Source of the DNA: Candidatus Magasanikiibacteriota bacterium
GTDB lineage: Bacteria; Patescibacteriota; Patescibacteriia; Magasanikbacterales; UBA922
Direction: 5' to 3'
Assembly (NCBI GenBank): GCA_021648085.1
Contig: JAKITS010000001.1
Coordinates: 324,948 to 388,947 of the forward strand
DNA length: 64,000 nucleotides
Shown here: positions 1 through 64,000 of the stretch, in pieces
Position numbering within the stretch: the first letter of the stretch is position 1
Layout of the letters: each line of letters opens with the position of its first letter
The notes under the pieces: generated by a model
Told to the model about the DNA's origin: nothing
The model's database searches: none
Seen by the model: only the letters and a program-made list of their open reading frames with translations
Translations under genes and position numbers: made by a program

Positions 1-1128
1 TGGTTTACTAAAAATAAAGGTCCTTTGTACTGCTTACGAATTTGCTTCCAGACCAAATCAATCAACCTACCTTTTTGAGCAGTGTTTTCATATTTTACAC
101 CAAGCTCATCTAATTTCTTTTTCAAATCATCTTCCGAAGAGGTTAAAATATCTATATCTAATTTTTCTTTAATTGCAGAAACATAATCAAGTCTTTTCCA
201 CTTCTCTCCAAGATCAATTTCACCAAATTCTTTTAGATTAAACTTTAAAGTTCCCCAAGTTTTTTTTGCAACAAACTTTATCATTCTTTCGGTCATTTCC
301 ATGTTATCTTCATAGTTTTTATACGCCCAATAAAATTCCATTTGGGTATAATCTTGAAGGTGTTCCCTACTTATTCCTTCATTTCTAAATTGGCGACCTA
401 TCTCAAAGGTCTTCTCAAAACCACCGACCATAAGTCTTTTTTGCCACAACTCCCCCATTGAAATACGCAAGAACACATCTATATCTAGTGCGTTGTGATG
501 AGTTGAAAATGGAGATGCCTCTGCTCCTCCAGTTGTGGTTTCTAATACTGGTGTCTCCACCTCCAAAAATCCTTCGTTTACTAAAAATTCACGAATTGCA
601 GACCAAAATGTGCTTTTTCTTCTGAAAAGCTCTTTTGATTCTTTATTCATTATCAAGTCTAAATATCTTTTTCTAAATTTTATTTCTTCATTTTGAAGTC
701 CATGAAACTTGTCTGGCAAAGGAAGGAGTGATTTTGAAAGCATTTTCCAATTACTAACCAAAAGTGATTTCTCTTCTGTTTTTGTAATAAAAAAATCACC
801 AGAAACTTCAATAATATCTCCAATGTCTACTTTTTTTACGAAAAGTTTATAATTTTCTTTCCCCAAGTTATCCTGCTTGAAAACCATTTGCATTCTTGCA
901 CTTTCGTCTTCAATTTGTATGAAAGTCAATTTACCGATTTCTCTTTTCATCATGATTCTACCTACACAAACAAATTTATCATCTTCTTTTCCTAATAATA
1001 CTTCTGAAAGTGTATTTGTTCTGTCTGTTTTTGCTGGATAAGAATTTATGTTTAATTCTTGTAAATCTTGTAATTTTTTAAGGCGAACTGAACGCTCGTC
1101 ATTTATATTTACTTCGTTTGTATTCATA
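1..1128 (-). CDS. lysS: lysyl-tRNA synthetase, class II (C-terminal part lies beyond window start)
   Basis: Minus-strand translation from ATG at 1126-1128 gives MNTNEVNINDERSVRLKKLQDL... and later FEIGRQFRNEGIS and ETPVLETTTGGAEASPF (class II LysRS motifs). The frame is open to the window edge. Confidence 0.85.
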
Positions 1129-1131
1129 TTT

Positions 1132-1593
1132 TTATTGAATATTCAAAATTTTATACTCTTGTGTTCCTGATGGTATTTGGACTTCCACAACATCTCCTTT
1201 TTTCTTTCCCAAAAATGCACTTCCAAGTGGAGATTCATTGGAAATTTTACCGTTTAACGGATCTGCTTCTTGTGGACCAGTGATGGTATATTCTTTTTCT
1301 TTACCCCGCACTTCCACAGTAATAGTTGAACCCAATCCAATAGAACTAGACCCACCTTTCGTAATTATTTCTGAATTGTCCAAAATACTAGTAATTTCTC
1401 TCGCTCTTGCCATAGTCCAGCCCATATCTTCTCTGGCTGCGTGGTATTCTGCATTTTCGGATAAATCTCCCATTTGACGAGCTTCATCTATTCTTTTTGC
1501 TATTTCAAGTTTTTTTGTTTTTGTTAAAAATTTAAGCTCTTCTTTTAGCTTATCGTATTTATCTTGGAACAGGTATTGTACTTTGTTGGACAT
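1132..1593 (-). CDS. greA: transcription elongation factor GreA
   Basis: ORF-track protein MSNKVQYLFQDKYDKLKEEL...DLSENAEYHAAREDMG is a canonical GreA. Start chosen at the internal MSNK (1593) rather than the upstream MRLYF. Confidence 0.9.
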   Translation of the reverse strand: MSNKVQYLFQDKYDKLKEELKFLTKTKKLEIAKRIDEARQMGDLSENAEYHAAREDMGWTMARAREITSILDNSEIITKGGSSSIGLGSTITVEVRGKEKEYTITGPQEADPLNGKISNESPLGSAFLGKKKGDVVEVQIPSGTQEYKILNIQ

Positions 1594-1696
1594 AATCTTC
1601 AGCATTATAAAATATAACCGCAATTTGCGGCTAGATTTATTATATCAGATAGTAAAACAGTGTCAACTTTAATATTAAAATAATAAATTTTTTATA

Positions 1697-1733
1697 AAAA
1701 AAGAGGGTGTGACAATTGAGCCACACCCTTTAT
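1697..1733 (-). terminator. Rho-independent terminator (GAGGGTGTG-loop-CACACCCTC plus T-run on minus strand)
   Basis: Perfect 9-bp GC-rich stem followed by a T-run when read on the minus strand, immediately after the stop of the 73-aa ORF. Confidence 0.6.
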
Positions 1734-1734
1734 A

Positions 1735-1956
1735 CTAAGAGGTTTTTTTCTTGTGTACATTCTTGAATAGATATTTCCCAATTTCATTTGGTGAAAGTCT
1801 ATTCTCTTCTACGGGTGCTATAATATTTATTTTATAAGTTATTTTTTCCGTAAAACTTACTAAAGATTTTCCTTCAAGTAAATTCCTAGCATTATTTTCT
1901 CCCAACGCAGCTAGAAGTCTTTCAAATTCTTCACGCGTCCAATTTGGATATCCCAT
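1735..1956 (-). CDS. hypothetical protein (73 aa)
   Basis: ORF with its own downstream terminator. No recognisable motif. Confidence 0.45.
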   Translation of the reverse strand: MGYPNWTREEFERLLAALGENNARNLLEGKSLVSFTEKITYKINIIAPVEENRLSPNEIGKYLFKNVHKKKTS

Positions 1957-2154
1957 TATTTACTCCTTAATAGACTAAATCTCTATATTTTATGGGTTTC
2001 TAATCAAGATTTCCTAATTTTCCAAACATTATAAAAATCAGATAAATAATAGTATTATTTTTATAAAAAGTCAAAGAAGAAGTGTTCCAAATGTTTTATT
2101 ACTTCGTTTATTCTAAATGGTGGAAAATTGAAGTCTGAAGTCCGAAAACTATCC

Positions 2155-4134
2155 TTAAAACCTATATTCATACCACCACTTATAAAAATCATAGGCTATT
2201 TCTGTGGAGATTCCACTTCCCTCTTCTCCTTCTTCTACTAAAACTGTGACCACAATTTCTGGATAATTGAATGGTGCAAAAGATGTAAACCATGCATGAT
2301 TGTCTTTGGTAGAACTCCATTGCGCTGTTCCTGTTTTCCCTGCCACAAGCAGTGGAAGTGCAGAAAGTCTTCTGCAAGAACCATAAACAACACACTCACG
2401 CATTCCAAGTTTTGCTGTTTGAATATGACTTGAATTTATAAAATTTTCATTCAAAATAACTGTCTCAATTTTTTCTTCTTCTTTTGTCTCGGGGTTTATT
2501 ATTTTTTGAGCAATTCTAGGTTGATAAAGTGTGCCACCGTTTGCAACCACAGAAGTCATACTTGCTATTTGAAGTGGTGTCACCGAAACATCACCCTGAC
2601 CAATTGATAAATTATAAGTATCACCAACATACCACCTTTCATTTTTTACCTCTTGTTTCCACTCTTTTGATGGTAAGAACCCTTTTGCTTCTCCTGGAAT
2701 ATCTATATTCAATCTTTCTGCGAAACCAAATTTTTTTAGATATTCTACAATTTTTGTAGCGCCAAGACCCTCAAAATCATTGTATCCTCCACCGATATAA
2801 TAATAAAAAGTGTTTACAGACCAAGCCAAAGATTTGCGAACATTTGTAATTCCATGACCACCATATTTCCAATCTCTAAAAACCCACGAGCCAACATTAA
2901 TTCCTCCTGTACTTAAAAATGATGTTCTATTTGTAATTAATCCTTCTTGAAGTGCTGTAAGAGCTACTGCCATTTTTATTGTAGATCCAGATGGGTAGGT
3001 TCCACTTATTACTCTGTTGAATAGTGGGTTGTTTTCATTTTCCAAATATTCTTGATATTTTTGCAGCTCAATTCCTCCAGAAAAATCATTGTTATTAAAA
3101 GTGGGTAAACTTACTAAAGCTAAAATTTCTCCATTTCTGGGATCCATTACAATTACGGCGGCCTTCTTTTTATCGCTATCTTCCAAATATTTAGTAGTTA
3201 TTTCTTCCAATTTATTTTGAATTTCCAAGTCTATACTAAGTTGTACATGATCTCCGTGAACAGGAGCTTTTTCAATGACTACATTTTGTTTTCTACCGAA
3301 AGCGTTTACCTCAATTTTTTGATAGCCATACTTACCTCGCAAAGCTTTCTCATAAGTTTTCTCAATTCCTGTTTTTCCTATTGTGTCTGTCGGTATATAT
3401 CCTTTTGGATACAATTCTTTTAATTCTTCTGGGTTAAGTTTTCCAGCATAACCCAAAATATGAGATAAAGATAAATATTTTTTTTCACCCTCCTCTTTCA
3501 TTAAATAAAGTCTTTTACTTCTTCTTTCTATATTTATTCCTGGCAAATCGCTGGTTTCAATTTCTATCAAAAGTGCTGTTTCATAATCTAAATCATCTAA
3601 AATATCTATTGATTCATAACTGTAAGCTCCATATTCTTTTATAATTTCACTTATATCATCTCTATTTTTTTGTATCAATCCTGCTAATCTACTAATTATT
3701 TTATCCAATTCTTCTGCTTTTCTAGGCAAATCTTGCGGTGTAATGGCGAGAGAGAATTTCAAAACATTTTTGGTTAGTTGCTGTCTGTTTCTATCATAAA
3801 TAATTCCACGCTCTGCTGGCACAGGAATTGTTCTCTGACTATTATTTTTTGCCAAAAGTGAATAGTCTCCACCATCAACTATTTGGATAAAAAACACCCT
3901 TCCAATTAAAATAAAAAATATTATAAAAATTAAAATTAGCAACACCTTCTTTTTTTTAAGAGAAAAACTACTTCCCATATAGTTTTTACTTCCAGGAATA
4001 GCTGGCTGACGACTCGTTTTGTTTTGAAAAGAAAAAGAATCCTCAATCCAAGAATTTTTATATTTTCCTTCTAAACTTAAGTAGGAGAACTTTGGGATAG
4101 ATATTCCAAAAATTGTATTCTTATTTTTACTCAT
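2155..4134 (-). CDS. mrdA: penicillin-binding protein 2 / peptidoglycan D,D-transpeptidase (PBP2 or FtsI class)
   Basis: Transpeptidase motifs STIK (SxxK), SWN-like and KTGTA. N-terminal TM segment. Start taken at MSKNKN (4134), overlapping the mreD stop by 4 nt. Sits in the mreBCD operon. Confidence 0.85.
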   Translation of the reverse strand: MSKNKNTIFGISIPKFSYLSLEGKYKNSWIEDSFSFQNKTSRQPAIPGSKNYMGSSFSLKKKKVLLILIFIIFFILIGRVFFIQIVDGGDYSLLAKNNSQRTIPVPAERGIIYDRNRQQLTKNVLKFSLAITPQDLPRKAEELDKIISRLAGLIQKNRDDISEIIKEYGAYSYESIDILDDLDYETALLIEIETSDLPGINIERRSKRLYLMKEEGEKKYLSLSHILGYAGKLNPEELKELYPKGYIPTDTIGKTGIEKTYEKALRGKYGYQKIEVNAFGRKQNVVIEKAPVHGDHVQLSIDLEIQNKLEEITTKYLEDSDKKKAAVIVMDPRNGEILALVSLPTFNNNDFSGGIELQKYQEYLENENNPLFNRVISGTYPSGSTIKMAVALTALQEGLITNRTSFLSTGGINVGSWVFRDWKYGGHGITNVRKSLAWSVNTFYYYIGGGYNDFEGLGATKIVEYLKKFGFAERLNIDIPGEAKGFLPSKEWKQEVKNERWYVGDTYNLSIGQGDVSVTPLQIASMTSVVANGGTLYQPRIAQKIINPETKEEEKIETVILNENFINSSHIQTAKLGMRECVVYGSCRRLSALPLLVAGKTGTAQWSSTKDNHAWFTSFAPFNYPEIVVTVLVEEGEEGSGISTEIAYDFYKWWYEYRF

Positions 4135-4661
4135 GAGTGTATCCTTGCAGAATTTAACTTTTTTGTAAATTTTGTTAAGAAAATAAATATTACACTTAAA
4201 AAAATAGTGGTCGAGAATATCTCCCAACTCATCAAACTAAAAAAGTCTTTTGAAATAAAACTAAAGTCTTCATTAAAAATAAGACTGTTTGTTATGATAA
4301 GTATAAAATATAATATTCTAAACAAGATTAAACTTAAAAATGTAAGTGCTAAAACACCATACCAAGATTTATTTGTAAAAATATTCAAGTAAAGATAAAA
4401 AATAATTAGCGAAGTCATTGTTCCGGAAAAAAGAGTAATTCCAAAAGGTAAGGCTGAATAAAAATCTAATAATAAAAATAATAAAAAAGCATACCAAACC
4501 ACCCACCCAGACTCATACCAAATTATCATCAATATCACCGTCGCGAAAACCAAATTTATTTGTGAAAATGGATATGGTAAAATAAGAAATATAAAAGAAT
4601 GGGCAAAAAAGACTAAAAAAATACTTACAAAAAATAAAATGAAATCAATAAGTTTTTTCAT
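4131..4661 (-). CDS. mreD: rod shape-determining protein MreD-like polytopic membrane protein
   Basis: Small multi-TM protein between mreC and PBP2, the usual mreD position. Confidence 0.6.
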   Translation of the reverse strand: MKKLIDFILFFVSIFLVFFAHSFIFLILPYPFSQINLVFATVILMIIWYESGWVVWYAFLLFLLLDFYSALPFGITLFSGTMTSLIIFYLYLNIFTNKSWYGVLALTFLSLILFRILYFILIITNSLIFNEDFSFISKDFFSLMSWEIFSTTIFLSVIFIFLTKFTKKLNSARIHS

Positions 4662-4663
4662 AC

Positions 4664-5452
4664 CTATTCTTCATTTACAAAAGTGATTACAGAAACCAAA
4701 AACAATTTATCTAAATCACTAAGCGGTTGTAGGATAGCTTTTTGAAATGGTTGGTAAGGTTCTTTTTCTACAGCCTCCACAGTTCCTATCAAAAGACCTC
4801 TTGGAATTCTTGCCTCAAGCCCAGATGTAATAACGGTGTCGCCGATGTGAATAGTTTCATTTTGAGGAATTAAATTCATATGTACACTAATTCCATAACC
4901 ACCTTCAACCAAACCCATACTTGTATCTTTGTTTGTAAGCGTTCCTGCGATTTTACTCTGATTGTCATTTATTAGACGCACTACAGAAGTCGTGTCTTCA
5001 GATTTTATAATTTTTCCCACCAAAACACCGCCAGAGGCAATTACTGGATTTCCTATCTCTATCCCGTCTTTTTTTCCTTTGTTTAAAATTATTGAACTAC
5101 TGAAAGGTTCAAAATCTTTTCCTATAACCTGTGCACCAATATAATTAAATTTCTTGTCAATAAAAAAATTCAATTGTTCGCGCAATTGTTCATTCTCTTC
5201 TTCCAAAAGTATTAATTTTGCTCTATCTATTTTAAGTTTATTTAATTCTGTTTGAAGGTCTGGACACACTAAATTTTTATTTTGCTGTTCGTCTATATTT
5301 AGGCTAAGTTTGTAAACCGATCCAACACCACCATTAAAAATATCTCTAACAAAATTTTCAATTGGGCTTACCCAACCAGAAAAATGAAGTAGAATTGTTA
5401 AAAAAATTACAAAAGAAACCGCAATTATGGTTTTCTTTTTAGTTTTTCTCAT
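4664..5452 (-). CDS. mreC: rod shape-determining protein MreC
   Basis: N-terminal TM, a coiled-coil segment (LKIDRAKLILLEEENEQLREQL), then a beta-rich C-terminal domain. Immediately downstream of mreB. Confidence 0.75.
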   Translation of the reverse strand: MRKTKKKTIIAVSFVIFLTILLHFSGWVSPIENFVRDIFNGGVGSVYKLSLNIDEQQNKNLVCPDLQTELNKLKIDRAKLILLEEENEQLREQLNFFIDKKFNYIGAQVIGKDFEPFSSSIILNKGKKDGIEIGNPVIASGGVLVGKIIKSEDTTSVVRLINDNQSKIAGTLTNKDTSMGLVEGGYGISVHMNLIPQNETIHIGDTVITSGLEARIPRGLLIGTVEAVEKEPYQPFQKAILQPLSDLDKLFLVSVITFVNEE

Positions 5453-5504
5453 ATTTTATAAATAAATATTCCTTCTTTTCAGCCTAATTCTTAAATCCTG
5501 TAAG

Positions 5505-6572
5505 TTATCTAATTCTTCTTTTTTTATCATCTCTTGCAGAAGGAAGGGCCACTTCTTTTAAAAGTTTGTCATCCTCCAAAAGTACGCCAATTCCCCTAAC
5601 CACAGCAGTAAGTGGGTCGTCTACAATTCTCACAGATATGTTTGTGGCACGGGAGATAACTTTATCCAAACCACGCAAAAGAGATCCACCACCTGAAAGC
5701 ATAATTCCTCTTTCATGTATATCTCCTGTCAATTCCGGCGGTGTCGTTTCCAAAGTTATTTTTATCTGTTCTATTATTCCACTTATAGATCTCTCTAAAG
5801 CTTCTCGTACATGTTCATCGTTTATCATTATTTCTTTTGGAAGGCCTGTCATCACATCTCGCCCTCTCATCGGAAACTCAATAGACTCTTCCAGATTAGA
5901 GGCAGATCCCACTTTTATTTTAATATGTTCAGAATGACTTTCTCCAACAAAAAGATTAAAAACTTCTCTTGCATACTGTGTGATATTTCTATTCATCTCA
6001 TCGCCTGCGATTTGTGTAGATTTCCAACTTACAATTCCACTAAGCGATATTATTGCAACATCCGTAGTTCCACCACCAATATCAACTATCATATTTCCTA
6101 TAGGCTCTTGAATAAGCATACGCGAACCAATTGCTGCTGCCATTGGTTCTTGCACCACAAAAACTTCTTTTGCACCAGAAGAGATTACAGCGTCTTCCAC
6201 GGCTTTCATTTCTACCTCTGTCGCCTCAAGTGGAATGCAAACTATAACTCTTGGCCTAGCCATTATAAAAAAACCATTCTCGTAAACTTTATCTATAAAA
6301 TAGCGTATCATCTTTTCCGCAACTTCATAATCTGAAATAATTCCATTTGAAAGTGGTTTTGTCACCACAATATGCGAAGGAGTTTTACCAAGCATTCTTT
6401 TTGCTTCGTCTCCTACTGCCAAGATTTGTTCCGTCCTTGTATTTATTGCAACTACAGAAGGTTCGTTTATTACAATTCCTTTGTCTTTTATATAAACCAA
6501 AGTATTGGCAGTTCCCAAATCTATGCCGATATCTCGTGGTTTAAATTTTCCAAAAAAAGACTTTAAAGACAC
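5505..6572 (-). CDS. mreB: actin-like rod shape-determining protein MreB
   Basis: IGIDLGTANTLVY phosphate-1 motif and DIGGGTTD phosphate-2 motif. 355 aa. Confidence 0.92.
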   Translation of the reverse strand: MSLKSFFGKFKPRDIGIDLGTANTLVYIKDKGIVINEPSVVAINTRTEQILAVGDEAKRMLGKTPSHIVVTKPLSNGIISDYEVAEKMIRYFIDKVYENGFFIMARPRVIVCIPLEATEVEMKAVEDAVISSGAKEVFVVQEPMAAAIGSRMLIQEPIGNMIVDIGGGTTDVAIISLSGIVSWKSTQIAGDEMNRNITQYAREVFNLFVGESHSEHIKIKVGSASNLEESIEFPMRGRDVMTGLPKEIMINDEHVREALERSISGIIEQIKITLETTPPELTGDIHERGIMLSGGGSLLRGLDKVISRATNISVRIVDDPLTAVVRGIGVLLEDDKLLKEVALPSARDDKKRRIR

Positions 6573-6581
6573 AATAAAAAA

Positions 6582-7835
6582 TTAATTAATTAAGTCCGAT
6601 AATTTATTAATAGGTAAGATATTAGTTTCTCCAGTTCTGCGATCTTTCACTTCAACACTACTATTTTCCAAAGTCTTTGGACTCAAAATAACTTGCGTTG
6701 AAATTCCCATTAAATCACTCTCTGCAAATTTCTGTCCCGCACTTATTTTTAATCTATCATCCAGCAAAACATCCATACCAAGTTCTTTTAGTTTTTGATA
6801 AATCCATATTGTTTCTTTTTCGTTTTTATCTGGACGAAGACTTATTAAATGCAAATCAAATGGAGTCACTTCTTTTGGCCAAATTATTCCTCTTTCATCG
6901 TTGTTCAATTCTACCAAAGTTCCCATAAGTCTAGATGGACTCATTCCAAAAGATCCCATATAAACTAATTCATTTTTTCCGTCTTCATTCGCAAACTTCA
7001 ATCCAAAAGCTTCGGAATATTTATAACCTAAACTATATATATCACCCACTTCGACAGATTTTTTTTCTACTAAATTATTTTTATCAAATTTTAAATCAAA
7101 ATCTGCTAACATTTCATTGTTAAAATCCTCTTTATTTATTGCAATATTTTTTTCTTCATCTATATAAATAATGTCCTCTCCTGCTTCAGAAAGTGTTTGA
7201 AATTCATAAGAATATTTGGAAAATGAACCGCCAGAAGAAATTGTAAGATAAGTTTTATCACCCATTCCAAGTCTTCCAAAAACTTTCATATAAACATCTT
7301 TCATTTTTTCATAAAATACATCGTGTTCTTCTTTATTTTTGGAAAAAGAATACATATCTTTCATTAAAAATTCTCTACCACGAATTAAACCAGACTTTGC
7401 TCTTGTCTCGTTTCTAAATTTTGTCTGAATTTGATAAGCATAAAAAGGAAGATTTTTGTAAGAAGTAATATAATTTTTCATTATATTTGTGATAGCTTCT
7501 TCGTGTGTAAAAGCAAGTCCAAGCTCTGTGTTATTTTTCAATTTTGTTTTAAACCAGTTATCAACGACACCATCACTCCAACGCCCTGATTTCTCCCAAG
7601 TTTCTTTGTTCTGCAGAGTACTCAAAAACACCTCTTGTCCTCCAGCTTCATCCATTTCTTCTCTAATAATATTATTTATTTTGTTTAAAACACGAAGTCC
7701 GAGTGGTAAAAAGTTATAAACACCAGACATTGTTTTATCTATAAAACCAGCCCGAATTAAAAGTTGTGCATTCTTACTAACCTCATCTTTTGGGTGTTCT
7801 TTCAAAGTTTTTGTAAAAAGTTTTGTCTGTCTCAT
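6582..7835 (-). CDS. proS: prolyl-tRNA synthetase, short form lacking an insertion/editing domain
   Basis: N-terminus QLLIRAGFI, class II motif FRNETRAKSGLIRGREFLMKDMYSF. Only 417 aa. Confidence 0.85.
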   Translation of the reverse strand: MRQTKLFTKTLKEHPKDEVSKNAQLLIRAGFIDKTMSGVYNFLPLGLRVLNKINNIIREEMDEAGGQEVFLSTLQNKETWEKSGRWSDGVVDNWFKTKLKNNTELGLAFTHEEAITNIMKNYITSYKNLPFYAYQIQTKFRNETRAKSGLIRGREFLMKDMYSFSKNKEEHDVFYEKMKDVYMKVFGRLGMGDKTYLTISSGGSFSKYSYEFQTLSEAGEDIIYIDEEKNIAINKEDFNNEMLADFDLKFDKNNLVEKKSVEVGDIYSLGYKYSEAFGLKFANEDGKNELVYMGSFGMSPSRLMGTLVELNNDERGIIWPKEVTPFDLHLISLRPDKNEKETIWIYQKLKELGMDVLLDDRLKISAGQKFAESDLMGISTQVILSPKTLENSSVEVKDRRTGETNILPINKLSDLIN

Positions 7836-8233
7836 AAAAAATTGTCAGCTCGCCTTGATTTTCTATAAGAAACTGCGAAGGCAAATAATAATATAAAAAT
7901 AAATAAAAGTAATATAAAATTCCAAAATGTTAATACTTTTTTTGCATTTAGGTAAAGTACCATAACTAAAGCGAAAGATACAACCACAGAACATGTAAAA
8001 CTACGCCTAACATGAATATACAAAGGGATTATCCTATTTGTAAGTTTTCTAGAGATAATAAAAAAAGGCATTGAAAAAGTACCTAAAAGCGCAAAGTAAA
8101 AACTTAGATAGAAAAAAAAGAAACCGAGCTTACTACCTTGAAATGGGTCTATATTTACAAGTACAAAACCCCAAGAAATCCAGCACAAAATTGCAGCAAA
8201 GCTCATTATAAATAGATATTGCCGTAAACTCAT
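7832..8233 (-). CDS. hypothetical membrane protein
   Basis: 133-aa ORF with 3-4 hydrophobic helices. Overlaps the proS start by 4 nt. Confidence 0.45.
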   Translation of the reverse strand: MSLRQYLFIMSFAAILCWISWGFVLVNIDPFQGSKLGFFFFYLSFYFALLGTFSMPFFIISRKLTNRIIPLYIHVRRSFTCSVVVSFALVMVLYLNAKKVLTFWNFILLLFIFILLFAFAVSYRKSRRADNFL

Positions 8234-8246
8234 AAATTTTCAACTC

Positions 8247-8546
8247 TTAAAGTAAATATCTTATTGCATCAATTTCATTCTTACCAACTTTTTTATTTAT
8301 CTCTTCCACGAGTTCTTTTTGGCGCAATCTTAACTCTTGTGCCATCACAGAGCTTGCACAAGAAACTGTCAAAGTTCTGTTTTTTAAAAATAATGGCCTT
8401 GTTAGTGTTACAGAATCCTTTCCAAAAAATTCTTTCATAATTTCTTCGGCAATTTCTATAATAGAAGAAGTCTCTATCTGTTTTTGTAGAGTTGTGTTTT
8501 GGTTAAATTTATTTTTTAGCTCTTGTCCAAGTGGTGTAAAACTCAT
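8247..8546 (-). CDS. hypothetical small protein (DUF721-like?)
   Basis: 99-aa ORF downstream of the helicase. Size and context are reminiscent of DUF721. Weak. Confidence 0.4.
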   Translation of the reverse strand: MSFTPLGQELKNKFNQNTTLQKQIETSSIIEIAEEIMKEFFGKDSVTLTRPLFLKNRTLTVSCASSVMAQELRLRQKELVEEINKKVGKNEIDAIRYLL

Positions 8547-8564
8547 AATTTATATAATTTCTAT

Positions 8565-11500
8565 TTATATCTTCCCACAAATTAAGTCATTTTCAAAATC
8601 CTCCAAGCCTTTTAGTGTTTTTTCATATTTACTAATATCTGGAAAATCTAAGTTTCTTATCTTTTTATCCACAGCAACAATTAGTTTTTTCAATCTTTCC
8701 ACATCTTCAGAAGTTATGTCATAAGGAAGGCAGTGAATTTCATCTAATTTTGTAGGATTCAGAAATTCCAAATACCCACGGTTTACAGTATATTTTGAAT
8801 AATCTCGTGAGAATTCTACCAAAAGTTTATAAAAAATAATCTGTCTTTTATAACCATGGAGTTGTACTTTTTTGTCTGGCAAACTTTCCTTCCAGCTCAA
8901 TTTATAACTTCCTGTTTTAAAATCATAAACCTCCATTTCTCTTGTTTCTTCATTTGGAACTATTTTATCAATTTTTCCTGTTATTTGTACATTTTCCACA
9001 AAAACTTGTTGCATTCGAAAATTTGTTTCTATCCAGCTTGTCGCAGAAATTCTATCTTGGTATTTATTCAAATATATTTTCCAAACCTCATTTCCCTTTT
9101 TTAAATACTTTTCAAAAATATTTTCTCTCATGTTTTCTCTTTCCAGGTGTCCTTTGAAGTATTTCTGAACTTCTTCAATATTCGGTTTAATTTCATTTTT
9201 AGAAATATGGTTATGTATACTCTCTACCGTCGCGTGCATTGCAACCCCATAAGAAAGAAAAGGGGTTTTTGAAGTTGGAAATCTCAGTAAGTTTTGTTCA
9301 AAAAACTCGTGCGGTCCGCCACGCATTACATTTAGAAAATTGTTCAGATGCGTGACACTTAAAATATATTTATCTAAAATTGGTTTTAATACAGATTTTT
9401 CATCCAAAGATAAAGGGCTAAACGACGGCAAACTTGTTTTTTCCAAAGAATTCACAGTATCCAAAATATTAGATTTTATTTCTTTTGCTTCAATTTTATA
9501 CTCCACACCTTCAAAAATAGAAGTTTCCAAAAATGGTACTCGGAGTGAATCTCTACCATTTGTCTTCTTTTTATAACTTGTCACATACAAATTACTTTTT
9601 GCGCGAGTAATTGCTACAAAAAATAAACGCAAATAATCATCTATTGTATCTCCCGCAGGATCAATCGATAAATTTTTTGGGAAAGCAATCATATCTCTGG
9701 ATTGTGATTTTGCCCAAACTTCATTTTGACAATTCAATACAAAAACTGTATCAAACTCCAACCCTTTTGCTTTGTGTGCTGTCAAAAGCGTGATAGCGCT
9801 TACTCCACCAATATATGGACTTGTGTCTGTTATCGCTAAATTGTGCATCTCGTATATATCCACACAGGAAACCAAATCAAAAAGTTTTGGGGCTGAAATA
9901 TCAGAAGTATACGATCGCACAGTGCTTACAAAAGTGTTCAAACTAGATAAAAATTGTATATATTCTGATGGATTTTTATTATATTTATCTTTGTGAAAAT
10001 AAAATCGACGAAATGAAGATGTAAATTTATTTTTAATTTCATCTGCTGGACCAATCAATTCATCTAACAAACTTCCCATTGGTTCTATGTGAGCTCGAGA
10101 AGCAAGATCCAAAAACCAATTTGCTATTTTTTGTAATTCTTTATTTTCACTTTCCAGCATTACATCTATCCACCTTCCTCTTGTGTCGGTCTTTTGTTTT
10201 TTGTATGCTTCAATTGAAAGTTTCCAAATAGTAGACCTATCCAAACCCCAAAATGGAAAAGATAAAATTGTCGACAAAAAATTCTGAGAATAATAAATAG
10301 AATCTTTTGCGAGAGAAGAGACAAGTCTAGCCATACAAATAATCTGATTTATATGAACTTCTTCCAACACATTTCTCTGACGCTCGTATTGAATTGGGAT
10401 TTGCTTTGCAAACAAAAATGGTGCAATTTCTTGAAGTTGTCTGTGATTTCTTGCAATCACAGAAATATTATCCAAACTCACCCCATTTTCAATTTTATAT
10501 TTTATTTCATTGGCAATATATTCGTATTCGTGAACAGCTGTATCAAAAGTATGTGCTGTAATTACACCTTCTTTTATATCTGGATTTGCAGATTCCAATT
10601 TTTTTTCAACCTCCTCCAACCTATCTACCAATCTATCATCCCCTTGAGAAATTACACGGTGTGCAAAATCTACAATTGCAGGAGTGGAGCGATAATTTTT
10701 TACCAAAGTTATCAATTTTGTTTCAGGATACTGCTCTCTAAATTGTAATATATTATTTATCTCTGCTCCTTGAAATTTATATATAGCCTGATCATCATCC
10801 CCAACAACCATTACATTCGGTTTACCTTCGTTTACTGGATTTTCTGTCAGCATATGAATAATTCTCATTTGTGCTTCGTTTGTGTCCTGAAACTCATCGA
10901 CAAGAATATATTGATATTTTTCTTGAAGTTCTGCCAAAAGCCCGGGTTTTTTTAATAAAACTCGAATCAAATCCAAAATCATATCATCAAAATCTACCAA
11001 CCCAATTTTTGCCATTGCTTTTTGATATTTTTCATAAACCAATCCCAAAGATATATTTCTATCCAATTGATATGCATCTTTTAAGCGCTTTTTTTTAGTT
11101 TCCTTATCTCTACCTATCCAATTATCCTTCCATTTTGTGATTGGTTTTGTACTATTTTCTTCTATTGCCTGCTCGTACGCATTCAAAAGTGAACGCAATA
11201 AAATATCTTTATAATCCAAAAGGCTAATATGTTCTATTGGCAATTTTGGTAAATCTATTTGTTTAATTTGAGAAATTAAAGTTGGTATTTGCTCTTTTAT
11301 TTTTTTGGAAACTCGTGGCTCAAAAAAAGGGATTAAAATTTCTTCTATTTTTGCAAAACAATCTCCATTTGATTTTACAATTTTTTGATATTCTTCTGGT
11401 GTAATTCCAGCTTTTTTCAATTTACTAATTTTATTTTTTATACTATTTAAATATACAAAAGTTCCATTACGCTTTGTACTAAATGAATCTGAAAATAATA

Positions 11501-11888
11501 AAGATTCAAGAATTTTTCCCAAAACTTCTATCTGCTTTACATTTTCAGCAGATTTCATTTGTTGTGCCTCATAAAACTCCTCTCGAAATTTATAAGTGAC
11601 ATCTAATGCAAAACTATGAAATGTGTGGATTGAAACTTTATATGCAGAAATCCCAATAAAACCGCTCAAGCGATCTTTCATATTTTTTGATGCTGCATCT
11701 GTGAAAGTTAGGCAAAGTATATTTTCTGGATTTACATCAGCTTGCTTCAATATATTTGCCACACGCATACCGAGCAACTCTGTCTTTCCACTTCCTGGTC
11801 CAGCTATTACCATTACTGGTCCGTCTATTGTGTCCACAGCTTGCCTTTGTTCATTATTTAATTTTTTATACCTATCATTAAACTTCAT
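8565..11888 (-). CDS. UvrD/PcrA-family ATP-dependent DNA helicase with C-terminal PD-(D/E)xK-like nuclease domain
   Basis: Walker A AGPGSGKTELL at the N-terminus and UvrD-type motifs (VDEFQDTN, VGDDDQAIY). 1107 aa. C-terminal EVYDFKTGSYK resembles a RecB/Cas4-type nuclease motif. Confidence 0.85.
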   Translation of the reverse strand: MKFNDRYKKLNNEQRQAVDTIDGPVMVIAGPGSGKTELLGMRVANILKQADVNPENILCLTFTDAASKNMKDRLSGFIGISAYKVSIHTFHSFALDVTYKFREEFYEAQQMKSAENVKQIEVLGKILESLLFSDSFSTKRNGTFVYLNSIKNKISKLKKAGITPEEYQKIVKSNGDCFAKIEEILIPFFEPRVSKKIKEQIPTLISQIKQIDLPKLPIEHISLLDYKDILLRSLLNAYEQAIEENSTKPITKWKDNWIGRDKETKKKRLKDAYQLDRNISLGLVYEKYQKAMAKIGLVDFDDMILDLIRVLLKKPGLLAELQEKYQYILVDEFQDTNEAQMRIIHMLTENPVNEGKPNVMVVGDDDQAIYKFQGAEINNILQFREQYPETKLITLVKNYRSTPAIVDFAHRVISQGDDRLVDRLEEVEKKLESANPDIKEGVITAHTFDTAVHEYEYIANEIKYKIENGVSLDNISVIARNHRQLQEIAPFLFAKQIPIQYERQRNVLEEVHINQIICMARLVSSLAKDSIYYSQNFLSTILSFPFWGLDRSTIWKLSIEAYKKQKTDTRGRWIDVMLESENKELQKIANWFLDLASRAHIEPMGSLLDELIGPADEIKNKFTSSFRRFYFHKDKYNKNPSEYIQFLSSLNTFVSTVRSYTSDISAPKLFDLVSCVDIYEMHNLAITDTSPYIGGVSAITLLTAHKAKGLEFDTVFVLNCQNEVWAKSQSRDMIAFPKNLSIDPAGDTIDDYLRLFFVAITRAKSNLYVTSYKKKTNGRDSLRVPFLETSIFEGVEYKIEAKEIKSNILDTVNSLEKTSLPSFSPLSLDEKSVLKPILDKYILSVTHLNNFLNVMRGGPHEFFEQNLLRFPTSKTPFLSYGVAMHATVESIHNHISKNEIKPNIEEVQKYFKGHLERENMRENIFEKYLKKGNEVWKIYLNKYQDRISATSWIETNFRMQQVFVENVQITGKIDKIVPNEETREMEVYDFKTGSYKLSWKESLPDKKVQLHGYKRQIIFYKLLVEFSRDYSKYTVNRGYLEFLNPTKLDEIHCLPYDITSEDVERLKKLIVAVDKKIRNLDFPDISKYEKTLKGLEDFENDLICGKI

Positions 11889-11899
11889 ATTTTTTTATT

Positions 11900-12736
11900 T
11901 TATATTGTCAGCAATAGCAAAGCAATTCCAAAAAGTCCTAATCCTACAAATTTTATAGCCACATGCTTTTCCTTGAAATATACATTTCCAAAAATAATAG
12001 TCCACAAAATTCTTCCAGATCTTTTGATAGAAATTATAATAGACGGTGGTGCATAAAGGTAAGCAAAACTTTCCAAAACCGTACCAACCCCACTAGAAAC
12101 TGATTGCGAAAGAATTATTTTTTTCTTTAAAAATTTGATAGGATTTTCTCCTGCTATAAATTTGGCAGTCACCATAAAATATATTGCCAAAATACCAGTA
12201 AAAATCATTTGTTCGGCTTCCACACTATTGAAATTTGTAATATTATATTTGAATAAACTTATAGTTCCAACTGCTAAAACAGAAGTTAGTAAAACATACT
12301 TCACACCTCTCTTTCCTATCCCATGATTTAATGTTAGAAAAGCCAAGGCAAATAAAATTACAACAATACCTATAATATTTTGAAAACTAAGTGCATAACC
12401 AACAAAATAATCTACAATTAATAATAAGGGAATAGTAAGACTACTCAAAAATCCAAAAGTGCTACGAGATGCTAGCACAACACCTTTTAATCCAAAATGA
12501 ATTAGGAAAATCTCCAAAATTAGACGCAAACCAAAAGTAGGAATAGAAGCTGGATCAAATAATAATTCCTGTCTAACAAAAATTACCAAAATTAAAAAGA
12601 ATACGAAACTTGCCAACAAACTAAGCGATGCAAAAGTATAAGGACTTTCTTTTTTTTGTTCAATCTCGTGTTTTCCAATTGATACAGAAATTTCATGAAA
12701 AAATTCTGCAATCATTACTAATAAAGCTCCAAACAT
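11900..12736 (-). CDS. polytopic membrane protein (about 10 TM, DMT/EamA-like; unconfirmed)
   Basis: 278-aa ORF dominated by hydrophobic helices. Confidence 0.5.
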   Translation of the reverse strand: MFGALLVMIAEFFHEISVSIGKHEIEQKKESPYTFASLSLLASFVFFLILVIFVRQELLFDPASIPTFGLRLILEIFLIHFGLKGVVLASRSTFGFLSSLTIPLLLIVDYFVGYALSFQNIIGIVVILFALAFLTLNHGIGKRGVKYVLLTSVLAVGTISLFKYNITNFNSVEAEQMIFTGILAIYFMVTAKFIAGENPIKFLKKKIILSQSVSSGVGTVLESFAYLYAPPSIIISIKRSGRILWTIIFGNVYFKEKHVAIKFVGLGLFGIALLLLTI

Positions 12737-12826
12737 ATTTTTATAAGATTTACCAAACTATTTGATATATTTTAATCTAATTACTTTATATTCTAAACTA
12801 AAAAAGCTCTTTCTACAAATGCATAT

Positions 12827-12856
12827 TTGACTTCTTTCTTTTTTTATTGATATAAT
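12827..12856 (+). promoter_or_regulatory. sigma70-type promoter for the ncRNA (TTGACT - 18 nt - TATAAT with TG extension)
   Basis: TTGACT at 12827-12832 and TGATATAAT at 12848-12856. The GC-rich RNA begins about 7 nt downstream. Confidence 0.6.
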
Positions 12857-12862
12857 AAAATT

Positions 12863-13076
12863 ATCCGGTCAGTAGTGTGAACCGCGTCGAGTAGGTCCTC
12901 GGGGTAGGATTCGAAATATGACAAAGTTTTCCCCACACACTGCTGACTGGTTCTAGTTCTTTTCCTCTGCAGCCGCACGAGCTCTCACCAAGGTTTTCAC
13001 ACCACAGGTCTGCGTATTTTCGCTCCCGCCCAACAACCAGCCAAAAAACCTCACACACAGCTCGTGCGGTTTTTTT
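12863..13076 (+). ncRNA. unclassified structured ncRNA (about 213 nt, about 50% GC in a 30% GC background)
   Basis: Bounded by a near-consensus promoter and by a helix CCGCACGAGCT/AGCTCGTGCGG followed by T7. Internal long-range helix CCGGTCAGTAGTGTG/CACACACTGCTGACTGG with G-U wobbles. The internal ORF (12861-13058, minus) is judged spurious. Confidence 0.5.
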
Positions 13077-13177
13077 ATTTTATTGATCTAGCAAAAAGAT
13101 TGTAAACATTGATTTAATTTTACTAAAATGATACATTAAAAATAATAGCTCATTACAAAATTAAATAGGAGGAGAAA

Positions 13178-13606
13178 ATGACTAGACTAATAGACAATGT
13201 TTTCAAAGATTTTTATTATTACGAAATAGATCTATCTCCATTTTTTGGGTGCAGGGTTCCTAAAAAATTTTTATATTATGCTGAAAAACTTAAATATTCT
13301 TTTAAAGCTCCATACAAAATAGATGGAAATGAAGTAGAGTGTTTATTTTTTACAGACTTTAAAGATATAGAAAAAATTTGGCATCACAGCTTATTGAGAC
13401 TAATTCGAACTGCAAGATTTGTTATTGGAATTCCTTTGCAAACCAACCAAGGTTTGATATACAAAGGTGAGATTTTAGTCGCACAAACATATTTGCGTCC
13501 AGAAGATGCAAGTGGTAAAATTTCTTCACTTCCTTACAGATCTAGAAAATCGAAAAAAACTACAATGATTCTCCATCCTGTTTTTTACAATCCATCCTTT
13601 TTCTAA
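13178..13606 (+). CDS. hypothetical protein (142 aa)
   Basis: Strong RBS AGGAGG, own TTGTAA/TAAAAT promoter, and the terminator at 13608-13642. Confidence 0.55.
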   Translation: MTRLIDNVFKDFYYYEIDLSPFFGCRVPKKFLYYAEKLKYSFKAPYKIDGNEVECLFFTDFKDIEKIWHHSLLRLIRTARFVIGIPLQTNQGLIYKGEILVAQTYLRPEDASGKISSLPYRSRKSKKTTMILHPVFYNPSFF

Positions 13607-13607
13607 A

Positions 13608-13642
13608 TAAAAAGTCCCGCTTTACACGGGACTCTTTTTTAT
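13608..13642 (+). terminator. Rho-independent terminator (AGTCCCG-loop-CGGGACT plus T-run)
   Basis: Hairpin followed by CTTTTTTATTT directly after the stop of the 142-aa ORF. Confidence 0.7.
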
Positions 13643-13734
13643 TTACATTTGCAACAACTCTTGCATTCATTCTCACACTCTTTACAACTTTTATCAGTTG
13701 TAATCTCTGCTTTACAGCTCTTGCATTCTTTCAT
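13639..13734 (-). CDS. possible 31-aa Cys-rich micro-ORF (MKECKSCKAEITTDKSCKECENECKSCCKCK)
   Basis: Complete ATG...TAA ORF below the ORF-track size cutoff. 8 Cys in 31 aa. Contains two copies of the 11-nt repeat CTCTTGCATTC. No clear RBS. Confidence 0.25.
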   Translation of the reverse strand: MKECKSCKAEITTDKSCKECENECKSCCKCK

Positions 13735-13829
13735 AGCTTTGTATTAATAATTATCTTTTTTATTATAACCTATTTTTTGAAAATAAAAAACCACCCTTTT
13801 TAAAAGGTAGTTTTATTTTTAACTATTTT

Positions 13830-14732
13830 TTAAACTTTTTTCACTGTGAAATTCGTTTCATCTGTAAAAACTACATTGAAAATTGGCAAACCTTTTGCAA
13901 GATGTCCAACAGTTGTAAGTAATTGCCGAGTTCCAAGTTTCTCAACTTCAACTTTATAATCATCTACACTAACTTCAAAACCCACAAGTTCAGAAATATT
14001 CTGAGCCTCGTAAGTCCTCATAAAATTTGCAGCTTGTGGATGATTTACAAACATTTGTTCACCATCTACTTCTGGCACAACTACTGGAATCATGCTCTCT
14101 GAATTTATTTCAGTGTCTACTGTTAAAATATTTACAACAGCACCTTCCTGGTGCTCACCTTCCAAAACAACAAACTCCAAATAGTCGTTTCCAGACCAAA
14201 GCAATTCATAAAAAGATCTTACAACAGCCTGAACAAGCTCTTTACGAACTCCATATTCTTCTGGATTTTTCATCATCAATTTTATATGTCCACAACCAAC
14301 ATTGTCTGCCTGCATAAGTGCATTCAAAAGATTCTCACGCAAATTGGACACTGGGTTTTGTATCATTGAAATTATATCTGATAAACTCATATCCAAACTC
14401 ATACTTTTCATTAAATTCTCTATCGCATGAGTATCTGTATGCATATAAAATTTTCCAAAAATCTGACAATACTTTTCCATGATTTCTCTCATTTGAACAA
14501 TATCAATTGTGTTTCCAGAAACTTTTTCTGCAGTAGTCAAAGCTAGTACAAACTCACCGGCATTTCCACCAGGAGTTCCAACAATTCCAATTTCTCCACG
14601 ACCATCTACACAAGATTCAAATTGATCTGTCAAAAGACTGTTCATTTTCACAAACTGAAAATTTTCTACAATATGTTTTTCGATTTGCTTTGCTGTTAGC
14701 ACTTGCTTCTCCTGTTGTTGACTATTTGACAT
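13830..14732 (-). CDS. hypothetical protein with beta-carbonic-anhydrase-like metal-site motifs (C41-x-D43-x-R45, H98)
   Basis: 300-aa ORF 19 nt downstream of atpC. SCVDGRG matches CxDxR at the typical position and His98 aligns with the beta-CA HxxC position, although the Cys is replaced (HTDTH). Speculative. Confidence 0.5.
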   Translation of the reverse strand: MSNSQQQEKQVLTAKQIEKHIVENFQFVKMNSLLTDQFESCVDGRGEIGIVGTPGGNAGEFVLALTTAEKVSGNTIDIVQMREIMEKYCQIFGKFYMHTDTHAIENLMKSMSLDMSLSDIISMIQNPVSNLRENLLNALMQADNVGCGHIKLMMKNPEEYGVRKELVQAVVRSFYELLWSGNDYLEFVVLEGEHQEGAVVNILTVDTEINSESMIPVVVPEVDGEQMFVNHPQAANFMRTYEAQNISELVGFEVSVDDYKVEVEKLGTRQLLTTVGHLAKGLPIFNVVFTDETNFTVKKV

Positions 14733-14751
14733 ATGTTGAAAGGTTTTATAT

Positions 14752-15162
14752 TTATTTACGATATTTTTTAGATATTCTCAAACGGTTTGTCTCCCGTTCA
14801 ATAATAGCCTGTAGTCTCGCATAATCAACGTCACCTCTATTTTCAATTTGAGCCATTTGCTCTTCTGCTCTTCTTCTTGCTTCCTCAGCTCTTTCTAAAT
14901 CAATTTCTGCAACTCTTTCTATGTTGTCTGCTAAAATGATCAATTCGTTGTCGCCTCTAATTTCCAAAAATCCGCCAAAAACCGCAAAAGGATGTTCACC
15001 TTCTTTGTCTTTTATACGAAGTTCCCCAGCTTTCAAAACACCTACAAGCGGTATATGGTTTGGTAAAACTGTTATCTCTCCGGCAATTGTTGGGATTGTC
15101 ACCTGAAAAATTTCGTCTTCGTAAACTACTTTTTCTGGTGTAGCGATTTTAAATTTTAACAT
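14752..15162 (-). CDS. atpC: F-type ATP synthase subunit epsilon
   Basis: MLKFKIATPEKVVYEDEIFQVTIPTIAGEITVLPNHIPLVGVL is canonical epsilon. Last gene of the atp operon. Confidence 0.9.
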   Translation of the reverse strand: MLKFKIATPEKVVYEDEIFQVTIPTIAGEITVLPNHIPLVGVLKAGELRIKDKEGEHPFAVFGGFLEIRGDNELIILADNIERVAEIDLERAEEARRRAEEQMAQIENRGDVDYARLQAIIERETNRLRISKKYRK

Positions 15163-15164
15163 AA

Positions 15165-16544
<1,380 letters not shown>

Positions 16545-16713
16545 TTATTATTGAGACCTTTGGCAAATATAGCGCCGTTACGAAATCTTTAAATTTTGAG
16601 CGAGACGAAAAGAAAAAATCTTTGCCCAGCACATTAGCTGCGGAAATATTTTTTCTTGAAGTCATAGCTAAAATTTGGGGATTTTAGTAGGCGTTATATT
16701 TGTTAAAGGTTCT

Positions 16714-17640
16714 TTACTCTAATACTACTGCACCACCTGCAATTTCCGCAATTTCTTGCGTAATACTTGCCTGACGAGCTTTGTTAAAACTTAAATTTAA
16801 TTCTTTAATCATATCATCTGCTGCTTCATTTGCACTTTTCATTGCCATCATTCTAGAGCTGTGCTCACTTGCAGATGATTCTAACACTGCCTGATAAATC
16901 TGAACATCAACAAGTCTTGGTAATAAAATTTTTAAAACCTCTTCTCTGTTTGGTTCAAAAATATAATCGGTTAAATCATTTTTATTTTTACCAAAAGCTT
17001 CTGTTTTATCCGCACCGTCATCAGCTCCAAGTGCGTTTATAGTCTCTTCTAAATCTTTTTGTGAAATTGGCAAAAGCTGTCTCAAAACAGCAACTTGCGA
17101 TAGACTAGATTTGAAGTCTGTATAAGCTAAAATAACTTTATCATATTTTTCTGCTATAAAACTTTCTATAATCATCTTACTAATTGGAGAAATGTCTGAA
17201 AGTTTTGGAACATTTGATAATTCACTAAAACTAGCTATTAAATTATAGTTATTTTTCTTTGCAAAATCAGCTCCTTTTTTTCCAATTCCAATTACTTCTA
17301 CTGTTCCATTTCCCAACATTTTATCATCAGATAAAAGTTTAGTTGTTTTTTTAATAATATTCGAATTGAAACTTCCACAAAGTCCTCTGTTTGAGGTAAT
17401 TAAAACTACTAAAACTTTTTTTACTGGACGCTCTTGTAAAAGTGGGATACTACCTTTTACACTTTTAGACAAATTTACCAATAATTCCCACGCAAGCGTT
17501 GCATAAACTCTTGTATTCAAAGTAGCTTCAATAGCTTTACGCATTTTTGCTGCAGAAACCAATTCCATTGCTTTGGTAATTTTACCAATATTTCCAATAG
17601 AACGAAGCCTTCTTTTAATTATTTTAGTATTAACAGCCAT
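16714..17640 (-). CDS. atpG: F-type ATP synthase subunit gamma
   Basis: MAVNTKIIKRRLRSIGNIGKITKAMELVSAAKMRKA N-terminus and ITQEIAEIAGGA C-terminus. Confidence 0.9.
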   Translation of the reverse strand: MAVNTKIIKRRLRSIGNIGKITKAMELVSAAKMRKAIEATLNTRVYATLAWELLVNLSKSVKGSIPLLQERPVKKVLVVLITSNRGLCGSFNSNIIKKTTKLLSDDKMLGNGTVEVIGIGKKGADFAKKNNYNLIASFSELSNVPKLSDISPISKMIIESFIAEKYDKVILAYTDFKSSLSQVAVLRQLLPISQKDLEETINALGADDGADKTEAFGKNKNDLTDYIFEPNREEVLKILLPRLVDVQIYQAVLESSASEHSSRMMAMKSANEAADDMIKELNLSFNKARQASITQEIAEIAGGAVVLE

Positions 17641-17649
17641 ATTTAAGTA

Positions 17650-19137
17650 CTATTGTTTTTTACTTTCTTCAAGAGATTCTTTTAGACCATTCTCAACATC
17701 TTCGCTCCATTCACCTTTTGCAATTCTAGATAACAAATCTGATTTTATTTTTTTCATAAATTCATGAAGTTTTACTTCCAAAACTCCAACTTCACCTATC
17801 TCAACATCGTCAAAATAACCATTATTTACAGCATAAATAGATACGACTTGAAGCTCCACAGACAAAGGTGAATATTGCAATTGTTTCAACATTTCTGTAA
17901 CTCTCCTTCCTCTTTCAATTTGCTTTTTTGTTTCAGGATCCAAATCACTTGCAAATTGTGAGAAAGCTTCTAGTTCACGAAATTGTGCCAAGTCTAACTT
18001 CAACTTACCAGCAACTTTTTTCATTGGCTTTATTTGAGCTGAGCCACCAACACGAGAAACTGATAAACCAACATTTAAAGCTGGACGAACACCTTTGTAA
18101 AACAAGTCTGCCTCCAAGAAAATCTGTCCATCTGTGATAGAAATTACATTTGTTGGAATATATGCACTCACATCCCCTGCTTGAGTCTCAATAATAGGAA
18201 GTGCTGTAATAGAACCACCTCCATTTTCTTCATTCAAATTGCAAGCACGCTCCAAAAGACGGGAATGGAGATAAAACACATCTCCAGGATAAGCCTCACG
18301 ACCCGGTGGACGACGCATCAAAAGAGAAAGTTCGCGATAAGCCCAAGCTTGTTTTGTTAAGTCGTCAAATACAACTAAAACATCTTCACCTTTTTCAGAA
18401 AAATATTCTGCAATTGAAACTCCAGAATATGGAGCAAGATAAGACATTGGTGCTGGTTCTGACGCTCCAGCCAACACAATTGTTGTATATTCCATTGCCC
18501 CAGCCTCTTCTAATTGTGCCACAATGCGAGCAATTTTTGATTCTTTTTGACCGACAGCGACATAAATACATTTTACATTTTGACCTTTTTGGTTAATGAT
18601 TGTATCGATTGCAATGGCAGTCTTTCCAACCTGCCTATCGCCAATAATAAGTTCACGCTGACCTCTTCCAATTGGAATAAGTGCATCAACTGCCTTAATA
18701 CCTGTTTGAAGTGGTTTGTTTACAGGAGTTCTGGTCATTACTCCAGGAGCAACTCTTTCCAAAGGCATAAATTTGCCCACCTTCATATCCCCTTTTCCAT
18801 CTATTGGCTGTCCCAAAGCATTTACCACGCGACCTACTATTTCGTCTGAAACAGGCAGAGAAAGAATTTTTCCTGTTCTTTTTACAACATCACCTTCTTT
18901 GATGTCTTTATAATCTCCCAAAATAATCGCACCAACAGTTTCTTCTTCCAAGTTAAATGCCAAACCAATCACTCCACCTGGAAATTCTAACATTTCCTGT
19001 GCCTGACAATTTGTAAGACCACTCAACTTTGCAATTCCGTCTCCTGCTGTCAATACATTCCCAACCTCTTCAACTTGTACAGTTTGTTCAAAAGAAGCGA
19101 TTTGTTTTTTTAATTTTTCCACTACTATATTGCTCAT
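17650..19137 (-). CDS. atpA: F-type ATP synthase subunit alpha
   Basis: GDRQVGKT Walker A. 495 aa. Follows atpH. Confidence 0.95.
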
Positions 19138-19142
19138 AATAC

Positions 19143-19529
19143 TTAGATTAAACTTTCTTTCATTTTAGCTAATTGTGTTTTTATACTTGTATCAAATATT
19201 GTGTCTCCCAATTTTATTCTCAATCCTCCCAAAATTTCTTTGTCTTGTTTTTTTATTATTTCCACCTCTCCACCAAAATGCTCCTTTATTTCTTTTACCA
19301 CACTTTCTGAAACATCGAATGCAGAAGTGATTTCAATTTCTTTTATTCCTTTTTGTCTTTTTTCGTATTTTATGTATATTTCTATTATTTTGTCTATTTT
19401 TGATATTTTACCGTCTCGTGCTAGAAGTTCTATAAAACTTTTCAAAACATCCTCAAGTTCTTTTTCATTTACACCGCGTGTCACCTCATACAAAGCTCTG
19501 GCGTAATCTTTAATTAAAGCTTTTTTCAT
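19143..19529 (-). CDS. atpH: F-type ATP synthase subunit delta (short form)
   Basis: 128-aa ORF between atpF and atpA. OSCP-like helical N-terminus. Confidence 0.7.
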
Positions 19530-19530
19530 A

Positions 19531-20112
19531 TTACTTTTTCAAATTTTTCAAAGCTTCTTCAATTATTTCTTTGTCTTTACTACTGTCCATCTTCTCTCTT
19601 ATAATTTTCTCTACTGCTAGCATTACAAGTTCTACAGAATTATTCTTTACACCCTCTATCATTGCATTCTTTTCTGCTTCTATTTTACTTTTTGCCTGTT
19701 TTACTAATTGTTCAATCTCCATTTTAGCATTATCTTTCATTTCTATAGCCATCTCTTCTGATTTTTTGTATGTATCTTCCAATACTTTATTTGCACTTAC
19801 TTTTGCTTCGTCTATTTTTTCTTGGTAAACTTGTTCGCTCATTTGAAGCTTAGTTTCAATTTCTTTTGCCTTATCCAAACTATCATCTATTATATTTTTT
19901 CGCTCTTCCATCTTTTTTATAAGAGGCTTTAGAATTAAAAACCACAAAATAACTGAAACAATTGCAAAGTTTAAAAATTGAAAAGCAAATAATTGAGTAT
20001 TTAAACCCAATGAGGCTGCGACGCTTTGATCTGCTGTATTTTCTACTGTTTGAGAAGTTTGTTCTGTAGCTGAATATGCTTCGGCAGTATTTTCTACTAA
20101 ATTTGTAGACAT
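19531..20112 (-). CDS. atpF: F-type ATP synthase subunit b
   Basis: Single N-terminal TM followed by a long charged helix. Sits in the operon. Confidence 0.8.
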   Translation of the reverse strand: MSTNLVENTAEAYSATEQTSQTVENTADQSVAASLGLNTQLFAFQFLNFAIVSVILWFLILKPLIKKMEERKNIIDDSLDKAKEIETKLQMSEQVYQEKIDEAKVSANKVLEDTYKKSEEMAIEMKDNAKMEIEQLVKQAKSKIEAEKNAMIEGVKNNSVELVMLAVEKIIREKMDSSKDKEIIEEALKNLKK

Positions 20113-20201
20113 AATAAAACGAAATTAAAGATTAAATAAATTATCGTTAGATAAACCAACTAAGAAGGACCTTTTTATAAAAAGATCCTCCATGAATTGA
20201 T

Positions 20202-20429
20202 TTACACTAAAGTAAAAACAACTACAAGTGCATAAATAGCAATCGCCTCTGCGAAAGCTGCGCCCAAAAGCATTGGTACAAATACCTTTCCTGCCGCTTC
20301 TGGATTGCGTCCAATAGCTTCCATAGCTTTTGCAACCAAACGACCGATTGCTAGTGCTGGAGCTATACCACCGATAGCAATTGTAAGTGCTTTTGCAATT
20401 ACCACTATTGATTGATGATCCATATACAT
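20202..20429 (-). CDS. atpE: F-type ATP synthase subunit c
   Basis: 75-aa two-helix proteolipid with conserved carboxylate ([15 protein letters not shown]). Confidence 0.9.
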
Positions 20430-20555
20430 AGATTTACATTAGAGCCGTTCGAGGGGAAATTGGTTTTTAACCTCGCGGCTAATGCTGAATAAAAAGCGTA
20501 AAAACGCCACACTAAGATAATTATCAAATTATTTTAGTGTGGAGCTTCTATTTAT

Positions 20556-21344
20556 TTAATGCTCCTCGCTACCGTGTGGCATCTCTGACGCAAGTGTAAG
20601 ATAAACCAAAGTTAACATTGCGAATACTGAAGCTTGAATTAACCCAACCAAAACTTCCAATAACATAAATGGAGTTGGGATAAAAGCTGCGGCAAGTGCG
20701 CTAATGACTGAAATTAGAACTTCTCCAGCAAATACATTTCCAAACAAACGCAATGATAAGGATAGAATTTTTGCAACCTCGCTAACAAGCTCCAAAACCC
20801 CAACACCAAACTCTATAAATGCTTGGAAAATTGCTATAGGGCCTTTTGTAAAACTTTTTAAAACATTTTTGATTTGGATAAACTTTCCAATATGTGTAAA
20901 AACTCCAATAGCCATAAAACCAAAAATGTGTGATGAGACAACAGAAACCAGCGCCATTGCGACAGTAAGATTTAAGTCTGTGTTTGCAGGACGCAACAAA
21001 AAATTGTGTCCAACTGTAATACTTCCAGTTCCAGGAATTAAACCAAGCCAGTTTGAAAGTAAAATAAAAAAGAAGATAGATCCAACAACAGGCAAAAACC
21101 TAATTGTTCTTTTTCTATCTCCAGTCACTTGATCAAAATAAGGTAAAAGTAATTCCAAAATATATTCACACGCATTTTGTAATTTGTCAGGTCTAAGCTT
21201 CAATTTTCTTCTCAATAATATTCCCAAAACCAAAAATATTATAATTGCAATCCAAGCATTTATCATTGTGTTTGTGATATTTATGCTTCCAACCTGAAAT
21301 AAAACTTCTGGTGCTAATGTAGGAATGTGGATTGATGCTGACAT
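20556..21344 (-). CDS. atpB: F-type ATP synthase subunit a
   Basis: 262 aa, polytopic, with conserved Arg in LSLRLFGN. Confidence 0.9.
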   Translation of the reverse strand: MSASIHIPTLAPEVLFQVGSINITNTMINAWIAIIIFLVLGILLRRKLKLRPDKLQNACEYILELLLPYFDQVTGDRKRTIRFLPVVGSIFFFILLSNWLGLIPGTGSITVGHNFLLRPANTDLNLTVAMALVSVVSSHIFGFMAIGVFTHIGKFIQIKNVLKSFTKGPIAIFQAFIEFGVGVLELVSEVAKILSLSLRLFGNVFAGEVLISVISALAAAFIPTPFMLLEVLVGLIQASVFAMLTLVYLTLASEMPHGSEEH

Positions 21345-21347
21345 ATT

Positions 21348-21629
21348 TTATTTTTTTTCAACTTCTTTATTTACCCCTTTTCCTTCTATCGCTAAATATT
21401 GTGCGTTGTATCTATGTGCTTTTCTGTAAATCATGAGTGCAGATAAAATAGCTGCAACCACAAAACCCAAAATTGTAAGCAGTGGTGCTAAATCAAACCT
21501 AGTGTCCAAAGTTTTTCCTATCCAAACAAACAAAATTACTGGTGCAAAAAGTGTTACGCCAAAATCTCCCGCAATCTTTAGTCCAAACATTGCATACTCA
21601 CGATCTCTTGAGTTTTCAAATAAACTCAT
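21348..21629 (-). CDS. AtpZ/AtpI-like small membrane protein at the head of the atp operon
   Basis: 93 aa, 2 TM, directly upstream of atpB. Confidence 0.55.
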   Translation of the reverse strand: MSLFENSRDREYAMFGLKIAGDFGVTLFAPVILFVWIGKTLDTRFDLAPLLTILGFVVAAILSALMIYRKAHRYNAQYLAIEGKGVNKEVEKK

Positions 21630-21788
21630 AATTGAATTTAATTTTTTATATACAAAACGATAATAGTTTACAAAATTTCAAGCCACAAGTCAAGGGTTTT
21701 TGTAAAGTTATATTTATAATCTTGACTTTTTAGCTATTTTGTGATAGTTTTGAGTCGTAGCTCATTTCAATTTGTATTAGGAGGAGAA

Positions 21789-21974
21789 ATGAAAAATAGT
21801 AGAAAAAGTTCTGATACTTTTGTTTTTATTGGTGTTTTTCTTTTTGTTTTATCTTTTGTTTTAATTATTTTTTCAAGTAGTTTTTTTGTAAAGCTAGTAG
21901 CATTTATGGGGGCAGTTTCTATGTTGATGGCTGTTTTTGTGGATCAACCAACCATAAAGAACTCAAGAAAATGA
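21789..21974 (+). CDS. hypothetical small membrane protein
   Basis: RBS GGAGGAG 6 nt before ATG at 21789 (in frame with ORF-track 21741..21974). Confidence 0.4.
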   Translation: MKNSRKSSDTFVFIGVFLFVLSFVLIIFSSSFFVKLVAFMGAVSMLMAVFVDQPTIKNSRK

Positions 21975-22480
21975 ATAAAGAAAAAATATTCCGATTATCA
22001 ACTTTTTGTTTTTACATAGGTTTAATTTTAGTTTTGGTAGCTTTAATATCAACCTCACGAATAGAATCAAATATTGTTTTGTTTATTTTTATCCCAATTG
22101 GAATAATTTTTTTTATTATTTCTGCCTTCTTTTTTGAAAAAACAGAGACAGAATATCAAAGAAAAATAAGTTGTCTAAAAAATAAAACTGAACCATTTAA
22201 ACCTTTTATTGATGAAGAAGTTTTAATTACAAAATGTCCAAAAGAATTTAAAACTCCAAACAAATGGACGCTTTTAACCATACGGATAATAGAAACTGGT
22301 TTTTTAGATAGCCTAGAAGATATTAGAAATTGGAATTTTAGAACAACAGATGACTTTTGGAAGAAAGCATATATTAAAAAACTATTAATTATTTCAAACT
22401 CGAAGCATTTAGAAAAAAAAGATAAGGTAGCAATTATAAGTTGGAAGCTGTCTTTAATTTTAAATGAGCCTCCTGAATAA
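21971..22480 (+). CDS. hypothetical membrane protein (169 aa)
   Basis: ORF overlapping the previous stop by 4 nt. Two N-terminal TM helices. Followed by the 22486-22516 hairpin. Confidence 0.5.
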   Translation: MNKEKIFRLSTFCFYIGLILVLVALISTSRIESNIVLFIFIPIGIIFFIISAFFFEKTETEYQRKISCLKNKTEPFKPFIDEEVLITKCPKEFKTPNKWTLLTIRIIETGFLDSLEDIRNWNFRTTDDFWKKAYIKKLLIISNSKHLEKKDKVAIISWKLSLILNEPPE

Positions 22481-22485
22481 AAATA

Positions 22486-22516
22486 TAAAACTGTCCTAAA
22501 ATAGGACAGTTTTATT
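22486..22516. terminator. bidirectional terminator hairpin (CTGTCCT-aaaat-AGGACAG flanked by A- and T-runs)
   Basis: Sits between convergent genes. Confidence 0.7.
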
Positions 22517-22519
22517 ATT

Positions 22520-22924
22520 TTATTTTAAACCATTTTCTTTGAAACATTTTACATATTTCTTATCCTCTTTATCCAAGTGGATGAGTAGCCAATCTATCAA
22601 ATGTTTTACTAATTTGTGTGTAACTTTTATTTTATTTTCGATATTTTCTTTTTTTAAATCTTGAATTTCTTTTATAAACTTATCGTGATATTTTTTATGA
22701 ATTTTTGCATTTTTATAGTGAAACTTATCAAAATAATCTTCTTCTGTTTTAAAATGAAATTTTATATGTTCTAAAACCTCCTCAAACATCCCAGAGATTA
22801 AATCCTTGGATTTTGGGATATCCACAGTATCATTAAATCTATTTACAATTTCTACAAATTTTTTATGCTGTTCATCTATAATATCAATCCCCAAACTATA
22901 TTCTTTCTTCCAAAAAAATGACAT
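22520..22924 (-). CDS. hemerythrin-like (HHE cation-binding) protein
   Basis: W-x-G-IDIID-x-QH-KKF N-terminus and downstream H/E/D ligand pattern typical of bacteriohemerythrin. Confidence 0.75.
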   Translation of the reverse strand: MSFFWKKEYSLGIDIIDEQHKKFVEIVNRFNDTVDIPKSKDLISGMFEEVLEHIKFHFKTEEDYFDKFHYKNAKIHKKYHDKFIKEIQDLKKENIENKIKVTHKLVKHLIDWLLIHLDKEDKKYVKCFKENGLK

Positions 22925-22986
22925 AATTTATATACTTATTTTTAATAATTTAAATTATATAACAAAATATAAAATTATACTAAAAA

Positions 22987-23016
22987 TAAAAAGTCCTTCT
23001 CAGGACTTTTTATTTT
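22987..23016. terminator. terminator hairpin AAAAAGTCCT-tctc-AGGACTTTTT
   Basis: Perfect palindrome immediately downstream of the RND gene stop. Confidence 0.7.
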
Positions 23017-23021
23017 TAAAT

Positions 23022-26000
23022 TTATTTATTTCTTTTAAATCTATAAACTATTTTTCTACGAATTCTTTTGAAGCTTTCTGCTCCAGACTCAACCCATTGG
23101 TATAGAATTGGAGTCATAAACAATGATAATATTGCTGAAGACAAAATTCCAAATATAATAGACGCTGCCAATCCTTTCCAGAATGGAGATAAGAATACAA
23201 GTGGCGCCAAACTTCCAAGTGCAGTAAGTTGTGTTAAAATAATAGGTCTAAACCTTACAGTCACTGCAGTAGAAATAGCTTCTGCTGTACTCTTCCCTGT
23301 TCTCTTCAGTTGGTTTGCATAATCAATAAGCAAAATGGTCACATTTACCACAATTCCTGCCATTGTGACAACACCAAGCAACTCCAAAAATCCAAGCTGT
23401 CCAGTTGTAATCCAAAGTGCAAAGAATACTCCAACCAATCCAAGTGGAATCGCAAACAAAATGATAAATGGTTTTATATAAGACTTGAAAAATCCAACTA
23501 ACAAAACATAAATCATAAATATTGCAATCGCCAAAGCAACAAGCAAATCTGTAAAGGATTGTGTAATAGAATCTGCAGTTCCTTCATAATTAAGTGCATC
23601 TTCACTCAACCCCAACTCTTCCAATTTTTCTTTTGATAGATAATCTTCCAAATCATTTTGGATTTTTCCAGAATCACCACCATCTTTTACAGATGCATAA
23701 ACTTCTACATATCTATCGCCGTTCACACGCTGAATCGTAGTTGATTCTTTATTTTCTTTTTCAGAAATAATATCTGCCACAGTCACAACTTCTGGTTTTT
23801 CTACAAACCTCTCTGGATTTTGAATTCCTTGTACTCTCATTTTAGTCAAGGTTTGTTCATAAATCACTTCTTCCATTGTTGGAACTGGAATATCTAGTAA
23901 ATCCTGTTCAGAAACAATCTCTGGTGTAATCTTTGAAATAATCTCATAATTCTTACCGTTCAATTCAATATCACCCAATTCATTTTCAGCCAAACGCTCA
24001 TTTAGTGAAGAATAGATCAAAAATGGATTTTGTGCATTTTTATTTTCAACATCCAAGACGAGTGTAATTGCTCCACCAGAACTTCCTTCTGAAACATTAT
24101 CTTCCACGCGTTCAATATCTTCTATTCCACTCAAATATGCTTTAATATCTTCTACTGCTATCATCAAAGATTCGGTCTCATCCCCCATCAATCTTACACG
24201 AATTGGAAATGAATCTTGCGGAGGACCTTCGCCATTTGTAGAAGCTTTAATATCCGCATCCAGATTTAATTCTTCAAAAGAATTATTCATAAACTCTGCA
24301 ACTTCGTCCGAAGTTCGCATTTCTTTATCAGCTCTTTCATTTATTGATAGTAATTGCGCTAGTATTACAAATGAATTTCCATTTTGTTGATAAAAACTAA
24401 AATTCTCTATTTCTGGAGTATTTTTCAAAACATCTTGAACCGGAACAACAATATCATAAACAGCCTTTTCAAAAGACCATTCATTTGAAATGTCACCTTC
24501 TATCAAAAGAAATACAGCATCTTTGGATGAAGAAAACTGCACAACCTCAATAGCACCTGTTTTTATAAGTACTCCACCAGAAATAAACGGGAGAGATAGA
24601 ATTGTAAAAAATAAGACTATTCTTAGCACAAACCTTGGTTTTGTCTTACCCAAAAGCCATTTTATACTTTTGCCAATCCACTGCCCAACCTTCCATGTTC
24701 CTATAATTTCACTATCAATCCCTTCTACATTTACTATACTGCGTTTTTTGAATATTCTTGCCGCAAGCGATGTAAAAAATATTGCTGGAATTACCATAGA
24801 AGCAACCATTGCCGGAATAACAGTTGCTGGAATATATTTGATAATTTCACCAAAAAATCCAGAAACAATACCAAACGGTACAAAAACTAAGATATTTGTA
24901 GAAACTGCCAAAAACACACCAGATCCTACAGTATTCCAAGTCTTTGCAGCAGATTCACGAGCTGAAAAACCCTGATCTTTGAAGCGTTGCAGTGACTCCA
25001 AAAATACAATACTTGGGTCTATCACAAGTCCAATAGTCAATACCATTGAAAATAAAACCAAAGTATTCATCTCAATTCCAACAGAATTTAAATAAATAAA
25101 AGAGAAAAATAATGAAAGTGGAATGGACGCTGCAGCAAGCAATGCTACACGCAAATTCATAAACAAAAGCAAAAGTAACACTACAAATGCAAGCCCACCA
25201 AACATATAACCCAAAAATCCAAGCTTTCCCCAACCATCTATATTCCCACCAAAAATACTCTGTGTAATCTCCTCAATTTGACGACGAGTATCGTCTGCTT
25301 GATTATAAAGCATCACATATTTTCCAAATTCCTCCTCATTTAGCTCTGCCAAAACAATTCTGATACTATCGTCTAAATCCAAAATATCTGCCCCGCTTTC
25401 CATTTTTATAGCATAAACCAAAGAACGCTCCACGCTTAATTTTTCTTTATTTTCCTCTCTAAATCCAGTACGGTTATAAAAATCATTATTGTTTAATGTT
25501 GTGCTAATTTCTGCGATATCTGCCAAAACAATACCCTCTCCAACAACAAAATTTTTCACATCATCCAGAGTCGAAATACTCTTTTCCAATATAATACTAA
25601 CAGACTCATCGTCTCCATTAAAAGAGCCTGCTGGAGCTTTAAATTCTGCCATGGCCAATGCATCTTCTACTTGCTTACGAGAAAGACCTTTTTCAACCAA
25701 CCTATCGTTATCAAAAGAAATTACTACCTGAGGTGTCAATTCATTTTGAACATTTACCTCCTTTACACCATCTAATTTTTGCAATATACTTTGCAATTCA
25801 TTTCCTTTACTATATAGTTCCCACTCATCTCCATAGCCTGTAATTCCAAGCAAAAACTCTCCAGGACCTGCTACAGAAAATTTATTCACCACAGGATCTT
25901 TTGCACCTTCTGGCAATTTTACTCCTGCCATTTTTGTATTCAAATCTGCAATTGCGTCATTTACATCTGCTTTTGCATCAAATGTCACAATCGCTGTACC

Positions 26001-26282
26001 AAAAGAATTTCCAGCAATAGTTTTATATTCCTCCACATCCTCCATTTCTTTTAAAGTATTCTCCAATGGAATCAAAACCTCTTTTTCCACCTGCGTTTCA
26101 CTTGCGTTTGGGTATACTACATTTACACTAGCAATATTTACATTCACATCTGGAAATCCTTGTTTTTGCATTTGTGAAACAGAAATTCCGCCAAATACAA
26201 CTAAGAATACAAATACCAAAAAAAGTATTTTTCCATTATTAAATAGAATATCTATAAATTTATTTTTTACATTTTCAGGCAT
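23022..26282 (-). CDS. RND-superfamily exporter (AcrB/HAE-like, 12-TM, two large periplasmic loops)
   Basis: 1086 aa. N-terminus shows the AcrB pattern (QYP..V..P.V.V...YPGA...VE). No adaptor or outer-membrane partner gene adjacent. Confidence 0.85.
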   Translation of the reverse strand: MPENVKNKFIDILFNNGKILFLVFVFLVVFGGISVSQMQKQGFPDVNVNIASVNVVYPNASETQVEKEVLIPLENTLKEMEDVEEYKTIAGNSFGTAIVTFDAKADVNDAIADLNTKMAGVKLPEGAKDPVVNKFSVAGPGEFLLGITGYGDEWELYSKGNELQSILQKLDGVKEVNVQNELTPQVVISFDNDRLVEKGLSRKQVEDALAMAEFKAPAGSFNGDDESVSIILEKSISTLDDVKNFVVGEGIVLADIAEISTTLNNNDFYNRTGFREENKEKLSVERSLVYAIKMESGADILDLDDSIRIVLAELNEEEFGKYVMLYNQADDTRRQIEEITQSIFGGNIDGWGKLGFLGYMFGGLAFVVLLLLLFMNLRVALLAAASIPLSLFFSFIYLNSVGIEMNTLVLFSMVLTIGLVIDPSIVFLESLQRFKDQGFSARESAAKTWNTVGSGVFLAVSTNILVFVPFGIVSGFFGEIIKYIPATVIPAMVASMVIPAIFFTSLAARIFKKRSIVNVEGIDSEIIGTWKVGQWIGKSIKWLLGKTKPRFVLRIVLFFTILSLPFISGGVLIKTGAIEVVQFSSSKDAVFLLIEGDISNEWSFEKAVYDIVVPVQDVLKNTPEIENFSFYQQNGNSFVILAQLLSINERADKEMRTSDEVAEFMNNSFEELNLDADIKASTNGEGPPQDSFPIRVRLMGDETESLMIAVEDIKAYLSGIEDIERVEDNVSEGSSGGAITLVLDVENKNAQNPFLIYSSLNERLAENELGDIELNGKNYEIISKITPEIVSEQDLLDIPVPTMEEVIYEQTLTKMRVQGIQNPERFVEKPEVVTVADIISEKENKESTTIQRVNGDRYVEVYASVKDGGDSGKIQNDLEDYLSKEKLEELGLSEDALNYEGTADSITQSFTDLLVALAIAIFMIYVLLVGFFKSYIKPFIILFAIPLGLVGVFFALWITTGQLGFLELLGVVTMAGIVVNVTILLIDYANQLKRTGKSTAEAISTAVTVRFRPIILTQLTALGSLAPLVFLSPFWKGLAASIIFGILSSAILSLFMTPILYQWVESGAESFKRIRRKIVYRFKRNK

Positions 26283-26400
26283 AAAATTTTTTTAAAAATT
26301 ATATTCAAATCTACTTTTTTAATTACAAATTTGTTATTTTAAGAATTTTTTATAATACATTATTTTTAGCTTTTAGTCAAGTAAAAAATCTATTATAAAT

Positions 26401-26431
26401 AAAAAACTACTGATATTTCCAGTAGTTTTTT
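26401..26431. terminator. terminator hairpin AAAAAACTACTG-atatttc-CAGTAGTTTTTT
   Basis: Perfect 12-bp palindrome with flanking A/T runs, 14 nt after the stop of the small basic ORF. Confidence 0.7.
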
Positions 26432-26444
26432 ATTTACTCTATTT

Positions 26445-26564
26445 TTAATTTTTGCGTTTTTTAATTTTCACGCTTTTTCTAGGTTTCAATTTCTTTTTCA
26501 ATCTTTTTCCTATTGTTGTATTTTTCTGTGAGTGTTTAATTCTAGATTTTAGTGCACTATTCAT
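26445..26564 (-). CDS. possible small basic protein (39 aa, MNSALKSRIKHSQKNTTIGKRLKKKLKPRKSVKIKKRKN)
   Basis: Below the ORF-track size cutoff. Has its own TTGCTT-17-TATAAT promoter and its own terminator. Ribosomal-protein-like composition, but no family recognised. Confidence 0.35.
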   Translation of the reverse strand: MNSALKSRIKHSQKNTTIGKRLKKKLKPRKSVKIKKRKN

Positions 26565-26663
26565 AAATTTTATTTAAACTTAATATTCTACAATTATACA
26601 CAATTCCTTATAAAAAAGCAAGTGTTCAAGCTCTTCTTTTAATTTATTATAATTATTTCGATA

Positions 26664-27569
26664 TTAAGAAGATTTTTTACCTTTTAACTTTTTAAGTTCT
26701 TTTTTTAAATCCACCATTTTCATCTCTCTTTCTGATATAAGTTTTTCTATTTTTTTAGATTTAATTTTATCCTTTTTCTTTCTTTTTTTATCTTTTTCTT
26801 TTTTTGTAATATCCTCAAAAATTGTCACAAACTTGTCTTTTCCAACTTTATAGGCTGATATAGAATAATGCCTCCCAAGCTCTTTACTAAATTGATCGAA
26901 TTTTATACTTTTACCAGATGAGATAACCTTTCCATAAATTTTTATAAAATTAGAATTTCTTATACCAGGTATCACATCTGTTACTTTTTTATTTAATACC
27001 TCATCTTTCTTCAGTCCTGTTAATTTTTCAAAAGCTGGGTTAATACCTAAAAAAATATAATCTTTAGGTCTATTGTGTTTATTGAATAGCATTTTATGAA
27101 ATGCTATTCCAAAAGGAGAATTTTCTACCAAAAGCTTATTATATTTATTATTTTTTGCTAATTCTTTTTCTATCTTTTTTCTTTTTGAAATATCTCGCAC
27201 TGTCGCCTGAAGAGCTGGCTCGCCTTTAATTTTTAAGCGACTTAACAAAACCTCTGCTGGAAAATTCTTTCCACTTGATGTTTTATGCACCCACTCAAAA
27301 AACTGTCTTCCCTCGTCAAATGCTTTTTTAATATATTTGTTTGCTTTTTCAAAAGAATTTTTACCGTCTGGCTGTTTTGCTGGAGACAAATCTGACGGAT
27401 GTGTTTTTACAAACTCTTCTACTGAGTCTATTTCAAATAAATCTAATGTTGTCTTATTACAATCAAAAAAACCTTTTTTATTCAAAAGCATTATTGCATC
27501 TCTTGAAGTTTCAAACAGGGATTTGTAATTTACTTGTTTTCTAAGTTTTTTATGAGATCGTTCTTTCAT
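26664..27569 (-). CDS. PAS-domain protein (two PAS-like repeats plus Lys-rich C-terminal tail, no output domain)
   Basis: Two PAS-like segments (FETSRDAIMLL... and LLVENSPFGIAFH... with ATVRDISKRKK and IFEDITKKEK caps). Confidence 0.6.
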   Translation of the reverse strand: MKERSHKKLRKQVNYKSLFETSRDAIMLLNKKGFFDCNKTTLDLFEIDSVEEFVKTHPSDLSPAKQPDGKNSFEKANKYIKKAFDEGRQFFEWVHKTSSGKNFPAEVLLSRLKIKGEPALQATVRDISKRKKIEKELAKNNKYNKLLVENSPFGIAFHKMLFNKHNRPKDYIFLGINPAFEKLTGLKKDEVLNKKVTDVIPGIRNSNFIKIYGKVISSGKSIKFDQFSKELGRHYSISAYKVGKDKFVTIFEDITKKEKDKKRKKKDKIKSKKIEKLISEREMKMVDLKKELKKLKGKKSS

Positions 27570-27669
27570 AATTTATTTTAATTAATCTTTTAATCTTATA
27601 ATATCACAATTAACAAAATTGAGTAAATAAAAAGTAACACATATTAGGTTACTTTTTCGCTCGACGGGT

Positions 27670-28119
27670 CGGATTCGAACCGACGACCAATTGGTTACAC
27701 TCTACCCTCTGTTCCCAGAAGAAGTGGACTATATTATCACCCTCGCCTAAACCGCGTAAATCGCGGACGTTAGGGTGCGAAGCGCTTCCCAACAAATTGC
27801 AAACAATCTGTAAGTACTCCCGTAAAGGGATAGTCTCTGAACCTTCCGAATATAAGTCCTTATTACACAGACTATGCAAAACACATAAAGTGTACATATT
27901 CCTTTTTGTAATCTTTGGACTATACAAGGCTTGGCTGCTGATTGCCCTTGATATAGGGAACTGTTATTAAATACCATTTCTATTAAAAGCGTATTTAATG
28001 ACAGTTCCCAATTCATCGATTGGGTTTCCAGCAATTCACTTCGTTATTCACCTTGATGTTTCCACCAAGGGCTGCATTTTATATATACAGCCAACTGCTC
28101 TACCACTGAGCTACCGTCG
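27670..28119 (-). tRNA. tRNA-Asn(GUU), split by an intron in the anticodon loop (5' exon 28086-28119, 3' exon 27670-27707)
   Basis: Minus strand. 5' half TCGACGG-TA-GCTCAGTGGTAGAGC-A-GTTGG-CTGT and 3' half TAA-CCAAT-TGGTC-GTCGGTTCGAATCCGAC-CCGTCGA-G. Acceptor stem and T-arm are perfect. The spliced anticodon loop is CUGUUAA. Confidence 0.75.
27708..28085 (-). other. group I-like self-splicing intron (about 378 nt) inside tRNA-Asn
   Basis: Exon GGCUGU pairs with intron GCAGCC 9 nt into the intron (P1 with a U-G wobble at the splice site). P2 is CCTTGGTG-GAAA-CATCAAGG. CAGAGACTA motif in the P7 region. Intron ends in G (omega-G). The ORFs called inside it are spurious. Confidence 0.65.
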
Positions 28120-28165
28120 AATATTGGAACCTGAAAGATTCCTTTTGTAAAAATTACACCCCATC

Positions 28166-28194
28166 ATTATATACCATTCTTCAAAAAAAAGCAA
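28166..28194 (-). promoter_or_regulatory. sigma70-type promoter for the intron-containing tRNA (TTGCTT - 17 - TATAAT on minus strand)
   Basis: The reverse complement of 28166-28205 reads TTGAAAACACTTGCTT-17nt-TATAAT. The same upstream block, TTGAACACTTGCTT, precedes the small basic ORF at about 26612-26640. Confidence 0.55.
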
Positions 28195-28407
28195 GTGTTT
28201 TCAAGGATTAAAAAAAGAGCCTTTGAAAAAGCTCTTTAAATTCTTAATTATGATTACGATTTACATTGTTTACACTTTTTACAAAAATAATATTGAAAAA
28301 TAAATATATTTTTAGTAATAAAAGTATAATTTAAAACTTTTTCTTTCTTTTTTATTTAATTCTAACTTTCAACTTTAAAAACTTTATAGACTTTTCAACT
28401 TCTTCTG

Positions 28408-28503
28408 CCATCCTTAGCTTGACTAAAAATCCAGGGTTTAACTCAACATTCATTTACTAAAGACTCTGGATTCCCGATCAAGTCGGGAATGACATAAAGC
28501 AAA
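28408..28503. repeat. intergenic repeat family R2, copy A (contains ACTCTGGATTCC and hairpin ATTCCCGA-tcaag-TCGGGAAT)
   Basis: Homologous copy at 42945-43052 and partial copies at 55975-56000 and 56070-56102. Confidence 0.6.
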
Positions 28504-28504
28504 T

Positions 28505-28625
28505 ACGTCATATTGAGCGAAGTGAAACGGAGTCGAAATATCTCGAAACCATATCACCAAAACTATGAATATTTAAAGTTCTTATTAAATTATCTCGAGA
28601 TCCCCCTACTGTCGCTCAGGATGGC
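28505..28625. repeat. structured repeat family R1, copy A (about 120 nt, three nested helices)
   Basis: Outer helix CGTCATATTGAGCG/CGCTCAGGATGGCG, middle ATCTCGA/TCGAGAT, inner AGAACT-atgaatatttaa-AGTTCT. Second copy at 41814-41935 with compensatory substitutions. Confidence 0.65.
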
Positions 28626-28670
28626 GTCTATATTTTCTAACTTTCTACTTTTCTAACTTCATTAACTTTT

Positions 28671-30869
28671 CTAATCAAGCTTCCTCCTTTTCAAAAGTAA
28701 AGAATTCAAAACAACAGAAATACTACTCATGGCCATCGCAAGCCCAGCATATTCTGCTTTCAAAAGTCCTAGTGCGGCAATTGGAATTCCCACACTATTA
28801 TAAAACAATGCCCAAAACATATTTTGTCTTATTTTACTCATAGTCATCCTACTCAGACGAATTGCCTTCACAGCATCCAAAATATCATTTTTCACCAACA
28901 CGATATCTCCAGATTCTATTGCCACATCTGTACCGCTACTCATAGCAATTCCAAGATCTGCTTGAGCCAAAGCCGGCGCGTCATTTATCCCATCTCCAAC
29001 CATTGCAACAAGCTCGCCTTTTTCTTGAATTTTCTTTATTTCTCCTGCTTTTTCTTCGGGCATTATTTCTGCCAAAACTTTGTCTATCCCAACTTTTTTT
29101 GCTATTGCTTCAGCTGTTTTCTTGTTATCTCCCGTCATTATTACACTTTTTATACCCATTTTATGTAGAAGTTTCAAAGCCTTTTTAGATGTTTTCTTCA
29201 CTGTATCTGCCACCGCCACCAAACCAATTACTTCTTTTTCTACTCCCACTATCATTACTGTTTTTCCCTCGCCTTCCAACTTGCTTTTTTTATTTTTCAG
29301 ATGAGATTCAAACTTTATACCATTTTTTTGCATAAATTTTTCAGTCCCCACATAAACTTCTTTTTTATCTATTACTCCACAAATTCCACTTCCTGGCACA
29401 GCTCTAAATTTACTCACCTCACTCAATTTAATTTTATCTTCTGCTGCTTTTTTCAATATAGCATCTGCCAAAGAATGCTCAGAATTTTTTTCCAAAGATG
29501 CAGACAAGCTCAACAATTCGGTTTTCTTTATTTCTTTTTTCGCAATAACCAAATTGGTCACAACAGGTTTTCCTTTGGTCAAAGTTCCAGTTTTATCAAA
29601 AACAACAGTTTTTACTTTTCCCGCAATTTCCAAGGCTTCACCTGTTTTTATCAAAATTCCATTTTCAGCACCTTTGCCAGTTCCCACTATAATTGCAGTA
29701 GGCGTCGCCAAACCAAGCGCGCATGGACAAGCTATAACAAGCACGGCGGTAAACGCAAGAAGTGCTGAAACGAAAGTAGAGCCGACTACAAAAAACCAAA
29801 CCACAAATGTCACAATCGCAATCACAACAACCGTTGGAACAAAATAGCTAGAGATTTTGTCGGCATATTTTTGAATTGGAGCTTTTGAACCTTGTGCCTC
29901 TTCTACCACTTTTATAATATGCGACAAAACTGTGTCTGCCCCAACTTTTTCTGCTTTAAATGTAAAACTTCCATTTTTGTTTATTGTTGCACCAATTACA
30001 TCACTTCCCTTCTTTTTGTCCACTGGAATACTTTCTCCAGAAATCATAGACTCATCTACTGCAGATCGTCCGTTCAAAACAACACCATCAACAGGAATTT
30101 TTTCACCGGGACGAATTACTATAGTATCCCCTACTTTTACACTTTCTATTTTAACCTCTACTTCTTTTCCATTTTTCAAAATCCTCGCAGTTTTTGCCTG
30201 CAAACCAATCAATTTTTTTATAGCGTCTCCTGCTTTTCCTTTTACCCTAGCTTCTAGCCATTTTCCCAAAACTATAAAAGTTATAAGCAAAGCTGAAGTC
30301 TCAAAAAACACCTCTCCACCCAAAATATAAGTAGATGCTAAACTATAAAAATATGCTGCACTCGTCCCAACTGCAACCAAAGTATCCATATTTGCAGTTT
30401 TGTTGCGCGTTGCATAATACATTCCTCTATAAAATCTGTAACCTATTCCAAATTGAATTATTCCTGCGAGCACAGATTGAACGACTAAACTTCCAAAAGA
30501 TTTGTTCATCAAAAACATACTCAAAATCAAAACAGGCAATGCCAAAAATGCACTTAGTAAAAATAAGTTGCGCTCTTTTTTTATTTCTTTTTTGGTATCA
30601 ATTTTTGAATGGTTGTGGTTATTAATATTTAAACCTTCTTCACCTTTCTTTTTTGATACCACCCCAACCATCTTATATCCACTTTTCTTTATTACCCTCT
30701 CTACTTCACTTGCATCCAAATCACCCTCTATTGTCGCTTTTTGTGTAGCATAATTTACATTCGCACGTTTTACACCTTTTAATTTTGATAAGTTTTTTTC
30801 TATTGTTATCGCACAAGACGCGCAGTGCATCCCTTCTATTCCATACTGTTTAATTTCTTTTTTATCCAT
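28671..30869 (-). CDS. copA: copper-translocating P1B-type ATPase
   Basis: N-terminal HMA domain GMHCASC, CPC in TM6, DKTGTLT, and GDGINDAPAL. 732 aa. Confidence 0.93.
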   Translation of the reverse strand: MDKKEIKQYGIEGMHCASCAITIEKNLSKLKGVKRANVNYATQKATIEGDLDASEVERVIKKSGYKMVGVVSKKKGEEGLNINNHNHSKIDTKKEIKKERNLFLLSAFLALPVLILSMFLMNKSFGSLVVQSVLAGIIQFGIGYRFYRGMYYATRNKTANMDTLVAVGTSAAYFYSLASTYILGGEVFFETSALLITFIVLGKWLEARVKGKAGDAIKKLIGLQAKTARILKNGKEVEVKIESVKVGDTIVIRPGEKIPVDGVVLNGRSAVDESMISGESIPVDKKKGSDVIGATINKNGSFTFKAEKVGADTVLSHIIKVVEEAQGSKAPIQKYADKISSYFVPTVVVIAIVTFVVWFFVVGSTFVSALLAFTAVLVIACPCALGLATPTAIIVGTGKGAENGILIKTGEALEIAGKVKTVVFDKTGTLTKGKPVVTNLVIAKKEIKKTELLSLSASLEKNSEHSLADAILKKAAEDKIKLSEVSKFRAVPGSGICGVIDKKEVYVGTEKFMQKNGIKFESHLKNKKSKLEGEGKTVMIVGVEKEVIGLVAVADTVKKTSKKALKLLHKMGIKSVIMTGDNKKTAEAIAKKVGIDKVLAEIMPEEKAGEIKKIQEKGELVAMVGDGINDAPALAQADLGIAMSSGTDVAIESGDIVLVKNDILDAVKAIRLSRMTMSKIRQNMFWALFYNSVGIPIAALGLLKAEYAGLAMAMSSISVVLNSLLLKRRKLD

Positions 30870-30956
30870 ATACTTCTAAATTACTAAATATTTTACACAA
30901 TACCCACTTATTATAACATTTTTCAAGTTTTATGCGGGTATTGTGCAAAATCTAAA

Positions 30957-31838
30957 CTACTTTTTATCACTTAATATTACTGTGTTTGTATCTAAATCTT
31001 TATAATTAACACCAATAACATCCAAATCTCTAAATATAAACACACCGTCATCTTCTACACTTCCAACTTTAGACCAAACATTACGCAAAGAATTGTAATC
31101 TCCAGCCTCTTTTGACATTATTATTGTTGGAACAGACTTTATATTATATCTATCTATCAATTCCTGCCCCTCCAAATCTGAAATATCAACAAGTTTTTCA
31201 CTAGCAAATACAATTCCAAATCTTTGCAAAATAGGTTTTTGTGTCTGAACGACATCAAAACACACATCACAAGTCTTGTCAACTATATATATTGTATTTA
31301 CTAAACCAACCGTCTTGTTTGAAGTATTATCAAAGAAAGGAAGTTTTGTTTTTTCCCATACCAATGTTTTTTCTTCGAATAGTCGTAAATTATTTTTAAA
31401 CGCTCTTGATAACTTACTTTTTATATTTTCTTCAGACTGAAATATTAATGCGGGAAGTTTACTTATATTTAATTTTTTTATCAATTCTTTTGCTGTGTCA
31501 TCATTTGCAAAAATAACTTTGTCATCTAAAATTTCAATATTTTGCGCGAGTAAAACTGTTTTTTCTTCTAACATATCCCCACAACTCTCACAATCCAAAG
31601 GCTTAATAAGTGTCAAGGTTCCTTCTTGCGGTTTTGCAATATCAACCGCTTCGCCCAATTTACTGTTTACAGAAAAGGTAAATAGTGCCATTGCAATAAT
31701 ATTTACAACAACCACAATCGCAAAAAATATAATAAGGTTTCGTGTTAAATTCTTTTTCAATTTTGATAGAATTTTTATATTTTTATATTTTTTTTCACTA
31801 CAACAATCCACAATCTTTTTTTTATTTATATCTGTCAT
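30957..31838 (-). CDS. membrane-anchored thioredoxin-fold protein with two CxxC motifs (CESC, CDVC)
   Basis: N-terminal TM, then two repeats each carrying CxxC and a conserved cis-Pro context (KSVPTI). Confidence 0.55.
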   Translation of the reverse strand: MTDINKKKIVDCCSEKKYKNIKILSKLKKNLTRNLIIFFAIVVVVNIIAMALFTFSVNSKLGEAVDIAKPQEGTLTLIKPLDCESCGDMLEEKTVLLAQNIEILDDKVIFANDDTAKELIKKLNISKLPALIFQSEENIKSKLSRAFKNNLRLFEEKTLVWEKTKLPFFDNTSNKTVGLVNTIYIVDKTCDVCFDVVQTQKPILQRFGIVFASEKLVDISDLEGQELIDRYNIKSVPTIIMSKEAGDYNSLRNVWSKVGSVEDDGVFIFRDLDVIGVNYKDLDTNTVILSDKK

Positions 31839-31858
31839 ATTTTTTCTAATTAATTATC

Positions 31859-32044
31859 TTAACAACCACCAACCATTTCTGGCGATGAGCCATCATCTGT
31901 AAAACTAACAGAAGTAGGCGAAGAACCAATTCCAATCTCAGCCTCATTTATATTCTTGCTCATATCTACAAGCATAAATGTCTGATAAGATGATACCGCA
32001 ATTGCTAAAACCAACATTATAGTTAGAGTTTTTTGTGAAAACAT
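31859..32044 (-). CDS. small secreted or membrane protein ending in SPEMVGGC
   Basis: 61 aa. N-terminal hydrophobic segment. The C-terminal 6 codons are encoded by the same 17-nt string TTAACAACCACCAACCA that ends the next gene. Confidence 0.4.
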   Translation of the reverse strand: MFSQKTLTIMLVLAIAVSSYQTFMLVDMSKNINEAEIGIGSSPTSVSFTDDGSSPEMVGGC

Positions 32045-32065
32045 ATTTTATTATTTAGAAATTAA

Positions 32066-32794
32066 TTAACAACCACCAACCATTCCAGGTGATTTTATGT
32101 CTGGCTTAAATCCAGAATTTTTTGCTTTTTCTTTTAGATTTTTCAACTCATCTTCGCTCAAATTCATTGTCAAATACTTTATGTCTGAAGTAAATTTTTC
32201 AACCTCTCCAGAAAGTGAATTTGCCATACGCTCTTGCATTTGAGATGGAAAATACATTCCCTTTTGCCGCATAAGCTCATACGCAATTTCAGCATCCGTC
32301 ATTTCTGGATAATTTCTAATTAAATACGCAGCTGTGCCACGCATTGCAATAGAATGTGCACAACCACAGGTTGGAGAGCCATCTTTTCGCACCAAAGTTT
32401 TTACACCACAACAAAATTCACATGTAATATACGGCTCTGTCCCTATTTTTACATACCTTTCCATCTCCTCTTTATTCAATTCAATCGGATTAGAACCTTG
32501 CATTGGTGCCATTATAGACAACTTCTTTATAGATGCATTTATAGCGTTTATACTAGACATATCCAAACCAAGCTCTACTCCATAAAATGGCATTTCTGTT
32601 GGTGTCACTAAAATAGCAACATCTTTTGCAAAGTCTCCAGTCATAATCATACCGTCCATATTGTGAGAACCAATCATTTGTGAGCCTACCTGCATTGCAA
32701 GTGCCTGATTTGCTATCAGCACAAAACCAACCACAACAATTGCCACCTTTTGAAATAAAAGATGGATATTTTTATTTAAAACATATTTTTTCAT
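32066..32794 (-). CDS. Met/His- and Cys-rich putative metal-binding protein ending in SPGMVGGC
   Basis: Signal/TM N-terminus, Met-rich stretch (GSQMIGSHNMDGMIMTG), Cys cluster (CEFCCG...CGCAHS), C-terminal MVGGC. Confidence 0.55.
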   Translation of the reverse strand: MKKYVLNKNIHLLFQKVAIVVVGFVLIANQALAMQVGSQMIGSHNMDGMIMTGDFAKDVAILVTPTEMPFYGVELGLDMSSINAINASIKKLSIMAPMQGSNPIELNKEEMERYVKIGTEPYITCEFCCGVKTLVRKDGSPTCGCAHSIAMRGTAAYLIRNYPEMTDAEIAYELMRQKGMYFPSQMQERMANSLSGEVEKFTSDIKYLTMNLSEDELKNLKEKAKNSGFKPDIKSPGMVGGC

Positions 32795-32811
32795 ATAACA
32801 TATTTAATTAA

Positions 32812-33252
32812 TTACCAATCTCTACAACACGCAATAATTTGCTCAACTGTTTTTTTAATTTTTGGACTATTTCTCATAAAAAATAAACTCAAAAATATAA
32901 ACCAAACAATCAACAAAAATATAATCGTGTCAACCCAAAACTTATTTTGATCAAGAAAAAAAGCTATAAAAACAATAGATGACAATAAAAAAGGTAGTCT
33001 AAATATATGCCATTTATTTTTTAACTTTCTTTCCAATAAATAATAAAAACCTATCGTACTTTGCCCCATAAGAATTCCTATTACTAAAGGATTGTCAAAC
33101 AAGCCTTTCCAAAAAAGAAAAAGTAATACAATCCAAGCAATAGAAATACTTGCACAAATAGCACAGACCTTAAGTTTTATTATTTGTTTTATAATCAAAA
33201 TTAATAAAAATAAAACTGTAATTAAGACTATTGCAACAATTAGTGAATTCAT
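32812..33252 (-). CDS. small polytopic membrane protein with CAIC motif in TM and C-terminal CC
   Basis: 146 aa, 4 TM. Sits in the copper/redox operon. Confidence 0.45.
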   Translation of the reverse strand: MNSLIVAIVLITVLFLLILIIKQIIKLKVCAICASISIAWIVLLFLFWKGLFDNPLVIGILMGQSTIGFYYLLERKLKNKWHIFRLPFLLSSIVFIAFFLDQNKFWVDTIIFLLIVWFIFLSLFFMRNSPKIKKTVEQIIACCRDW

Positions 33253-33776
33253 AGTGTCAATTGCACAATTAAAGAGAACAAAACCAAAAGACTAAATGTA
33301 ATAATAATGCCTTGATAAGGAATTAACTTTCCATTACGCTTTTCTTTTATATACATACTCAAATACGGAGATGCGTACATAATCAAAGTTCCAACAATAA
33401 CACCAACAATAAATTTATTGTACATATAAGTACGGTTCAAAAGAGATCCGTATTCACCAAATAAATATAAATTGAAAGATTGATATTCTGTAATTAACGG
33501 CATAATTGGAATAATTGTAGACAAAAAAACAAGAGTAATAATTATCTGTTTTTGATATTTTATATATTGTTTTTTTACTATTCTCTCTATCCACAAACTA
33601 AGTGCCAAAGCAAAAGCTCCTATAAACATACCGACAATAATAGTAGACACACCCAAATATGCAGCACCGACAGCAAGCGCGCCCGCGCCCGCTGTACACA
33701 GCGGACAATGGGCTTTTGCAATAGTTGGCACAAACAAACCGATAGAAAGAAATGATACAGCTATTTTTTTATTCAT
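33249..33776 (-). CDS. membrane protein with N-terminal HCPLC motif
   Basis: 175 aa. CxxC at the start of the first TM region. Overlaps its neighbours by 4 nt. Confidence 0.45.
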   Translation of the reverse strand: MNKKIAVSFLSIGLFVPTIAKAHCPLCTAGAGALAVGAAYLGVSTIIVGMFIGAFALALSLWIERIVKKQYIKYQKQIIITLVFLSTIIPIMPLITEYQSFNLYLFGEYGSLLNRTYMYNKFIVGVIVGTLIMYASPYLSMYIKEKRNGKLIPYQGIIITFSLLVLFSLIVQLTL

Positions 33777-33785
33777 ATTTTAAAA

Positions 33786-34271
33786 TTACAACTGCATAAA
33801 TTCTGAAGTTCCACCATCATCCATTTGGTAAATTGTAAACAATCCCTTTTTTGAACCTGGCATCCCAGGAGAACCAACTGGCATTCCAGGCATTGCAATT
33901 CCATTTACACTAGGTTTTTCTTCCAAAAGTTTATTTACAGCCTTAACTGGAATATGACCTTCTACAACATAACCATCGTTTATTATTGTTGTATGACAAC
34001 TCTCCATATTTCCTGGTATATTATGTTCATTTTTTATTGTATCCATATCATCTGTTTCTATCATTTCCACTTCAAATCCATTGCGACGAAGATATGAGAC
34101 ATAGTTTGCACAACAACCACAGCTTGGAGATTTATAAACTGTAGCTGTTTTTGCAGACACATTTTCTACACCACCACTAACTCCTTTTTTTGTTATTCCA
34201 ATTCCAGAAATCCAAGCCCCAAATACTAATACTGCAACAGACAAACCAATAATTTTTGTTTTCTTTTTCAT
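33786..34271 (-). CDS. DUF411/CopG-like periplasmic copper-binding protein
   Basis: SPSCGCC and ESCHT motifs plus MPGMPVGSPGMPG Met-Pro repeats. Typical of copper-resistance-operon DUF411 proteins. Confidence 0.65.
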   Translation of the reverse strand: MKKKTKIIGLSVAVLVFGAWISGIGITKKGVSGGVENVSAKTATVYKSPSCGCCANYVSYLRRNGFEVEMIETDDMDTIKNEHNIPGNMESCHTTIINDGYVVEGHIPVKAVNKLLEEKPSVNGIAMPGMPVGSPGMPGSKKGLFTIYQMDDGGTSEFMQL

Positions 34272-34367
34272 AACTTTAAACTTAAATAATTAATAAATTA
34301 TATATAAATATAATTTTATATATCAAAAAAACCATACCCTAAAAAAACAAGAGTATAGATCTAAAAA

Positions 34368-34748
34368 TTACCAAGTTTTTGGATGAAGTATGCCTATCTT
34401 AAATAGACGAGAAAAATAATTGAAAAAGCTGAAATCACCAAAGCGTGACCGAACTCGTTTTAAATATAAATAAAAATTATCATTTTTTAGCGAACTAAAA
34501 ATAAATGATAGAAAAATAGAAAAAACTAAAGAAAAAAGTATTTTTTCAAATGGATTGGAAGTTAAAACAAAATCATACATATGCATTCCCAAATTTACTG
34601 TATATTGCTCTGTGCAACAAGGCATATCATGGTCTGAAGAATTTTGCATACCAGAAAAAGCCATAGCAACAGAACCACCAAAACAAGAAACTATAAGAGC
34701 TATAAATACTCCTATTGAGAATAAGATTTTCCAATTCATTTTTTTCAT
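34368..34748 (-). CDS. hypothetical membrane protein with MPCC motif
   Basis: 126-aa ORF with N-terminal TM. First gene of the island. Confidence 0.4.
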   Translation of the reverse strand: MKKMNWKILFSIGVFIALIVSCFGGSVAMAFSGMQNSSDHDMPCCTEQYTVNLGMHMYDFVLTSNPFEKILFSLVFSIFLSFIFSSLKNDNFYLYLKRVRSRFGDFSFFNYFSRLFKIGILHPKTW

Positions 34749-34793
34749 AGTCTATATATTATAACAAATTTTTTAAAAAGTACAATGCTTTTA

Positions 34794-34832
34794 AAACAAA
34801 AACAAACCTATTCAAAGGTTTGTTTTTGTTTT
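34794..34832. terminator. long hairpin terminator AAACAAAAACAAACC-loop-GGTTTGTTTTTGTTT
   Basis: 15-bp stem. A near-identical stem recurs at 41666-41702. Confidence 0.65.
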
Positions 34833-34840
34833 AAAAGTTT

Positions 34841-36268
34841 TTATCTTGCAACTCTTGCTCTACTACGATAATTCCCATTACTTCTTTTACCTTGGTTTTG
34901 ACCGTTTCCAGCACTTCTTTTTTTTCTACCAAATCCAGAACCAGAACTTGAAGAGCTAGGTCCAGTTTTTGCATAACTAGAACCTCTTCTTTTGTGTCTA
35001 GAATAAGAATTTCCTCCACTATTTCCTCCTCCGCCACTTCTTCTGTTTCTACCTCTATATCCACCGCCATTGCTTCTGGCATATGAACTTCTACCTGAAC
35101 CACTAAACTCTGGTTCATAAGCTAATTTTGGTCTTGCTTCTGGAAGATCTGGAAGATCCAACATTGGCAATTTCTTGCGCATTAGTCTCTCGATTTTTCT
35201 AACATCATTTCTTTGAGAAGGATTTACAAAAGAAATTGCTTTTCCAGAGCGCCCTGCTCTACCGGTTCTACCGATACGATGAACATAATCTTCTGTACAA
35301 TCTGGCAAATCGAAGTTAATTACCAATGAAATATGTCTTACATCAATTCCACGAGCAGCAATGTCTGTAGCTACCATTACGCGAAATCTTTTGTTTGTAA
35401 AACCATCCAAAGCAGTTCTTCTTTGTGCCTGAGAGCGGTTAGAGTGAATTTCTGTTGCAGTGTGCCCCATTCCGCGGATATCACGAGCGATACGCTTTGC
35501 ACCGTGTTTTGTACGAGAAAAGATAAGAACTGTATTAGATTTATATTCTTCCAAAAGTGCATCGAGCAAACGCATTTTGTTGTTTTTAGCAATCATAAAA
35601 AGTTCATGCTCAATGTTTTCAGCAGAAGTTCCCTGCTGTGCAATTTCAACCCTCATTGGCATATTCATAAATTCTCCTGCAAGAGATGCGATCGATTTCG
35701 GCATAGTTGCAGAAAATAACATAGTCTGTCTTTTTGCTGGAGCAGTTGATAAAATTTTCTTAATCTGTGGCAAAAACCCATCGTCAAGCATTCTGTCTGC
35801 CTCGTCCAATGTCACCATTGTCAACCTATTAAGTTTGTAAACTCCTTGTTTTATCAAGTCGTCCAAACGCCCAGGAGTAGCAACCACAATATGTGGATTG
35901 CGTTTCAAATCCTTTTTCTGTAGATATTGAGAAGCTCCGCCAATTACAACAGCTGTCTGAAGTCCAAGCGGACCACCAACATCTTTTAATGCTCTTTCTA
36001 CTTGAATAGCAAGCTCACGAGTAGGTACCAAAATAAGTCCTTGTCCGTTTGAGTTGATAAGGTGATTTATCATTGGAATACCAAAAGCCAAGGTTTTACC
36101 TGTACCAGTTTGCGCAATACCAATCACATCTCTTCCTTCCAAAGCTCCAGGAATAACATGACTTTGAATAGGTGTTGGGATGTTAAACCCCTTTTTTGTA
36201 AGAATAGAAAGAAATCTCTCGTCTATCCCAAGGTCGCAAAAACGACCTGTTTTTTGTTCTTTTTGCAT
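34841..36268 (-). CDS. DEAD-box ATP-dependent RNA helicase with Gly/Arg/Ser-rich C-terminal tail
   Basis: Q motif, AQTGTGKT, DEAD, SAT, HRIGRTGRAG. 475 aa. Confidence 0.92.
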   Translation of the reverse strand: MQKEQKTGRFCDLGIDERFLSILTKKGFNIPTPIQSHVIPGALEGRDVIGIAQTGTGKTLAFGIPMINHLINSNGQGLILVPTRELAIQVERALKDVGGPLGLQTAVVIGGASQYLQKKDLKRNPHIVVATPGRLDDLIKQGVYKLNRLTMVTLDEADRMLDDGFLPQIKKILSTAPAKRQTMLFSATMPKSIASLAGEFMNMPMRVEIAQQGTSAENIEHELFMIAKNNKMRLLDALLEEYKSNTVLIFSRTKHGAKRIARDIRGMGHTATEIHSNRSQAQRRTALDGFTNKRFRVMVATDIAARGIDVRHISLVINFDLPDCTEDYVHRIGRTGRAGRSGKAISFVNPSQRNDVRKIERLMRKKLPMLDLPDLPEARPKLAYEPEFSGSGRSSYARSNGGGYRGRNRRSGGGGNSGGNSYSRHKRRGSSYAKTGPSSSSSGSGFGRKKRSAGNGQNQGKRSNGNYRSRARVAR

Positions 36269-36416
36269 ATATATATTGGGTTTTTATCTAAATATTGTAA
36301 TATATTTAGGCAAAACCACTTATGACCCAATTTTCTCCTAGGCCATATATTGACACAAAAAGACTCGAGTCGCTTTGAGCAATCACCCAAAGCATTAATT
36401 TAAAGTACATTATAAC

Positions 36417-36446
36417 AAAAAAACCTTGAAATGTCAAGGTTTTTTG
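36417..36446 (-). terminator. terminator AAAAACCTTGA-aatg-TCAAGGTTTTTT
   Basis: Palindrome with T-run just after the cupin gene stop. Confidence 0.7.
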
Positions 36447-36458
36447 TTTAAATTCAGC

Positions 36459-36848
36459 TTAATTTTCTGTTGTCACCCCATCAAAGTGCTCTTCTACTTC
36501 TTCTAACTTTGTTTTATGGACAGTGCCATCTTTGTGTTCTGGTGGAGAATAAATTGAATAAACTTTAAGCTCAGACTCTCCAATATTTATAACATTGTGT
36601 TCTGTTCCAGCAGGTATTACTACAGCAAAATCATCTTTTAAAACACTTTCAACACCATCTAAAACAACTTTCGCCTCTCCCTGTTCTACTCTGATAAACT
36701 GATCCAGCTCATGAACTTCGCTTCCAATTTCATCGCCTGGCTGTATATTCATAACAACCAATTGACTACTTTTTGAAGTGTAGAGAACTCTTCGATAATC
36801 ATTATTTTCAAGTGTTTCTTTTTCTATATTTACAATATAACCTTTCAT
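36459..36848 (-). CDS. cupin-domain protein
   Basis: Cupin_2-like motifs G(x)5HxH...E and PxGxxHxxxN (EVHELDQ ... IPAGTEHNVIN). Confidence 0.7.
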   Translation of the reverse strand: MKGYIVNIEKETLENNDYRRVLYTSKSSQLVVMNIQPGDEIGSEVHELDQFIRVEQGEAKVVLDGVESVLKDDFAVVIPAGTEHNVINIGESELKVYSIYSPPEHKDGTVHKTKLEEVEEHFDGVTTEN

Positions 36849-36934
36849 AAAATTTTATTATTTATTTATACTTTTAGACTAACACAGAAATATCATCTTT
36901 ACAATCTTAATTTTTAAAAAATCCGTGAAGATTC

Positions 36935-38389
36935 TTACAAAAATCTTCCCAAATCCAACTCATTATTAAATCTAATTTTTTTTACAAAATCTGGCATATG
37001 GCTAATCAAAATGATAGTTCCTTCATAATTATTTATAGCTTTTGCTATCACAGGAATATGGCGGAAGTTGATGTGGTTTGTAGGCTCATCCAAAATCAAA
37101 AGTCCAGGTTTCATAAGCGCTAAGCGTGCAAAAGACAATAAACCTTTTTGACCTTCAGACAAATGGGAGATTTTTGATCCCATCAATTCACCAGTAATCA
37201 AAAATCCAGCAGCAATAGCACGCATATCTTGTACGTCGAATCCATCTGCCAACACACTTTCCAAAGAGTCAAAAACAGTCTGATCATAATCCAAAGTTGC
37301 AAAATCTTGACTATAATAACCAATTTTAACTCCTTCCAAAATAACTGCACCATCATTTGTATTTGTAAGCAAAGAGCGCAAAAGTGTACTTTTTCCCACA
37401 CCGTTTGGTCCAGATACAAAAAGCCTATCTTTTTGTCTCAACAAAATATCTACCTCTTTTTCTATTGGCTCATGATTTTTTATCACTTTTACAGAATTCA
37501 AAGTGACTATTTTACCCACAATTTCCTGATTTGGAATATTAAAATCTCTAATAGTTTTATCTTCGCGTCTCACATCTACCTTGTTATCTTCCATATCTCT
37601 CACCTCTTCTTTCAATTTACTCGCCAATTTACGCATTTTCCCACCTTTATTTGCAAAAAAGTTAACTTTTTCTTTATTATCTTTTATTTGTTTCTGCAAT
37701 TGAGCATTTTTCTTTTTCTCTCTTTCAACCCTATTTTTTATCTCTTCTACCACAGTATAATAGTCGCCAACATAAGATTCTATTTTTTTAGTAAATACAT
37801 CCAAATATATCACTCCCTCGGTAAAACAGTTCAAAAAGTCTGCATCATGAGAAATCACAATCACAGTTTTGTCGTACATTATCAAAAATTGTATCAAACT
37901 GTCTATTCCTTCGGTATCCAAATTATTTGTAGGCTCATCCAAAAGCAAAACATCTGGATTTTGTATAAGCGCGTATGCTAGCAAAATTCTAGCTTGCTGA
38001 CCACCAGATAGATCCCCCACTTTTCTCTCAAGCGGTATATCCAAATTCACAGCATTCATTACTCTACTTATGTGACTTCTGATATTTCCAGGAACTTCCA
38101 CAAAAGCTGTTCCAAAATATTCTTCTATTGTTAACGCTAAATCCTCTTTATTTACCACTTGCAAAGATGTTCCTATGGTTATGTTATCATCTATATGAAC
38201 ACTTCCTTTCGTTGGCTTCAATTCCTTTTTTATTAGTTTAAAAAGTGTACTTTTTCCAGCTCCGTTTTGCCCCATTAATGTCACTTTTGAACCTTTACGC
38301 AAACTAAAAGAAGCCTCGTTCAAAACAGGCTTTTTTTCTACATATTCAAATTTTACATCATCAAATCTCAAAATTACGTTTTCTGCCAT
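36935..38389 (-). CDS. ABC-F family ATPase (two ABC cassettes, no TMD; translation-associated, Uup/EttA/ARE-like)
   Basis: Two Walker A (GQNGAGKST, GPNGVGKST), two LSGGQ-like (LSGGQQAR, LSEGQKGL) and two Walker B motifs, with a charged inter-domain linker. Confidence 0.88.
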   Translation of the reverse strand: MAENVILRFDDVKFEYVEKKPVLNEASFSLRKGSKVTLMGQNGAGKSTLFKLIKKELKPTKGSVHIDDNITIGTSLQVVNKEDLALTIEEYFGTAFVEVPGNIRSHISRVMNAVNLDIPLERKVGDLSGGQQARILLAYALIQNPDVLLLDEPTNNLDTEGIDSLIQFLIMYDKTVIVISHDADFLNCFTEGVIYLDVFTKKIESYVGDYYTVVEEIKNRVEREKKKNAQLQKQIKDNKEKVNFFANKGGKMRKLASKLKEEVRDMEDNKVDVRREDKTIRDFNIPNQEIVGKIVTLNSVKVIKNHEPIEKEVDILLRQKDRLFVSGPNGVGKSTLLRSLLTNTNDGAVILEGVKIGYYSQDFATLDYDQTVFDSLESVLADGFDVQDMRAIAAGFLITGELMGSKISHLSEGQKGLLSFARLALMKPGLLILDEPTNHINFRHIPVIAKAINNYEGTIILISHMPDFVKKIRFNNELDLGRFL

Positions 38390-38412
38390 AGTAGATAATA
38401 GTTTTATAAAGA

Positions 38413-38440
38413 AAATCTATGATATATTTATCATAGATTT
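38413..38440. promoter_or_regulatory. perfect 12-bp inverted repeat AAATCTATGATA-tatt-TATCATAGATTT in the ABC-F leader
   Basis: Lies 24-51 nt upstream of the ABC-F start codon. Candidate operator or leader hairpin. Confidence 0.45.
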
Positions 38441-38539
38441 CTTAGGAAATGATAACATTATTTTGTGCTTTTGTCAATGTTTTGGATTAAAAAACAAACC
38501 GAAAAGCAGACCCTCAATGCTGGAAATAACAAAAAAACA

Positions 38540-38569
38540 AATAGTGTATTACTTAATACACTATTTTTT
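38540..38569 (-). terminator. terminator AATAGTGTATTA-ct-TAATACACTATTTTTT
   Basis: Perfect palindrome plus T-run at the methyltransferase stop. Confidence 0.65.
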
Positions 38570-39146
38570 ATTTTAATAAAAAAGTTAGGATTTCACCGTT
38601 ATCACCAAAAGATTCTTTATTTATTATATTTATACTTGTAAAAACATTATTTAAAAGTTCATCTAATTCTTTAAAATAAATAGCAATTCCGGGTTTATCT
38701 TTTTTTGTATATTCAATATTTTTATATAAAACTGGAGTTATTAATACAAAAGAAGAATTTTCATTCATCATCTTTTTTACTATTTTTAGGAATTTACTTT
38801 TGTTTTTAATAAATGCTAAAACTAATTTACAAAAAATAACATCTGCTTTTTTATATATATTAAGATTTTCCAAATCCATTTGAATTAACTCTGCTTTCAG
38901 ACCAAGTTTATCTAGGTTTTGTTTTGCTTTTTCCAAAGCTACTTTTGAAAAATCTATTCCAACGACACTAAATCCTTTTTTTATAAAACTAATAAGAGAA
39001 TCCCCCGGTCCACAACCTAAATCTATTAATGTTTTTGGAGATTCCCCTGTTTTTTTATTTATCTCAAGTAAAAGTTTATTTAAAAATTCCTCATTTATGG
39101 GTCTATATTTAGCTCCTTCACTATACAATTTATTCCATTTATCCAT
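38568..39146 (-). CDS. class I SAM-dependent methyltransferase
   Basis: Motif I LIDLGCGPGDSL and acidic motif II (VVGIDFS). Confidence 0.8.
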   Translation of the reverse strand: MDKWNKLYSEGAKYRPINEEFLNKLLLEINKKTGESPKTLIDLGCGPGDSLISFIKKGFSVVGIDFSKVALEKAKQNLDKLGLKAELIQMDLENLNIYKKADVIFCKLVLAFIKNKSKFLKIVKKMMNENSSFVLITPVLYKNIEYTKKDKPGIAIYFKELDELLNNVFTSINIINKESFGDNGEILTFLLK

Positions 39147-39213
39147 AAAAAAATATTATCTAATATAAACAAAAAATACTATCTTTTATTTTAAACTTTT
39201 TTTATTTTTATTG

Positions 39214-39516
39214 CTAATACACCAAAATCTTTTTCTTGTTCTGGTGTGTAAAACTTACAATACACATTTGCGCTTTTTTTTCAGTTTTTTTATCTGGAAT
39301 TACATTTTCTAACCCCTCACTCTTTATCATTTCTTTAAAACTAATATAGGAATTCTTTTCTATCACCTCAAATTTTTCTTGTTCATTTACAACCAAAATA
39401 TCACCCAGATTTATTTGAGCAAACTTACCTTTGTTTAACCTACCTTCTACAGTTTTTTGTCCACTTACAATAAAACTATAGTACGGTTCTTGCACATTTA
39501 TTTTTACTATTGTCAT
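39214..39516 (-). CDS. ASCH/PUA-like small domain protein
   Basis: 100 aa. EGRLNKGKF beta-barrel signature. Confidence 0.5.
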   Translation of the reverse strand: MTIVKINVQEPYYSFIVSGQKTVEGRLNKGKFAQINLGDILVVNEQEKFEVIEKNSYISFKEMIKSEGLENVIPDKKTEKKAQMCIVSFTHQNKKKILVY

Positions 39517-39589
39517 ATTTTAGTTGTTTAATATAATTTAAATTAGTTCATTTTAGACATAAAATCAAGGAATTCAAAAAGTTAGAACT

Positions 39590-39637
39590 TTCGAATCCAT
39601 GCCGAGAGTGAAGCAGTTCACTCTCTCCTCTCTTCAC
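39590..39637. repeat. partial copy of the tRNA-linked repeat (TTCGAATCCatGCC plus hairpin GAGAGTGAA-gcag-TTCACTCTC plus CTCTCTTCAC)
   Basis: Shares TTCGAATCC-hairpin-CTCTC..TTCAC architecture with the units at 41583-41665 and 60791-61024. Confidence 0.5.
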
Positions 39638-39708
39638 AAATAAGAACTGTTTCCGAACTTTTTTAACCAAATTAAAATAAAACGTAATTATTTAGTTGTT
39701 GCAAAATA

Positions 39709-40929
39709 TTATCGCAAACAATAAGCAAACCACGTTTTTTGCCTATTTTCCAAAACCCTAGGATATTCAAAAGAAGATCCAATGGAATCACCACAAGCCG
39801 CTGGGGTTCCTGCTTCTTCAATGTAATTCGCTATTGGTGCAACAAATTTTTTATTTCTTAATAAATTGTCAATATCATTTTTATCTGTCGTTATTTTTAC
39901 TGACATATCAGATATATCAAAAGTAACGAGACTATCTCCTATCATCTGAACATATTTTTCAGTATCAATATTGTATAAGTTTCCCATTGTGTAGTAAGTA
40001 TCATAATAATCTCCTTTTTTAACAGGATTACTTGGATATAAGGTTAGTTTAGGCTCTGTATTTCCTTTTGGCCATATATCGCCTGTTGTCTTTAAGAAGT
40101 AAGACGAAGTATTTTGTTGATCATCATAAACGGAACGCAAATAATCACTTGCCGAAATATTTTGATCTAGTATATATGTACGATTTAATGTGCCAATCTT
40201 GTTAAAATAGATCTTGATAGAATCACTACTTACTGGGAATGAGATTTGATGTATACCATCAGGTCTCATTACTGTATTATTTTTCATTACACCATAATTA
40301 TCAAAAACCATCTGATATACTTCATTACCTGTAACTATTCTGTATTCTGTTTGATATTTATTAGATTTTACATAACTTTTTGGTGATAACAGGGTGCCAT
40401 CGTTAGCATTATACAATTGAATAACAGCTTCTCCGTCTACACCATATTCATTTATAGCCAAAACATCATTATCTACATATTGAATTCCTCCCACAATAGA
40501 ATCAATTAGCTTGCTATCAGTTTTATCTTTTAGATCTATTTTATTTATTACTCCTACTTGAGTTTTTTTAACAGAATCATATTTACTATTTATATAATAA
40601 ATAGTATCAGACGACTTATCAAAACTAATAGAAGATACATTAAAAAAATCTATTTTAGGTATATTTAAAATGACCTCTTTTCCTTCTGAGGTTAAGCCAA
40701 TAAATTCTCCAGTATTTTTATCAGAATACACGACAATTGGAGACAATGACTCTAAGTATGTGTTAAATTGCGTTTCTTTTTCTCGATATTCATTATCTAT
40801 ATATATTTTAGATGTAGACGTATCGTTGTTATATTGTAAGTACACAAAAATACCTGTTAAAACAATCAAGCTTGCTAATACGATTGAAATTATTTTAGTT
40901 TTTTTGTTGATAAAATTATCTTTATTCAT
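39709..40929 (-). CDS. hypothetical secreted or membrane-anchored protein (406 aa, beta-rich)
   Basis: N-terminal TM. Tyr/Asn/Ser-rich repetitive beta-strand-like composition. Confidence 0.5.
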   Translation of the reverse strand: MNKDNFINKKTKIISIVLASLIVLTGIFVYLQYNNDTSTSKIYIDNEYREKETQFNTYLESLSPIVVYSDKNTGEFIGLTSEGKEVILNIPKIDFFNVSSISFDKSSDTIYYINSKYDSVKKTQVGVINKIDLKDKTDSKLIDSIVGGIQYVDNDVLAINEYGVDGEAVIQLYNANDGTLLSPKSYVKSNKYQTEYRIVTGNEVYQMVFDNYGVMKNNTVMRPDGIHQISFPVSSDSIKIYFNKIGTLNRTYILDQNISASDYLRSVYDDQQNTSSYFLKTTGDIWPKGNTEPKLTLYPSNPVKKGDYYDTYYTMGNLYNIDTEKYVQMIGDSLVTFDISDMSVKITTDKNDIDNLLRNKKFVAPIANYIEEAGTPAACGDSIGSSFEYPRVLENRQKTWFAYCLR

Positions 40930-41030
40930 AAAGTTCTATTAAAGAACATACGCTAAAACTATTTTTTTGTCAATTAAAAACCTTACTTTTAGATCTTTTA
41001 TTAAAAATCCTTGTAAAAAAAATACTTTGT

Positions 41031-41369
41031 ATGATAATACCTTTCTTTTTTCATACAAATTTCTATCTACGACATTATTCAAACCCTTTCATAATAATAG
41101 ACGTTGAGCAAAATCTTGTTGATAAATTTATTGATAATATACATCCCGATCTCGATGCACTCCCCTACTGTGTAATGCTTAATCTGGATAAGTTAACTAG
41201 TCCTATTAATTCTATAGAAAAAACATTATTTTTAAGACGAATAACAATAACTGACAAAAAGGAAGAGGATATTTATAAATTAGACTTTAGAACATTTTTT
41301 AATATTCGATACAAAAAAGATGTCTTAACACCAAAATTTGATACTTCAAAAATAAATAAACGTTGTTAA
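41031..41369 (+). CDS. hypothetical protein (112 aa)
   Basis: ORF only. No motif. Confidence 0.35.
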   Translation: MIIPFFFHTNFYLRHYSNPFIIIDVEQNLVDKFIDNIHPDLDALPYCVMLNLDKLTSPINSIEKTLFLRRITITDKKEEDIYKLDFRTFFNIRYKKDVLTPKFDTSKINKRC

Positions 41370-41392
41370 AAAATGTTGTTTTCTTCATAAAA

Positions 41393-41448
41393 GTTCGAAT
41401 CCCGTTCTTCCTCACATTTTTTTATTTGTTCGGAGGCAAAAATTCGGT
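41393..41448. repeat. tRNA 3'-end remnants (GTTCGAATCCCGTTCTTCCTCA on plus strand; TTGTTCGGAGGCAAAAATTCGG, a degenerate copy of the tRNA-Gln 3' end)
   Basis: T-loop-like TTCGAAT plus acceptor-like strings without 5' halves. TTGTTCGGAGGCA recurs at 41699-41711 adjoining the intact tRNA-Gln. Confidence 0.55.
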
Positions 41449-41582
41449 CACAGATAAATTTATTGACTTAAATTTTCCGCGACCCCGTCTCACGGTCTTC
41501 ACCTTACCTCTTCGGGTAAACTCAGACATCGCTCCGACTTTCAAATCCCTGTCGAGAGTGAAGCAAGGGCATGTTGATTCCT

Positions 41583-41665
41583 TTCGCTCCGACTCAAGCC
41601 GGGGTGTTGCGTGCTCTCACACCCTTCGAATCCCTGCCGTGACACAAGACTTTGTGTCACTCTCC
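41583..41665. repeat. tRNA-linked structured repeat core (Gln-locus copy)
   Basis: Over 85% identical to the 60791-61024 units. Hairpins GGGTGT/ACACCC and GTGACACAAG/CTTTGTGTCAC carry compensatory changes relative to GGGTGC/GCACCC and CAGGCAAAG/TTTTGCCTG. Confidence 0.6.
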
Positions 41666-41702
41666 AAACAAAAACAAACCTTTTCAGGTTTGTTTTTGTT
41701 TG
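41666..41702. terminator. hairpin AAACAAAAACAAACC-ttttca-GGTTTGTTTTTGTTT abutting the tRNA-Gln 3' end
   Basis: 15-bp stem identical to the one at 34794-34832. Confidence 0.6.
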
Positions 41703-41774
41703 TTCGGAGGCAGGGATTCGAACCCCGATAGTCAGGATCAAAACCTGAAGTCCTACCATTAGACGACCTCCGAA
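41703..41774 (-). tRNA. tRNA-Gln(UUG)
   Basis: TCGGAGG-TC-GTCT-AATGGTA-GGAC-T-TCAGG-TTTTGAT-CCTGA-CTATC-GGGGTTCGAATCCCTG-CCTCCGA-A. Anticodon loop UUUUGAU. Confidence 0.85.
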
Positions 41775-41813
41775 TATTTATAGAATTAAGAACTTAGATC
41801 TTAATTCTATTCA

Positions 41814-41935
41814 CGTCATATTGAGCAGAACGAAGTGGAGTCGAAATATCTCGATGCAATATTATTAGAACTATGAATATTTAAAGTTCTAGTGTTTTTG
41901 AATCGAGATCCATTCGACTTCGCCCAGGATGACAT
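41814..41935. repeat. structured repeat family R1, copy B
   Basis: Same three-helix architecture as 28505-28625. A 10-bp hairpin TAGAATTAAG-aacttagat-CTTAATTCTA sits at 41780-41808 between it and tRNA-Gln. Confidence 0.65.
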
Positions 41936-41976
41936 ATTTTTTACTTAATCTGCATACTTTGCCTAATTTGCTGACC

Positions 41977-42888
41977 TTATGACTTCAATGACCTTCGCAT
42001 TGCCAAAAAGCTGGAAAATGCTGTGAGAAGTAAAACCCCAACAAACTGTAGTACAAACAGCATTATTATATTGGAATTGAAGTAATTTGTCAAGATATCT
42101 GACCTTTGAAACACAGATTTTATGTAAGGATCTATGACATCTATTGTCATAAAAACGAAAGCTAAAGCAAAAATTGTACTCAAAAAACTAAACAAAACAG
42201 CTTCTACCAAATAAGGTCCACGCACAAACCAATTTGTAGCGCCAACAAGTTTTTTTATAGTTATCTCCATTCTTTGTGTATACACAGAAACACGAATTGT
42301 ATTGAAAATAATTACAAATGCAATAACCGCAAACAAACCACTAAAAGCAAATATAAATTTTTCTAAATTTGAAGTGACTGTATCTATTCGCTCTATTGCC
42401 TGTTCTGTGTCTGCAAAAGTCTTTGCTTCTATAATATCTTCGTATTCTGGAACACTCAAAGCTGTAATTATTTTGTCATAATCACTAGTTTCTCTAGCTT
42501 TTACAACTAAAGTTGGTCCCAATGGATTCTCGCTCAGCTCCTCTAGCGATGCCAAAATATCTGGACTATCTTTGTGCTGTTCCTTGAAATCTACCAAAAC
42601 CTCATCTCTTGTCATTAGTGTTATTTCTACAACCTCTGGAAAAGATTCCAAATAAGATAAAACCTCTGAAACATCTTCTTCTGTGGAAGTATAATCGAAA
42701 TAAACACTTACATCTATCTGATTTTTTATAGTATTGGTTGCCTCAAAAGTTAATACGCGAATAATAATAAGTGTATTTATAGATAAAAGCATTAAAACCA
42801 AAATAAGCACTGTCATAAATGAAAGGCTAAAATTCCTCAAAATATCTTGAAATGCAAATTTTACTACACGAAAAAATCTAATAAACAT
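41977..42888 (-). CDS. ftsX: cell-division ABC transporter permease FtsX-like
   Basis: 303 aa. N-terminal TM, large extracellular loop, three C-terminal TM. Sits downstream of ftsE. Confidence 0.8.
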   Translation of the reverse strand: MFIRFFRVVKFAFQDILRNFSLSFMTVLILVLMLLSINTLIIIRVLTFEATNTIKNQIDVSVYFDYTSTEEDVSEVLSYLESFPEVVEITLMTRDEVLVDFKEQHKDSPDILASLEELSENPLGPTLVVKARETSDYDKIITALSVPEYEDIIEAKTFADTEQAIERIDTVTSNLEKFIFAFSGLFAVIAFVIIFNTIRVSVYTQRMEITIKKLVGATNWFVRGPYLVEAVLFSFLSTIFALAFVFMTIDVIDPYIKSVFQRSDILTNYFNSNIIMLFVLQFVGVLLLTAFSSFLAMRRSLKS

Positions 42889-42944
42889 AATTTTTAATCA
42901 AATTCTAAATGCTCTATTGCTTAACCAGTTCTAAATATTCTTTC

Positions 42945-43052
42945 TGTAATCCTAATCTTGTTGGGGATTCAAAGTTTGTGTCAAATCAACATTCTATTTT
43001 GTAAACTCTGGATTCCTAAGTTAAATTCAGGATGATGTATTTAAAATAGCAG
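42945..43052. repeat. intergenic repeat family R2, copy B (in the ftsE-ftsX spacer)
   Basis: ATCCTAATCTTG...TCAACATTCtATTTtgTAAACTCTGGATTCC aligns with 28408-28475. Confidence 0.55.
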
Positions 43053-43130
43053 ATTAAGCAAATTAAGTTAGGAAAGAAAAGCAAAGCTTTTCGATATATC
43101 AAATTGAACAAAGTTCAGCGATTCATCATT

Positions 43131-43811
43131 CTACAAAACATATTTACCTGTTTTTTTATCTGAAACAACAACACCATTGTTTAGTGTGACAACACGCTTT
43201 TTGAGATGATTTACCACTTCCCTATTGTGTGTCACCAAAACTACTGTTGTGCCAAAATTATTTATCTTTTTTAAAATTTCAATAACATCTTTTGTATTTA
43301 AAGTATCCAAATTTCCTGTAGGCTCGTCTGCGATTAAGACTTTTGGCCTGTGAACAAGCGCGCGCGCAATAGCAACTCTTTGTTGTTCTCCACCAGACAA
43401 ATGCTTTGGATAACTATTTATTTTGTCTCCCAAACCTACAATATTCAAAACACGAGGCACAACCTCTTTGATACGTTTTTTTGGTGCTCCAGAAACCTGC
43501 AAGGCAAAAGATACATTTTCTGCCACAGTTTTTGCATGCAAAAGTTTAAAATCCTGAAATATAACTCCAATTTGTCTACGCAAAAGTGGAATATCTTTGT
43601 TTCGAATTTTTGTAATATCCCATCCTCCAATTTCCACTTTTCCTGCAGTTGGATATTCCTCCACAATTAGAAGTTTCACCAAAGTAGTCTTTCCGCTTCC
43701 GCTTTGCCCCACAATAGAAACAAACTCTCCATGTTCTATATGAAGATCTATTTTATCCAAGCCAATACTATCTTTATTATAAATTTTACTAATACCTTTT
43801 AGTCTAATCAT
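43131..43811 (-). CDS. ftsE: cell-division ABC transporter ATP-binding protein FtsE
   Basis: Walker A GQSGSGKTT, signature LSGGEQQR, Walker B LIADEPTGNLD. Confidence 0.88.
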   Translation of the reverse strand: MIRLKGISKIYNKDSIGLDKIDLHIEHGEFVSIVGQSGSGKTTLVKLLIVEEYPTAGKVEIGGWDITKIRNKDIPLLRRQIGVIFQDFKLLHAKTVAENVSFALQVSGAPKKRIKEVVPRVLNIVGLGDKINSYPKHLSGGEQQRVAIARALVHRPKVLIADEPTGNLDTLNTKDVIEILKKINNFGTTVVLVTHNREVVNHLKKRVVTLNNGVVVSDKKTGKYVL

Positions 43812-43897
43812 AAAAATATTATATCATAATATTTTTAAATAGTAAAAAACAAAATACACAGAATTTTCTGTGTATTTTGTTTTAACTTTTCGTTTTT

Positions 43898-44962
43898 CTA
43901 ACTTTCTGATTCTGAGCTACTTTCTTCTGTTTCTGTGGATACCTCAGGCTCTTTGTCTGTTCCTTCTTGCAAATTATTAAACGGTGTATTTACAGGAAGA
44001 GTTATTTTAATATCTGCTTCTTTAATTTTTGCATCCAAAAATGCTGCAAAGTTTCTAGTAGACCTTCTTTCATCCAAACGAATTATGTGAAAGCCAAATT
44101 GAGTTTCTACTAAATTTGTGTCCACCTCTCCAACATTCAAAGCATATACAGCCTTTTCAAACTCTTTTACCATCATCCCCCTACCAAACCAACCCAAATC
44201 TCCGCCAGTTTTTGAAGTTCCGTCTGAACCAAACTCTTCTGCCAATGTTCCAAAATCTTCACCAGCCAAAACTCTCTTTAATATGGAGTTTGCCTGAGCT
44301 TTTACAGTTGCACTCGTCTCTGGATCTCCAACTTGAAATAATATGTGACGAGCCTTTACCTCTTCATCTCCAAATTCTGCCCACTCTTCATTTGTACTTT
44401 CTGCAAAAAACTTAGCAACTTTTTGCTCCAAAACTATTGGTGTGATTATTTTTTTTGTATAAGTGTCTAAATCCCAACCATACTTTTCTTTCAAATTTTT
44501 CTCTGCCTCCTCCTCACTTGCAAACTGCAAAACTAACTCTTTTTTTACATTAGCCACCTCTTCATCTGTCACTTCCACATCATTTTCTTTTGCAAAATTA
44601 GCTACAAAACGATTTGCCAAAAGTCTCTCCAAAACCTGATTTGACACATCATCGTCTGATACTGGTGGAAAACCTTCCGGTTGTTGTGAATAAAATAATT
44701 TTAAAGTTCTTATATCCTCAATATAATCATAATAACTTATATTCAATCCATTAATTGACGCAACTGGAATATTTAAACTTTTTGAAAATGCACGCACCAT
44801 AGTATTATCTTGTAAATTATAAACTCCCCGAATAACAAAAATTAATGATAAAAAAAATACTAACACAAACACACCTGCTATACCCATAAGAAAAAACTTT
44901 TTATTTTTTAGACTGACAGGGCTAACTACTTTTTTACTAACTACTTTCTCTTCTTTTTCCAT
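43898..44962 (-). CDS. PpiC/parvulin-type peptidyl-prolyl isomerase (PrsA/SurA-like, membrane-anchored)
   Basis: Parvulin core HILFQV...GGDLGWFGRGMMVKEFE...GFHIIRL. Confidence 0.8.
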   Translation of the reverse strand: MEKEEKVVSKKVVSPVSLKNKKFFLMGIAGVFVLVFFLSLIFVIRGVYNLQDNTMVRAFSKSLNIPVASINGLNISYYDYIEDIRTLKLFYSQQPEGFPPVSDDDVSNQVLERLLANRFVANFAKENDVEVTDEEVANVKKELVLQFASEEEAEKNLKEKYGWDLDTYTKKIITPIVLEQKVAKFFAESTNEEWAEFGDEEVKARHILFQVGDPETSATVKAQANSILKRVLAGEDFGTLAEEFGSDGTSKTGGDLGWFGRGMMVKEFEKAVYALNVGEVDTNLVETQFGFHIIRLDERRSTRNFAAFLDAKIKEADIKITLPVNTPFNNLQEGTDKEPEVSTETEESSSESES

Positions 44963-44991
44963 AATATTTTAATTAACTAATAATTTCTAAA

Positions 44992-45399
44992 TCACTCTAT
45001 ACTCTTGTTTGTAAAATAATACCACCATTTCAAAGGATTATGCAAGACCTTTCTATTTTCAGTATCATATTCATTTTTATTTTCGTTTTCAAAATCTTCA
45101 TGATTATTAAAAAAAACTATCTTTTCACCCTCTTCTTGCATATTCAATTCTGTACGCGCTTTCTCTTCCACAAAACTATTACTCATAACATAAGAAAGTA
45201 TCTCCATTGATTCTAGTTTTTTACTTTCCAATCCTGCTATTTCTTTTTCCAAAGATTCTATTTCTCTTTTTATCTTAAAATCCTGATAAAAACCTTTTGC
45301 ATAAACAAAAAAAACAAAACAAACTATCAAAATTAAGCCAAACAAAAAAAGTTTAGTCGCAAAAAAACCACTCCACAATTTACCACTTTTCCTACGCAT
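44992..45399 (-). CDS. FtsB/DivIC-like septum formation protein (TM plus coiled coil)
   Basis: N-terminal TM followed by IESLEKEIAGLESKKLES heptads. Confidence 0.5.
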   Translation of the reverse strand: MRRKSGKLWSGFFATKLFLFGLILIVCFVFFVYAKGFYQDFKIKREIESLEKEIAGLESKKLESMEILSYVMSNSFVEEKARTELNMQEEGEKIVFFNNHEDFENENKNEYDTENRKVLHNPLKWWYYFTNKSIE

Positions 45400-45408
45400 A
45401 AATATAAA

Positions 45409-46032
45409 TTATTCTTGTGTATCAGTATCGATAAAACCTCTATTTTTTAACTCCTCTCTTGTGTTTAAATAAACTCTTTTAAGCTCTTCGTCCTCCAAAA
45501 TATTGATCGCACTATTTTGGACTTGTTCCTGTTTTTTTAGACCTCTCAAATTTTCGTGTCTAAACTCATTTATTTTTTGCTGAATAATTACAGGCTCTTT
45601 TATCTTTTTTACAACAATTTGAACACTTCCAGCTGCTGTTTGAATAGTCACATCTCCATAACGAAAAATAGTTCCAGCAATTCCTTTTACCCTTCCAGAA
45701 ACACCCTCCACCTGATCGTACAAAACCTCGGAAATAACTTTGTCAAAAATAGCGCGTCTATTTATATCAATTATCCTATAATTTGTAATTATACAAGTAT
45801 CCTTTCTCCACATATAAAGTCCACGAGCCCAAAACATAGCAGAAAACCAAATAAGAATTACAAATACAATACTCCCCCAAATTCCATAAGAAAAAAGCCA
45901 GAACATAAGAAAGAAAGCCAAAATTAAGAAAAATAAACCACCCAACCACATCCAAAAAAGTGTAAGAGCGTGCCTACGAAGAGATAGTAAAATCTCTTCA
46001 TCGTGTTTTAAATTAATTTTTTTTGTATTCAT
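45409..46032 (-). CDS. membrane protein with bacterial PH (bPH_2/YdbS-like) domain
   Basis: Two TM helices then a beta-rich domain (TNYRIIDINRRAIFDKV...). Confidence 0.45.
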   Translation of the reverse strand: MNTKKINLKHDEEILLSLRRHALTLFWMWLGGLFFLILAFFLMFWLFSYGIWGSIVFVILIWFSAMFWARGLYMWRKDTCIITNYRIIDINRRAIFDKVISEVLYDQVEGVSGRVKGIAGTIFRYGDVTIQTAAGSVQIVVKKIKEPVIIQQKINEFRHENLRGLKKQEQVQNSAINILEDEELKRVYLNTREELKNRGFIDTDTQE

Positions 46033-46034
46033 AT

Positions 46035-47366
46035 TTATTTTTTAAATCTTAATTCTTTTTTAATTACTTCTCTGTCATCCCAATCAATCTTTTTACCATT
46101 CTCTACTACTATTGCCTGTTCACTACCTTTTCCAGTGACTAAAATTAAATCTCCTTTTTTTACCAAGTTTACTGCTTTTTGTATTGCTTCTCCTCTATCC
46201 AAAATTTCAAACAAATTTTTATCGAGTTTTTTGCCAGATTTTTTTGCACCTCCTGAAACTTGTTTTATTATCTCCATTGGATCTTCATCATAAGGATCTT
46301 CGTTCGTCACAATACAAATATCTGCATTCCTACCAACCAATTCTCCAATTGGCCCTCTTCGGGATCTATCCCGCCCACCACCTGCTGAACCACAAACATG
46401 GATTATGCGTTTTGGTTTCAAAACTTTTACAACTCTATAAAGCGACTTCAAAGCTATGGGCTCAAAAGCATAATCCACAATTACCTGAAATCCGAATTCT
46501 TCAGCTTCTTCTATAAACTCAAGCCTTCCAGGAACTCCAGCAAAATTCTTCACAGACTTGTTTATCTTTGACCAATCCACCATCAATTCTCTGGCCACAG
46601 AAACTGCAGATAAAATATTCAAAGCATTGTGTTCGCCAAAAAGTTTAGTATTAAATTTTTTATTGTTTATTTCAAATTCCAATCCTTTTTCAGTTGTCTC
46701 CACATTATCCAAAATAAATTCCTCTCCAAGATTTTTTACAAAAACTTTTTCTCCTTTTTTACCAAATCCAATCTTCTTTGAAAAATTAAAATTTACAAAC
46801 TCACTAGCTTGTTTTATGTTTTCATTTACAAAAACTTTTTTATCTATTGGTTTACCTTTTAGAACTTTCGTTTCTTTATTTGCAGTATATTCAAAAAGTT
46901 TCAACTTTGCATTTTTATAGTTTTCAAAACTTCCGTGAGATTCTATATGTTCTGGATACAGATTTGTAAGCAAAACATAATCATAATTTATAAACTTATG
47001 ACGATACTGGACTATTCCTTCTGAAGTTGTCTCAACAATTGCAATATCACATTTTTTATTTACCATTTCACGCAGATATTTTTGTATTTCAGTTTTTCCA
47101 AGCATGGTCATTTTTGTATCATTTAGCTTGTCTCGTCCAGCAACATAAAAATCTATAGTAGAAAGTGAGCCAACTACAAAACCAGAACTTTCCAAAAGTT
47201 GACGAAGTAAATAAGCAGTTGTAGATTTTCCACTTGTTCCTGTAATTCCAATTACTAACAATTCTTTTGAAGGATATTTGTATTTTATAGCTCCGTACCA
47301 AGCAAAAAATAAATGCCTAAGATTCAAAATATTTTTTGGTATAATTTTTTTTAATATTTTTTTCAT
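46035..47366 (-). CDS. Mur ligase family protein (MurE-like)
   Basis: GITGTSGKSTT P-loop, Mur-ligase middle-domain TNLYPEHIESHG, and C-terminal domain. Confidence 0.8.
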   Translation of the reverse strand: MKKILKKIIPKNILNLRHLFFAWYGAIKYKYPSKELLVIGITGTSGKSTTAYLLRQLLESSGFVVGSLSTIDFYVAGRDKLNDTKMTMLGKTEIQKYLREMVNKKCDIAIVETTSEGIVQYRHKFINYDYVLLTNLYPEHIESHGSFENYKNAKLKLFEYTANKETKVLKGKPIDKKVFVNENIKQASEFVNFNFSKKIGFGKKGEKVFVKNLGEEFILDNVETTEKGLEFEINNKKFNTKLFGEHNALNILSAVSVARELMVDWSKINKSVKNFAGVPGRLEFIEEAEEFGFQVIVDYAFEPIALKSLYRVVKVLKPKRIIHVCGSAGGGRDRSRRGPIGELVGRNADICIVTNEDPYDEDPMEIIKQVSGGAKKSGKKLDKNLFEILDRGEAIQKAVNLVKKGDLILVTGKGSEQAIVVENGKKIDWDDREVIKKELRFKK

Positions 47367-47452
47367 AATAAAATTTACAAATCCTATTTAATTATGTAAT
47401 ACTATTAGTGTATCAATTTAAGTAAAAAAAAGAAACCCAAAAGGAGCGTAAA

Positions 47453-47797
47453 ATGTCTATTCCTGTTTTTATTTTTAGAAACCAAGAACATTTTATAAAA
47501 TATATCCAAAATATACTCCCCAAAAAAGATACAAAAACAACAAAAGATACTAACTTAAGTATAGATATTGACTTAAAACATGGTTTAAGTATTGGTGCAA
47601 AAAGGTTTAAAGATATACAAAAAAAACCTTATTATATTTTTACACATTATACTAATAACTTTGATGGTGTCGCAGGTAAACAGGCTATTGTAAAATTTAT
47701 TTTCCATATTATAAGCCCAGATCAATACCGAGACTTAGTTCATTATCTTGAAGTTATGTTAGGACTTGAAGTGTATGAATATTCACACACAAAATAA
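47453..47797 (+). CDS. hypothetical protein (114 aa)
   Basis: RBS AAAGGAG. Followed by the terminator at 47796-47824. Confidence 0.5.
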   Translation: MSIPVFIFRNQEHFIKYIQNILPKKDTKTTKDTNLSIDIDLKHGLSIGAKRFKDIQKKPYYIFTHYTNNFDGVAGKQAIVKFIFHIISPDQYRDLVHYLEVMLGLEVYEYSHTK

Positions 47798-47824
47798 CCC
47801 GCAAATATAGCGGGTTTTTATTTG
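47796..47824 (+). terminator. terminator AACCCGC-aaatata-GCGGGTTTTTATTT
   Basis: GC-rich stem plus T-run. Confidence 0.75.
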
Positions 47825-47849
47825 TTCTCAAAAAAATTATACAAATTTT

Positions 47850-48416
47850 TTATTTCCTCAAACTAAGTTCATAATTTACTTGCTCCAACTTTCTCACAGC
47901 ATTTTTTGCCTGATCTAATTTATTACGAAGATAACTAGTCAAATTAAATTCTATTAACTCTCCAACTACTTCCTGAGCAGTCTCAACACATCGCTCAACC
48001 ATTTCAAAATCTCTTTTAGTCGCAAACTTCACAGCATACCGCAAAAGCTCTCCTGGTACATCACAAAGACCTGCAATGTAAACATCGTCTGGAACATCCA
48101 ATTGAATTCTTCCAAAATCTACTCCATTTATAAAATCAAAGAATAAAGTAGCTTCTACAAATTCCTCCATTCCAGCTTTATACGAACCCTGTCCTTCCAA
48201 AACATTTATATCAAACTTTTTCTGCAAATTTAACATTATATTTTCTGATTCTTTCATTTTATCTTCTGCGTCTTCTGCATCATCTCGATGAAGTGAGAAA
48301 ATAGCCCGCTTTGCCAAATGCAGTGCATCTCCAGATTGTTTAATTATCTCTCTTCTCTCTGTATCTTTCTTTGTCATTCTCTCTTTTTTCTCCTCTATAA
48401 AATTCTTATCTATCAT
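47850..48416 (-). CDS. hypothetical helical protein (two-repeat, PhoU/DUF47-like?)
   Basis: 188 aa. Overlaps the stop of the upstream P-type ATPase by about 10 nt, so is likely co-transcribed with it. Confidence 0.5.
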   Translation of the reverse strand: MIDKNFIEEKKERMTKKDTERREIIKQSGDALHLAKRAIFSLHRDDAEDAEDKMKESENIMLNLQKKFDINVLEGQGSYKAGMEEFVEATLFFDFINGVDFGRIQLDVPDDVYIAGLCDVPGELLRYAVKFATKRDFEMVERCVETAQEVVGELIEFNLTSYLRNKLDQAKNAVRKLEQVNYELSLRK

Positions 48417-51060
48417 ATTTTTTTCTTCTTCTAATTAAATAAATTGTTTTTATAAACTCTATCAAAAACACATTTACAAGTCCAAAAATTATTAAAATTG
48501 TCCATTCTTTTAGACCAATTGGGACTGTTTTTAACAAAATTTGAAGTGGTTTAAGATATACAGCAGCAATAAGCATCAACCATCCAAACAAGACAGCGAG
48601 ATTTAAATACATATTGCCAAAAGGATTTCTCTCCCAAACATGATGACGCATACTTCTTACAGAAAAAATATAAAGAAGTGAATCTACAGCTAAACCAAGA
48701 AATACTATTGTGCGGGTTAGTTGTATATCTCCTGTAGTTTTCCAAAAGTACAAAAATATTCCCAAAAGCATTACATTTGCAACAATACTTATAATACCAA
48801 TCATTGCCTTCATTTCACCATCAATTAATTTTTCATTTTTCCTCCTTGGTGGTTCTTTCATATTTTCCTTTTCTCCTTTATCAAAAGCTAGTGCCATGTT
48901 TGGAAATGAATCTTCAATAATATTTATCCACAAAATCTGTGCTGGTAAAATCGGCAGAGGTAAGCCAACCACCAAACTAACAGAAATAAGAGTAATCTCT
49001 GCAAAACTCCCAGAAAGTAGGTACAAAACAACTTTTTTTACATTTTGATAAATTGTCCTTCCTTCTTCTACAGAATAAACAATTGTACTAAAATTATCAT
49101 CTAGCAATATCAAATCTGAAACTTCTTTTGCCACATCTGTCCCAGAACCAAGTGAAACCCCAATATCAGCACCTTTTAATGCTGGTGTGTCATTTACTCC
49201 GTCTCCTGTCATTGCTACTATTTCTCCATTCAATTGCAATGCTTTTACTATTCTCATTTTATCTCCTGGCTCAACTCTTGCAAAAATATTTACCTTTTCA
49301 ATAACTTTTCTAAGTGTTTTGTCATCAATTTTCTGTAAATCATCTCCAGACAAAACACTCTCTTTTGATATATTTAAACCAATTTTTTCTCCTATCGCTC
49401 TAGCTGTTTCTATGTGGTCTCCTGTTATCATTATTACCCTTATCCCAGCTTCTTGTGTTATTTTAAAAGTTTCTATTACATCAGCTCTTATTGGGTCTGA
49501 AATACCAACCAAGCCAAGCAGTATTAAGTTTTTTGTATCTTTAAAACTTAACTCATCTTTATCTTTTGAAAAAGTTTTATAACCAACCGACAACACACGC
49601 AGGCCACGACTAGCCAATTCTTTATGCTTTTTCTCAAAAAACTTTCTTTTTTCTGCCGTCATTTTAAAAACCTTCTCTCCTTTTCTATAAAATTCTGCTT
49701 TTTTCAAAATTACCTCTGGTGCACCTTTTATATACATTGAAGTTTTACTTTTTTCAGACTGCAAAACAGCTATATATTTTGTCCTACTTTCAAAAGGTAG
49801 TTCGTCTAATCTATGATTTCTTTTTTCAAGCTTTACCTTGTCCAAACCTATTTTATGCCCAAAATGTAAAAATGCAGCGTCTGTTGTATCACCAATTACA
49901 GAAACTTTTTTACCAACACTTTTTTGCAAATATGCATCATTTGCAAAAATACCAGCAAGTAAAATAAAATAAGCCTCTTTATTTTTCTTTAAATTATATT
50001 CATTTTCTACATCAAAATCATTGTTAACCGTAGAAATCTGTGTCACAAACATTTTACCTTCTGTAAGTGTTCCTGTTTTGTCTGTACATATTACACTTAC
50101 AGAACCTAGAGTTTCTGCTGATACAAGCCTACGCACCAAAGCTTTTTTCTTTAAAATCTTTTGCATTCCAATGGCCAAAATTACCGTCAAAGATATTACC
50201 AAACCTTCTGGAATTGCTGCTACTGCCATTGCTACAGAAACCTCAAAAAGCTCAACTATTTCATACTCTGCAAAAGGACTAAAAATACCAAGCAATATAA
50301 CAGCAAAAGAAACTAATACAATTAAAATTCCAAGTGTTTTTGCCAATTTTCTAAGCTGTTCTTGAAGTGGAGTACCTACATCTTCTGTTTCTTTTACAAG
50401 TTGTGCTACTTTCCCTATTTCTGTATTTACACCAATAGATGTTACCACAACCCTGGCAACACCGCTCGCCACGATTGTTCCTTTGTGTACCATATTTCTT
50501 CTATCTGGAAGTCTTGTATCTTTTTCTATTTTTTCTATTGTCTTTTTTACTGGCTCCACCTCTCCAGTAAGTAATGCCTCGTTTACCTTTAAGTCTTTTT
50601 CTTGAATTATCCTTCCATCTGCCTGTATTTTATCTCCAGCATTCAAAATCAAAATATCACCAACTGTCACACTTTCACTATTTAAACTAACAACATTTCC
50701 ACCACGCAAAACAACTGCCTTATACTTTATCATTGAACCAAGTTTTTGAAGTGCTCTATTAGCTTTGTCTTCCTGCACAAAGCCAATCACGGCATTTACA
50801 AGTGTTGTAATAAAAATAATTATCATGTCTGGATAATCCCCCAAAAAACCACTAATCGTTCCCGCTACAACCAAAATTATAATCAACGGACTTTTCCATT
50901 GATTCAAGAAAATCTTAAATCTGGAGATTCTTTCTCCAGCTGTAGAAAATTTATTTTTACCGTATTTTGCAATTCTTTTTTTCGCCTCATTATTGGATAA
51001 ACCCTCTCTAGAACTGTTCAATTTCTTCAAAACATGTGCTATATTTTGTGCATGATGCAT
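48406..51060 (-). CDS. cation-transporting P-type ATPase (P2, Ca2+/Mg2+ type)
   Basis: DKTGTLT, TGDGVNDTPAL, and a 10-TM layout. 884 aa. Confidence 0.92.
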   Translation of the reverse strand: MHHAQNIAHVLKKLNSSREGLSNNEAKKRIAKYGKNKFSTAGERISRFKIFLNQWKSPLIIILVVAGTISGFLGDYPDMIIIFITTLVNAVIGFVQEDKANRALQKLGSMIKYKAVVLRGGNVVSLNSESVTVGDILILNAGDKIQADGRIIQEKDLKVNEALLTGEVEPVKKTIEKIEKDTRLPDRRNMVHKGTIVASGVARVVVTSIGVNTEIGKVAQLVKETEDVGTPLQEQLRKLAKTLGILIVLVSFAVILLGIFSPFAEYEIVELFEVSVAMAVAAIPEGLVISLTVILAIGMQKILKKKALVRRLVSAETLGSVSVICTDKTGTLTEGKMFVTQISTVNNDFDVENEYNLKKNKEAYFILLAGIFANDAYLQKSVGKKVSVIGDTTDAAFLHFGHKIGLDKVKLEKRNHRLDELPFESRTKYIAVLQSEKSKTSMYIKGAPEVILKKAEFYRKGEKVFKMTAEKRKFFEKKHKELASRGLRVLSVGYKTFSKDKDELSFKDTKNLILLGLVGISDPIRADVIETFKITQEAGIRVIMITGDHIETARAIGEKIGLNISKESVLSGDDLQKIDDKTLRKVIEKVNIFARVEPGDKMRIVKALQLNGEIVAMTGDGVNDTPALKGADIGVSLGSGTDVAKEVSDLILLDDNFSTIVYSVEEGRTIYQNVKKVVLYLLSGSFAEITLISVSLVVGLPLPILPAQILWINIIEDSFPNMALAFDKGEKENMKEPPRRKNEKLIDGEMKAMIGIISIVANVMLLGIFLYFWKTTGDIQLTRTIVFLGLAVDSLLYIFSVRSMRHHVWERNPFGNMYLNLAVLFGWLMLIAAVYLKPLQILLKTVPIGLKEWTILIIFGLVNVFLIEFIKTIYLIRRRKKYDR

Positions 51061-51165
51061 ATTTTAACAAAAAAACTTGATTTTTTTCTATAAATAGTAT
51101 ATCATATTTAAGTCTATATTTTATAAAAGTGTGTAAATACTAAAAAGTGATAAATATTACAAAAT

Positions 51166-51238
51166 GATCTGGTAGCTCAGTAGGTAGAGCAGCAGCCTTT
51201 TAAGCTGATGGTCGTGGGTTCGATCCCCACCCAGGTCA
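51166..51238 (+). tRNA. tRNA-Lys(UUU)
   Basis: GATCTGG-TA-GCTCAGTAGGTAGAGC-A-GCAGC-CTTTTAA-GCTGA-TGGTC-GTGGGTTCGATCCCCAC-CCAGGTC-A. Confidence 0.88.
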
Positions 51239-51312
51239 CAAAAAAAACATCTTAATTGGTGTTTTTTTATTTTTAATGTAAAATAGATATAAATTCTACA
51301 AAGGAGGGAAAA

Positions 51313-51594
51313 ATGGAAGCTGTAAGTATTAGTTCTGCAATTAATTCAATCTTAATAATCATTGGAATTCTGTATTTTACAGGAATTGCTCTTTACACAT
51401 TTACAATATTAGTAGATAAATCAAAAAAGTTTACGCAAAGAAAAATATTAAAAGTAATGATTCTTTTTTCTATACCTTTATTTGTCATAACTTTTTCAAG
51501 TATCTCAATGTCAAGCTCTGGTGCAAGTATTTTTATATACTGTTCACTTTTTATCTTATCAATCTTTTTTGTAATAACTTGGCACAAAACATAG
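51313..51594 (+). CDS. small 3-TM membrane protein, cassette 1
   Basis: RBS AAGGAGGG. Followed by the terminator AAAGCACCTAAACTGGGTGCTTTT. Confidence 0.5.
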   Translation: MEAVSISSAINSILIIIGILYFTGIALYTFTILVDKSKKFTQRKILKVMILFSIPLFVITFSSISMSSSGASIFIYCSLFILSIFFVITWHKT

Positions 51595-51597
51595 TAA

Positions 51598-51624
51598 CAA
51601 AAAAGCACCTAAACTGGGTGCTTT
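51598..51624 (+). terminator. cassette terminator 1 (GCACCTAAACTGGGTGC hairpin)
   Basis: First of three near-identical hairpins (see 52028 and 52436). Confidence 0.7.
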
Positions 51625-51696
51625 TAATTTACAAAAATATAAAAAAATGGTAGTATGAAGTAGGTCTTATTTTTTTACACCCAAAAGGAGGTACAA

Positions 51697-52020
51697 ATGT
51701 CTGAATTTCTAAATTCAATTGTAAATATTAATACCTACTCACTATTGCACTTTTTAGTTATAATTACTTTTATATTTATTATGATTTCAATAATTTGTCA
51801 GGTTTTTTTGAAAAAATATTATTATATACTTGTTATTTCAGTTTGTTCTACACTCTTGTTTTCTGTGATTACTTTTTCCACAGGACTTTATTATATGATA
51901 TTCGACTTATCTTCAGAACTTAGTATTATGATATATGTAAGTTTAGTGCTTATTTTTATAAATATGATCATAAATGCTTTAAATATGAACTGGGTGTTAG
52001 ATAAATATAAAAAGGTATAG
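51697..52020 (+). CDS. small 3-TM membrane protein, cassette 2
   Basis: RBS AAAGGAGG. Own TTTACA/TAGTAT promoter. Followed by terminator copy 2. Confidence 0.5.
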   Translation: MSEFLNSIVNINTYSLLHFLVIITFIFIMISIICQVFLKKYYYILVISVCSTLLFSVITFSTGLYYMIFDLSSELSIMIYVSLVLIFINMIINALNMNWVLDKYKKV

Positions 52021-52027
52021 AAACAGT

Positions 52028-52053
52028 AAAGCACCTAAATTAGGTGCTTTTTT
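52028..52053 (+). terminator. cassette terminator 2 (GCACCTAAATTAGGTGC hairpin)
   Basis: Repeat of the terminator at 51598. Confidence 0.7.
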
Positions 52054-52055
52054 AA

Positions 52056-52083
52056 TTGACAAAATATCTAAAAAATGATAATG
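52056..52083 (+). promoter_or_regulatory. cassette promoter (TTGACA - 15/16 nt - GATAAT), fused to the preceding terminator repeat
   Basis: TTAATTGACA follows the terminator in copies 2 and 3; copy 1 has TTAATTTACA. Confidence 0.55.
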
Positions 52084-52122
52084 TAGTGTTTGAAAATAAA
52101 CCAAAAAAATAGAGGAATACGC

Positions 52123-52446
52123 GTGAATTATCTAGAAATTCTAAAAACACTTATAATGTTTAGTTTATTTTCAATAGCACTGCACATTATATTTTATATG
52201 TTTTTTGCAGGAAATCCCTATTCAACATTTGGTAAATCTAACGCAACTTTGGAAAAAACATCCACATCTAGCACTTTGACAATCACAGGACTTACAAGTT
52301 TAGCCTGGATTTATCTAGCTTTTGTAGAAAAAATAGAGATGAGTACAAAAATTACAGCAATTTGCTTTATTATAATCTGTATTTTTTTTGGAATTTTAAT
52401 ATCCCAATCTAAAACATTTAAAAGTGATAATCCACGAAGCACCTAA
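52123..52446 (+). CDS. small 3-TM membrane protein, cassette 3 (GTG start assumed)
   Basis: The ORF-track start at 52090 lies before the predicted -10 (52077-52082) and TSS. AGAGGAA RBS precedes in-frame GTG at 52123. Confidence 0.45.
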   Translation: MNYLEILKTLIMFSLFSIALHIIFYMFFAGNPYSTFGKSNATLEKTSTSSTLTITGLTSLAWIYLAFVEKIEMSTKITAICFIIICIFFGILISQSKTFKSDNPRST

Positions 52447-52462
52447 TTTAGGTGCTTTTTTA
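52436..52462 (+). terminator. cassette terminator 3 (GCACCTAATTTAGGTGC hairpin)
   Basis: Repeat of the terminator at 51598. Confidence 0.7.
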
Positions 52463-52523
52463 ATTGACAGCTTTGATAAAAAAATATTATGCTAAATAGA
52501 GTTCTTTAACAAAGGAGTTCCCA

Positions 52524-52820
52524 ATGAATGAGTTCATTTACAGATCGCTTTTTGTTGTTGCAGATTTTGCTTGCTTATTTACAATTGTTTTATTACTTCC
52601 ATATTATGTTTATCCAAGAATAAAACTCAAACTTATTCCACGAGCTAAAAATTTAAAAGCATTATCTTTTTCTTCTTTTACAACAGCATTTCTATATTTT
52701 ATATGTTTTCTAGAAAATTATACTTGGTATTTTCTACTTACTTCTATAATATTTATAGTCTCATCTATGTTTTTTATGGGGCAACTAATAGAATATAAAC
52801 GCAAAACAACGGGTAAATAA
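52524..52820 (+). CDS. small 3-TM membrane protein, cassette 4
   Basis: RBS AAAGGAG. Different terminator (CCCGTTGTTTTTTT). Confidence 0.5.
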   Translation: MNEFIYRSLFVVADFACLFTIVLLLPYYVYPRIKLKLIPRAKNLKALSFSSFTTAFLYFICFLENYTWYFLLTSIIFIVSSMFFMGQLIEYKRKTTGK

Positions 52821-52848
52821 CCCGTTGTTTTTTTAAATTATTTATGTT

Positions 52849-53919
52849 TTATCTTCCAAACAGCTCATCTATAATACTAATTATATCTTTTTCTTTAGCG
52901 ATTGGAAGTAAACTATTCAATCTCTCCCCCATTTCTTTCATTTTATTTTTATTTTGAAGTAAGTCTTTTATTACTTTTGCCAATTCTACTCCACTTATTA
53001 AATTATTATTAAAACTAAGTAAAGCACCGCTAGACGATAAAAATTTTACATTATCCTCTTGATGACCCTCGTTTGGAATTATAATTACTGCCTTTTTTAA
53101 TGCTGCAACCTCAGTTAAAGTTCCAAAACCTCCACGCGCTACCACCAATTCAGAAATAGCATAAGCGTCTTTCATTTCTTCTGTAAAAAAATCAAATTGA
53201 AAATAATTTTCAAACTCTTTAAATTTTTCATTATCCTCACTTTTATTTTTTCCAGTCAAATGAATTATCTGGCATATTCCTTTTAAGTGTGGCAAAGACT
53301 CTATTACAAGCCTGTTTATTTTTAAAGATCCGGTTCCACCTCCCATTACAAAAACAACTGGCAAGTCTGATTTTAATCCAAAACCTTGAAAAACTTTTTC
53401 TTTATTACCAATTAAAATTTCTTCTCGAACAGGGTTTCCAAGCCACTCAACTTTTTTTGCAGAAAAATTTACAACTCCCTCCTCCAAAGCTGTGGTTATT
53501 TTTATTGCAAAAAATGACATTATTTTATTGGAAAGCCCAACTTTTACATCTTGCTGATGAATCCAAGTTGGAACTCCCATAATCCACGCTATGAAATGCA
53601 CTGGAACAGAAACAAATCCGCCCGCAGAAATACACAAGTCTGGTTTTTCTTTCCACAAAATTTTGAATGACTGCAAAAAACCAAAACAAATTTTAAATAA
53701 ATCTGTAAAATTCCAAAAAGACAGATAACGGCGAAATTTTCCAGAAGAAATAGCAAGAAATGGTATGTTATATTTTTTAACCAACTCTTTTTCTGGTCCA
53801 GTCTTTGTGCCAACCCAAACAAATTCTATTTTCTTATCTTTTTTTTCTAACACTTCTTTTATTGCAAGCAGTGGTGTTACTGGACCAAGTGTCCCGCCAC
53901 CAGAAAAAATTATTTTCAT
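52849..53919 (-). CDS. murG: UDP-GlcNAc:lipid I N-acetylglucosaminyltransferase
   Basis: GGGTLGPVTP N-terminal motif and GT28 C-terminal domain. Overlaps ftsW by 4 nt. Confidence 0.88.
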   Translation of the reverse strand: MKIIFSGGGTLGPVTPLLAIKEVLEKKDKKIEFVWVGTKTGPEKELVKKYNIPFLAISSGKFRRYLSFWNFTDLFKICFGFLQSFKILWKEKPDLCISAGGFVSVPVHFIAWIMGVPTWIHQQDVKVGLSNKIMSFFAIKITTALEEGVVNFSAKKVEWLGNPVREEILIGNKEKVFQGFGLKSDLPVVFVMGGGTGSLKINRLVIESLPHLKGICQIIHLTGKNKSEDNEKFKEFENYFQFDFFTEEMKDAYAISELVVARGGFGTLTEVAALKKAVIIIPNEGHQEDNVKFLSSSGALLSFNNNLISGVELAKVIKDLLQNKNKMKEMGERLNSLLPIAKEKDIISIIDELFGR

Positions 53920-55031
53920 AAACGATATTTAATTCTATTTTTTGATATATTTATAAGTATTCCAACCGAAGCCATAGAAATCATTAGTGCTGTCCCTCCA
54001 TGGCTTACAAATGGAAGTGGCACACCAGTAAGTGGTACTAAACCAACCATTGCACCAATATTAAAAAAAGATTGGACTATAAACCATATCATTATTCCAA
54101 ATACAAGAAATTTTGCAAAATCGTCGTGAGACTGTTTTGCAAGTTTTACCATACGAAAGCTTATTGCTACAAGTAAAATTATAAAAGCGACAACAATAAC
54201 AAAGCCTAGTTCTTCTGCCATAATAGCAAAAATACTATCTGCGTGGACTTCTGGTAAATATTGAAATTTTTGCCTTGAGTGTCCAAGTCCAAAACCAAAC
54301 CAACCTCCAGAACCTATTGCCAAAAAAGCCTGATTTATATGATAGCCTATTCCTTGCGGATCTAACTCTGGATGCATAAAAGTCATAAGTCTTTCTGCTC
54401 TGTGTGGCACGAGAGCTATCATAAGAATAAATGCACCAACCCCAGCAGACAAAAGTACTCCTAAATGGGAATATTTTGCACCAGCCAAAAATAGCATACC
54501 AAAAATTACTGCAAAAAGTATACTAGCTGTTCCAATATCTGGCTGAAATACAATAAGTCCGATTGGTAAAATACCTAAAAATAGAGCTGTCAAAAACCCT
54601 GTTTTAAATTTTTCTATAGAACTACCCAAATCAGCCAGATAACTTGCAAAGAAGATGATAGTCCCTAATTTTACAATTTCTGCAGGCTGAAAAGAAAAAG
54701 ATCCGAACACAATCCAACTTTGTGCAGTAGTTCCAAAACTAGATCCCATTCCAGGAATTAAAACTAATATCACCAAAACCAAAGAGACAAAATAAATAAA
54801 CAAAGACATCTTTTTCAAAAAAGTATATGGTATTTTACTCAACAAAATAAAAAGGAATAATCCAGGTAAAAAACCATACAAAATTTGTCTTTTTAGAAAA
54901 AAATAACCATCTCCAAACCTCTCAAACCCAACAACAGAACTTGCAGAAGCTAGCAAAATTAATCCAAAAAAAATAAGAACCCCAAAATATGACAAAAGAA
55001 GATAGTCTACTTTAGATTTATCTATTGCCAT
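53916..55031 (-). CDS. ftsW: SEDS-family peptidoglycan glycosyltransferase FtsW/RodA
   Basis: 371 aa, 10 TM. Conserved loop including the conserved SEDS Asp (DIGTASIL). Confidence 0.88.
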   Translation of the reverse strand: MAIDKSKVDYLLLSYFGVLIFFGLILLASASSVVGFERFGDGYFFLKRQILYGFLPGLFLFILLSKIPYTFLKKMSLFIYFVSLVLVILVLIPGMGSSFGTTAQSWIVFGSFSFQPAEIVKLGTIIFFASYLADLGSSIEKFKTGFLTALFLGILPIGLIVFQPDIGTASILFAVIFGMLFLAGAKYSHLGVLLSAGVGAFILMIALVPHRAERLMTFMHPELDPQGIGYHINQAFLAIGSGGWFGFGLGHSRQKFQYLPEVHADSIFAIMAEELGFVIVVAFIILLVAISFRMVKLAKQSHDDFAKFLVFGIMIWFIVQSFFNIGAMVGLVPLTGVPLPFVSHGGTALMISMASVGILINISKNRIKYRL

Positions 55032-55034
55032 AAG

Positions 55035-55397
55035 CTAAAGATTCAAAAAAACTATCAATAATGTCGCCACTAGTAAAAAAACTTGGCAAATAAGATTTAC
55101 AGCATTCAATATGTACGCTATAAATTTATCTTTATGAAACAAAACCCAACCTAAAATAAAATTTATAATTAGGATAAAAATTCCTGTAATTGGTAAATAT
55201 AAAATATTCCACCACTCTCCTATTAAGTCTACACCAAATAATATGTTATAATGCAAAAAAATAGGATCTTGCTGTGGACCGAGAACATACAAAAGCCAAA
55301 ACCACATAAATATGTTTACTAGCAACGACAAAATAACCATTGATAATATAGCTGGTTGTTTTATATAAAGTTTTAATGGGTAAGTTGTTCTAGCCAT
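55035..55397 (-). CDS. hypothetical membrane protein (120 aa)
   Basis: 3-4 TM ORF upstream of ftsW. Confidence 0.45.
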   Translation of the reverse strand: MARTTYPLKLYIKQPAILSMVILSLLVNIFMWFWLLYVLGPQQDPIFLHYNILFGVDLIGEWWNILYLPITGIFILIINFILGWVLFHKDKFIAYILNAVNLICQVFLLVATLLIVFLNL

Positions 55398-55437
55398 ACA
55401 ACTATTATATTTTATTAATAGGTTAAAGTAAAGAATT

Positions 55438-55905
55438 ATGTATATAACTATAATCTCTGTTGGAAAACTAAAAGAAGAATATTGGAAAATTCTTTATGAA
55501 GAATATTTAAAAAGAATAAATCCTTATGCTAAAATAACTGTTAAAGAAGTTATTGGCGTTCCATTTCGCAATGGAGATAATTTAGAAAAAATAAAAGAAA
55601 TAGAACTGACTGCAATAGAAAAACAAATAGAAAAAGATAGTTTTGTTATTTTTCTGAAAGAAAATGGAAAAGAATATTCTTCTGTTGAGTTTTCCAAATT
55701 TTTAGAAAAAAAAACTAGTACAGGACAACACATAACTTTTGTAATTGCTGGTGCACTCGGTTTTGCAGAAAAACACATAGATTTAGAAAACTCATCGCTT
55801 TCTTTATCTAAAATGACTTTTCCACACAAAATGGCTAGAATTGTACTTTTAGAGCAAATTTACAGAGCTATTACAATTAAAACTGGAAAAAAATATCATT
55901 ATTAA
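55438..55905 (+). CDS. rlmH: 23S rRNA (pseudouridine1915-N3)-methyltransferase RlmH (SPOUT)
   Basis: 155 aa. C-terminal SPOUT knot motifs (VIAGALGF, ARIVLLEQIYRA). Confidence 0.85.
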   Translation: MYITIISVGKLKEEYWKILYEEYLKRINPYAKITVKEVIGVPFRNGDNLEKIKEIELTAIEKQIEKDSFVIFLKENGKEYSSVEFSKFLEKKTSTGQHITFVIAGALGFAEKHIDLENSSLSLSKMTFPHKMARIVLLEQIYRAITIKTGKKYHY

Positions 55906-56155
55906 TATAATAACTTCGGACTTCGGTTAATTAAAAAAGATGGTCTAATTTTTCTGTCATCATAAGTTTGACTGCGGATCCAGAGTTTATGTCACTATTC
56001 TTTGGATTATTATATAAGTTTATATTTGTATTCTACATATTGCTATATAAAACAGTTTTTACTAGTATTCCCTGGATTCGAGATCTGAATCTGGAATGAC
56101 AGACTTGTTTTTTATTAACTTCTAAATACTAATTATTAATTTAGCACCTTAAACC

Positions 56156-56184
56156 TTGACAAAAATGCTTATATATCCTATAAT
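56156..56184 (+). promoter_or_regulatory. consensus sigma70 promoter for rpmA (TTGACA - 17 - TATAAT)
   Basis: TTGACA at 56156-56161 and TATAAT at 56179-56184. Confidence 0.65.
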
Positions 56185-56230
56185 ATGAGCACTTTAATAA
56201 ACAACCGAAATAGATTTAATCTAATTTTAT

Positions 56231-56524
56231 ATGGCACATAAAAAGGCGGGTGGTTCCACCAGGCTGGGCCGTGATTCCAAAGCACAATACCTAGGGGTAA
56301 AAGTTGGCGACGGACAAACAGTCACAGCTGGAAGCGTATTGATACGCCAAAGAGGAACAAAATGGCACCCAGGTACAAATGTACGCAAAGGAAAAGATGA
56401 CACACTTTTTGCAACTATTGCTGGAATTGTAAAATTTCAAAAGAAGAATAGAAGAAAGTTTGACGGATCACTGAAATTTACAACCTTTGTAAATATTTTA
56501 GAAACAAACAAAGAAGAAAAATAA
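56231..56524 (+). CDS. rpmA: 50S ribosomal protein L27
   Basis: [17 protein letters not shown]-terminus. Confidence 0.92.
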
Positions 56525-56547
56525 ACTTCGCTCCACGAAGTATTATT

Positions 56548-56582
56548 AAAAAACTACGGCTTATTTGCCGTAGTTTTATTTT
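56548..56582. terminator. bidirectional terminator AAAACTACGGC-ttatttg-CCGTAGTTTTATTTT
   Basis: Sits between convergent rpmA and the 56581 ORF. Confidence 0.7.
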
Positions 56583-57126
56583 AGTTTCTGTGCTTTTCAT
56601 CAGCAATTTTTAAGTTTTCTCCAAAACCCAGAAACTCGTAAAGATTAGTTTCCATATCATTTCCTTCCAATTCTAATGCCCAAGTCTTTGACCAAAATCT
56701 ATCACCATCCTCATCCACTTTTATGACAAGCTGATCTTTTGGTGGTTTTAAAAATTGTGGTTTATTTTCTAAAACCTCCTTTCTATCATATGGATATACC
56801 AATTGTCTATTATACCAAAATAAAAAATGATGGGCTTCGGTTGCTCTGTAAACTGTCGTTAGAGATCTTTTAAAAAATTTTGCAGAACCTTTTGTTGAAT
56901 TTGGAACTTCTGGCTCTCCAAAAAACATTATTAAACCCGGTTCTTTTTTTAATAAACTTTCAGATTTACCATTCCAAACCTCTATTTTTACAGCGTTATC
57001 ATCTCCAGTTATTTCTATAAACTCCGCCAATATATCAAATATTCTAGGACAAGTTTCCAAAAAATAGTCTGTAGAATAAAACCACGGCACATAAAGAGTT
57101 ACGCTTTTTTTCATTATATCCCCCAT
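56581..57126 (-). CDS. hypothetical protein (181 aa)
   Basis: ORF only. Confidence 0.45.
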   Translation of the reverse strand: MGDIMKKSVTLYVPWFYSTDYFLETCPRIFDILAEFIEITGDDNAVKIEVWNGKSESLLKKEPGLIMFFGEPEVPNSTKGSAKFFKRSLTTVYRATEAHHFLFWYNRQLVYPYDRKEVLENKPQFLKPPKDQLVIKVDEDGDRFWSKTWALELEGNDMETNLYEFLGFGENLKIADEKHRN

Positions 57127-57220
57127 TTTTTTATTTTTAAAAGAGCTTCACTATATTTAGCTTAGCAGACAAAACATAAAAACACCAAATTTGGTGTTTT
57201 TATGTTTTTATCATTAAGTT

Positions 57221-57955
57221 TTAGAGACTAGATTCTATTGCAGATGTAAACAACTCAACATTTAATGTATTAGGCTCAAACCTTTCTCCATTTAAAAAGA
57301 AAGTTGGCGTTCCTTGGACATTCATTGCATTTCCGGAAGCAATATCTGTTTTAATTTTATTTTCTACCTCATCACTGGAAAAATCTTGCAAAAACTTATC
57401 TCTGTCTAAACCCAATTCTTCCGCATATTCTACAAATTTTTCTTTTGCTTTACTACTACTTGCCCAGCTAGACTGTCGTGAATAAAGTAAGTCATGCATC
57501 TCCCAAAATTTATCCTGTTTTCTGGCCGCCTCTGATGCTCTAGATGCATCAAATGCATTTGGGTGAATAGATTCAAGTGGATAATGCCTATAAACCACTT
57601 GCAGACCCCCACTCATCTTTTCATAAGCTCCACTTACAACACTGCTATACTGCTTACATCCTCCACATTGAAAATCTGCATATTCCACTAAAACTGCAAC
57701 TGCTTCTGGATTTCCTTTTACCACATCATCTACTCTTATTTCTTGTGGATTTTCCACTTTTGGTGAAGTTTCTATATTATTTTTCAACCACCAAAATCCT
57801 ACCACAACCAAAACACCTACAACCCCCCAAATCACAATATTTTTTATCTTTTTACTTTTTTCTGCTTTTTCTTTATTTTCCTTATCCTCTTCTTTTCTTT
57901 TATCTCTCCTTTCTCTCTTTGTTAAATTATGTTCATTTTGTATTTCTTCTTCCAT
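57221..57955 (-). CDS. DsbA-like thiol:disulfide oxidoreductase (membrane-anchored, CGGC active site)
   Basis: Lys/Glu-rich N-terminus, TM, then a thioredoxin fold with YADFQCGGCKQY. Confidence 0.6.
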   Translation of the reverse strand: MEEEIQNEHNLTKRERRDKRKEEDKENKEKAEKSKKIKNIVIWGVVGVLVVVGFWWLKNNIETSPKVENPQEIRVDDVVKGNPEAVAVLVEYADFQCGGCKQYSSVVSGAYEKMSGGLQVVYRHYPLESIHPNAFDASRASEAARKQDKFWEMHDLLYSRQSSWASSSKAKEKFVEYAEELGLDRDKFLQDFSSDEVENKIKTDIASGNAMNVQGTPTFFLNGERFEPNTLNVELFTSAIESSL

Positions 57956-58048
57956 ATTTTATTATTATTTTAAGTTTTTAAATTATACTTTAAAGTTAAG
58001 TTTAGTGCAATAAAAAAAACTCAGATTTTATTCTGAGTTTTTTTATTT

Positions 58049-58255
58049 TTATTTTTTTAAAAACTTTTTAGATATAAATACCAAATATAAACCAGATAAT
58101 CCATACAAAATATACAAAAACCTAGTTAAATAAGAAAACTCTCCAAACAAATATGAAATCAAATTGAAATCAAAAAAACCAATCAATCCCCAATTTAGAG
58201 CGCCAATAATAACTAACCCAAAAACTAACTTATCCAAAAATTTAATCCTCCCCAT
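58049..58255 (-). CDS. DUF378-family small membrane protein
   Basis: GALNWGLIGFF motif typical of DUF378. Confidence 0.55.
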   Translation of the reverse strand: MGRIKFLDKLVFGLVIIGALNWGLIGFFDFNLISYLFGEFSYLTRFLYILYGLSGLYLVFISKKFLKK

Positions 58256-58260
58256 ATTTT

Positions 58261-58689
58261 TTATTTATTATTACTTTTTAGTAGTTTCCAATACATATAA
58301 ATACTCTCTTCTTCTGCGTCTATCCTAAGAGTAAGCCCTTGCTTCATTGATTTAAAATCTTTCTTAAATCCACTAAAATCTCCTTTTATATCTTTTGAAG
58401 TTTCAAACTCTTGTAAAAAACTATAAACTGTTTTTTCAATATATTTTATTTTAGATATAAAATCTTTTGTTTTTTTAGAATCTACACCCACCTTATCCAT
58501 CTTCCTCAAAAGACGAGGATAAAAATACTCATTTTCAAGTTTTAAGTGTTTTTCTAATTTTTCTGTAAAAACTTCCAAAGATTTATGTATTTTCTGAATT
58601 TCTGTATCTTTTTTCTTAGAAATCTTCTTTAGCTCATCTCTAAGCTCGTCATGCTGAAATGTCAAAACCTTGACTATATCTTTCTTCAT
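58261..58689 (-). CDS. hemerythrin-like (HHE) domain protein
   Basis: Start taken at internal MKKDIVK (58689), because the upstream part of the ORF-track ORF overlaps the VKOR gene in another frame. H...E pairs and FYPRL motif. Confidence 0.45.
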   Translation of the reverse strand: MKKDIVKVLTFQHDELRDELKKISKKKDTEIQKIHKSLEVFTEKLEKHLKLENEYFYPRLLRKMDKVGVDSKKTKDFISKIKYIEKTVYSFLQEFETSKDIKGDFSGFKKDFKSMKQGLTLRIDAEEESIYMYWKLLKSNNK

Positions 58690-58703
58690 AGAATATTTCT
58701 TTT

Positions 58704-59105
58704 TTAAAGTAAAAATGTTGCATAAGCTAAAATTGTAAAATTTATAGCTGACAAAACACACCAAGTGCAAAAAGCTTTCAAAACAAAACCTTGGACATAA
58801 AGAAAATATATAGAAAATAAAAATCCTATCGCAACCACAATTTGAATTGGCCAAAAAAGCATAGTGACGCTATATGCATACAAAATAGTGCAAATGAAAA
58901 TAAATGTGTACATTACAAAACCAGCATATGAATTTGGAATTCCAAAAGTTTTACTTTGTTTTGAGTGTTGAACCTTTTTACACCATTTTTTTGGAAAAAA
59001 CAAACAAAGGACATCTGTACCGCGAATTTTGTTGTAAATAAGATACAAAGTATCAAAAATACCGATAGCAGACACAATCAACAAAAGCTTTAGTTGCAAT
59101 GACAT
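58704..59105 (-). CDS. vitamin K epoxide reductase (VKOR)-family membrane protein
   Basis: 4-5 TM. Loop Cys pair (C34...C42) and TM CTWC redox motif. Confidence 0.7.
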   Translation of the reverse strand: MSLQLKLLLIVSAIGIFDTLYLIYNKIRGTDVLCLFFPKKWCKKVQHSKQSKTFGIPNSYAGFVMYTFIFICTILYAYSVTMLFWPIQIVVAIGFLFSIYFLYVQGFVLKAFCTWCVLSAINFTILAYATFLL

Positions 59106-59168
59106 AATTATTTTTAAGAATTATATTTTTATTATACCATTTTTATATAACAAAATATAGTTTAATAA

Positions 59169-59951
59169 TTAATTTACTAACTCAGAAATCTTTAACTCTT
59201 TAGCATTTTTCTTTAAAAAATCAGTTGCAAAATTATCTGCATAATTTTCATATGAAGAATTTCTGTATGCAAGTTCTTGTGCATTTAAAAGATCTTGTAG
59301 TGTTTTTATATTGCTAGTCTTTACTATTCTATAAACATCCGGATTAGCTAATAAAAATTCTTCTAAATTAGTAAATTTAGCCATTTCTTCTCGCAAATCA
59401 ACCGGATCAAATCCTGGAACAGGTAATGTATATAAATTTGCATTATAGTGTGACGACCATTCTTCTGCAGCATCTGCACCTTCAAAATCTGGGTTGGTTT
59501 CATAATTTTTTATATAATCCGTAGCATGCCCCAACTCATGAGCAATAATAAATTGCCTAAGTAAGTTTGGCGTCATATTTTCAAAGCTAATTCCCAACAT
59601 ATCAGCAACTTCTTTGGCAGAAGATTCACGAACATCTTTTAATTTTTGCAAGTGTTCTTTATTTTCAGAAACAATAAATATTGTAGGAATAAACACATTT
59701 TCGCCAACCTGAACTCTATGAAAAAAACCGTCCGTATTTGGCTCGTCTTCTGGGGAAATAGTTACAACCTCAACATGAGATAAGAAATCATTTTGTTCTA
59801 ACATAAGCTTAAGCATTGCATCCATAGATTTATCTATTTCTATACCTTCTCTTGATATTAATTCATCCAACCGTACACCTTTATTTTTTCTCTCGTCTTC
59901 TTTCTCTAAGTTATTTTGATAAAAAGAAGTAGATTGTTCAGAGTTTTCCAT
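59169..59951 (-). CDS. HExxH zinc-metallopeptidase-like protein (ImmA/IrrE M78-like)
   Basis: FIIAHELGHATDYI. Otherwise unassigned. Confidence 0.45.
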   Translation of the reverse strand: MENSEQSTSFYQNNLEKEDERKNKGVRLDELISREGIEIDKSMDAMLKLMLEQNDFLSHVEVVTISPEDEPNTDGFFHRVQVGENVFIPTIFIVSENKEHLQKLKDVRESSAKEVADMLGISFENMTPNLLRQFIIAHELGHATDYIKNYETNPDFEGADAAEEWSSHYNANLYTLPVPGFDPVDLREEMAKFTNLEEFLLANPDVYRIVKTSNIKTLQDLLNAQELAYRNSSYENYADNFATDFLKKNAKELKISELVN

Positions 59952-59978
59952 TGGTTTTTAATATTTAATGATAAAAAT

Positions 59979-60491
59979 TTAATTATTTCTAAAAAAAGTT
60001 TGTTCAAAAAAAAATTTAACTTTTTCTTTTAATTCATCATCTGATATTTTTTTACTTTCATTCTTCATTGCAACAATAATTGCAAGATTATAAAGCCCAA
60101 AATCTTTTGGTTCAAACCCTTTCCAGTTATAAAAACTACAATCACCAAATAACGATTTTAAAATACTTTTATAGTTTTCTTTTGATAAAACAGAAGGTAA
60201 ATAATTATTTTTTTCTAAAAAATAAACAGTACTAACAACAGAAAGTCTTTTATTTCCATTAGAGAAATAGTGAGTATTTATATTTATAAACAAAAATGAA
60301 GCTTTATCCGTTATGTTTGGATAATAAATAGTTTTAGACCTATCAATTAAAGCAAAATATTCGTCAATTGAATCTCTTTGACTATCATAATCTGGCACCT
60401 CTTCTTTATGTTCATATTCAAAACCTCTAATAATATTAATGATATTGATTAAATCTTCCGGTAAAATATATTCAATATTATTTTGTATCAT
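59979..60491 (-). CDS. Fic/Doc-family protein (Doc-type motif HYFSNGNKR)
   Basis: The HxFx(D/N)GNKR variant characteristic of Doc toxins. 170 aa. Confidence 0.7.
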   Translation of the reverse strand: MIQNNIEYILPEDLINIINIIRGFEYEHKEEVPDYDSQRDSIDEYFALIDRSKTIYYPNITDKASFLFININTHYFSNGNKRLSVVSTVYFLEKNNYLPSVLSKENYKSILKSLFGDCSFYNWKGFEPKDFGLYNLAIIVAMKNESKKISDDELKEKVKFFFEQTFFRNN

Positions 60492-60499
60492 AAATAAAT

Positions 60500-60673
60500 T
60501 TATGTATTTCCAAGCCTTTTAACAACAATGCTATAATTTCTTTTTACAGATTTTGCTGTAGTTTTGCTTTTGTAAGAACCGATAATTTGCCCCTTCTTTC
60601 CAGAAGAAGTGGTTCTTTGTCTAATTGCATAATATTTTTTTGTAGAGGTATTATGAATTCTTTTTGTAGCCAT
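60500..60673 (-). CDS. possible 57-aa basic protein immediately upstream of doc (MATKRIHNTSTKKYYAIRQRTTSSGKKGQIIGSYKSKTTAKSVKRNYSIVVKRLGNT)
   Basis: Complete ORF below the track size cutoff. Its stop is 8 nt before the Doc start, the antitoxin position in phd-doc operons. Confidence 0.35.
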   Translation of the reverse strand: MATKRIHNTSTKKYYAIRQRTTSSGKKGQIIGSYKSKTTAKSVKRNYSIVVKRLGNT

Positions 60674-60790
60674 ACTATTTTATTTATATTTATTTTATCA
60701 TTTTTATTTTTAAAAAACAAGCTTTATTTTTAAATCAAAATCAAAAAAGTTTTTTGATTTTAAACTATTCTAAAAAAGTGGCAGGACTTT

Positions 60791-61024
60791 TTTCGCTCCG
60801 ACTCAAGCCGGGGTGCTACGCGCTCTCGCACCCTTCGAATCCCGACACAGGCAAAGACTTTTGCCTGCTCTCTCTCCTTCACTTCGTTGCGGAAAGGGCG
60901 GGATTCCTTTCGCTCCGACTCAAGCCGGGGTGCTACGCGCTCTCGCACCCTTCGAATCCCGACACAGGCAAAGACTTTTGCCTGCTCTCTCTCCTTCACT
61001 TCGTTGCGGAAAGGGCGGGATTCG
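60791..61024. repeat. two perfect tandem 117-bp direct repeats downstream of tRNA-Ser, each ending with a copy of the tRNA 3'-terminal ~18 nt
   Basis: TTTCGCTCCG at 60791 and again at 60908. TGCGGAAAGGGCGGGATTC at 60888-60906 and 61005-61023 (the latter is the real tRNA 3' end). Overlapping ORFs on both strands are spurious. Confidence 0.8.
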
Positions 61025-61093
61025 AACCCACGGTACGATTTCTCGTACACATGCTTTCCAAGCATGCGCATTAAACCACTCTGCCACCTTTCC
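61007..61093 (-). tRNA. tRNA-Ser(GGA)
   Basis: GGAAAGG-TG-GCAGAGTGGTTTAATGC-GCATGC-TTGGAAA-GCATG- long variable arm TGTACGAGAAATCGTACC -GTGGGTTCGAATCCCGC-CCTTTCC-G. Confidence 0.85.
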
Positions 61094-61102
61094 AATTTTA
61101 TT

Positions 61103-61873
61103 TTATGTACTTTTTTTATTTATTTTATAAAATAAAAATATTCCACTTATCAAAAGAATAATAGCAAAATATTGAGCTGGAGTCAATCCTAAATACCTAA
61201 CATCTGCATGTGCTATATCTACTGCCCTAAAAAAATCCAACACAAAACGCATAAAACCATATTCTGTGAGTAAAATAATTGTAAACCAACCGTCGCCAAA
61301 TTTTACTTTTTTTCTAAGAATCAAAAAAATAATAGCCACAGGAATCAACCACAAAATTTCTAGCAATGCCATTTCTAGTCTTGCTCCGTCTGGCGTATTT
61401 ATAGCAAGAAAAAAGTCTACTTTTTGACCCAAATGATCGTGAATTGCAAAACACCCAAGCCTGCCAACAATCCAACCAAAAATTGCAGAAAAACTTAGTA
61501 AATCTGCAATCTTCAAATATATTTCTTTATTCCAACTTCTACTTGAACCGTAAATAAAAAATCCCAAAACTGCACCGAATAAACCACCAAAAGAAGAAAA
61601 TCCACCGTTCCAAACTTTGAATATTTCAAAAGGATTGCTGAAAAAGAAAGAAGGCTCATAAAATGCAATGTGAAAAATTCTAGCAAATAAAAAACCTAAA
61701 ACAATAATTAACAACATCAAATTGGTCAAACTCTCTGAATCCATTCCAACTTCTTTTGATTTTTTAAGTAAGATTATAAAAGAAGTCAAAAAACCAAGTG
61801 CAACAAAGAAACCCCAAGCATAAATTGTCAAAGGACCTATATTAAAACTTAGATATTGAAACCACGGAATCAT
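61103..61873 (-). CDS. lgt: prolipoprotein diacylglyceryl transferase
   Basis: SIGPL..YAWG N-terminus, FxxWNGGxSxxGG, GRLGCF. 7 TM. Confidence 0.85.
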
Positions 61874-61878
61874 AAAAA

Positions 61879-63210
61879 CTATTTCTCTTTTCTAGACTTT
61901 TTTATAATTTCAACAATTTCTTCTTCATTATCAACAATATGAAACAAATCCAAATCTTCACTATTAATTGTTTTAAATTGCTCTACCAAAACTTTTCTTA
62001 TAAACTCTTTCAAAGGTCCCCAAAACTCTGTGTCATACAAAATAATTGGAAGTTTTGCCATCTTTCCAGTCTGTACCAAAGCCAAAACCTCAAAAAGCTG
62101 ATGAAGTGTACCTAGTCTTCCTGGGAAAAATACAAAACCTTTTGAAGGTGCTGTCACCAACAATTTCCTTACAAATGGAAAACTCGTCACCATTGAACGG
62201 GTCACATATTCATTTAAAGGTGCTTTGTCATTCAATTTCATTGCAATTCCAATGGAATCTCCTCCGGCTTCTTTTACACCCTTATTTACAGCTTCTGCCG
62301 CCCCAATTCCCCCACCTGTCACAACTGCAAAACCTTCTTCTGCCAATTTTGTTCCTAGGTTGTTTGCAACATTGTAATATCTATTATCTTTTTTTATACT
62401 TTTTGAACCAAGCACTGTCACATCTTCTACCAAACCAGTCAAAAATTCAAAACCTTCTACAAGCTCTGCCATAATTCTAAAAATCTTCCAATCAATTTTT
62501 TCATCGCACACAAAATTCATTGGCGCTAATTCACAAATATTTATATCTTCTACATCTTTTACTATTTTCTCCACCTCTTCAACACTATCCACAATTCTCC
62601 ATCTTTGAATTTCTTCTTTGTGTTCGCATACCAATTTTTTACAACTTTCATTTAAAAAATTTATAATTGGATTCCAAAATTCACTTCCAACCAAAATTAA
62701 AGGTGAACGATACATCTTTCCCAAATCCATCATATCTACAATTTCAAAGAATTCATCCATTGTTCCATAACCACCAGGAAAAAATACAAATGCGTGAGCT
62801 GGAGCAGTAAGCATTACTTTTCTAGTGAAAAAATAATGAAATGCTGTGGACTGTTTTACATAAGGATTTATCCTTTGTTCAAAAGGAAGTTGGATATTTA
62901 GACCAACACTTTCACCTCCAGCTTCTGTTGCACCCCTATTTCCTGCTTCCATAATTCCTGGGCCTCCACCAGTCACAGTTGTGATACCATGTTTTGCCAA
63001 AACAGACCCAACCTCTTGCGCCAAATTGTAATATTTACTATTTTCCGGAAGACGCGCAGAACCCATTATTGTGACGACTTTTTTAAATTGAGACAAAAAC
63101 TGATAACCATCTACAAATTCAGACATTATACGAAAAATTCGCCAAGTATCACGAAATTCTCCTGTTTCATTTAATGCAGAAAATTCTTGCTTTTTTATTT
63201 CTTTTTTCAT
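61879..63210 (-). CDS. tandem-duplicated LOG-family (TIGR00730) protein
   Basis: Two complete LOG modules, each with GGGxGxMEA/AEA and the PGGxGTxxE motif (FPGGYGTMDE and FPGRLGTLHQ). Confidence 0.8.
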   Translation of the reverse strand: MKKEIKKQEFSALNETGEFRDTWRIFRIMSEFVDGYQFLSQFKKVVTIMGSARLPENSKYYNLAQEVGSVLAKHGITTVTGGGPGIMEAGNRGATEAGGESVGLNIQLPFEQRINPYVKQSTAFHYFFTRKVMLTAPAHAFVFFPGGYGTMDEFFEIVDMMDLGKMYRSPLILVGSEFWNPIINFLNESCKKLVCEHKEEIQRWRIVDSVEEVEKIVKDVEDINICELAPMNFVCDEKIDWKIFRIMAELVEGFEFLTGLVEDVTVLGSKSIKKDNRYYNVANNLGTKLAEEGFAVVTGGGIGAAEAVNKGVKEAGGDSIGIAMKLNDKAPLNEYVTRSMVTSFPFVRKLLVTAPSKGFVFFPGRLGTLHQLFEVLALVQTGKMAKLPIILYDTEFWGPLKEFIRKVLVEQFKTINSEDLDLFHIVDNEEEIVEIIKKSRKEK

Positions 63211-64000
63211 AATTTATTTCCAATTCTTAAAACTAAATCTTCTCTAAGTCTAGGCCCTATAATTTGTGTACCAATTGGCAGTTTTGACTTTGTAAATCCT
63301 GTTGGTACAGACATTGCCGGCACTCCTGCCACAGACGCAGGACTTACAAAAATATCAGACAAATACATTGCCAAAACATCATCTTTTTTCTCCCCCAATC
63401 CAAATGCTGGGAATGGTGAAGTTGGTGTTATTAGTACATCAACCCCTCTAAACACTTCTTCAAAATCACGAATTATCAAAGTCCTCACTCTTTGTGCCTT
63501 TTTATAATAAGCATTATAATATCCAGCAGATAAAACATAAGTTCCCATCATAATTCTTCTTTTTACCTCGTCTGGAAATCCTCGTCCACGAGAATGTGCA
63601 TACAAACTATACAAATCACCTTGCCCTAAACGAACTCCATAACGAATTCCATCTAGTCTTCCCAAATTTGAACTGTCTTCACTGGAAACTGTAATGTAAT
63701 AAACTGAAATTGCATATTTTGTGTGTGGAAGTGAGACTTCTTTTATTTCACAACCTGCTTTTTTTAATTTATCAATCTGAGCTTCTACATTTTTTCTAAC
63801 CTCTTCATCCAATCCATCCACTTCAAAATATTCTTTTGGAACTCCAACCTTCAAACCATTTACTCCTTTTTCCAGTTCTGCCAAATAATTTGGTACCGGA
63901 TTTGGAACTGTTGTACTATCTTTTTTATCTTGCCCAGCCATTACTTCCATTATTATAGAAATATCTTCCACTGTTTTTGCCATTGGCCCAACAGTATCCA
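63207..64000 (-). CDS. gatA: Glu/Asp-tRNA amidotransferase subunit A (amidase); N-terminus beyond window end
   Basis: C-terminal GatA sequence ...YYNAYYKKAQRVRTLI...DVLITPTSP...DIFVSPASVAGVPAMSVPTG. The frame stays open to position 64000. Confidence 0.85.
   Translation of the reverse strand, partial: DTVGPMAKTVEDISIIMEVMAGQDKKDSTTVPNPVPNYLAELEKGVNGLKVGVPKEYFEVDGLDEEVRKNVEAQIDKLKKAGCEIKEVSLPHTKYAISVYYITVSSEDSSNLGRLDGIRYGVRLGQGDLYSLYAHSRGRGFPDEVKRRIMMGTYVLSAGYYNAYYKKAQRVRTLIIRDFEEVFRGVDVLITPTSPFPAFGLGEKKDDVLAMYLSDIFVSPASVAGVPAMSVPTGFTKSKLPIGTQIIGPRLREDLVLRIGNKL

Follow-up and report, generated by a model that had tools for sequence, protein, structure and literature searches.

The window, by which we mean the whole stretch of 64,000 nucleotides that was analysed, stems from a Ca. 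Magasanikbacteria genome and carries a string of genes on the minus strand (Table 1). Two adjacent genes of this string encode proteins of 242 and 61 amino acids, called the large and the small protein in the following, and a gene for a membrane-anchored thioredoxin-like (Trx-like) protein lies directly downstream of them. Neighbouring genes were counted in 8-kb regions at 91 loci and at 47 independent loci, and the counts are given in this order throughout.

Table 1. Features of the gene string in the order of transcription, with the evidence for each
Feature	Position	Strand	Evidence and remarks
126-aa membrane protein, DHDMPCC	34368..34748	-	Opens the same-strand string; weak association (homologs at 2/91 loci)
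DUF411 (CopG-type) protein, C-G-C-C	33786..34271	-	PF04214, E = 2e-25; 12/91 and 10/47 loci
175-aa membrane protein, N-terminal H-C-P-L-C	33249..33776	-	Recurrent accessory; homologs at 17/91 and 12/47 loci
146-aa polytopic membrane protein, CAIC and C-terminal CC	32812..33252	-	Accessory in Patescibacteria; homologs at 6/91 and 11/47 loci
Large protein, 242 aa: TM anchor, all-alpha domain, tail	32066..32794	-	ORF, homologs, AF2 model
Tail-coding segment of the large gene (S-P-G-M-V-G-G-C-stop)	32066..32092	-	Tail conserved among homologs
Small protein, 61 aa: TM anchor, Ser/Gly/Ala/Thr-rich linker, tail S-P-E-M-V-G-G-C61	31859..32044	-	ORF, homologs
Tail-coding segment of the small gene (S-P-E-M-V-G-G-C-stop)	31859..31885	-	Co-varies with the tail of the large protein
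Trx-like protein, membrane-anchored, two thioredoxin-like folds (CESC, CDVC)	30957..31838	-	Weak Thioredoxin/PDO matches; directly downstream of the small gene
P1B-type (CopA-like) heavy-metal ATPase, HMA domain	28671..30869	-	Pfam E1-E2_ATPase/HMA; homologs at 8/91 and 4/47 loci

The two adjacent proteins end alike

Both ORFs terminate in S-P-x-M-V-G-G-C-stop, exactly as a sequence-only reading of this DNA had described. That reading had put the identical 3' ends of the two genes at 17 nt; the identity was confirmed, but the common string, ATGGTTGGTGGTTGTTAA, comprises 18 nt (32066..32083 and 31859..31876, minus strand). No further copy was found in the 64-kb window, even when three mismatches were allowed (0.04 copies expected), at least two copies occurred in 0 of 100 shuffles of the window, and no other ORF of the window had the GGC ending. 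The shared tail is far from chance. The exact identity of the two tails at the DNA level is incidental; with the codon usage of the window, two independent MVGGC-stop tails would have identical DNA with a probability of about 0.02. When the same 18-mer was compared in 70 other genomes, the tails of the large and the small gene differed at synonymous sites in 65 of them, and codons for the same tail amino acid differed in 50% of the cases within a genome versus 65% between genomes. Recent duplication or gene conversion was rejected because the tails differ at synonymous sites; selection, rather than a local duplication, accounts for the shared tails.

The likeness of the two genes at the DNA level is restricted to about 27 nt (S-P-x-MVGGC-stop). 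The earlier description of the proteins as otherwise unrelated did not hold for the N-termini, where both have a TM anchor with a conserved Gln-containing motif at its end. The small protein resembles a large protein from which the globular domain has been removed.

Conservation and co-variation of the tail

The large protein matched L3J07_01780 of Ca. Magasanikbacteria at 100% identity and had 75 homologs; its family comprises 305 representative clusters. The small family comprises 587 clusters, and in bacteria as well as archaea its genes lie directly 3' of the large gene. The sequence [M/Q][V/I]GGC formed the C-terminus in 75/75 homologs of the large protein, to an identity as low as 28%, and in 120/120 homologs of the small protein among the matches listed. 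It had been considered that the motif might occur nowhere else and that the small ORF might not be conserved; these counts revealed the opposite on both points. Among more distant representatives of the large protein, the tail was present in 113 of 147, and most of the others had a relaxed version, ..G-x-C, that kept the terminal Cys. The consensus of the tail is (L)P-x-M-V-G-G-Cys-COOH, with the terminal Cys as the most conserved position. The comparison of homologs thus supports a functional role for the conserved tail.

Among Patescibacteria and DPANN archaea, 112 non-redundant genomes had a large gene that was followed directly by a small gene with the same tail. The order large-then-small was found in 54 of 55 loci, often with a spacing of 1 nt, and the pairing recurred in a sample that was chosen without regard to the tail. 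The two tails of a pair also co-vary, the combinations QQGGC/QQGGC, QVGGC/QVGGC, MAGGC/MAGGC, and MSGGC/MSGGC (large/small) being observed. Five of nine departures from MVGGC were common to both tails of the pair. The variable residue x of LPxM was the same in 38 of 112 pairs versus 16 expected, and the maximum in 2000 shuffles was 30. Part of this co-variation could stem from an old gene conversion and subsequent drift. The representatives with variant tails were mostly located on contigs of 1-2 kb, and L132 was the only one with an informative genomic context.

Several large proteins (L019, L024, L035, L051, L062, and L088) have no tail, and each of them is followed by a tailed small protein. 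This finding strengthened the earlier proposal that the 61-aa protein is a minimal carrier version. Conversely, at loci of Uhrbacteria the small and the Trx-like proteins were present and the large protein was absent, which indicates that the small protein has a role that is independent of the large domain.

The sequence-only reading had suggested a search for other MVGGC ends. When species-representative genomes were scanned, P-x-MVGGC-stop was found only in these two families and in chance matches. Other genuine tail-bearing ORFs resolved to the same two families, either as variants of the CCS/CDYCC motif or as N-terminally extended small proteins. The sole outsider, a 511-aa protein from Cytophagales ending in MMVGGC, looks like a chance occurrence.

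Features of the small and the large protein

The terminal residue was the only Cys in 120/120 listed small proteins; His was absent in 118/120, and Met residues were few. The protein consists of no more than the anchor, a flexible, Ser/Gly-rich linker with a median length of 37 residues, and the tail. Around the TM segment of the small protein, the numbers of Lys/Arg residues were ambiguous (2.1 versus 1.9), so that its predicted orientation is less certain than that of the large protein. The archaeal form of the small protein contains a possible V-Q-A signal-peptidase site and therefore might be released, not tethered.

For the large protein, 2.5 Lys/Arg residues preceded the TM segment and 0.9 followed it, and the N-terminal extensions of homologs are hydrophilic and contain no signal peptide. 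These characteristics support an N-in/C-out topology, in which the remainder of the protein would be extracytoplasmic. Invariant residues are Y71, C125-x-x-C128-C129-G130, C143-x-C145-x-H147, K178, and P183, and the tail reads S-P-G-M-V-G-G-C242. The core thus contains five invariant Cys and one His (CxxCC...CxCxH), and exactly six Cys were found in 145 of 162 large proteins. This centre might have a purely structural role, e.g. as a Zn site. The AF2 model was all-alpha, with a pLDDT of 89.6 that was only 64-78 for the last 12 residues. The large domain had no relative in the PDB, neither by fold (Foldseek, best E = 1.6, TM < 0.2) nor by comparison of the profile with PDB sequences (best E = 0.17). 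Neither protein matched a Pfam or NCBIfam family at E <= 0.1, and literature searches yielded no description of either tailed protein or of the tail, nor anything pertinent on thioredoxins or CcdA in DPANN and Patescibacteria. A long form of the large protein (385 aa) has an additional N-terminal domain with four TM segments (CPxCP), which is uninterpretable because its pLDDT is below 50.

Neighbouring genes

The most constant partner was the Trx-like protein, homologs of which were encoded at 74/91 loci, mostly at positions +1 to +3 and on the same strand, and at 45/47 loci. These proteins have two to three folds, with three CxxC motifs in 40 of 64, and typically no other Cys. Proteins of the CcdA/DsbD type (PF02683/PF13386) were encoded at 39/91 and 27/47 loci, i.e. 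at about 45-60%, and a domain scan did not detect CcdA in the island of the window. Where the 8-kb locus contains no gene for CcdA, the protein may be encoded at another place of the genome or be missing altogether. An Ig-like, DUF1573-like protein with a CxC motif was found at 21/47 loci, and TSCxCT was present in 39/39 of these proteins. Taken together, the Trx-like, the CcdA/DsbD-type, and the Ig-like CxC neighbours appear, by their domains, to be the three parts of DsbD as separate genes.

Copper genes were located beside the module at only about 10% of the loci, whereas thiol-redox proteins were found at most of them. The gene for the CopA-like ATPase is the last gene of the same-strand string, and its association is lineage-specific. 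The DUF411 gene is a copper-linked accessory of the island in this lineage. A copper system as the core function was downgraded after the neighbour counts. The scan of the island for promoters and terminators revealed nothing above shuffles.

Discussion

We propose that the pair lies at the heart of a hitherto undescribed extracytoplasmic module, which is conserved in the ultra-small Patescibacteria (CPR) and in DPANN archaea and in which a terminal Cys would serve as a carrier arm, in the manner of SoxY, within a split DsbD-like relay; we consider the chances of this proposal to be about even. The terminal Cys would be the reactive group on a swinging arm and would be recognised by one shared docking site, which the Trx-like protein, the Cys/His centre in the large protein, or both may provide. 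The arm would alternate between a thiol and a mixed disulfide (or a persulfide, or a metal-thiolate), and reducing power from the cytoplasm would reach it through CcdA and then the Trx-like protein. The small protein would provide the arm in trans and the large protein, with its own tail, in cis. In the window, the module lies in a putative copper-export island (CopA, CopG-like DUF411), where its output at the cell surface may be to protect or handle thiols and Cu(I). As there is no homolog of known function, the chemistry of the relay (electron, sulfur, or metal) is deduced from context alone. The need of a lone-Cys arm for a resolving partner counts against a carrier, as do the patchy occurrence of CcdA and the possibly structural nature of the Cys/His centre.

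A more far-reaching version, which we put forward as a tentative and rather less probable idea, is that the small protein would be a ribosomally made, membrane-tethered thiol cofactor, a one-Cys 'peptidyl carrier arm'. Together with the identical cis-arm of the large protein, it would move electrons, sulfane sulfur, or Cu(I) between the split DsbD-type relay on one side and, on the other, extracytoplasmic enzymes of a new class that have a Cys/His centre, and the system would have spread among CPR and DPANN by horizontal transfer. If, as we assume, organisms with these reduced genomes have neither small-molecule thiols nor the classical Dsb machinery, the module could offset this absence.

SoxY ends with GGCGG on a soluble Ig-like protein, is paired with SoxZ, and is encoded together with soxAXB(CD). 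Among the recurrent neighbours of our pair, no soxZ, soxAX, or soxB was found. The Cys of SoxY is located on a swinging arm, where pathway intermediates are bound covalently and presented to several partners (PMC5336275); the protein is extracytoplasmic, and the arm Cys can link two carriers by a disulfide. The tailed proteins share with SoxY a lone Cys flanked by Gly at the end of a C-terminal arm, a resemblance that is functional only; unlike in SoxY, the tail ends with the Cys itself (MVGGC-COOH), and the carriers are TM-anchored. They do not belong to the SoxY family, given that they have no Pfam/NCBIfam match and that the large domain is all-alpha and the small protein consists of a TM helix and a linker. 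The likeness to SoxY is an analogy and not a membership.

For DsbD, the alpha-beta-gamma domain organisation and the transport of reducing power across the membrane to its outer side are described in one report (PMC2631958), and such transport is described for the CcdA-Etrx-MsrAB2 system of S. pneumoniae in another (PMC3914529). As in DsbD/CcdA, a membrane conduit, a thioredoxin-fold protein with CxxC, and an Ig-like protein with a Cys pair recur beside the pair. In contrast to DsbD, they are encoded by separate genes, the Trx-like protein has two or three tandem folds, and the Ig-like protein is of the DUF1573 type with CxC. In addition, CcdA, which is part of the DsbD/CcdA pathways, is not encoded at about half of the loci, nor in the island of the window, and for the large and small tailed proteins, which are the apparent clients, the known Dsb and Ccm systems offer no counterpart. 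Archaeal PDOs (PDB 1a8l, 1j08) also have tandem thioredoxin folds with CxxC and were the best PDB/NCBIfam matches of the Trx-like partner, albeit marginal ones (E about 0.01; 26 bits versus a cutoff of 185). The partner differs from PDOs in its membrane anchor, its extracytoplasmic location, the frequent presence of a third fold, and its acidic C-[x]-[D/E]-C motifs.

Flexible C-terminal tails for redox reactions or metal shuttling are known from high-Mr thioredoxin reductase (-Gly-Cys-Sec-Gly), MerA (a Cys pair), and Erv2 (CGC), where they carry one or more thiols between a buried centre and external partners, even in trans. However, these proteins are flavoenzymes with two redox-active residues, whereas the tailed pair has one Cys and a separate gene for a tail. 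In the large protein, neither a flavin-binding signature nor a fold similarity to known proteins (Foldseek, PDB) was found.

Different functions of the tail have to be weighed against the carrier arm. The Met and the terminal Cys of one or two tails might bind Cu(I) or another soft metal from the P1B ATPase and exchange it with the Cys/His centre of the large protein, so that the small protein would be a tethered metallochaperone arm. In the window and in its nearest relatives, CopA and DUF411/CopG flank the pair, together with other membrane proteins with Cys motifs, an ArsR-regulated P-type ATPase is encoded near one archaeal locus, most tails keep the Met, and CxxCC...CxCxH resembles the ligand set of a metal cluster. 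We nevertheless regard this explanation as unlikely. P-type ATPases are encoded at only 8/91 and 4/47 loci and DUF411 at 12/91 and 10/47, His is absent from the small protein, which has one Cys and mostly no additional Met, and Gln replaces Met in both tails of several genomes. Moreover, the conservation extends over 8-13 residues like that of a docking peptide, whereas simple metal-binding tails are usually variable. HMA/CopZ copper chaperones have a ferredoxin-like HMA fold with MxCxxC, whereas neither protein has an HMA match, the small protein has a single Cys, and the large domain is all-alpha. The metal-ligating tail of the sequence-only reading is thus weakened, though still conceivable, in view of the residue composition of the small protein and the scarcity of copper genes beside the module. 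It is quite doubtful, in our view, that the tail Cys is instead a cofactor ligand or an assembly element of the large protein, i.e. a sixth metal or Fe-S ligand or, with an unpaired core Cys, one half of a catalytic disulfide, with the small protein as an exchangeable 'lid', a regulator, or a maturation factor. The terminal Cys would indeed turn the odd number of five core Cys into an even one (145/162 have exactly six), large proteins without a tail always retain a tailed small partner, and the confidence of the model for the tail is intermediate and not that of a disordered region. Yet no cofactor is known, and Uhrbacteria have loci with the small and the Trx-like proteins but without the large one.

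That the tail is a C-terminal signal for sorting, processing, or attachment, with a dedicated enzyme that cleaves LPxMVGGC or joins the Cys to lipid or cell wall on the model of the sortase, rhombosortase, and archaeosortase systems, is very improbable. Its extreme C-terminal position, its strict conservation, and the LP-x reminiscent of LPXTG would fit, as would the BlaR1-type M56/M48 peptidases at some loci, and short conserved motifs with Gly-Gly or LP-x near the C-terminus are indeed typical of the GlyGly-CTERM/rhombosortase and LPXTG/sortase systems. Unlike in GlyGly-CTERM, however, both proteins and their 75 and 120 listed homologs stop at the Cys straight after Gly-Gly, and, unlike in LPXTG, LPxMVGGC-COOH has no hydrophobic segment or positive tail. 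Both proteins are membrane-anchored already, and neither a TM helix nor a basic cluster follows the tail. M56 peptidases were encoded at 17/91 and 11/47 loci, and they look regulatory because their genes are usually on the opposite strand and beside a BlaI-type repressor. A sortase-like gene was not conserved nearby, and among the recurrent neighbours at the 91 and 47 loci there was no rhomboid-like gene and no peptidase or transferase, of the kind that the sequence-only reading had proposed to look for, that was constant. The tail is confined to two families and is therefore no general tag for sorting, and the idea of a recognition tag on diverse substrates was abandoned. It is scarcely conceivable that the shared end has no function and merely stems from a recent local duplication, a gene conversion, or a chance ORF. 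The 18-nt identity in the window and the slightly lower frequency of synonymous differences within genomes (0.50) than between them (0.65) point in this direction, but the pair and its tails are found in more than 100 genomes from two domains of life, with synonymous divergence, and the small family comprises hundreds of clusters.

CPR and DPANN represent, as far as we know, a large share of microbial diversity with a largely unknown surface biochemistry. The pair and its partner form a compact module, shared by the two domains of life, that contains a large protein with an invariant Cys/His centre and a fold without a PDB relative, a mini-protein of about 65 aa with the last residue as its only evident functional group, and a multi-thioredoxin partner. 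The co-varying tails and the provision of a tail in trans are a built-in sign of functional coupling. If the carrier-arm model were true, it would be a second, independent example of a SoxY-type 'cysteine on a swinging arm', and it would offer a handle on extracytoplasmic thiol redox, sulfur, or copper stress in CPR and DPANN.

For annotation, two new families and the diagnostic motif ...P-x-M-V-G-G-C-stop are gained. On identical DNA, the small gene was missed by one of two gene calls (L002).

A common C-terminal tail in two adjacent genes

Two ORFs of the window, separated by 21 nt, encode a large and a small protein that both end in the tail (L)P-x-M-V-G-G-C. The sequence-only reading had described them as adjacent ORFs with an identical 3' end of 17 nt that encode otherwise unrelated proteins. 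Both ORFs and the shared tail were borne out, but the identity comprised 18 nt. This string (ATGGTTGGTGGTTGTTAA) was found at only two sites in the window, even with three mismatches (expected 0.04), and the window contained no further GGC-ending ORFs. The DNA likeness of the two genes was confined to about 27 nt, but the proteins also have an N-terminal TM anchor in common.

Coordinates of features in the window and at individual genomic loci carrying the module, i.e. the gene pair with its neighbours (L-numbers)
Feature	Location	Coordinates	Strand	Remark
Large protein, 242 aa	window	32066..32794	minus	ends S-P-G-M-V-G-G-C-stop
Small protein, 61 aa	window	31859..32044	minus	ends S-P-E-M-V-G-G-C-stop
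Trx-like protein	window	30957..31838	minus	membrane-anchored, CxxC
CopA	window	28671..30869		copper context
DUF411	window	33786..34271		copper context
Inverted repeat	window	34789..34836		
Double-PAS protein	window	26664..27569		near CopA
AcrB-type RND transporter	window	23022..26282		near CopA
Hemerythrin-domain protein	window	22520..22924		near CopA
Lipoprotein-like ORF, ~68 aa	L048 (oriented)	513..719		
Lipoprotein-like ORF, ~68 aa	L064	1686..1895		
~206-aa family	L112	1479..2099		
Small gene, 61 aa	L002	9199..9384		
Small variant with GKIDMSGWTENEKMNYDHHGTIPARL	L125	872..1291		
Small variant with GKIDMSGWTENEKMNYDHHGTIPARL	L116 (oriented)	5354..5602		
Small-family member with N-terminal extension	L113	3301..3765	minus	

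Conservation of the peptide

The large protein has an identical counterpart, annotated as hypothetical, in a Ca. Magasanikbacteria MAG. Homologs could be detected down to 28% identity in Patescibacteria (Magasanik-, Peregrinibacteria) and DPANN archaea (Woese-, Aenigmarchaeota), and the exact C-terminus was [M/Q][V/I]GGC in all 75. An exhaustive profile search yielded 305 representative clusters. The canonical tail was present in 113 of 147 fetched cluster representatives, and most of the other tails were relaxed (MVGSC, MAGGC, QQGGC, MVGEC, FVGSC and others) but still had the terminal Cys, with Gly at -3. Wherever the genomic context was complete, in bacteria as in archaea, the next gene after the large one encoded a protein of 61-78 aa in which a TM helix and a low-complexity linker precede the same tail. 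A profile built from six such proteins retrieved 587 clusters; the 120 matches listed had 61-84 aa, and all 120 ended in MVGGC. The small ORF and its terminus, for which the sequence-only reading had only the window, are therefore conserved elsewhere.

The 18-mer tail DNA differed within the genome in 65 of 70 large/small pairs, with on average 2.6 differences within and 3.2 between genomes, and same-residue tail codons differed in 50% versus 65% of cases. Because the tails of one genome usually differ in DNA, and because codon usage gives a probability of about 0.02 for identical tail DNA in the window, the nucleotide identity is incidental and it is the peptide that is conserved.

Gene prediction of this mini-protein, a member of one of the two undescribed families, is inconsistent: the NCBI record (L001) includes the 61-aa gene, whereas it is missing from the gene calls on identical DNA in the ENA assembly (L002).

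Coupling of the two tails

Coupling was quantified for 112 non-redundant large/small pairs. The last five residues were identical in 108 pairs. Nine pairs departed from MVGGC in at least one tail, and in five of these the same departure occurred in both tails: QQGGC (L132), QVGGC (L169 and L181), MAGGC (L175) and MSGGC (L197). The tail DNA of these five pairs differed at 2-9 of 27 nt, namely at 5-9 in four pairs and at only 2 in L175, for which recent gene conversion may have occurred. The x of LPxM was identical within the genome in 38 of the 112 pairs, whereas shuffling the partners 2000 times gave 16 on average and at most 30.

The long-form large proteins of L019, L024, L035, L051 and L062 are tail-less and end right after the last core helix, as does the large protein of L088; a tailed small gene still follows each of them. 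Uhrbacteria loci contain the small and the Trx-like proteins and lack the large protein. From the co-variation, the tail-less large proteins with tailed partners and the Uhrbacteria loci we infer that one common partner reads both tails, that the tail can be provided in trans by the small protein, and that the small protein also has a role without the large domain. Conservation, cross-domain distribution and co-variation of the tail are solid and unexpected.

Specificity of the tail

DNA encoding P-x-M-V-G-G-C-stop was searched in one genome per species for 185,579 species. At least 120 loci matched, with about 280 chance matches expected over the whole collection. Real genes lay behind about 90 of the matches listed, and all belonged to the large or the small family, including large proteins with variant motifs (CEFCCS, CEYCCS, CDFCCG, CDYCCG) and small proteins that had either an inserted repeat or additional cytoplasmic residues at the N-terminus. 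For about 30 other matches, from ordinary bacterial taxa such as Paenibacillus, Gemmataceae and Polaromonas, no ORF was present. Among the matches listed, the tail is specific to one two-gene module, and the real loci carry DPANN or Patescibacteria labels, bar a few probably mislabelled bins. Bins named 'uncultured Methanosarcinales', 'Udaeobacter', 'Binatia' and 'Gammaproteobacteria' hold module contigs (L014, L020, L027, L031, L052, L057, L066, L077, L088 and others); their gene content looks DPANN/CPR-like, so that errors in binning or taxonomy probably account for these names.

Anatomy of the two proteins

The positive-inside bias of the large-protein anchor (K/R 2.5 before versus 0.9 after) and long hydrophilic N-terminal extensions without a signal peptide in 14 of 182 members support a predicted extracellular domain. 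Its AlphaFold model was confident and all-alpha (pLDDT 89.6, pTM 0.79). Neither a structural (best E = 1.6, TM < 0.2) nor a sequence relative was found in the PDB; the small protein likewise had no PDB relative, and Pfam and NCBIfam contained no family for either protein. Invariant residues were Y71, C125, C128, C129, G130, C143, C145, H147, K178, P183 and G240-G241-C242, and 145 of 162 short forms had exactly six Cys, five in the core and the terminal one. Many bacterial members begin with an additional 4-TM domain that contains an invariant C...C-P-x-C-P and for which the AF2 model was poor and unreliable. In P0004 and other homologs of ~387 aa it covers residues 1-150, and archaeal long forms (L019, L035, L051, L062) also have it fused to the large protein. 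The domain has invariant Cys, and a C-P-x-C-P/Q motif within a TM helix.

The small-protein anchor ends in a conserved Q-x-x-Q-L, which resembles N-Q-x-Q-I at the matching place in the large protein. It is followed by a linker (median 37 residues, ~52% Ser/Gly/Ala/Thr) and (L)P-x-MVGGC. Among the 120 proteins listed of the 587 clusters, all had one Cys only and 118 had no His. Small-family variants contain one or two copies of the His-His-containing repeat GKIDMSGWTENEKMNYDHHGTIPARL between anchor and tail. The L113 member has a cytoplasmic N-terminal extension rich in His and Cys (HNEEHHDENNNCCENHEH), a hint that it may sense or bind metal inside the cell.

Genomic neighbourhood

Neighbours were counted at 91 tail-selected loci and at 47 loci chosen by core motifs alone. 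A TM-anchored thioredoxin-like protein was present in 74/91 and 45/47, DsbD_TM/CcdA in 39/91 and 27/47, an HCPLC membrane protein in 17/91 and 12/47, DUF411/CopG in 12/91 and 10/47, a P-type ATPase in 8-9/91 and 4/47, and BlaI/BlaR1-type regulators in 18 and 17 of 91 and in 11 and 11 of 47. A DUF1573-type Ig-like protein occurred in 21/47, and 39 of 39 such proteins contained TSC-x-CT. ArsP_1 permeases, a cysteine desulfurase and a rhodanese fusion were occasional neighbours. These counts show that the core association of the module is thiol-redox and that the copper context of the window is lineage-specific. The Trx-like gene lies just downstream on the same strand; in its product, Cys typically occurs only in three CxxC motifs, and archaeal PDOs were its best known relatives, with marginal scores.

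A ~206-aa unannotated family was found in 23/91 loci, with a C2H2 zinc-finger-like N-terminus, a TM helix and an extracytoplasmic domain containing H-W-H-P-H ... H-T-H-E. A lipoprotein-like ORF that has the lipobox L-A-G-C and, internally, a conserved P-Y-V-G-G-G-C-G-V occurred in 12/91 loci, in most cases as the next gene after the small one. In archaeal versions of the module it is the third small protein with Gly-Gly-Cys. The C-terminal motif of SoxY is GGCGG, to which this internal motif comes closer.

Possible functions of the tail

The pair may constitute an extracytoplasmic thiol relay based on a cysteine carrier arm and formed by two protein families of which no description was found in the full-text literature. 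We give roughly even chances to this carrier-arm or thiol-relay class of mechanism. A flexible arm of specific sequence would have the terminal Cys as its reactive group, cycle between the thiol and a mixed disulfide, persulfide or metal-thiolate, and carry electrons, sulfur or metal. It would be serviced by the Trx-like protein, and its site of action would be the Cys/His centre of the large protein, where that protein's own tail would act in cis and the small protein in trans. The relay would contain the three parts of DsbD as products of separate genes: a CcdA-like conduit, a CxxC protein of thioredoxin fold and an Ig-like protein with CxC (PMC2631958 for the organisation of DsbD). The large and small proteins would be its clients or terminal carriers. 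An extracellular CcdA-thioredoxin-client pathway is known from S. pneumoniae (PMC3914529). For a lone Cys beside glycines at a mobile C-terminus, the closest functional precedent is SoxY, whose swinging-arm Cys covalently carries pathway intermediates (PMC5336275). We regard the likeness to SoxY and DsbD-type relays as functional and contextual, not as membership. GlyGly-CTERM, LPXTG, SoxY and HMA were rejected as families, as no TM follows the motif, no family matched, the fold differs, and neither cognate enzymes nor Sox genes were found near the pair.

A Cu(I)-handling tail, to which the copper genes of the window might point and the thiol-redox core association does not, is unlikely. Somewhat less probable still is a tail Cys that completes the large-protein centre as ligand or disulfide partner, the small protein being an exchangeable lid or maturation factor. 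The sorting or attachment signal considered in the sequence-only reading is very improbable: the restriction of the tail to one module among the scan matches listed argues against a signal common to many substrates. Recent local duplication was refuted, as the tail DNA of the pairs mostly differs while the peptide is kept, and the probability of duplication or chance is close to nil.

The island in the window

Eight same-strand genes extend from 34748 down to 28671 with gaps of at most 96 nt, and this string contained no convincing internal terminator. A perfect inverted repeat of 20 bp, AT-rich and with a loop of 6-8 nt, lies between the island start and the gene for the DEAD-box helicase and is likely a bidirectional terminator. 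The RND pump near CopA is notable in a genome of the Patescibacteria, which are thought to lack an outer membrane.

What the first reader, a model, noticed from the sequence alone, without database searches (positions are those of the whole stretch)
41393..41776. tRNA-Gln locus carries the same repeat core plus several tRNA 3'-end remnants and a 13-nt direct repeat flanking a 259-nt insert
TTGTTCGGAGGCA (the tRNA-Gln 3' end plus 3 nt) occurs at 41699-41711, adjoining the intact tRNA, and again at 41427-41439. The segment between them contains: (i) an ~85-nt core almost identical to the tRNA-Ser units (41583-41665); (ii) a truncated upstream copy (CGCTCCGACTTTCAAATCCCTGTCGAGAGTGAAGCA at 41530-41565); and (iii) a plus-strand tRNA T-loop/acceptor remnant, GTTCGAATCCCGTTCTTCCTCA. 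Between the two loci the core shows compensatory changes in two hairpins: GGGTGT/ACACCC against GGGTGC/GCACCC, and GTGACACAAG..CTTTGTGTCAC against CAGGCAAAG..TTTTGCCTG. Stems preserved by paired changes suggest selection on an RNA or ssDNA structure. A third partial copy lies at 39590-39637.
Basis: seen in the sequence. Interest (0 to 1): 0.65.

Follow-up and report, generated by a model that had tools for sequence, protein, structure and literature searches.

The report
Structured tRNA-linked repeats in a Patescibacterium
Just downstream of a serine tRNA gene and a glutamine tRNA gene, this candidate-phylum bacterium carries about 117-base repeat modules that each end in a copy of the tRNA's own tail and fold into a conserved tRNA-like shape, a distant-phylum counterpart of the long-unexplained "tRNA-linked repeats" of E. 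coli.

Summary
The repeats lie on the tRNA (minus) strand, directly 3' of tRNA-Ser(GGA) as two tandem 117-nt units. At tRNA-Gln(UUG) there is one full core, one rearranged unit and fragments.

The same unit was found in about 20 other Patescibacteria loci. In 18 of the 20 it lies downstream of a called tRNA-Ser (any isoacceptor) or tRNA-Gln; in the other two, contig-end loci, the upstream tRNA is not seen. Nearly every intact unit ends in a 17-20-nt copy of the local tRNA's 3' end.

Upstream strands of the unit pair with that copy. This closes an acceptor/T-arm-like helix that carries a variable hairpin (hpA) and a conserved three-way-junction core at the T-loop position.

Structural evidence:
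- Compensatory changes are abundant: 7 of 9 pairs in hpA, and 5 pairs in stem B and hpC.
- G·U pairs (15) outnumber A·C pairs (5), which favours the tRNA strand.
- In an orthologous locus every stem change is compensatory.

The units meet the definition of E. coli tRNA-linked repeats (TLRs, such as RtT) but share no detectable sequence homology with them.

They are patchy: five of seven orthologous tRNA-Ser sites are empty. Copy number varies between strains, and the window's Gln-locus copy is decaying.

Best reading: co-transcribed modules that mimic the tRNA end and are cut out by tRNA-processing enzymes. Their downstream function is unknown.

The parts
61007..61093 (-). tRNA-Ser(GGA), the head of the Ser array. 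No CCA is encoded.
   Evidence: ARAGORN; Rfam tRNA 60.2 bits.
61158..61186 (-). Promoter-like site (TTGACT-17-TGnTATTAT) about 65 nt upstream of tRNA-Ser. It is a candidate promoter for a tRNA-plus-units transcript.
   Evidence: Consensus scan, 10 of 12 matches. This is a pattern match only. No terminator-like site was found between the tRNA and the units.
60890..61006 (-). Type-1 unit 1 (117 nt). In order it contains: the trailer CAACGAAGUGAA; GGAGAG (P1 5' strand); hpA (9 bp, loop AGUC); CGGGAUUC (stem B 5' strand); GAA; hpC (GGGUGC/GCACCC); hpD (CGGC-UUGA-GUCG); GAGCGAAAG; and GAAUCCCGCCCUUUCCG, a 17-nt exact copy of the tRNA-Ser 3' end.
   Evidence: family D1. Model R1 scores 99.2 bits. 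The MFE fold gives P1, hpA, stem B, hpC and hpD. Exact copy of the tRNA end confirmed.
60773..60889 (-). Type-1 unit 2, the terminal unit. Its core is intact, but its copy of the tRNA 3' end has decayed to AAAGUCCUGCCACUUUUUU.
   Evidence: 97% identical to unit 1. R1 scores 73.3 bits. Alignment A1.
41703..41773 (-). tRNA-Gln(UUG), the head of the Gln array.
   Evidence: ARAGORN; Rfam tRNA 62.1 bits.
41666..41702 (-). Trailer with an A/U-rich, terminator-like hairpin between tRNA-Gln and the unit. It is homologous to the hairpin in the related loci L004 and L024.
   Evidence: Sequence; fold; L004 and L024 sequences. The strict terminator scan did not call it because it has too few G-C pairs.
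41576..41665 (-). Type-1 unit at the Gln locus. Sub-parts: GGAGA 41661-41665; hpA 41639-41660; stem B 5' strand GGCAGGGAUUC 41628-41638; hpC 41602-41624; hpD about 41589-41601; GAGCGAAAGGAAUC down to 41576. It has lost its own copy of the tRNA end.
   Evidence: R1 scores 72.1 bits; alignment A1. The intact orthologous unit is in L004.
41566..41575 (-). Junction AACAUGCCCU. It replaces the expected sequence running from the tRNA-end copy to the 5' half of the next hpA, so it marks a deletion that fused two units.
   Evidence: Comparison with intact arrays in L004, L005 and L011. This is an inference.
41527..41565 (-). Short, type-2-like partial unit: the 3' half of an hpA (UGCUUCACUCUC), GACAGGGAUUUGAA, then directly AGUCGGAGCGAUG. 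hpC is absent.
   Evidence: Repeat family D11. The same short form occurs in L005 at 2855-2979 (21.4 bits) and in L024 (25.5 bits).
41446..41526 (-). G+C-rich hairpin-forming filler inside the rearranged unit (45-56% GC in a 32% GC window).
   Evidence: Composition profile. Fold of 41427-41711 has z = -6.7.
41426..41445 (-). Distal, decayed copy of the tRNA-Gln 3' end (GAAUUUUUGCCUCCGAACAA). It still pairs with GGCAGGGAUUC through G·U pairs.
   Evidence: pairing seen in the MFE fold.
41393..41415 (-). Truncated unit start (GUGAGGAAGAACGGGAUUCGAAC).
   Evidence: Sequence. The motif CGGGAUUCGAA is identical to that of the Ser units. Arrays in L005 and L021 also end in truncated unit 5' parts. 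This is an inference.
39587..39637 (-). Isolated partial unit: the trailer-like GUGAAGAGAGGAGAG overlapping its hpA (GAGAGUGAA-CUGC-UUCACUCUC), then GGCAUGGAUUCGAAAG, where it stops.
   Evidence: Repeat family D11; sequence; included in hpA alignment A3.

Best explanation
These are tRNA-linked repeats (TLRs) of a structured kind specific to Patescibacteria.

Anatomy. Each unit of about 117 nt lies on the tRNA strand directly after tRNA-Ser, or secondarily after tRNA-Gln. It ends in a 17-20-nt copy of that tRNA's 3' end, running from the T-loop GAAUC through the T-stem and acceptor 3' strands to the discriminator. Earlier in the unit, GGAGAG(G) pairs with the acceptor-strand copy to form P1. 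A strand such as GGGAUUC, matched to the locus, pairs with GAAUCCC to form stem B. Together these rebuild an acceptor/T-arm-like helix. A long variable hairpin (hpA) takes the place of the D, anticodon and variable arms. A conserved junction (GAA / hpC / hpD / GAGCGAAAG) sits where the T-loop would be.

Likely mechanism. The units are transcribed with the tRNA. Because each ends in a tRNA-like terminus, the tRNA end-processing enzymes cut them out as discrete small RNAs of roughly 105-117 nt. Those enzymes would be RNase Z at the discriminator, RNase P before GGAGAG, and possibly the CCA-adding enzyme. Arrays grow, shrink and decay by unequal recombination between the repeated tRNA ends.

Shown here: position, strand, the repeat of the local tRNA end, the fold, compensatory evolution, purifying selection, copy-number polymorphism and patchy distribution.

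Inferred: transcription, processing, and any trans-acting function of the released RNA.
For: Position and repeat of the tRNA end.
- 21 strong matches to model R1 lie in the window and 16 other loci, and 4 more in L020/L021.
- Nearly all lie 3' of, and on the same strand as, a called tRNA-Ser (GGA, GCU, UGA or CGA) or tRNA-Gln; in L006-L008 the upstream tRNA is not seen.
- Each intact unit ends in a copy of the local tRNA's 3' end. Examples: GAAUCUCACCCUCGCCG in L003, GAAUCCCUGCCUCCGAA in L004, GAAUCCCGCUCUCACCG in L021.

Stem B tracks the local T-stem.
- GGGAUUC/GAAUCCC changes to GAGAUUC/GAAUCUC.
- In L004 the unit has CAGGG where the tRNA's own T-stem has CGGGG. The strand is therefore complementary to the 3' strand, not copied from the tRNA.

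Covariation.
- Alignment A2: 93.5% of cells paired, 5 pairs and 13 cells with changes on both sides, 0 of 500 shuffles reach this, and slid controls reach at most 49%.
- hpA (alignment A3): 99% paired, 7 of 9 pairs with double changes.
- G·U 15 against A·C 5.

Selection at an orthologous locus. Window against L021: about 83% unit identity, every stem change compensatory, unpaired parts about 90% identical. Third codon positions of the neighbouring lgt gene are only 64.6% identical.

Fold. The MFE of precisely cut units gives P1, hpA and stem B with hpC and hpD. P1 forms in 13 of 18 distinct units.

Transcription context. No terminator-like site lies between tRNA-Ser and the units, and a promoter-like site lies upstream.

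Definition of the kind. In E. coli TLRs, 18-19 bp at the 3' end are identical to the 3' end of the upstream tRNA, there are one to five per locus, and the repeated end is thought to direct processing (PMC8144298). The E. coli RtT unit shows the same plan: a closing stem GGGGAAGGAU/AUCCUUCCCC and a copy of the T-arm 5' half, CUUCG(ACC)AAGGUUCGA.
Against: - There are no expression data, so transcription and processing are inferred.
- At the Gln loci a terminator-like hairpin separates the tRNA from the unit.
- The elements are dispensable and unstable. Orthologous tRNA-Ser(GGA) sites are empty in L022, L023, L028, L029 and L030. tRNA-Gln sites are empty in L025 and L026. The window and L024 Gln units are degraded. 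Copy number differs between near-identical strains: L011 has 3 and L014 has 1; L021 has 2 and L020 has 1.
- P1 is missing in four variant units and has a mismatch in L021 and L012, so acceptor mimicry is not universal.
- Much of the apparent core invariance is ascertainment: the collection scans required 23-25 exact bases.
Confidence: 0.6

Rival explanations
1. These are scars or miniature derivatives of integrase-mobilised elements that target the T-loop and 3' end of tRNA genes. The repeated tRNA ends would be attL/attR, and the unit would be a conserved attP-like remnant that a tyrosine recombinase supplied in trans recognises as DNA.
For: - Direct repeats of the tRNA 3' end starting in the T-loop are the classic signature of tRNA-targeted integration (established knowledge).
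- Empty sites exist in relatives.
- A phage-type integrase sits next to the orthologous tRNA-Ser(GGA) in L028.
- Accessory genes lie just beyond several arrays: Fic/Doc in the window, EcoRI methylase and RhuM in L021, MjaI endonuclease in L011, HNH in L010.
Against: - The units are 82-123 nt with no ORF.
- No integrase, transposase or reverse transcriptase was found among the flanking proteins of unit-bearing loci.
- There is no similarity to phage or plasmid records or viral contigs.
- hpA keeps its pairing while its sequence is completely replaced, and G·U pairs are favoured. Both are unlike protein-binding arm sites in duplex DNA.
- The two halves of the T-arm palindrome are separated by about 50 nt, not by a 6-8-nt overlap region.
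- L028 shows no unit-like sequence next to its integrase.
Confidence: 0.13
2. This is neutral by-product DNA: decaying partial tandem duplications of a tRNA-Ser gene (pseudo-tRNAs lacking the D and anticodon arms), homogenised with the neighbouring tRNA by gene conversion and having no function.
For: - The unit order mirrors a class II tRNA minus its D and anticodon arms: acceptor 5' strand GGAGAGG, a long hairpin, T-stem 5' strand, T-loop, 3' end.
- Terminal copies decay.
- Truncated and internally deleted copies are frequent.
- Copy number is polymorphic and distribution is patchy.
Against: - Conservation spans genomes whose loci run from 32% to 45% GC and several Patescibacteria lineages.
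- Changes in the stems are compensatory, while unpaired core positions evolve more slowly than third codon positions.
- The stem B 5' strand complements the 3' strand rather than copying the tRNA (L004).
Confidence: 0.12
3. The hairpins act as single-stranded DNA, for example as cruciform or lagging-strand structures used by a HUH/Y1-type transposase or in replication and recombination, rather than as RNA.
For: - Stems alone cannot separate RNA from ssDNA.
- The repeats sit in recombination-prone arrays.
- Subterminal hairpins are typical of IS200/IS605-type elements (established knowledge).
Against: - G·U(T) pairs are three times as common as A·C, a strand asymmetry expected for RNA.
- The units are always co-oriented with a highly transcribed tRNA gene.
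- No TnpA or RAYT gene lies nearby.
- The repeated tRNA end is unlike IS200/IS605 insertion, which makes no duplication.
Confidence: 0.04

Closest known systems
E. coli tRNA-linked repeats (TLRs; Egan & Landy 1978; Rudd 1999), as summarised in PMC8144298
   Same: - They lie immediately downstream of a tRNA in the same operon and on the same strand.
- There are one to five units per locus.
- The 3' 17-20 nt of each unit is identical to the 3' end of the upstream tRNA.
- Function is largely unknown.
- The repeated end is thought to recreate a processing site.
   Different: - A different phylum (Patescibacteria) and different tRNAs (Ser and Gln).
- No sequence similarity: blastn against 5,426 E. 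coli genomes found nothing.
- This family has a defined, covarying secondary structure and a core conserved across several lineages.
RtT RNA of the E. coli tyrT-tyrV operon (Rfam RF00391; rttR)
   Same: - Tandem units (178 nt, 3.1 copies) follow a class II tRNA.
- Each unit ends in the tRNA's last 19 nt.
- An upstream strand (GGGGAAGGAU) pairs with that copy.
- The unit also holds a copy of the T-arm 5' half up to UUCGA, so the T-arm is split by an insert, as it is here.
   Different: - The Rfam RtT model scores only 13.7 bits on the window unit, against a gathering score of 45.
- The Patescibacteria model R1 finds nothing significant in the tyrT locus.
- The inserts differ in length and sequence.
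- RtT has no hpA equivalent at the same place.
- The RtT copy includes CCA; the units here do not.
3'ETS-leuZ and RrA/B/F: functional small RNAs released from tRNA or rRNA operon trailers in E. coli
   Same: They are RNA modules co-transcribed downstream of a stable RNA gene and released by the normal processing machinery. RrA/B/F are themselves TLRs (PMC8144298).
   Different: Those act as sponges or as Hfq/CsrA partners. No partner or target is known here, and there is no sequence relation.
tRNA-like processing modules such as mascRNA at the MALAT1 3' end (own knowledge: Wilusz et al. 2008)
   Same: An acceptor/T-arm mimic embedded in a longer transcript is recognised by RNase P and RNase Z and then receives CCA. 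This is the mechanism proposed here.
   Different: That system is eukaryotic and has a full cloverleaf-like fold. Here the T-loop is replaced by a three-way junction, and processing is untested.

Membership tests
tRNA-linked repeats (TLR, E. coli definition) | Located immediately downstream of a tRNA or rRNA gene, on the same strand, within the operon | tested here: met
   Window Ser and Gln loci and nearly all of the ~20 related loci. In L006-L008 the upstream tRNA is not seen.
tRNA-linked repeats (TLR, E. coli definition) | The 3' end of the unit (18-19 bp in E. coli) is identical to the 3' end of the upstream tRNA | tested here: met
   17 of 17 nt at the Ser locus. 17 of 20 nt (13 consecutive and exact) at the window Gln locus. 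17-44 nt in other loci.
tRNA-linked repeats (TLR, E. coli definition) | One to several units per locus, often in tandem | tested here: met
   2 in the window, 3 in L011, 2 in L021, and 1-2 plus fragments elsewhere.
tRNA-linked repeats (TLR, E. coli definition) | Transcribed with the operon and processed to a discrete RNA | not testable with these tools
   The only evidence is a promoter-like site upstream and no terminator-like site between the tRNA and the units.
RtT RNA (Rfam RF00391) | Score at or above the family's gathering threshold (45 bits) | tested here: not met
   13.7 bits, E = 3.7-7.6. The reciprocal model R1 is not significant on tyrT.
tRNA gene or pseudogene (RF00005 / ARAGORN) | Cloverleaf with D, anticodon and T arms | tested here: not met
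   No unit is called by ARAGORN or the Rfam tRNA model. Only the acceptor and T-stem strands are tRNA-like.
Integrative element at a tRNA gene (tyrosine-integrase att sites) | The insert is bounded by direct repeats of the tRNA 3' end, and empty sites exist in relatives | tested here: met
   Empty sites in L022, L023, L025, L026 and L028-L030.
Integrative element at a tRNA gene (tyrosine-integrase att sites) | An integrase (and cargo) is encoded within or next to the insert | tested here: not met
   The units have no ORF. Ten flanking proteins from unit-bearing loci include no integrase. The only integrase seen (L028) is at an empty site.
Known self-cleaving ribozymes, riboswitches and small RNAs (all 4227 Rfam 15 families) | Match to a curated covariance model | tested here: not met
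   No family reaches its threshold on the units. The best chance-level hits are Clostridiales-1 (15.8 bits) and RtT (13.7 bits).
Intrinsic terminator (for hpA) | G+C-rich hairpin followed by a U tract | tested here: not met
   hpA is followed by G/C-rich stem B sequence, and no terminator-like site was called.
MITE / IS200-IS605-type hairpin element | Terminal or subterminal hairpins plus a cognate transposase somewhere in the genome, and no long target duplication | tested here: inconclusive
   Hairpins are present. However, each unit duplicates 17-44 nt of the tRNA end, and no transposase lies nearby. Whole genomes were not searched.

The most novel reading that the evidence does not exclude
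The type-1 unit may be a tRNA-Ser-derived 'minimal acceptor RNA'. It keeps exactly the parts that seryl-tRNA synthetase reads: a GGAGAGG/CCUCUCC acceptor stem, the G73 discriminator, and a long extra hairpin just before the T-stem. It has lost the D and anticodon arms and gained a conserved junction in the T-loop. After excision by RNase P and RNase Z and addition of CCA, it would be an anticodon-less RNA that can be charged with serine. Alternatively it could act as a decoy for tRNA-Ser-binding enzymes, serving a non-ribosomal role. The E. coli RtT unit, derived from the class II tRNA-Tyr, would be a convergent or related case. This would give the 45-year-old TLR puzzle a testable function.
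Probability: 0.1. Interest if true: 0.85.

Novelty: new variant of a known kind. Interest (0 to 1): 0.55.

Why it matters
tRNA-linked repeats have been known in E. coli since 1978. Apart from three rRNA-operon members, they still have no function. According to the literature found here, they are treated as an enterobacterial curiosity.

This finding shows the same architecture in Patescibacteria, which have small, streamlined genomes where non-functional DNA is rare. The shared plan is a unit after a tRNA that ends in the tRNA's own 3' end, with that end paired to an upstream strand and the T-arm split by an insert. The Patescibacteria units carry clear compensatory evolution and purifying selection.

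This suggests that TLRs are a general, structured class of RNA linked to tRNA operons rather than recombination debris. It also supplies a compact, covarying model (about 105-117 nt) on which processing, CCA addition and aminoacylation can be tested directly.

The units also mark unstable, island-prone tRNA loci, which matters for annotating genomes assembled from metagenomes.

Tried and rejected
- **Known RNA families.** Rfam was run at gathering and permissive thresholds over both loci and found nothing. Hammerhead, twister, pistol and HDV-like cores were compared by eye and do not fit the junction linkers (GAA / 0-1 nt / GAGCGAAAG).
- **tmRNA or permuted tmRNA.** ARAGORN found none.
- **Phage or plasmid origin.** Exact-pattern scans of viral contigs gave no unit. 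The two hits to an 18-mer were chance matches in coding sequence. blastn against phage and plasmid records gave no match.
- **Sequence homology with E. coli TLRs or RtT.** blastn against E. coli genomes gave none. Model R1 on tyrT was not significant. The shared GGAUGAGAAG between E. coli RtT and the 82-nt type-3 units of L020/L021 is too short to evaluate.
- **Alternative helix.** An extended hpD (CGCCCCGGC/GUCGGAGCG) appears in some MFE folds of G+C-rich copies. It is rejected because the partner GCG is invariant while the other strand changes together with the hpC 5' strand.
- **Core derived from a tRNA-Ser D-arm.** The resemblance of GGCUUGAGUCGGAGCGAAAG to GGCUGAGUGGUCGAAAG needs three gaps, and shuffle p values are 0.04-0.3. 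This was not pursued.
- **Coding potential.** The ORFs across the array start inside the tRNA and are not supported, because stems change on both sides.
- **hpA as a terminator.** It has no U tract.
Full report
**Setting.** The window has 32% G+C. It comes from a Candidatus Magasanikbacteria (Patescibacteria/CPR) genome assembled from a metagenome: its Lgt and FtsX proteins are 100% identical to proteins on a 984-kb contig of that name. ARAGORN and Rfam find three tRNA genes: tRNA-Gln(UUG) at 41703-41773 (-), tRNA-Lys at 51166-51239 (+) and tRNA-Ser(GGA) at 61007-61093 (-). The flagged segment is a local G+C peak of 45-56%.

**Checking the observation.**
- It is the last 10 nt of tRNA-Gln plus 3 trailer nt. 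The homology extends to 20 nt with three C>T changes, and none is expected by chance.
- The core at 41576-41665 is 88-93% identical to two tandem 117-nt units that follow tRNA-Ser, at 60890-61006 and 60773-60889.
- The truncated copy (41527-41565) and the partial copy (39587-39637) are real.
- The 'plus-strand tRNA remnant' lies at 41393-41414, outside the repeat-bounded segment. On the minus strand it reads ...GAACGGGAUUCGAAC, which is the start of a unit.

**Orientation and anatomy.** Read on the tRNA strand, an intact unit runs as follows:
- a purine-rich trailer, CAACGAAGUGAA;
- GGAGAG;
- hairpin hpA, 9-12 bp with a tetraloop;
- 2-5 nt;
- GGGAUUC, then GAA;
- hairpin hpC, GGGYGC/GCRCCC with an 11-nt loop;
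- hairpin hpD, CCGRC-UUGA-GUCGG;
- GAGCGAAAG;
- GAAUCCCGCCCUUUCCG.

The last 17 nt are an exact copy of the tRNA-Ser 3' end, from the T-loop to the discriminator. When a unit is cut exactly from one discriminator to the next, the MFE fold pairs GGAGAG with the acceptor-strand copy (P1). It pairs GGGAUUC with GAAUCCC (stem B). hpA is left at the P1/stem B junction, and hpC and hpD sit inside stem B. P1 appears in 13 of 18 distinct units.

**Relatives.**
- One exact-pattern scan of 185,579 species genomes found two Patescibacteria genomes, one of them Candidatus Uhrbacteria.
- One scan of metagenome contigs found 14 more loci, mostly from groundwater.
- In nearly every case the unit lies downstream of, and co-oriented with, a tRNA-Ser (GGA, GCU, UGA or CGA) or, in L004, tRNA-Gln. 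In L006-L008 no tRNA is seen immediately upstream.
- In nearly every intact unit the 3' end copies the local tRNA's 3' end, whatever its sequence, often with part of the trailer.
- The stem B 5' strand follows suit: GAGAUUC where the T-stem strand is CUCAC, and CAGGGAUUC at tRNA-Gln, where the tRNA's own 5' T-stem strand is CGGGG. It is therefore kept complementary, not copied.

**Covariation and selection.**
- For stem B, hpC and hpD in 13 distinct sequences, 93.5% of cells pair. Five pairs (13 cells) change on both sides. No shuffle out of 500 reaches this, and slid controls reach at most 49%.
- In hpA, 13 different sequences are 99% paired, and 7 of 9 pairs show double changes. These hairpins were picked by folding, so the percentage paired is partly circular; the replacement of sequence at a fixed position is not.
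- G·U pairs (15) outnumber A·C pairs (5), which favours the tRNA strand.
- An unbiased comparison comes from the orthologous lgt-tRNA-Ser(GGA) locus of a relative with 73% Lgt identity (L020/L021). It was fetched through the protein, not the repeat. It also carries two units, about 83% identical to the window's. All stem differences are compensatory (five pairs in hpA, three in hpC). Unpaired parts are about 90% identical. Third codon positions of lgt are 64.6% identical.
- This argues for purifying selection on an RNA structure.

**Dynamics.**
- Copy number differs between near-identical contigs. L011 has three units and L014 has one. An 82-nt 'type-3' unit after tRNA-Ser(CGA) occurs twice in L021 and once in L020.
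- Terminal units have decayed tRNA-end copies.
- Arrays often end in truncated unit starts.
- A short form lacking hpC recurs in the window (41527-41565), in L005 and in L024.
- Orthologous tRNA-Ser(GGA) sites are empty in five more distant Magasanikbacteria. tRNA-Gln sites are empty in two.
- At the Gln locus L004 has an intact unit. L024 and the window have degraded ones. In the window a deletion fused the first unit to a second, rearranged one. The distal tRNA end has drifted to GAAUUUUUGCC, which still pairs by G·U with GGCAGGGAUUC.
- The family is therefore accessory. The Gln copies look like secondary offshoots, plausibly seeded by the similarity between GAAUCCCUGCCUC (Gln) and GAAUCCCUCCCUC (Ser). 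That last point is an inference.

**What it is not.**
- No Rfam family fits.
- No unit occurs in viral contigs, phage records or plasmid records.
- Flanking genes are housekeeping genes (GroEL, HtrA, IF-2, ComF-like) or accessory genes (restriction-modification, HNH, Fic/Doc). None is an integrase, transposase or reverse transcriptase.
- The only integrase seen sits at an empty orthologous site.

**Comparison with what is known.**
- The units meet the definition of E. coli tRNA-linked repeats. There are 22 TLRs at ten loci. Each lies downstream of a tRNA or rRNA gene, has 18-19 bp at its 3' end identical to the 3' end of that gene, and has no known function, except RrA/B/F. The repeated end is thought to direct processing (PMC8144298).
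- I fetched the tyrT-tyrV-rttR locus. The 178-nt RtT unit ends in the last 19 nt of tRNA-Tyr. It pairs that copy with an upstream GGGGAAGGAU. It also holds a copy of the T-arm 5' half, CUUCG(ACC)AAGGUUCGA. Its T-arm is therefore split by an insert, just as here.
- There is still no detectable homology. The Rfam RtT model gives 13.7 bits against a threshold of 45. My model R1 is not significant on tyrT. blastn against 5,426 E. coli genomes finds nothing.
- The finding therefore works like a TLR and fits the TLR definition, but it is not a member of the RtT family.

**Mechanism and confidence.**
- Best explanation (0.6): the modules are co-transcribed and mimic the tRNA end. Their P1/stem B helix presents a tRNA-like 3' terminus to RNase Z, RNase P and perhaps the CCA-adding enzyme, releasing small RNAs of about 105-117 nt. 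Arrays change by unequal recombination between the repeated ends. Transcription is only suggested by a promoter-like site upstream and the absence of a terminator-like site between tRNA-Ser and the units. Processing and function are inferred.
- Rivals: integrase-related att scars (0.13), neutral pseudo-tRNA debris (0.12), and ssDNA hairpins (0.04).
- Most novel reading not excluded (0.1): the unit is a tRNA-Ser-derived, anticodon-less acceptor RNA that keeps the SerRS identity elements.

**Caveats.**
- The collection scans demanded 23-25 exact bases, so core invariance is partly ascertainment. Only L020/L021 are free of that bias.
- The E-values from R1 are rough.
- No expression data were available.

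Noticed in passing
window 27645-28125 (-): A tRNA gene, probably tRNA-Thr(UGU), is interrupted in the anticodon loop by a group I intron. Rfam Intron_gpI scores 79.9 bits at 27705-28096, above the gathering score of 50. ARAGORN and the whole-window Rfam gathering scan both missed it. An orthologous intron-containing tRNA lies downstream of tRNA-Gln in L025 (about 3745-4125).
   Followed up: partly
window 41806-41938 and 28498-28630: Two copies (78% identical over 99 nt) of a long imperfect palindrome of about 125 nt (GUCAUCCUGGGCGAAGUCGAAUGGAUCUCGA...UCGAGAUAUUUCGACUCC...). One sits immediately upstream of tRNA-Gln. Fold z-scores are -5.7 and -2.5. It looks like a MITE and matches no Rfam family.
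   Followed up: partly
L020 4279-4362; L021 4279-4444; truncated start at L021 about 4095-4125: A second kind of tRNA-linked unit (82 nt, no hpA) follows tRNA-Ser(CGA): GGGUGGGAU-GAGAAG-hpC-like hairpin-...-GGAAUCCCACCCUCUCCG. There is one copy in L020 and two in L021. Its 5' strand complements the local tRNA end 2 nt into the acceptor strand. It shares GGAUGAGAAG with the E. coli RtT unit.
   Followed up: partly
L019 (E. coli K-12 NC_000913 1286000-1288200), RtT units at locus 705-1263: Besides the known 19-nt copy of the tRNA-Tyr end, the RtT unit contains a copy of the variable-arm end and the T-arm 5' half (CUUCGACCAAGGUUCGA). RtT therefore looks like a tRNA-Tyr derivative with the T-loop split by an insert of about 66 nt. 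The papers I read do not mention this.
   Followed up: partly
L010 about 560-1000 (-) against L005 3040-3075: A free-standing HNH endonuclease gene lies between the repeat array and tRNA-Ser(UGA) in L010. In the related L005 only its last 30 nt or so remain, abutting a truncated unit.
   Followed up: no
L028 2833-3762: A phage-type integrase gene (PF00589) ends 19 nt after the orthologous tRNA-Ser(GGA), at a site with no repeat unit. This tRNA is therefore also an integration target in the lineage.
   Followed up: partly
window 59979-60673 (-): A 170-aa protein with a weak Fic/DOC match (E = 9e-4, below the Pfam cut-off) and a 57-aa very basic ORF lie directly downstream of the tRNA-Ser repeat array. 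This may be a toxin-antitoxin islet at the array's end.
   Followed up: no
window 51240-52820 (+): tRNA-Lys is followed by a terminator and then by three repeats (51603, 52029, 52437) of a hairpin plus an A/T-rich spacer. Each precedes one of several small ORFs of similar size (93-118 aa). There is no tRNA-end copy, so this is not a tRNA-linked repeat.
   Followed up: no
unit core, e.g. window 60907-60930 (-): The invariant 3' part of the core (GGCUUGAGUCGGAGCGAAAG) resembles the D-arm of tRNA-Ser(GCU) (GGCUGAGUGGUCGAAAG). The match needs three gaps, and shuffle p values are 0.04-0.3, so it is unresolved.
   Followed up: partly

Follow-up and report, generated by a model that had tools for sequence, protein, structure and literature searches.

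The question raised by this locus is whether four consecutive genes for small membrane proteins, set directly 3' of a tRNA-Lys gene and parted by nearly identical transcription signals, form a diversifying cassette island of the immunity or superinfection-exclusion kind, as a first-pass annotation had proposed, or whether they are better understood as the outcome of tandem duplication and loss of single-gene units. The window, i.e. the whole 64 kb stretch of DNA that was analysed, comes from an uncultured member of the Magasanikbacteria (CPR) and places the array between a cation-transporting ATPase and genes of cell-wall synthesis:

48406-51060, minus strand: P-type cation ATPase, left flank outside the array (Pfam E1-E2_ATPase 1.8e-45, with Cation_ATPase_N/C)
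51166-51239, plus strand: tRNA-Lys, anticodon UUU (ARAGORN; Rfam tRNA 69.6 bits)
51313-51594, plus strand: gene A, 93 aa, 3 predicted TM helices (ORF, hydropathy, charge pattern, RBS aaaggaggg; L3J07_01895, hypothetical protein)
51697-52020, plus strand: gene B, 107 aa, 3 predicted TM helices (ORF, hydropathy; L3J07_01900)
52123-52446, plus strand: gene C, 107 aa, GTG start, 3 predicted TM helices (ORF, hydropathy; L3J07_01905)
52524-52820, plus strand: gene D, 98 aa, 3 predicted TM helices (ORF, hydropathy; L3J07_01910)
52849-53919, minus strand: murG, right flank outside the array (Pfam Glyco_transf_28 N- and C-terminal domains)
53916-55031: ftsW, after murG (Pfam FTSW_RODA_SPOVE)

The four ORFs follow the tRNA-Lys in the order A, B, C, D, all on the plus strand, and encode 93, 107, 107 and 98 aa, respectively. 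Their number and strand agree with the first-pass annotation, which gave lengths of 93-118 aa; the upper value reflects the TTG at 52090 taken as the start of C by the ORF lister (118 aa), whereas the GTG at 52123 has a Shine-Dalgarno site (agaggaa) and agrees with the deposited annotation. Ribosome-binding sites lie 5-8 nt upstream of the start codons, namely AAAGGAGGG (A), AAAGGAGGT (B), AGAGGAA (C) and AAAGGAGTT (D); hence a site precedes each of the four starts, but that of C is the weakest of a set that had been described as uniformly strong. A Kyte-Doolittle scan with a 19-residue window recovered three hydrophobic segments in 4/4 proteins, in line with the three helices originally proposed, and clusters of Lys and Arg fall in loop 1 and in the C-terminal tail of A-D. 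Hydropathy and this positive-inside pattern together predict a topology with the N-terminus out and the C-terminus in. An AlphaFold2 model of C from a 3-row alignment likewise has three helices, at low confidence (pLDDT 56).

Profile searches of A-D against Pfam, NCBIfam, PHROGs and PADLOC gave nothing below an E-value of about 0.07 (nothing below 0.1 for PHROGs, and nothing for PADLOC). A word-index search of 5.8 billion proteins with C, B and the four-protein alignment as queries recovered only the four proteins themselves (B alone, only its self-match), A is the sole member of its protein cluster, and when a C+D profile was run with HMMER against all 1.84 billion representative proteins, C, D and one orthologue of C (P0005) were the only matches. 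Exact-sequence look-ups of A, B, C and MurG returned no record, tblastn of A-D against 50,697 phage records no match, IMG/VR scans with the C and the A+B alignments no relatives, and blastn of the whole array against plasmids no match; Rfam, at E up to 1, reported the tRNA only, plus sub-threshold noise caused by the hairpins. On these searches the A-D proteins are apparent orphans, found nowhere outside this small clade.

The predicted architecture does bring to mind a known class of proteins, the class I holins typified by lambda S105, which are about 100 aa long; A-D (93-107 aa) resemble them in their three predicted helices, in a basic C-terminal tail and in the N-out/C-in topology that is predicted. 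That A-D are holin-like or otherwise membrane-damaging proteins, acting in lysis or as toxins, is nevertheless highly improbable: the best PHROG holin match has an E-value of 0.97, no endolysin, spanin, prophage or antitoxin is found nearby, no dual-start motif is seen, and lethal genes would hardly be expected behind four promoters that look constitutive. Unlike holins, moreover, these are four candidate paralogues in a core chromosomal region rather than in a phage lysis cassette. The Ldr/Rdl and Ibs/Sib type I toxin-antitoxin repeats of E. coli provide a different parallel, as they too are tandem repeats of about 400-500 bp in which a hydrophobic protein has its own promoter and terminator; however, their toxins are single-helix proteins of less than 60 aa controlled by antisense RNA, whereas the proteins here have about 100 aa and three helices, with no antisense promoter or known RNA family seen at the locus (Rfam).

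The little sequence identity among the four proteins that had been reported at the outset holds, since only C-D and, marginally, A-B exceed shuffled controls. The C-D similarity is collinear (Smith-Waterman z 4.4-4.9, p 0.001-0.003), though hhalign of the C family against D gives only P 0.05, and that of A-B is also collinear (z 2.4-3.3, p 0.009-0.021), its significance being lost after correction for 15 tests. Neither A nor B has significant collinear similarity to C or D in Smith-Waterman comparisons against shuffles, and hhalign of the C family against A or B gave nothing. A match of B to the C protein of a relative (L011; z about 5) was rejected as paralogy, being non-collinear and having a composition-adjusted BLASTP E-value of 0.17. 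On this evidence D appears to be a weak paralogue of C, and common descent of the proteins across the whole array is not demonstrated. The four are nonetheless alike in size, helix layout and charge layout, and each unit carries homologous flanking or regulatory sequence (repeat family D1 and the module alignments described below).

For comparison we used the four closest relatives, L001, L007, L008 and L011, whose contigs, where they include these genes, encode MurG and ATPase proteins that are 78% and 79% identical, respectively. The four small genes are not a conserved housekeeping core in this set, their number being 1, 2 or 4 in the window and its nearest relatives. In L011 the order is tRNA-Lys, C and murG, with D absent; in L007 the ATPase, tRNA-Lys and C are followed by a D interrupted by an IS30-like insertion; and in L001 and L008 C is followed by a D with a 2-nt deletion (causing a frameshift) and an in-frame stop, and then by murG. 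A rearrangement in the latter two genomes parts C from the ATPase, and in L001 a long hydrophobic ORF can still be read through D despite its frameshift. Thus, C is the sole array member present in all relatives, with orthologues that are 38-45% identical (L001/L008, L007, L011). No orthologue of A was found in L001, L007 or L011, and among the compared relatives A and B occur only in the genome of the window; in this set of genomes, their gain here and their loss in the sister clade would look the same. The rate of change of C is about three times that of its neighbours: its dN is 0.26-0.45 and its omega (dN/dS) 0.23-0.44, as against a dN of 0.04-0.15 and an omega of 0.06-0.17 for MurG and FtsW. 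This points to relaxed purifying selection on C and not to diversifying selection across the gene. More distant relatives retain the ATPase-tRNA-Lys pair and murG-ftsW without such small proteins, and their tRNA-Lys-to-murG interval holds quite different genes, including those for an IS200-like transposase and ImpB/S24. Taken together, the comparison shows this interval to be an apparent variable spot in Magasanikbacteria-like genomes.

The genes around the array are core genes, coding for FtsEX, DivIC, a Mur ligase, MurG, FtsW, L27 and Lgt (Pfam), and the ATPase gene, which is divergent from the tRNA-Lys, has a 79% identical orthologue at the same position in L007. Given that this wider region is a cell-division and cell-wall cluster, and that C sits between ATPase-tRNA-Lys and murG-ftsW in the window and adjoins one or both in L007 and L011, A-D might be thought of as accessory subunits or regulators of the P-type ATPase or of MurG/FtsW, in the way that small membrane proteins tune transporters. 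The comparisons make this a long shot: C still looks intact in L001 and L008 despite its separation from the ATPase, the distant relatives keep both flanks but not the small proteins, and the array genes are transcribed apart from those neighbours, convergently or divergently to them. Furthermore, the small regulators known for transporters are mostly single-helix proteins shorter than 50 aa, unlike A-D.

We next consider the segments between the genes, whose predicted elements are as follows:

51241-51268, plus strand: intrinsic terminator of tRNA-Lys, AACATC...GGTGTT plus T-run (fold -9.8 kcal/mol, z -5.1)
51601-51656, plus strand: module 1, comprising the A terminator (51601-51625), a T-run and the B promoter (fold -13.5 kcal/mol, z -4.7)
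51628-51633, plus strand: -35 element TTTACA of the B promoter, with TGG-TAGTAT ending at 51656 (terminator and promoter scan)
52028-52084, plus strand: module 2, comprising the B terminator (52028-52050), a T-run and the C promoter (fold -13.0 kcal/mol)
52056-52061, plus strand: -35 element TTGACA of the C promoter, with TGA-TAATGT at 52076-52084 and a 17 nt spacer (read from the sequence)
52436-52493, plus strand: module 3, comprising the C terminator (52436-52458), a T-run and the D promoter (fold -12.9 kcal/mol, z -5.3)
52464-52469, plus strand: -35 element TTGACA of the D promoter, with the -10 element TATGCT at 52488-52493 (promoter scan)
52803-52831, both directions: two-way terminator hairpin serving D and the convergent murG (fold -16.2 kcal/mol)

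The hairpin GCACCTAA-N-TTAGGTGC recurs three times between the genes (at 51603, 52029 and 52437; repeat family D1), in each case accompanied by a T-run and a hexamer, TTGACA or TTTACA. The pattern occurs nowhere else in the 64 kb, 0.00 matches being expected in shuffles, so that the repetition is no misreading; nevertheless, the strictly common part is only about 33 nt, and not the 45 nt at first ascribed to an almost identical module. The A-B copy has TTTT followed by TTTACA and the other two TTTTTT followed by TTGACA, and the C-D copy differs in a loop base. The stem GCACCTA is present in all three copies and in no other terminator in 40-60 kb. Three antisense ORFs (51393-51608, 51891-52034 and 52311-52442) were set aside as artefacts, all of them starting at a GTG in the reverse-complemented hairpin arm GGTGC.

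The three module hairpins fold at -12.9 to -13.5 kcal/mol (z -4.1 to -5.3) with a T4-T6 run. All hairpins of the locus and its relatives fall between -9.8 and -16.2 kcal/mol (z -3.3 to -5.8) except the L011 tRNA terminator (-6.9 kcal/mol, z -2.4), and a U-run follows each. Stop codons are located 0-13 nt upstream of the stem or within the hairpin, that of C lying inside the loop of its own terminator. In an alignment of nine hairpins, paralogues and orthologues together, pairing is kept in 95% of cells and 4/10 pairs have changes on both sides, 0/500 shuffles matching the observed score or paired fraction, with slid registers being 32-67% paired. Module 3 and its orthologues in L001, L007 and L011 display compensatory stem changes. 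The two-way hairpin after D differs from the module hairpins in that its 5' arm is D coding sequence, and it is kept in L001 with a compensatory change from GGGT/ACCC to GAGC/GCTC. We infer that the hairpins are intrinsic terminators joined to the promoter of the next gene, termination activity being predicted.

Three near-identical perfect palindromes at a fixed 5 nt from a -35 hexamer, more alike within the genome than to an orthologue, might also bring to mind DNA operators, by which a dimeric regulator would co-regulate B, C and D; this would explain the identical stems. Such a role as their main function is decidedly unlikely, as a T-run after each palindrome and a stop codon directly before it make up an intrinsic-terminator layout, and the pairing in L001, L011 and the tRNA terminator is kept up by G-U wobbles, which count in RNA pairing but have no meaning in a palindromic DNA site. 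No regulator gene is found nearby, and two unrelated viral contigs carry the same hairpin sequence as what looks like a simple terminator; these contigs came from an IMG/VR scan with the hairpin pattern, and their reading as traces of a mobile element was discarded.

Fusion of a terminator hairpin to the -35 of the next promoter, as first described, is borne out, the repetition being apparently by descent and not by chance. The further claim, of a separate promoter for every gene, has a good basis only for B, C and D; A lacks a good -35 hexamer and has only a weak candidate promoter behind the weaker tRNA-Lys terminator. Promoter-like sites in the region (15) equal the shuffle expectation (14.0), and the promoter calls (scan scores of 9/12 with TG for B and 10/12 for D) therefore rest on position and on conservation in L001, L007 and L011. 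The tRNA-Lys terminator has the same design as the intergenic hairpins and aligns with them and with the tRNA terminators of L007 and L011 (AACAYC...GGTGTT), the alignment running through hairpin, T-run, -35, A-rich spacer and TGn -10. The promoter part of module 2 in particular aligns with the tRNA-to-C promoters of L011 and L007, the B-C promoter AATTGACAAAATATCTAAAAAATGATAATGT of the window matching the tRNA-to-C promoter AATTGACAAAATGATTTAAAAATGTTAATAT of L011. In the genome of the window the hairpin-plus-35 segments of B-C and C-D agree at about 93% of positions, as against only about 70% for the C-D module and its L007 orthologue (counted on the alignment); this greater closeness of the modules to each other suggests duplication or gene conversion within this genome. 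Part of the module similarity (T-run, TTGACA, TGn-TAnnnT) could be convergence on consensus signals. Judged from its layout, what had been called conserved punctuation is a set of ordinary transcription signals, and the tRNA-Lys terminator here and in relatives is built alike.

These signals also bear on whether A and B are genes at all. Neither has an orthologue anywhere searched, and the codon-model test is weak, the real ORFs not being separated from one antisense ORF that scored equally well. The frameshifted D of L001, moreover, indicates that T-rich sequence readily yields membrane-protein-like ORFs; hence A and B might be ORFs that arose by chance, or that are decaying, within duplicated T-rich sequence, with only C, and D here, being functional. 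We consider this quite unlikely, given that frames of 93 and 107 codons have a chance of about 2e-4 per start at about 25% GC (a base-composition estimate), that both ORFs have strong AAAGGAGG sites at the right spacing and a three-helix arrangement, their positive charges distributed like those of C and D, and that each lies between a promoter and a terminator. The probable coding status of A and B accordingly draws on ORF length, RBS and helix pattern along with a poorly discriminating codon model.

The position of the array directly 3' of a tRNA, its GC content of 24-29% (the flanks having about 30-37%), and the differing tRNA-Lys-to-murG cargo of the distant relatives are features that a horizontally acquired island at tRNA-Lys, or an integron-like cassette array, might show. 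However, just as the first description had stated, no integrase was detected among the neighbours from about 38.5 to 64 kb (Pfam) and no attC-like structure was seen; the 23-nt 3' end of the tRNA-Lys, allowing up to 3 mismatches, has no second copy in the window; and the low GC is explained equally well by the T-rich codons of hydrophobic membrane proteins. Integron cassettes do resemble these units in being short one-gene elements parted by a repeated foldable element, but they are normally promoterless, whereas the units here carry promoter elements and end in a perfect terminator hairpin with a U-run rather than an imperfect, bulged attC, with neither IntI nor attI. The proteins, too, are confined to a small clade. 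An acquired island or integron-like array is thus extremely improbable, and a mobile or recombinase-driven cassette system is not supported. Of the proposed diversifying cassette island, therefore, gene gain and loss among relatives stands, having survived the comparison with related genomes that had been named as its refuting test, while mobility machinery is absent and the dN/dS of C lies below 1.

A weightier reading is that of an immunity or superinfection-exclusion array, in which each protein, under its own promoter, would counter a different membrane-targeting toxin or phage. It would accommodate small multi-pass membrane proteins with very fast divergence and separate promoters, and a copy number that varies among close relatives, with D lost or broken three times independently. 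CPR bacteria are thought to live attached to other cells, making conflict at the surface plausible. Clusters of orphan bacteriocin-immunity genes in Firmicutes are comparable, comprising several small multi-helix membrane proteins in a row that are poorly conserved and strain-variable; in contrast to these, the locus has no bacteriocin precursor, C39/ABC exporter, regulatory genes or immunity-family match, and its genes are transcribed singly. More generally, no phage, bacteriocin, transporter or defence gene occurs within 10 kb or more of the array, none of PADLOC, PHROGs, Pfam, NCBIfam, the phage records and IMG/VR furnished a match, the omega of C is not above 1, and the repeated decay of D suggests dispensability and not an arms race. 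We hence regard this function, which the first-pass annotation had favoured, as unlikely.

The explanation that we prefer, at a probability of roughly two in three, is that the locus is a lineage-specific array of tandemly duplicated, insulated single-gene units that are gained and lost. Each unit would consist of a sigma-70-type promoter (mostly with a TGn extended -10), a Shine-Dalgarno site, an ORF of about 100 codons and an intrinsic terminator whose T-run leads into the next -35, such that about 33 nt would end one transcript and help to begin the next. The junction between the tRNA-Lys and the first small gene appears to follow the same design, here and in relatives, and the array most likely grew beside the tRNA by unit duplication. 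Repeated modules would be an obvious substrate for unequal recombination or slippage, by which the array could expand and contract; this would explain the presence of 1, 2 and 4 genes across related genomes. From the pattern we infer that the array originated by duplication and that its genes are gained and lost through recombination between modules. As for the products, we take A-D to be small, predicted integral membrane proteins that probably act as non-enzymatic, dispensable, fast-evolving accessory proteins of the envelope.

In most respects such an array of duplicated units conforms to tandem paralogue arrays under birth-and-death evolution, with same-strand neighbours of equal size and architecture that have common regulatory sequence, a copy number that varies in close relatives, some pseudogenes, and faster change with omega below 1. 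It departs from them in that similarity between the coding regions is now barely detectable, whereas a 33-nt terminator-plus-35 segment is about 93% identical within the genome, and in that the family is confined to a handful of genomes. The junctions themselves are like other terminators placed back to back with sigma-70 promoters, with a stem of 9-10 bp that contains G+C and closes a loop of 3-4 nt, and with a U-run behind which come TTGACA/TTTACA, a 17-18 nt spacer and a TGn-type -10; the kind is ordinary, the unusual element being the reuse of one stem three times and its resemblance to the adjacent tRNA terminator.

A more far-reaching version, namely a recombinase-free CPR "cassette" system in which the module is the recombination substrate by which fast-evolving three-helix membrane proteins are gained, lost and reshuffled, these serving as immunity, exclusion or host-interface factors in the attached life of the cells, is rather improbable. 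Were the proteins immunity or host-interface factors, the locus would be of greater interest; at present it represents an ordinary evolutionary pattern in an unusual organism. Among CPR bacteria, orphan small membrane proteins make up a large unexplored pool, to which these four belong. As an array of duplicated units, with a coding part that drifts almost beyond recognition and a 33-nt junction that stays nearly unchanged, the locus would offer a clean small example of a reduced CPR genome making and discarding new membrane proteins.

The array of four small membrane-protein genes (A, B, C and D) that follows tRNA-Lys lies on a deposited contig of 984,181 bp from an uncultured Candidatus Magasanikbacteria bacterium, where its members are named L3J07_01895 to L3J07_01910 and are each described as a "hypothetical protein". 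The locus is laid out as follows:

left flank of the array, - strand: P-type cation ATPase gene
51166-51239, + strand: tRNA-Lys(UUU)
51313-51594, + strand: A, an ORF of 93 aa
51697-52020, + strand: B, an ORF of 107 aa
52123-52446, + strand: C, 107 aa, with a GTG start and a ribosome-binding site
52524-52820, + strand: D, an ORF of 98 aa
52803-52831: two-way terminator hairpin common to D and murG, unlike the module hairpins
right flank, convergent with the array: murG-ftsW

For C, the mechanically called ORF begins at TTG 52090 and is 118 aa long. The first-pass annotation had described a tRNA-Lys followed by four small three-helix genes with repeated hairpin modules, and the ORFs, hydropathy and a repeat scan bear this out. 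The wider region comprises core division, wall and translation genes, namely those for FtsEX, a PpiC/SurA-type protein, DivIC, a Mur ligase, RlmH, L27, DsbA and Lgt, and among its genes we found no integrase, phage, bacteriocin or defence genes. Nearly all long ORFs of the window (1-64000) are on the - strand, tRNA-Lys and A-D being among the few + strand genes, and the + strand GC skew is strongly negative near the array. The ATPase/tRNA-Lys region is adjoined by a translin-family gene (47850-48416, - strand; Pfam Translin 1.6e-20), a family known chiefly from eukaryotes and archaea; a further member occupies the equivalent place at the locus of a more distant relative (L005 14696-15310; Pfam Translin 6.1e-17), and an ORF matching it, as judged by length and position, is present in a close relative (L007 4549-5115). 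Directly upstream of ftsW is a 120-aa protein without a family match (55035-55397, - strand), whose position and length are kept in another close relative (L011 2806-3168).

Each of the four proteins has three hydrophobic segments, with lysines and arginines gathered in loop 1 and the C-terminal tail and almost none at the N-terminus. Loop 2 is likewise nearly free of them in A, B and D and contains two lysines in C. From this distribution the positive-inside rule predicts an N-out/C-in topology. An AlphaFold2 model of C, at a low pLDDT of 56, has three helices (residues 3-28, 43-68 and 72-102). The A-D proteins are true orphans: family libraries recognise none of them, word-index searches of 5.8 billion proteins returned nothing beyond the query proteins themselves, and a full HMMER pass through 1.84 billion representatives with a C+D profile matched only C, D and the 102-aa P0005, the C orthologue on the L011 contig. 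Phage records, IMG/VR and plasmids likewise gave no match to the array proteins or sequence. Two less probable rival readings take the three-segment proteins as holin-like or as transporter-accessory proteins, and a third takes A and B not to be genes. Within the array similarity is weak. C and D share a collinear similarity above both full and layout-preserving shuffles (z 4.4-4.9); the C family profile scores D at only P 0.05 and returns nothing for A or B. The similarity of A and B is collinear yet marginal (z 2.4-3.3); the remaining within-window pairs are at background. A match between B and the C of L011 was discounted as non-collinear.

The module, i.e. a predicted terminator hairpin and T-run followed by the putative promoter of the next gene, occurs between A and B, B and C, and C and D. 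Its hairpin, GCACCTAA..TTAGGTGC, is present in three copies, with AAGCACCTAA-N-TTRGGTGC followed by a T-run and AATT(G/T)ACA at 51603, 52029 and 52437; this pattern, for which 0.00 chance matches are expected, is found nowhere else in the window. As RNA these hairpins fold at -12.9 to -13.5 kcal/mol (z -4.1 to -5.3) and score as terminator-like, and the stems of other terminators in the 40-60 kb segment are unrelated to them. After each T-run come a -35 hexamer, an A-rich spacer of 17-18 nt and a -10 element (B, TGG-TAGTAT; C, TGA-TAATGT; D, TATGCT). Because promoter-like sites in the array region show no excess over shuffled sequence, the putative promoters of B, C and D are called from where they lie and from the conservation of these elements at orthologous loci. 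The tRNA-Lys terminator (AACATC...GGTGTT plus T-run) shares the design of the modules and aligns with them; behind it A has a poor -35 hexamer, which suggests that A may be transcribed by read-through from tRNA-Lys. The stop codon of C (52444-52446) lies inside the loop of its own terminator hairpin; in D, the final six codons (52803-52820) supply the 5' arm of the two-way hairpin common to D and murG, whose pairing is kept in L001 by a change from GGGT/ACCC to GAGC/GCTC. A single copy of the hairpin sequence AAAGCACCTAAWTTAGGTGCTTTT is also present on each of two unrelated contigs from IMG/VR (L009 2942-2964 and L010 2499-2523), there too followed by a T-run and in surroundings that read as intergenic; the module stem sequence alone is not diagnostic of the tRNA-Lys/A-D locus.

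Four close loci were recovered through a MurG scan of species-representative genomes, a C scan of metagenome contigs and the contig of P0005:

L011 (MurG 78% identical): tRNA-Lys, terminator and promoter, C, terminator, 163 bp, murG; without D
L007 (ATPase 79% identical): ATPase, tRNA-Lys, C, module, D interrupted near codon 47 by an inserted element
L001 and L008 (MurG 78% identical): Wzx/MurJ-like flippase gene joined within the old tRNA terminator, C, module, broken D, murG

The D of L001 and L008 has lost 2 nt and carries an in-frame stop. The tree from MurG, FtsW and C distances is (window, (L011, (L001, L007))), which together with the states of D implies that D is ancestral, with one later loss and two independent breakages. 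A and B are present in none of the four loci; either the window lineage gained them or the sister lineage lost them, there being no family-bearing outgroup to choose between the two. In L007 (8545-8670), D is followed after about codon 47 by a new ORF opening MNKYKRLSLAEREEISRMLA, an IS30-type HTH_38 match (E 5.6e-5), and the contig stops 70 nt past this opening. Identity of L001 (9880-9900, - strand view) and L008 to L007 (7905-7945) upstream of C begins at the 3' arm of the tRNA-Lys terminator (tatggtgttttttatttaca...), immediately after the start codon of the divergent flippase gene, which places a rearrangement breakpoint within the loop of that terminator; it is present in two independent assemblies. 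At D's place in L011 (520-640) is a run of imperfect repeats, each about 25-30 nt long (…GAAGCGATACATCAAAGTTGAAC GAAGTGAAACGATACATCAAATCGAATG…), that continues into the 3' end of a murG with two extra codons. The frameshifted D of L001 (9077-9400, - strand) is still an uninterrupted hydrophobic ORF of 107 aa in the wrong frame; T-rich DNA of these genomes thus easily gives membrane-protein-like ORFs, a caution for the calling of orphan small membrane proteins.

More distant relatives (MurG 50-57% identical) keep the relative places of tRNA-Lys and murG-ftsW with 4-6 kb of unrelated genes between them:

L002, 9063-15082, murG to tRNA-Lys: ImpB/UmuC-like polymerase, S24 peptidase, radical-SAM enzyme
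L004, 9080-13327, murG to tRNA-Lys: IS200-like transposase, HD protein, phosphorylase
L005, 9077-14685, murG to tRNA-Lys: large secreted proteins, rhamnose genes

The differing cargo in close and distant relatives indicates that this interval is variable at both a shallow and a deeper evolutionary level.

C has a dN of 0.26-0.45 as against 0.04-0.15 for MurG/FtsW, i.e. about three times faster non-synonymous change than its neighbours, and an omega of 0.23-0.44 as against 0.06-0.17, these ratios being approximate as dS is near saturation in the window comparisons. Purifying selection on C thus appears to be relaxed; the ratios do not point to positive selection across the gene as a whole. The first-pass annotation had proposed a cassette island, of which gene gain and loss stands, given that array content differs among relatives, and a mobile or diversifying cassette system does not, given these omega values and the want of a recombinase or att/attC sites. 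An integron-like or tRNA-island array was rejected on the latter grounds and on the presence of putative promoters. We found no positive evidence for the rival reading of A-D as immunity or exclusion proteins, and a cassette array that works without a recombinase and encodes immunity or host-interface proteins seems quite improbable.

Across nine hairpins compared, 95% of cells pair, with double changes in four pairs (A-U to G-C at two positions); no shuffle reached the covariation score and pairing collapses in slid registers. G-U intermediates in the hairpins of L001 and L011 and in the window tRNA-Lys terminator argue for selection on the RNA rather than on a DNA palindrome, a point against the rival reading of the hairpins as operator sites. 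By count on the alignments, identity between the B-C and C-D hairpin-plus-35 segments of the window is about 93%, and between the C-D segment and its L007 orthologue only about 70%; from the -10 element onward similarity is higher between orthologues. By sequence, the window B-C promoter is clearly the counterpart of the L011 tRNA-to-C promoter. Together with the rates of C and the hairpin covariation, these identities suggest that a "promoter, gene, hairpin" unit was copied, or the hairpin homogenised, within the window genome, and that it is at the modules that the array lengthens or shortens. The observed facts would fit an insulated one-gene unit, probably for an accessory small membrane protein, that has been duplicated in tandem and lost, and the repeated terminator-promoter junction would be at once a transcriptional insulator and a likely recombination substrate. 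The locus shows an ordinary pattern, probably a tandem array of lineage-specific paralogues, in an organism about which little is known.
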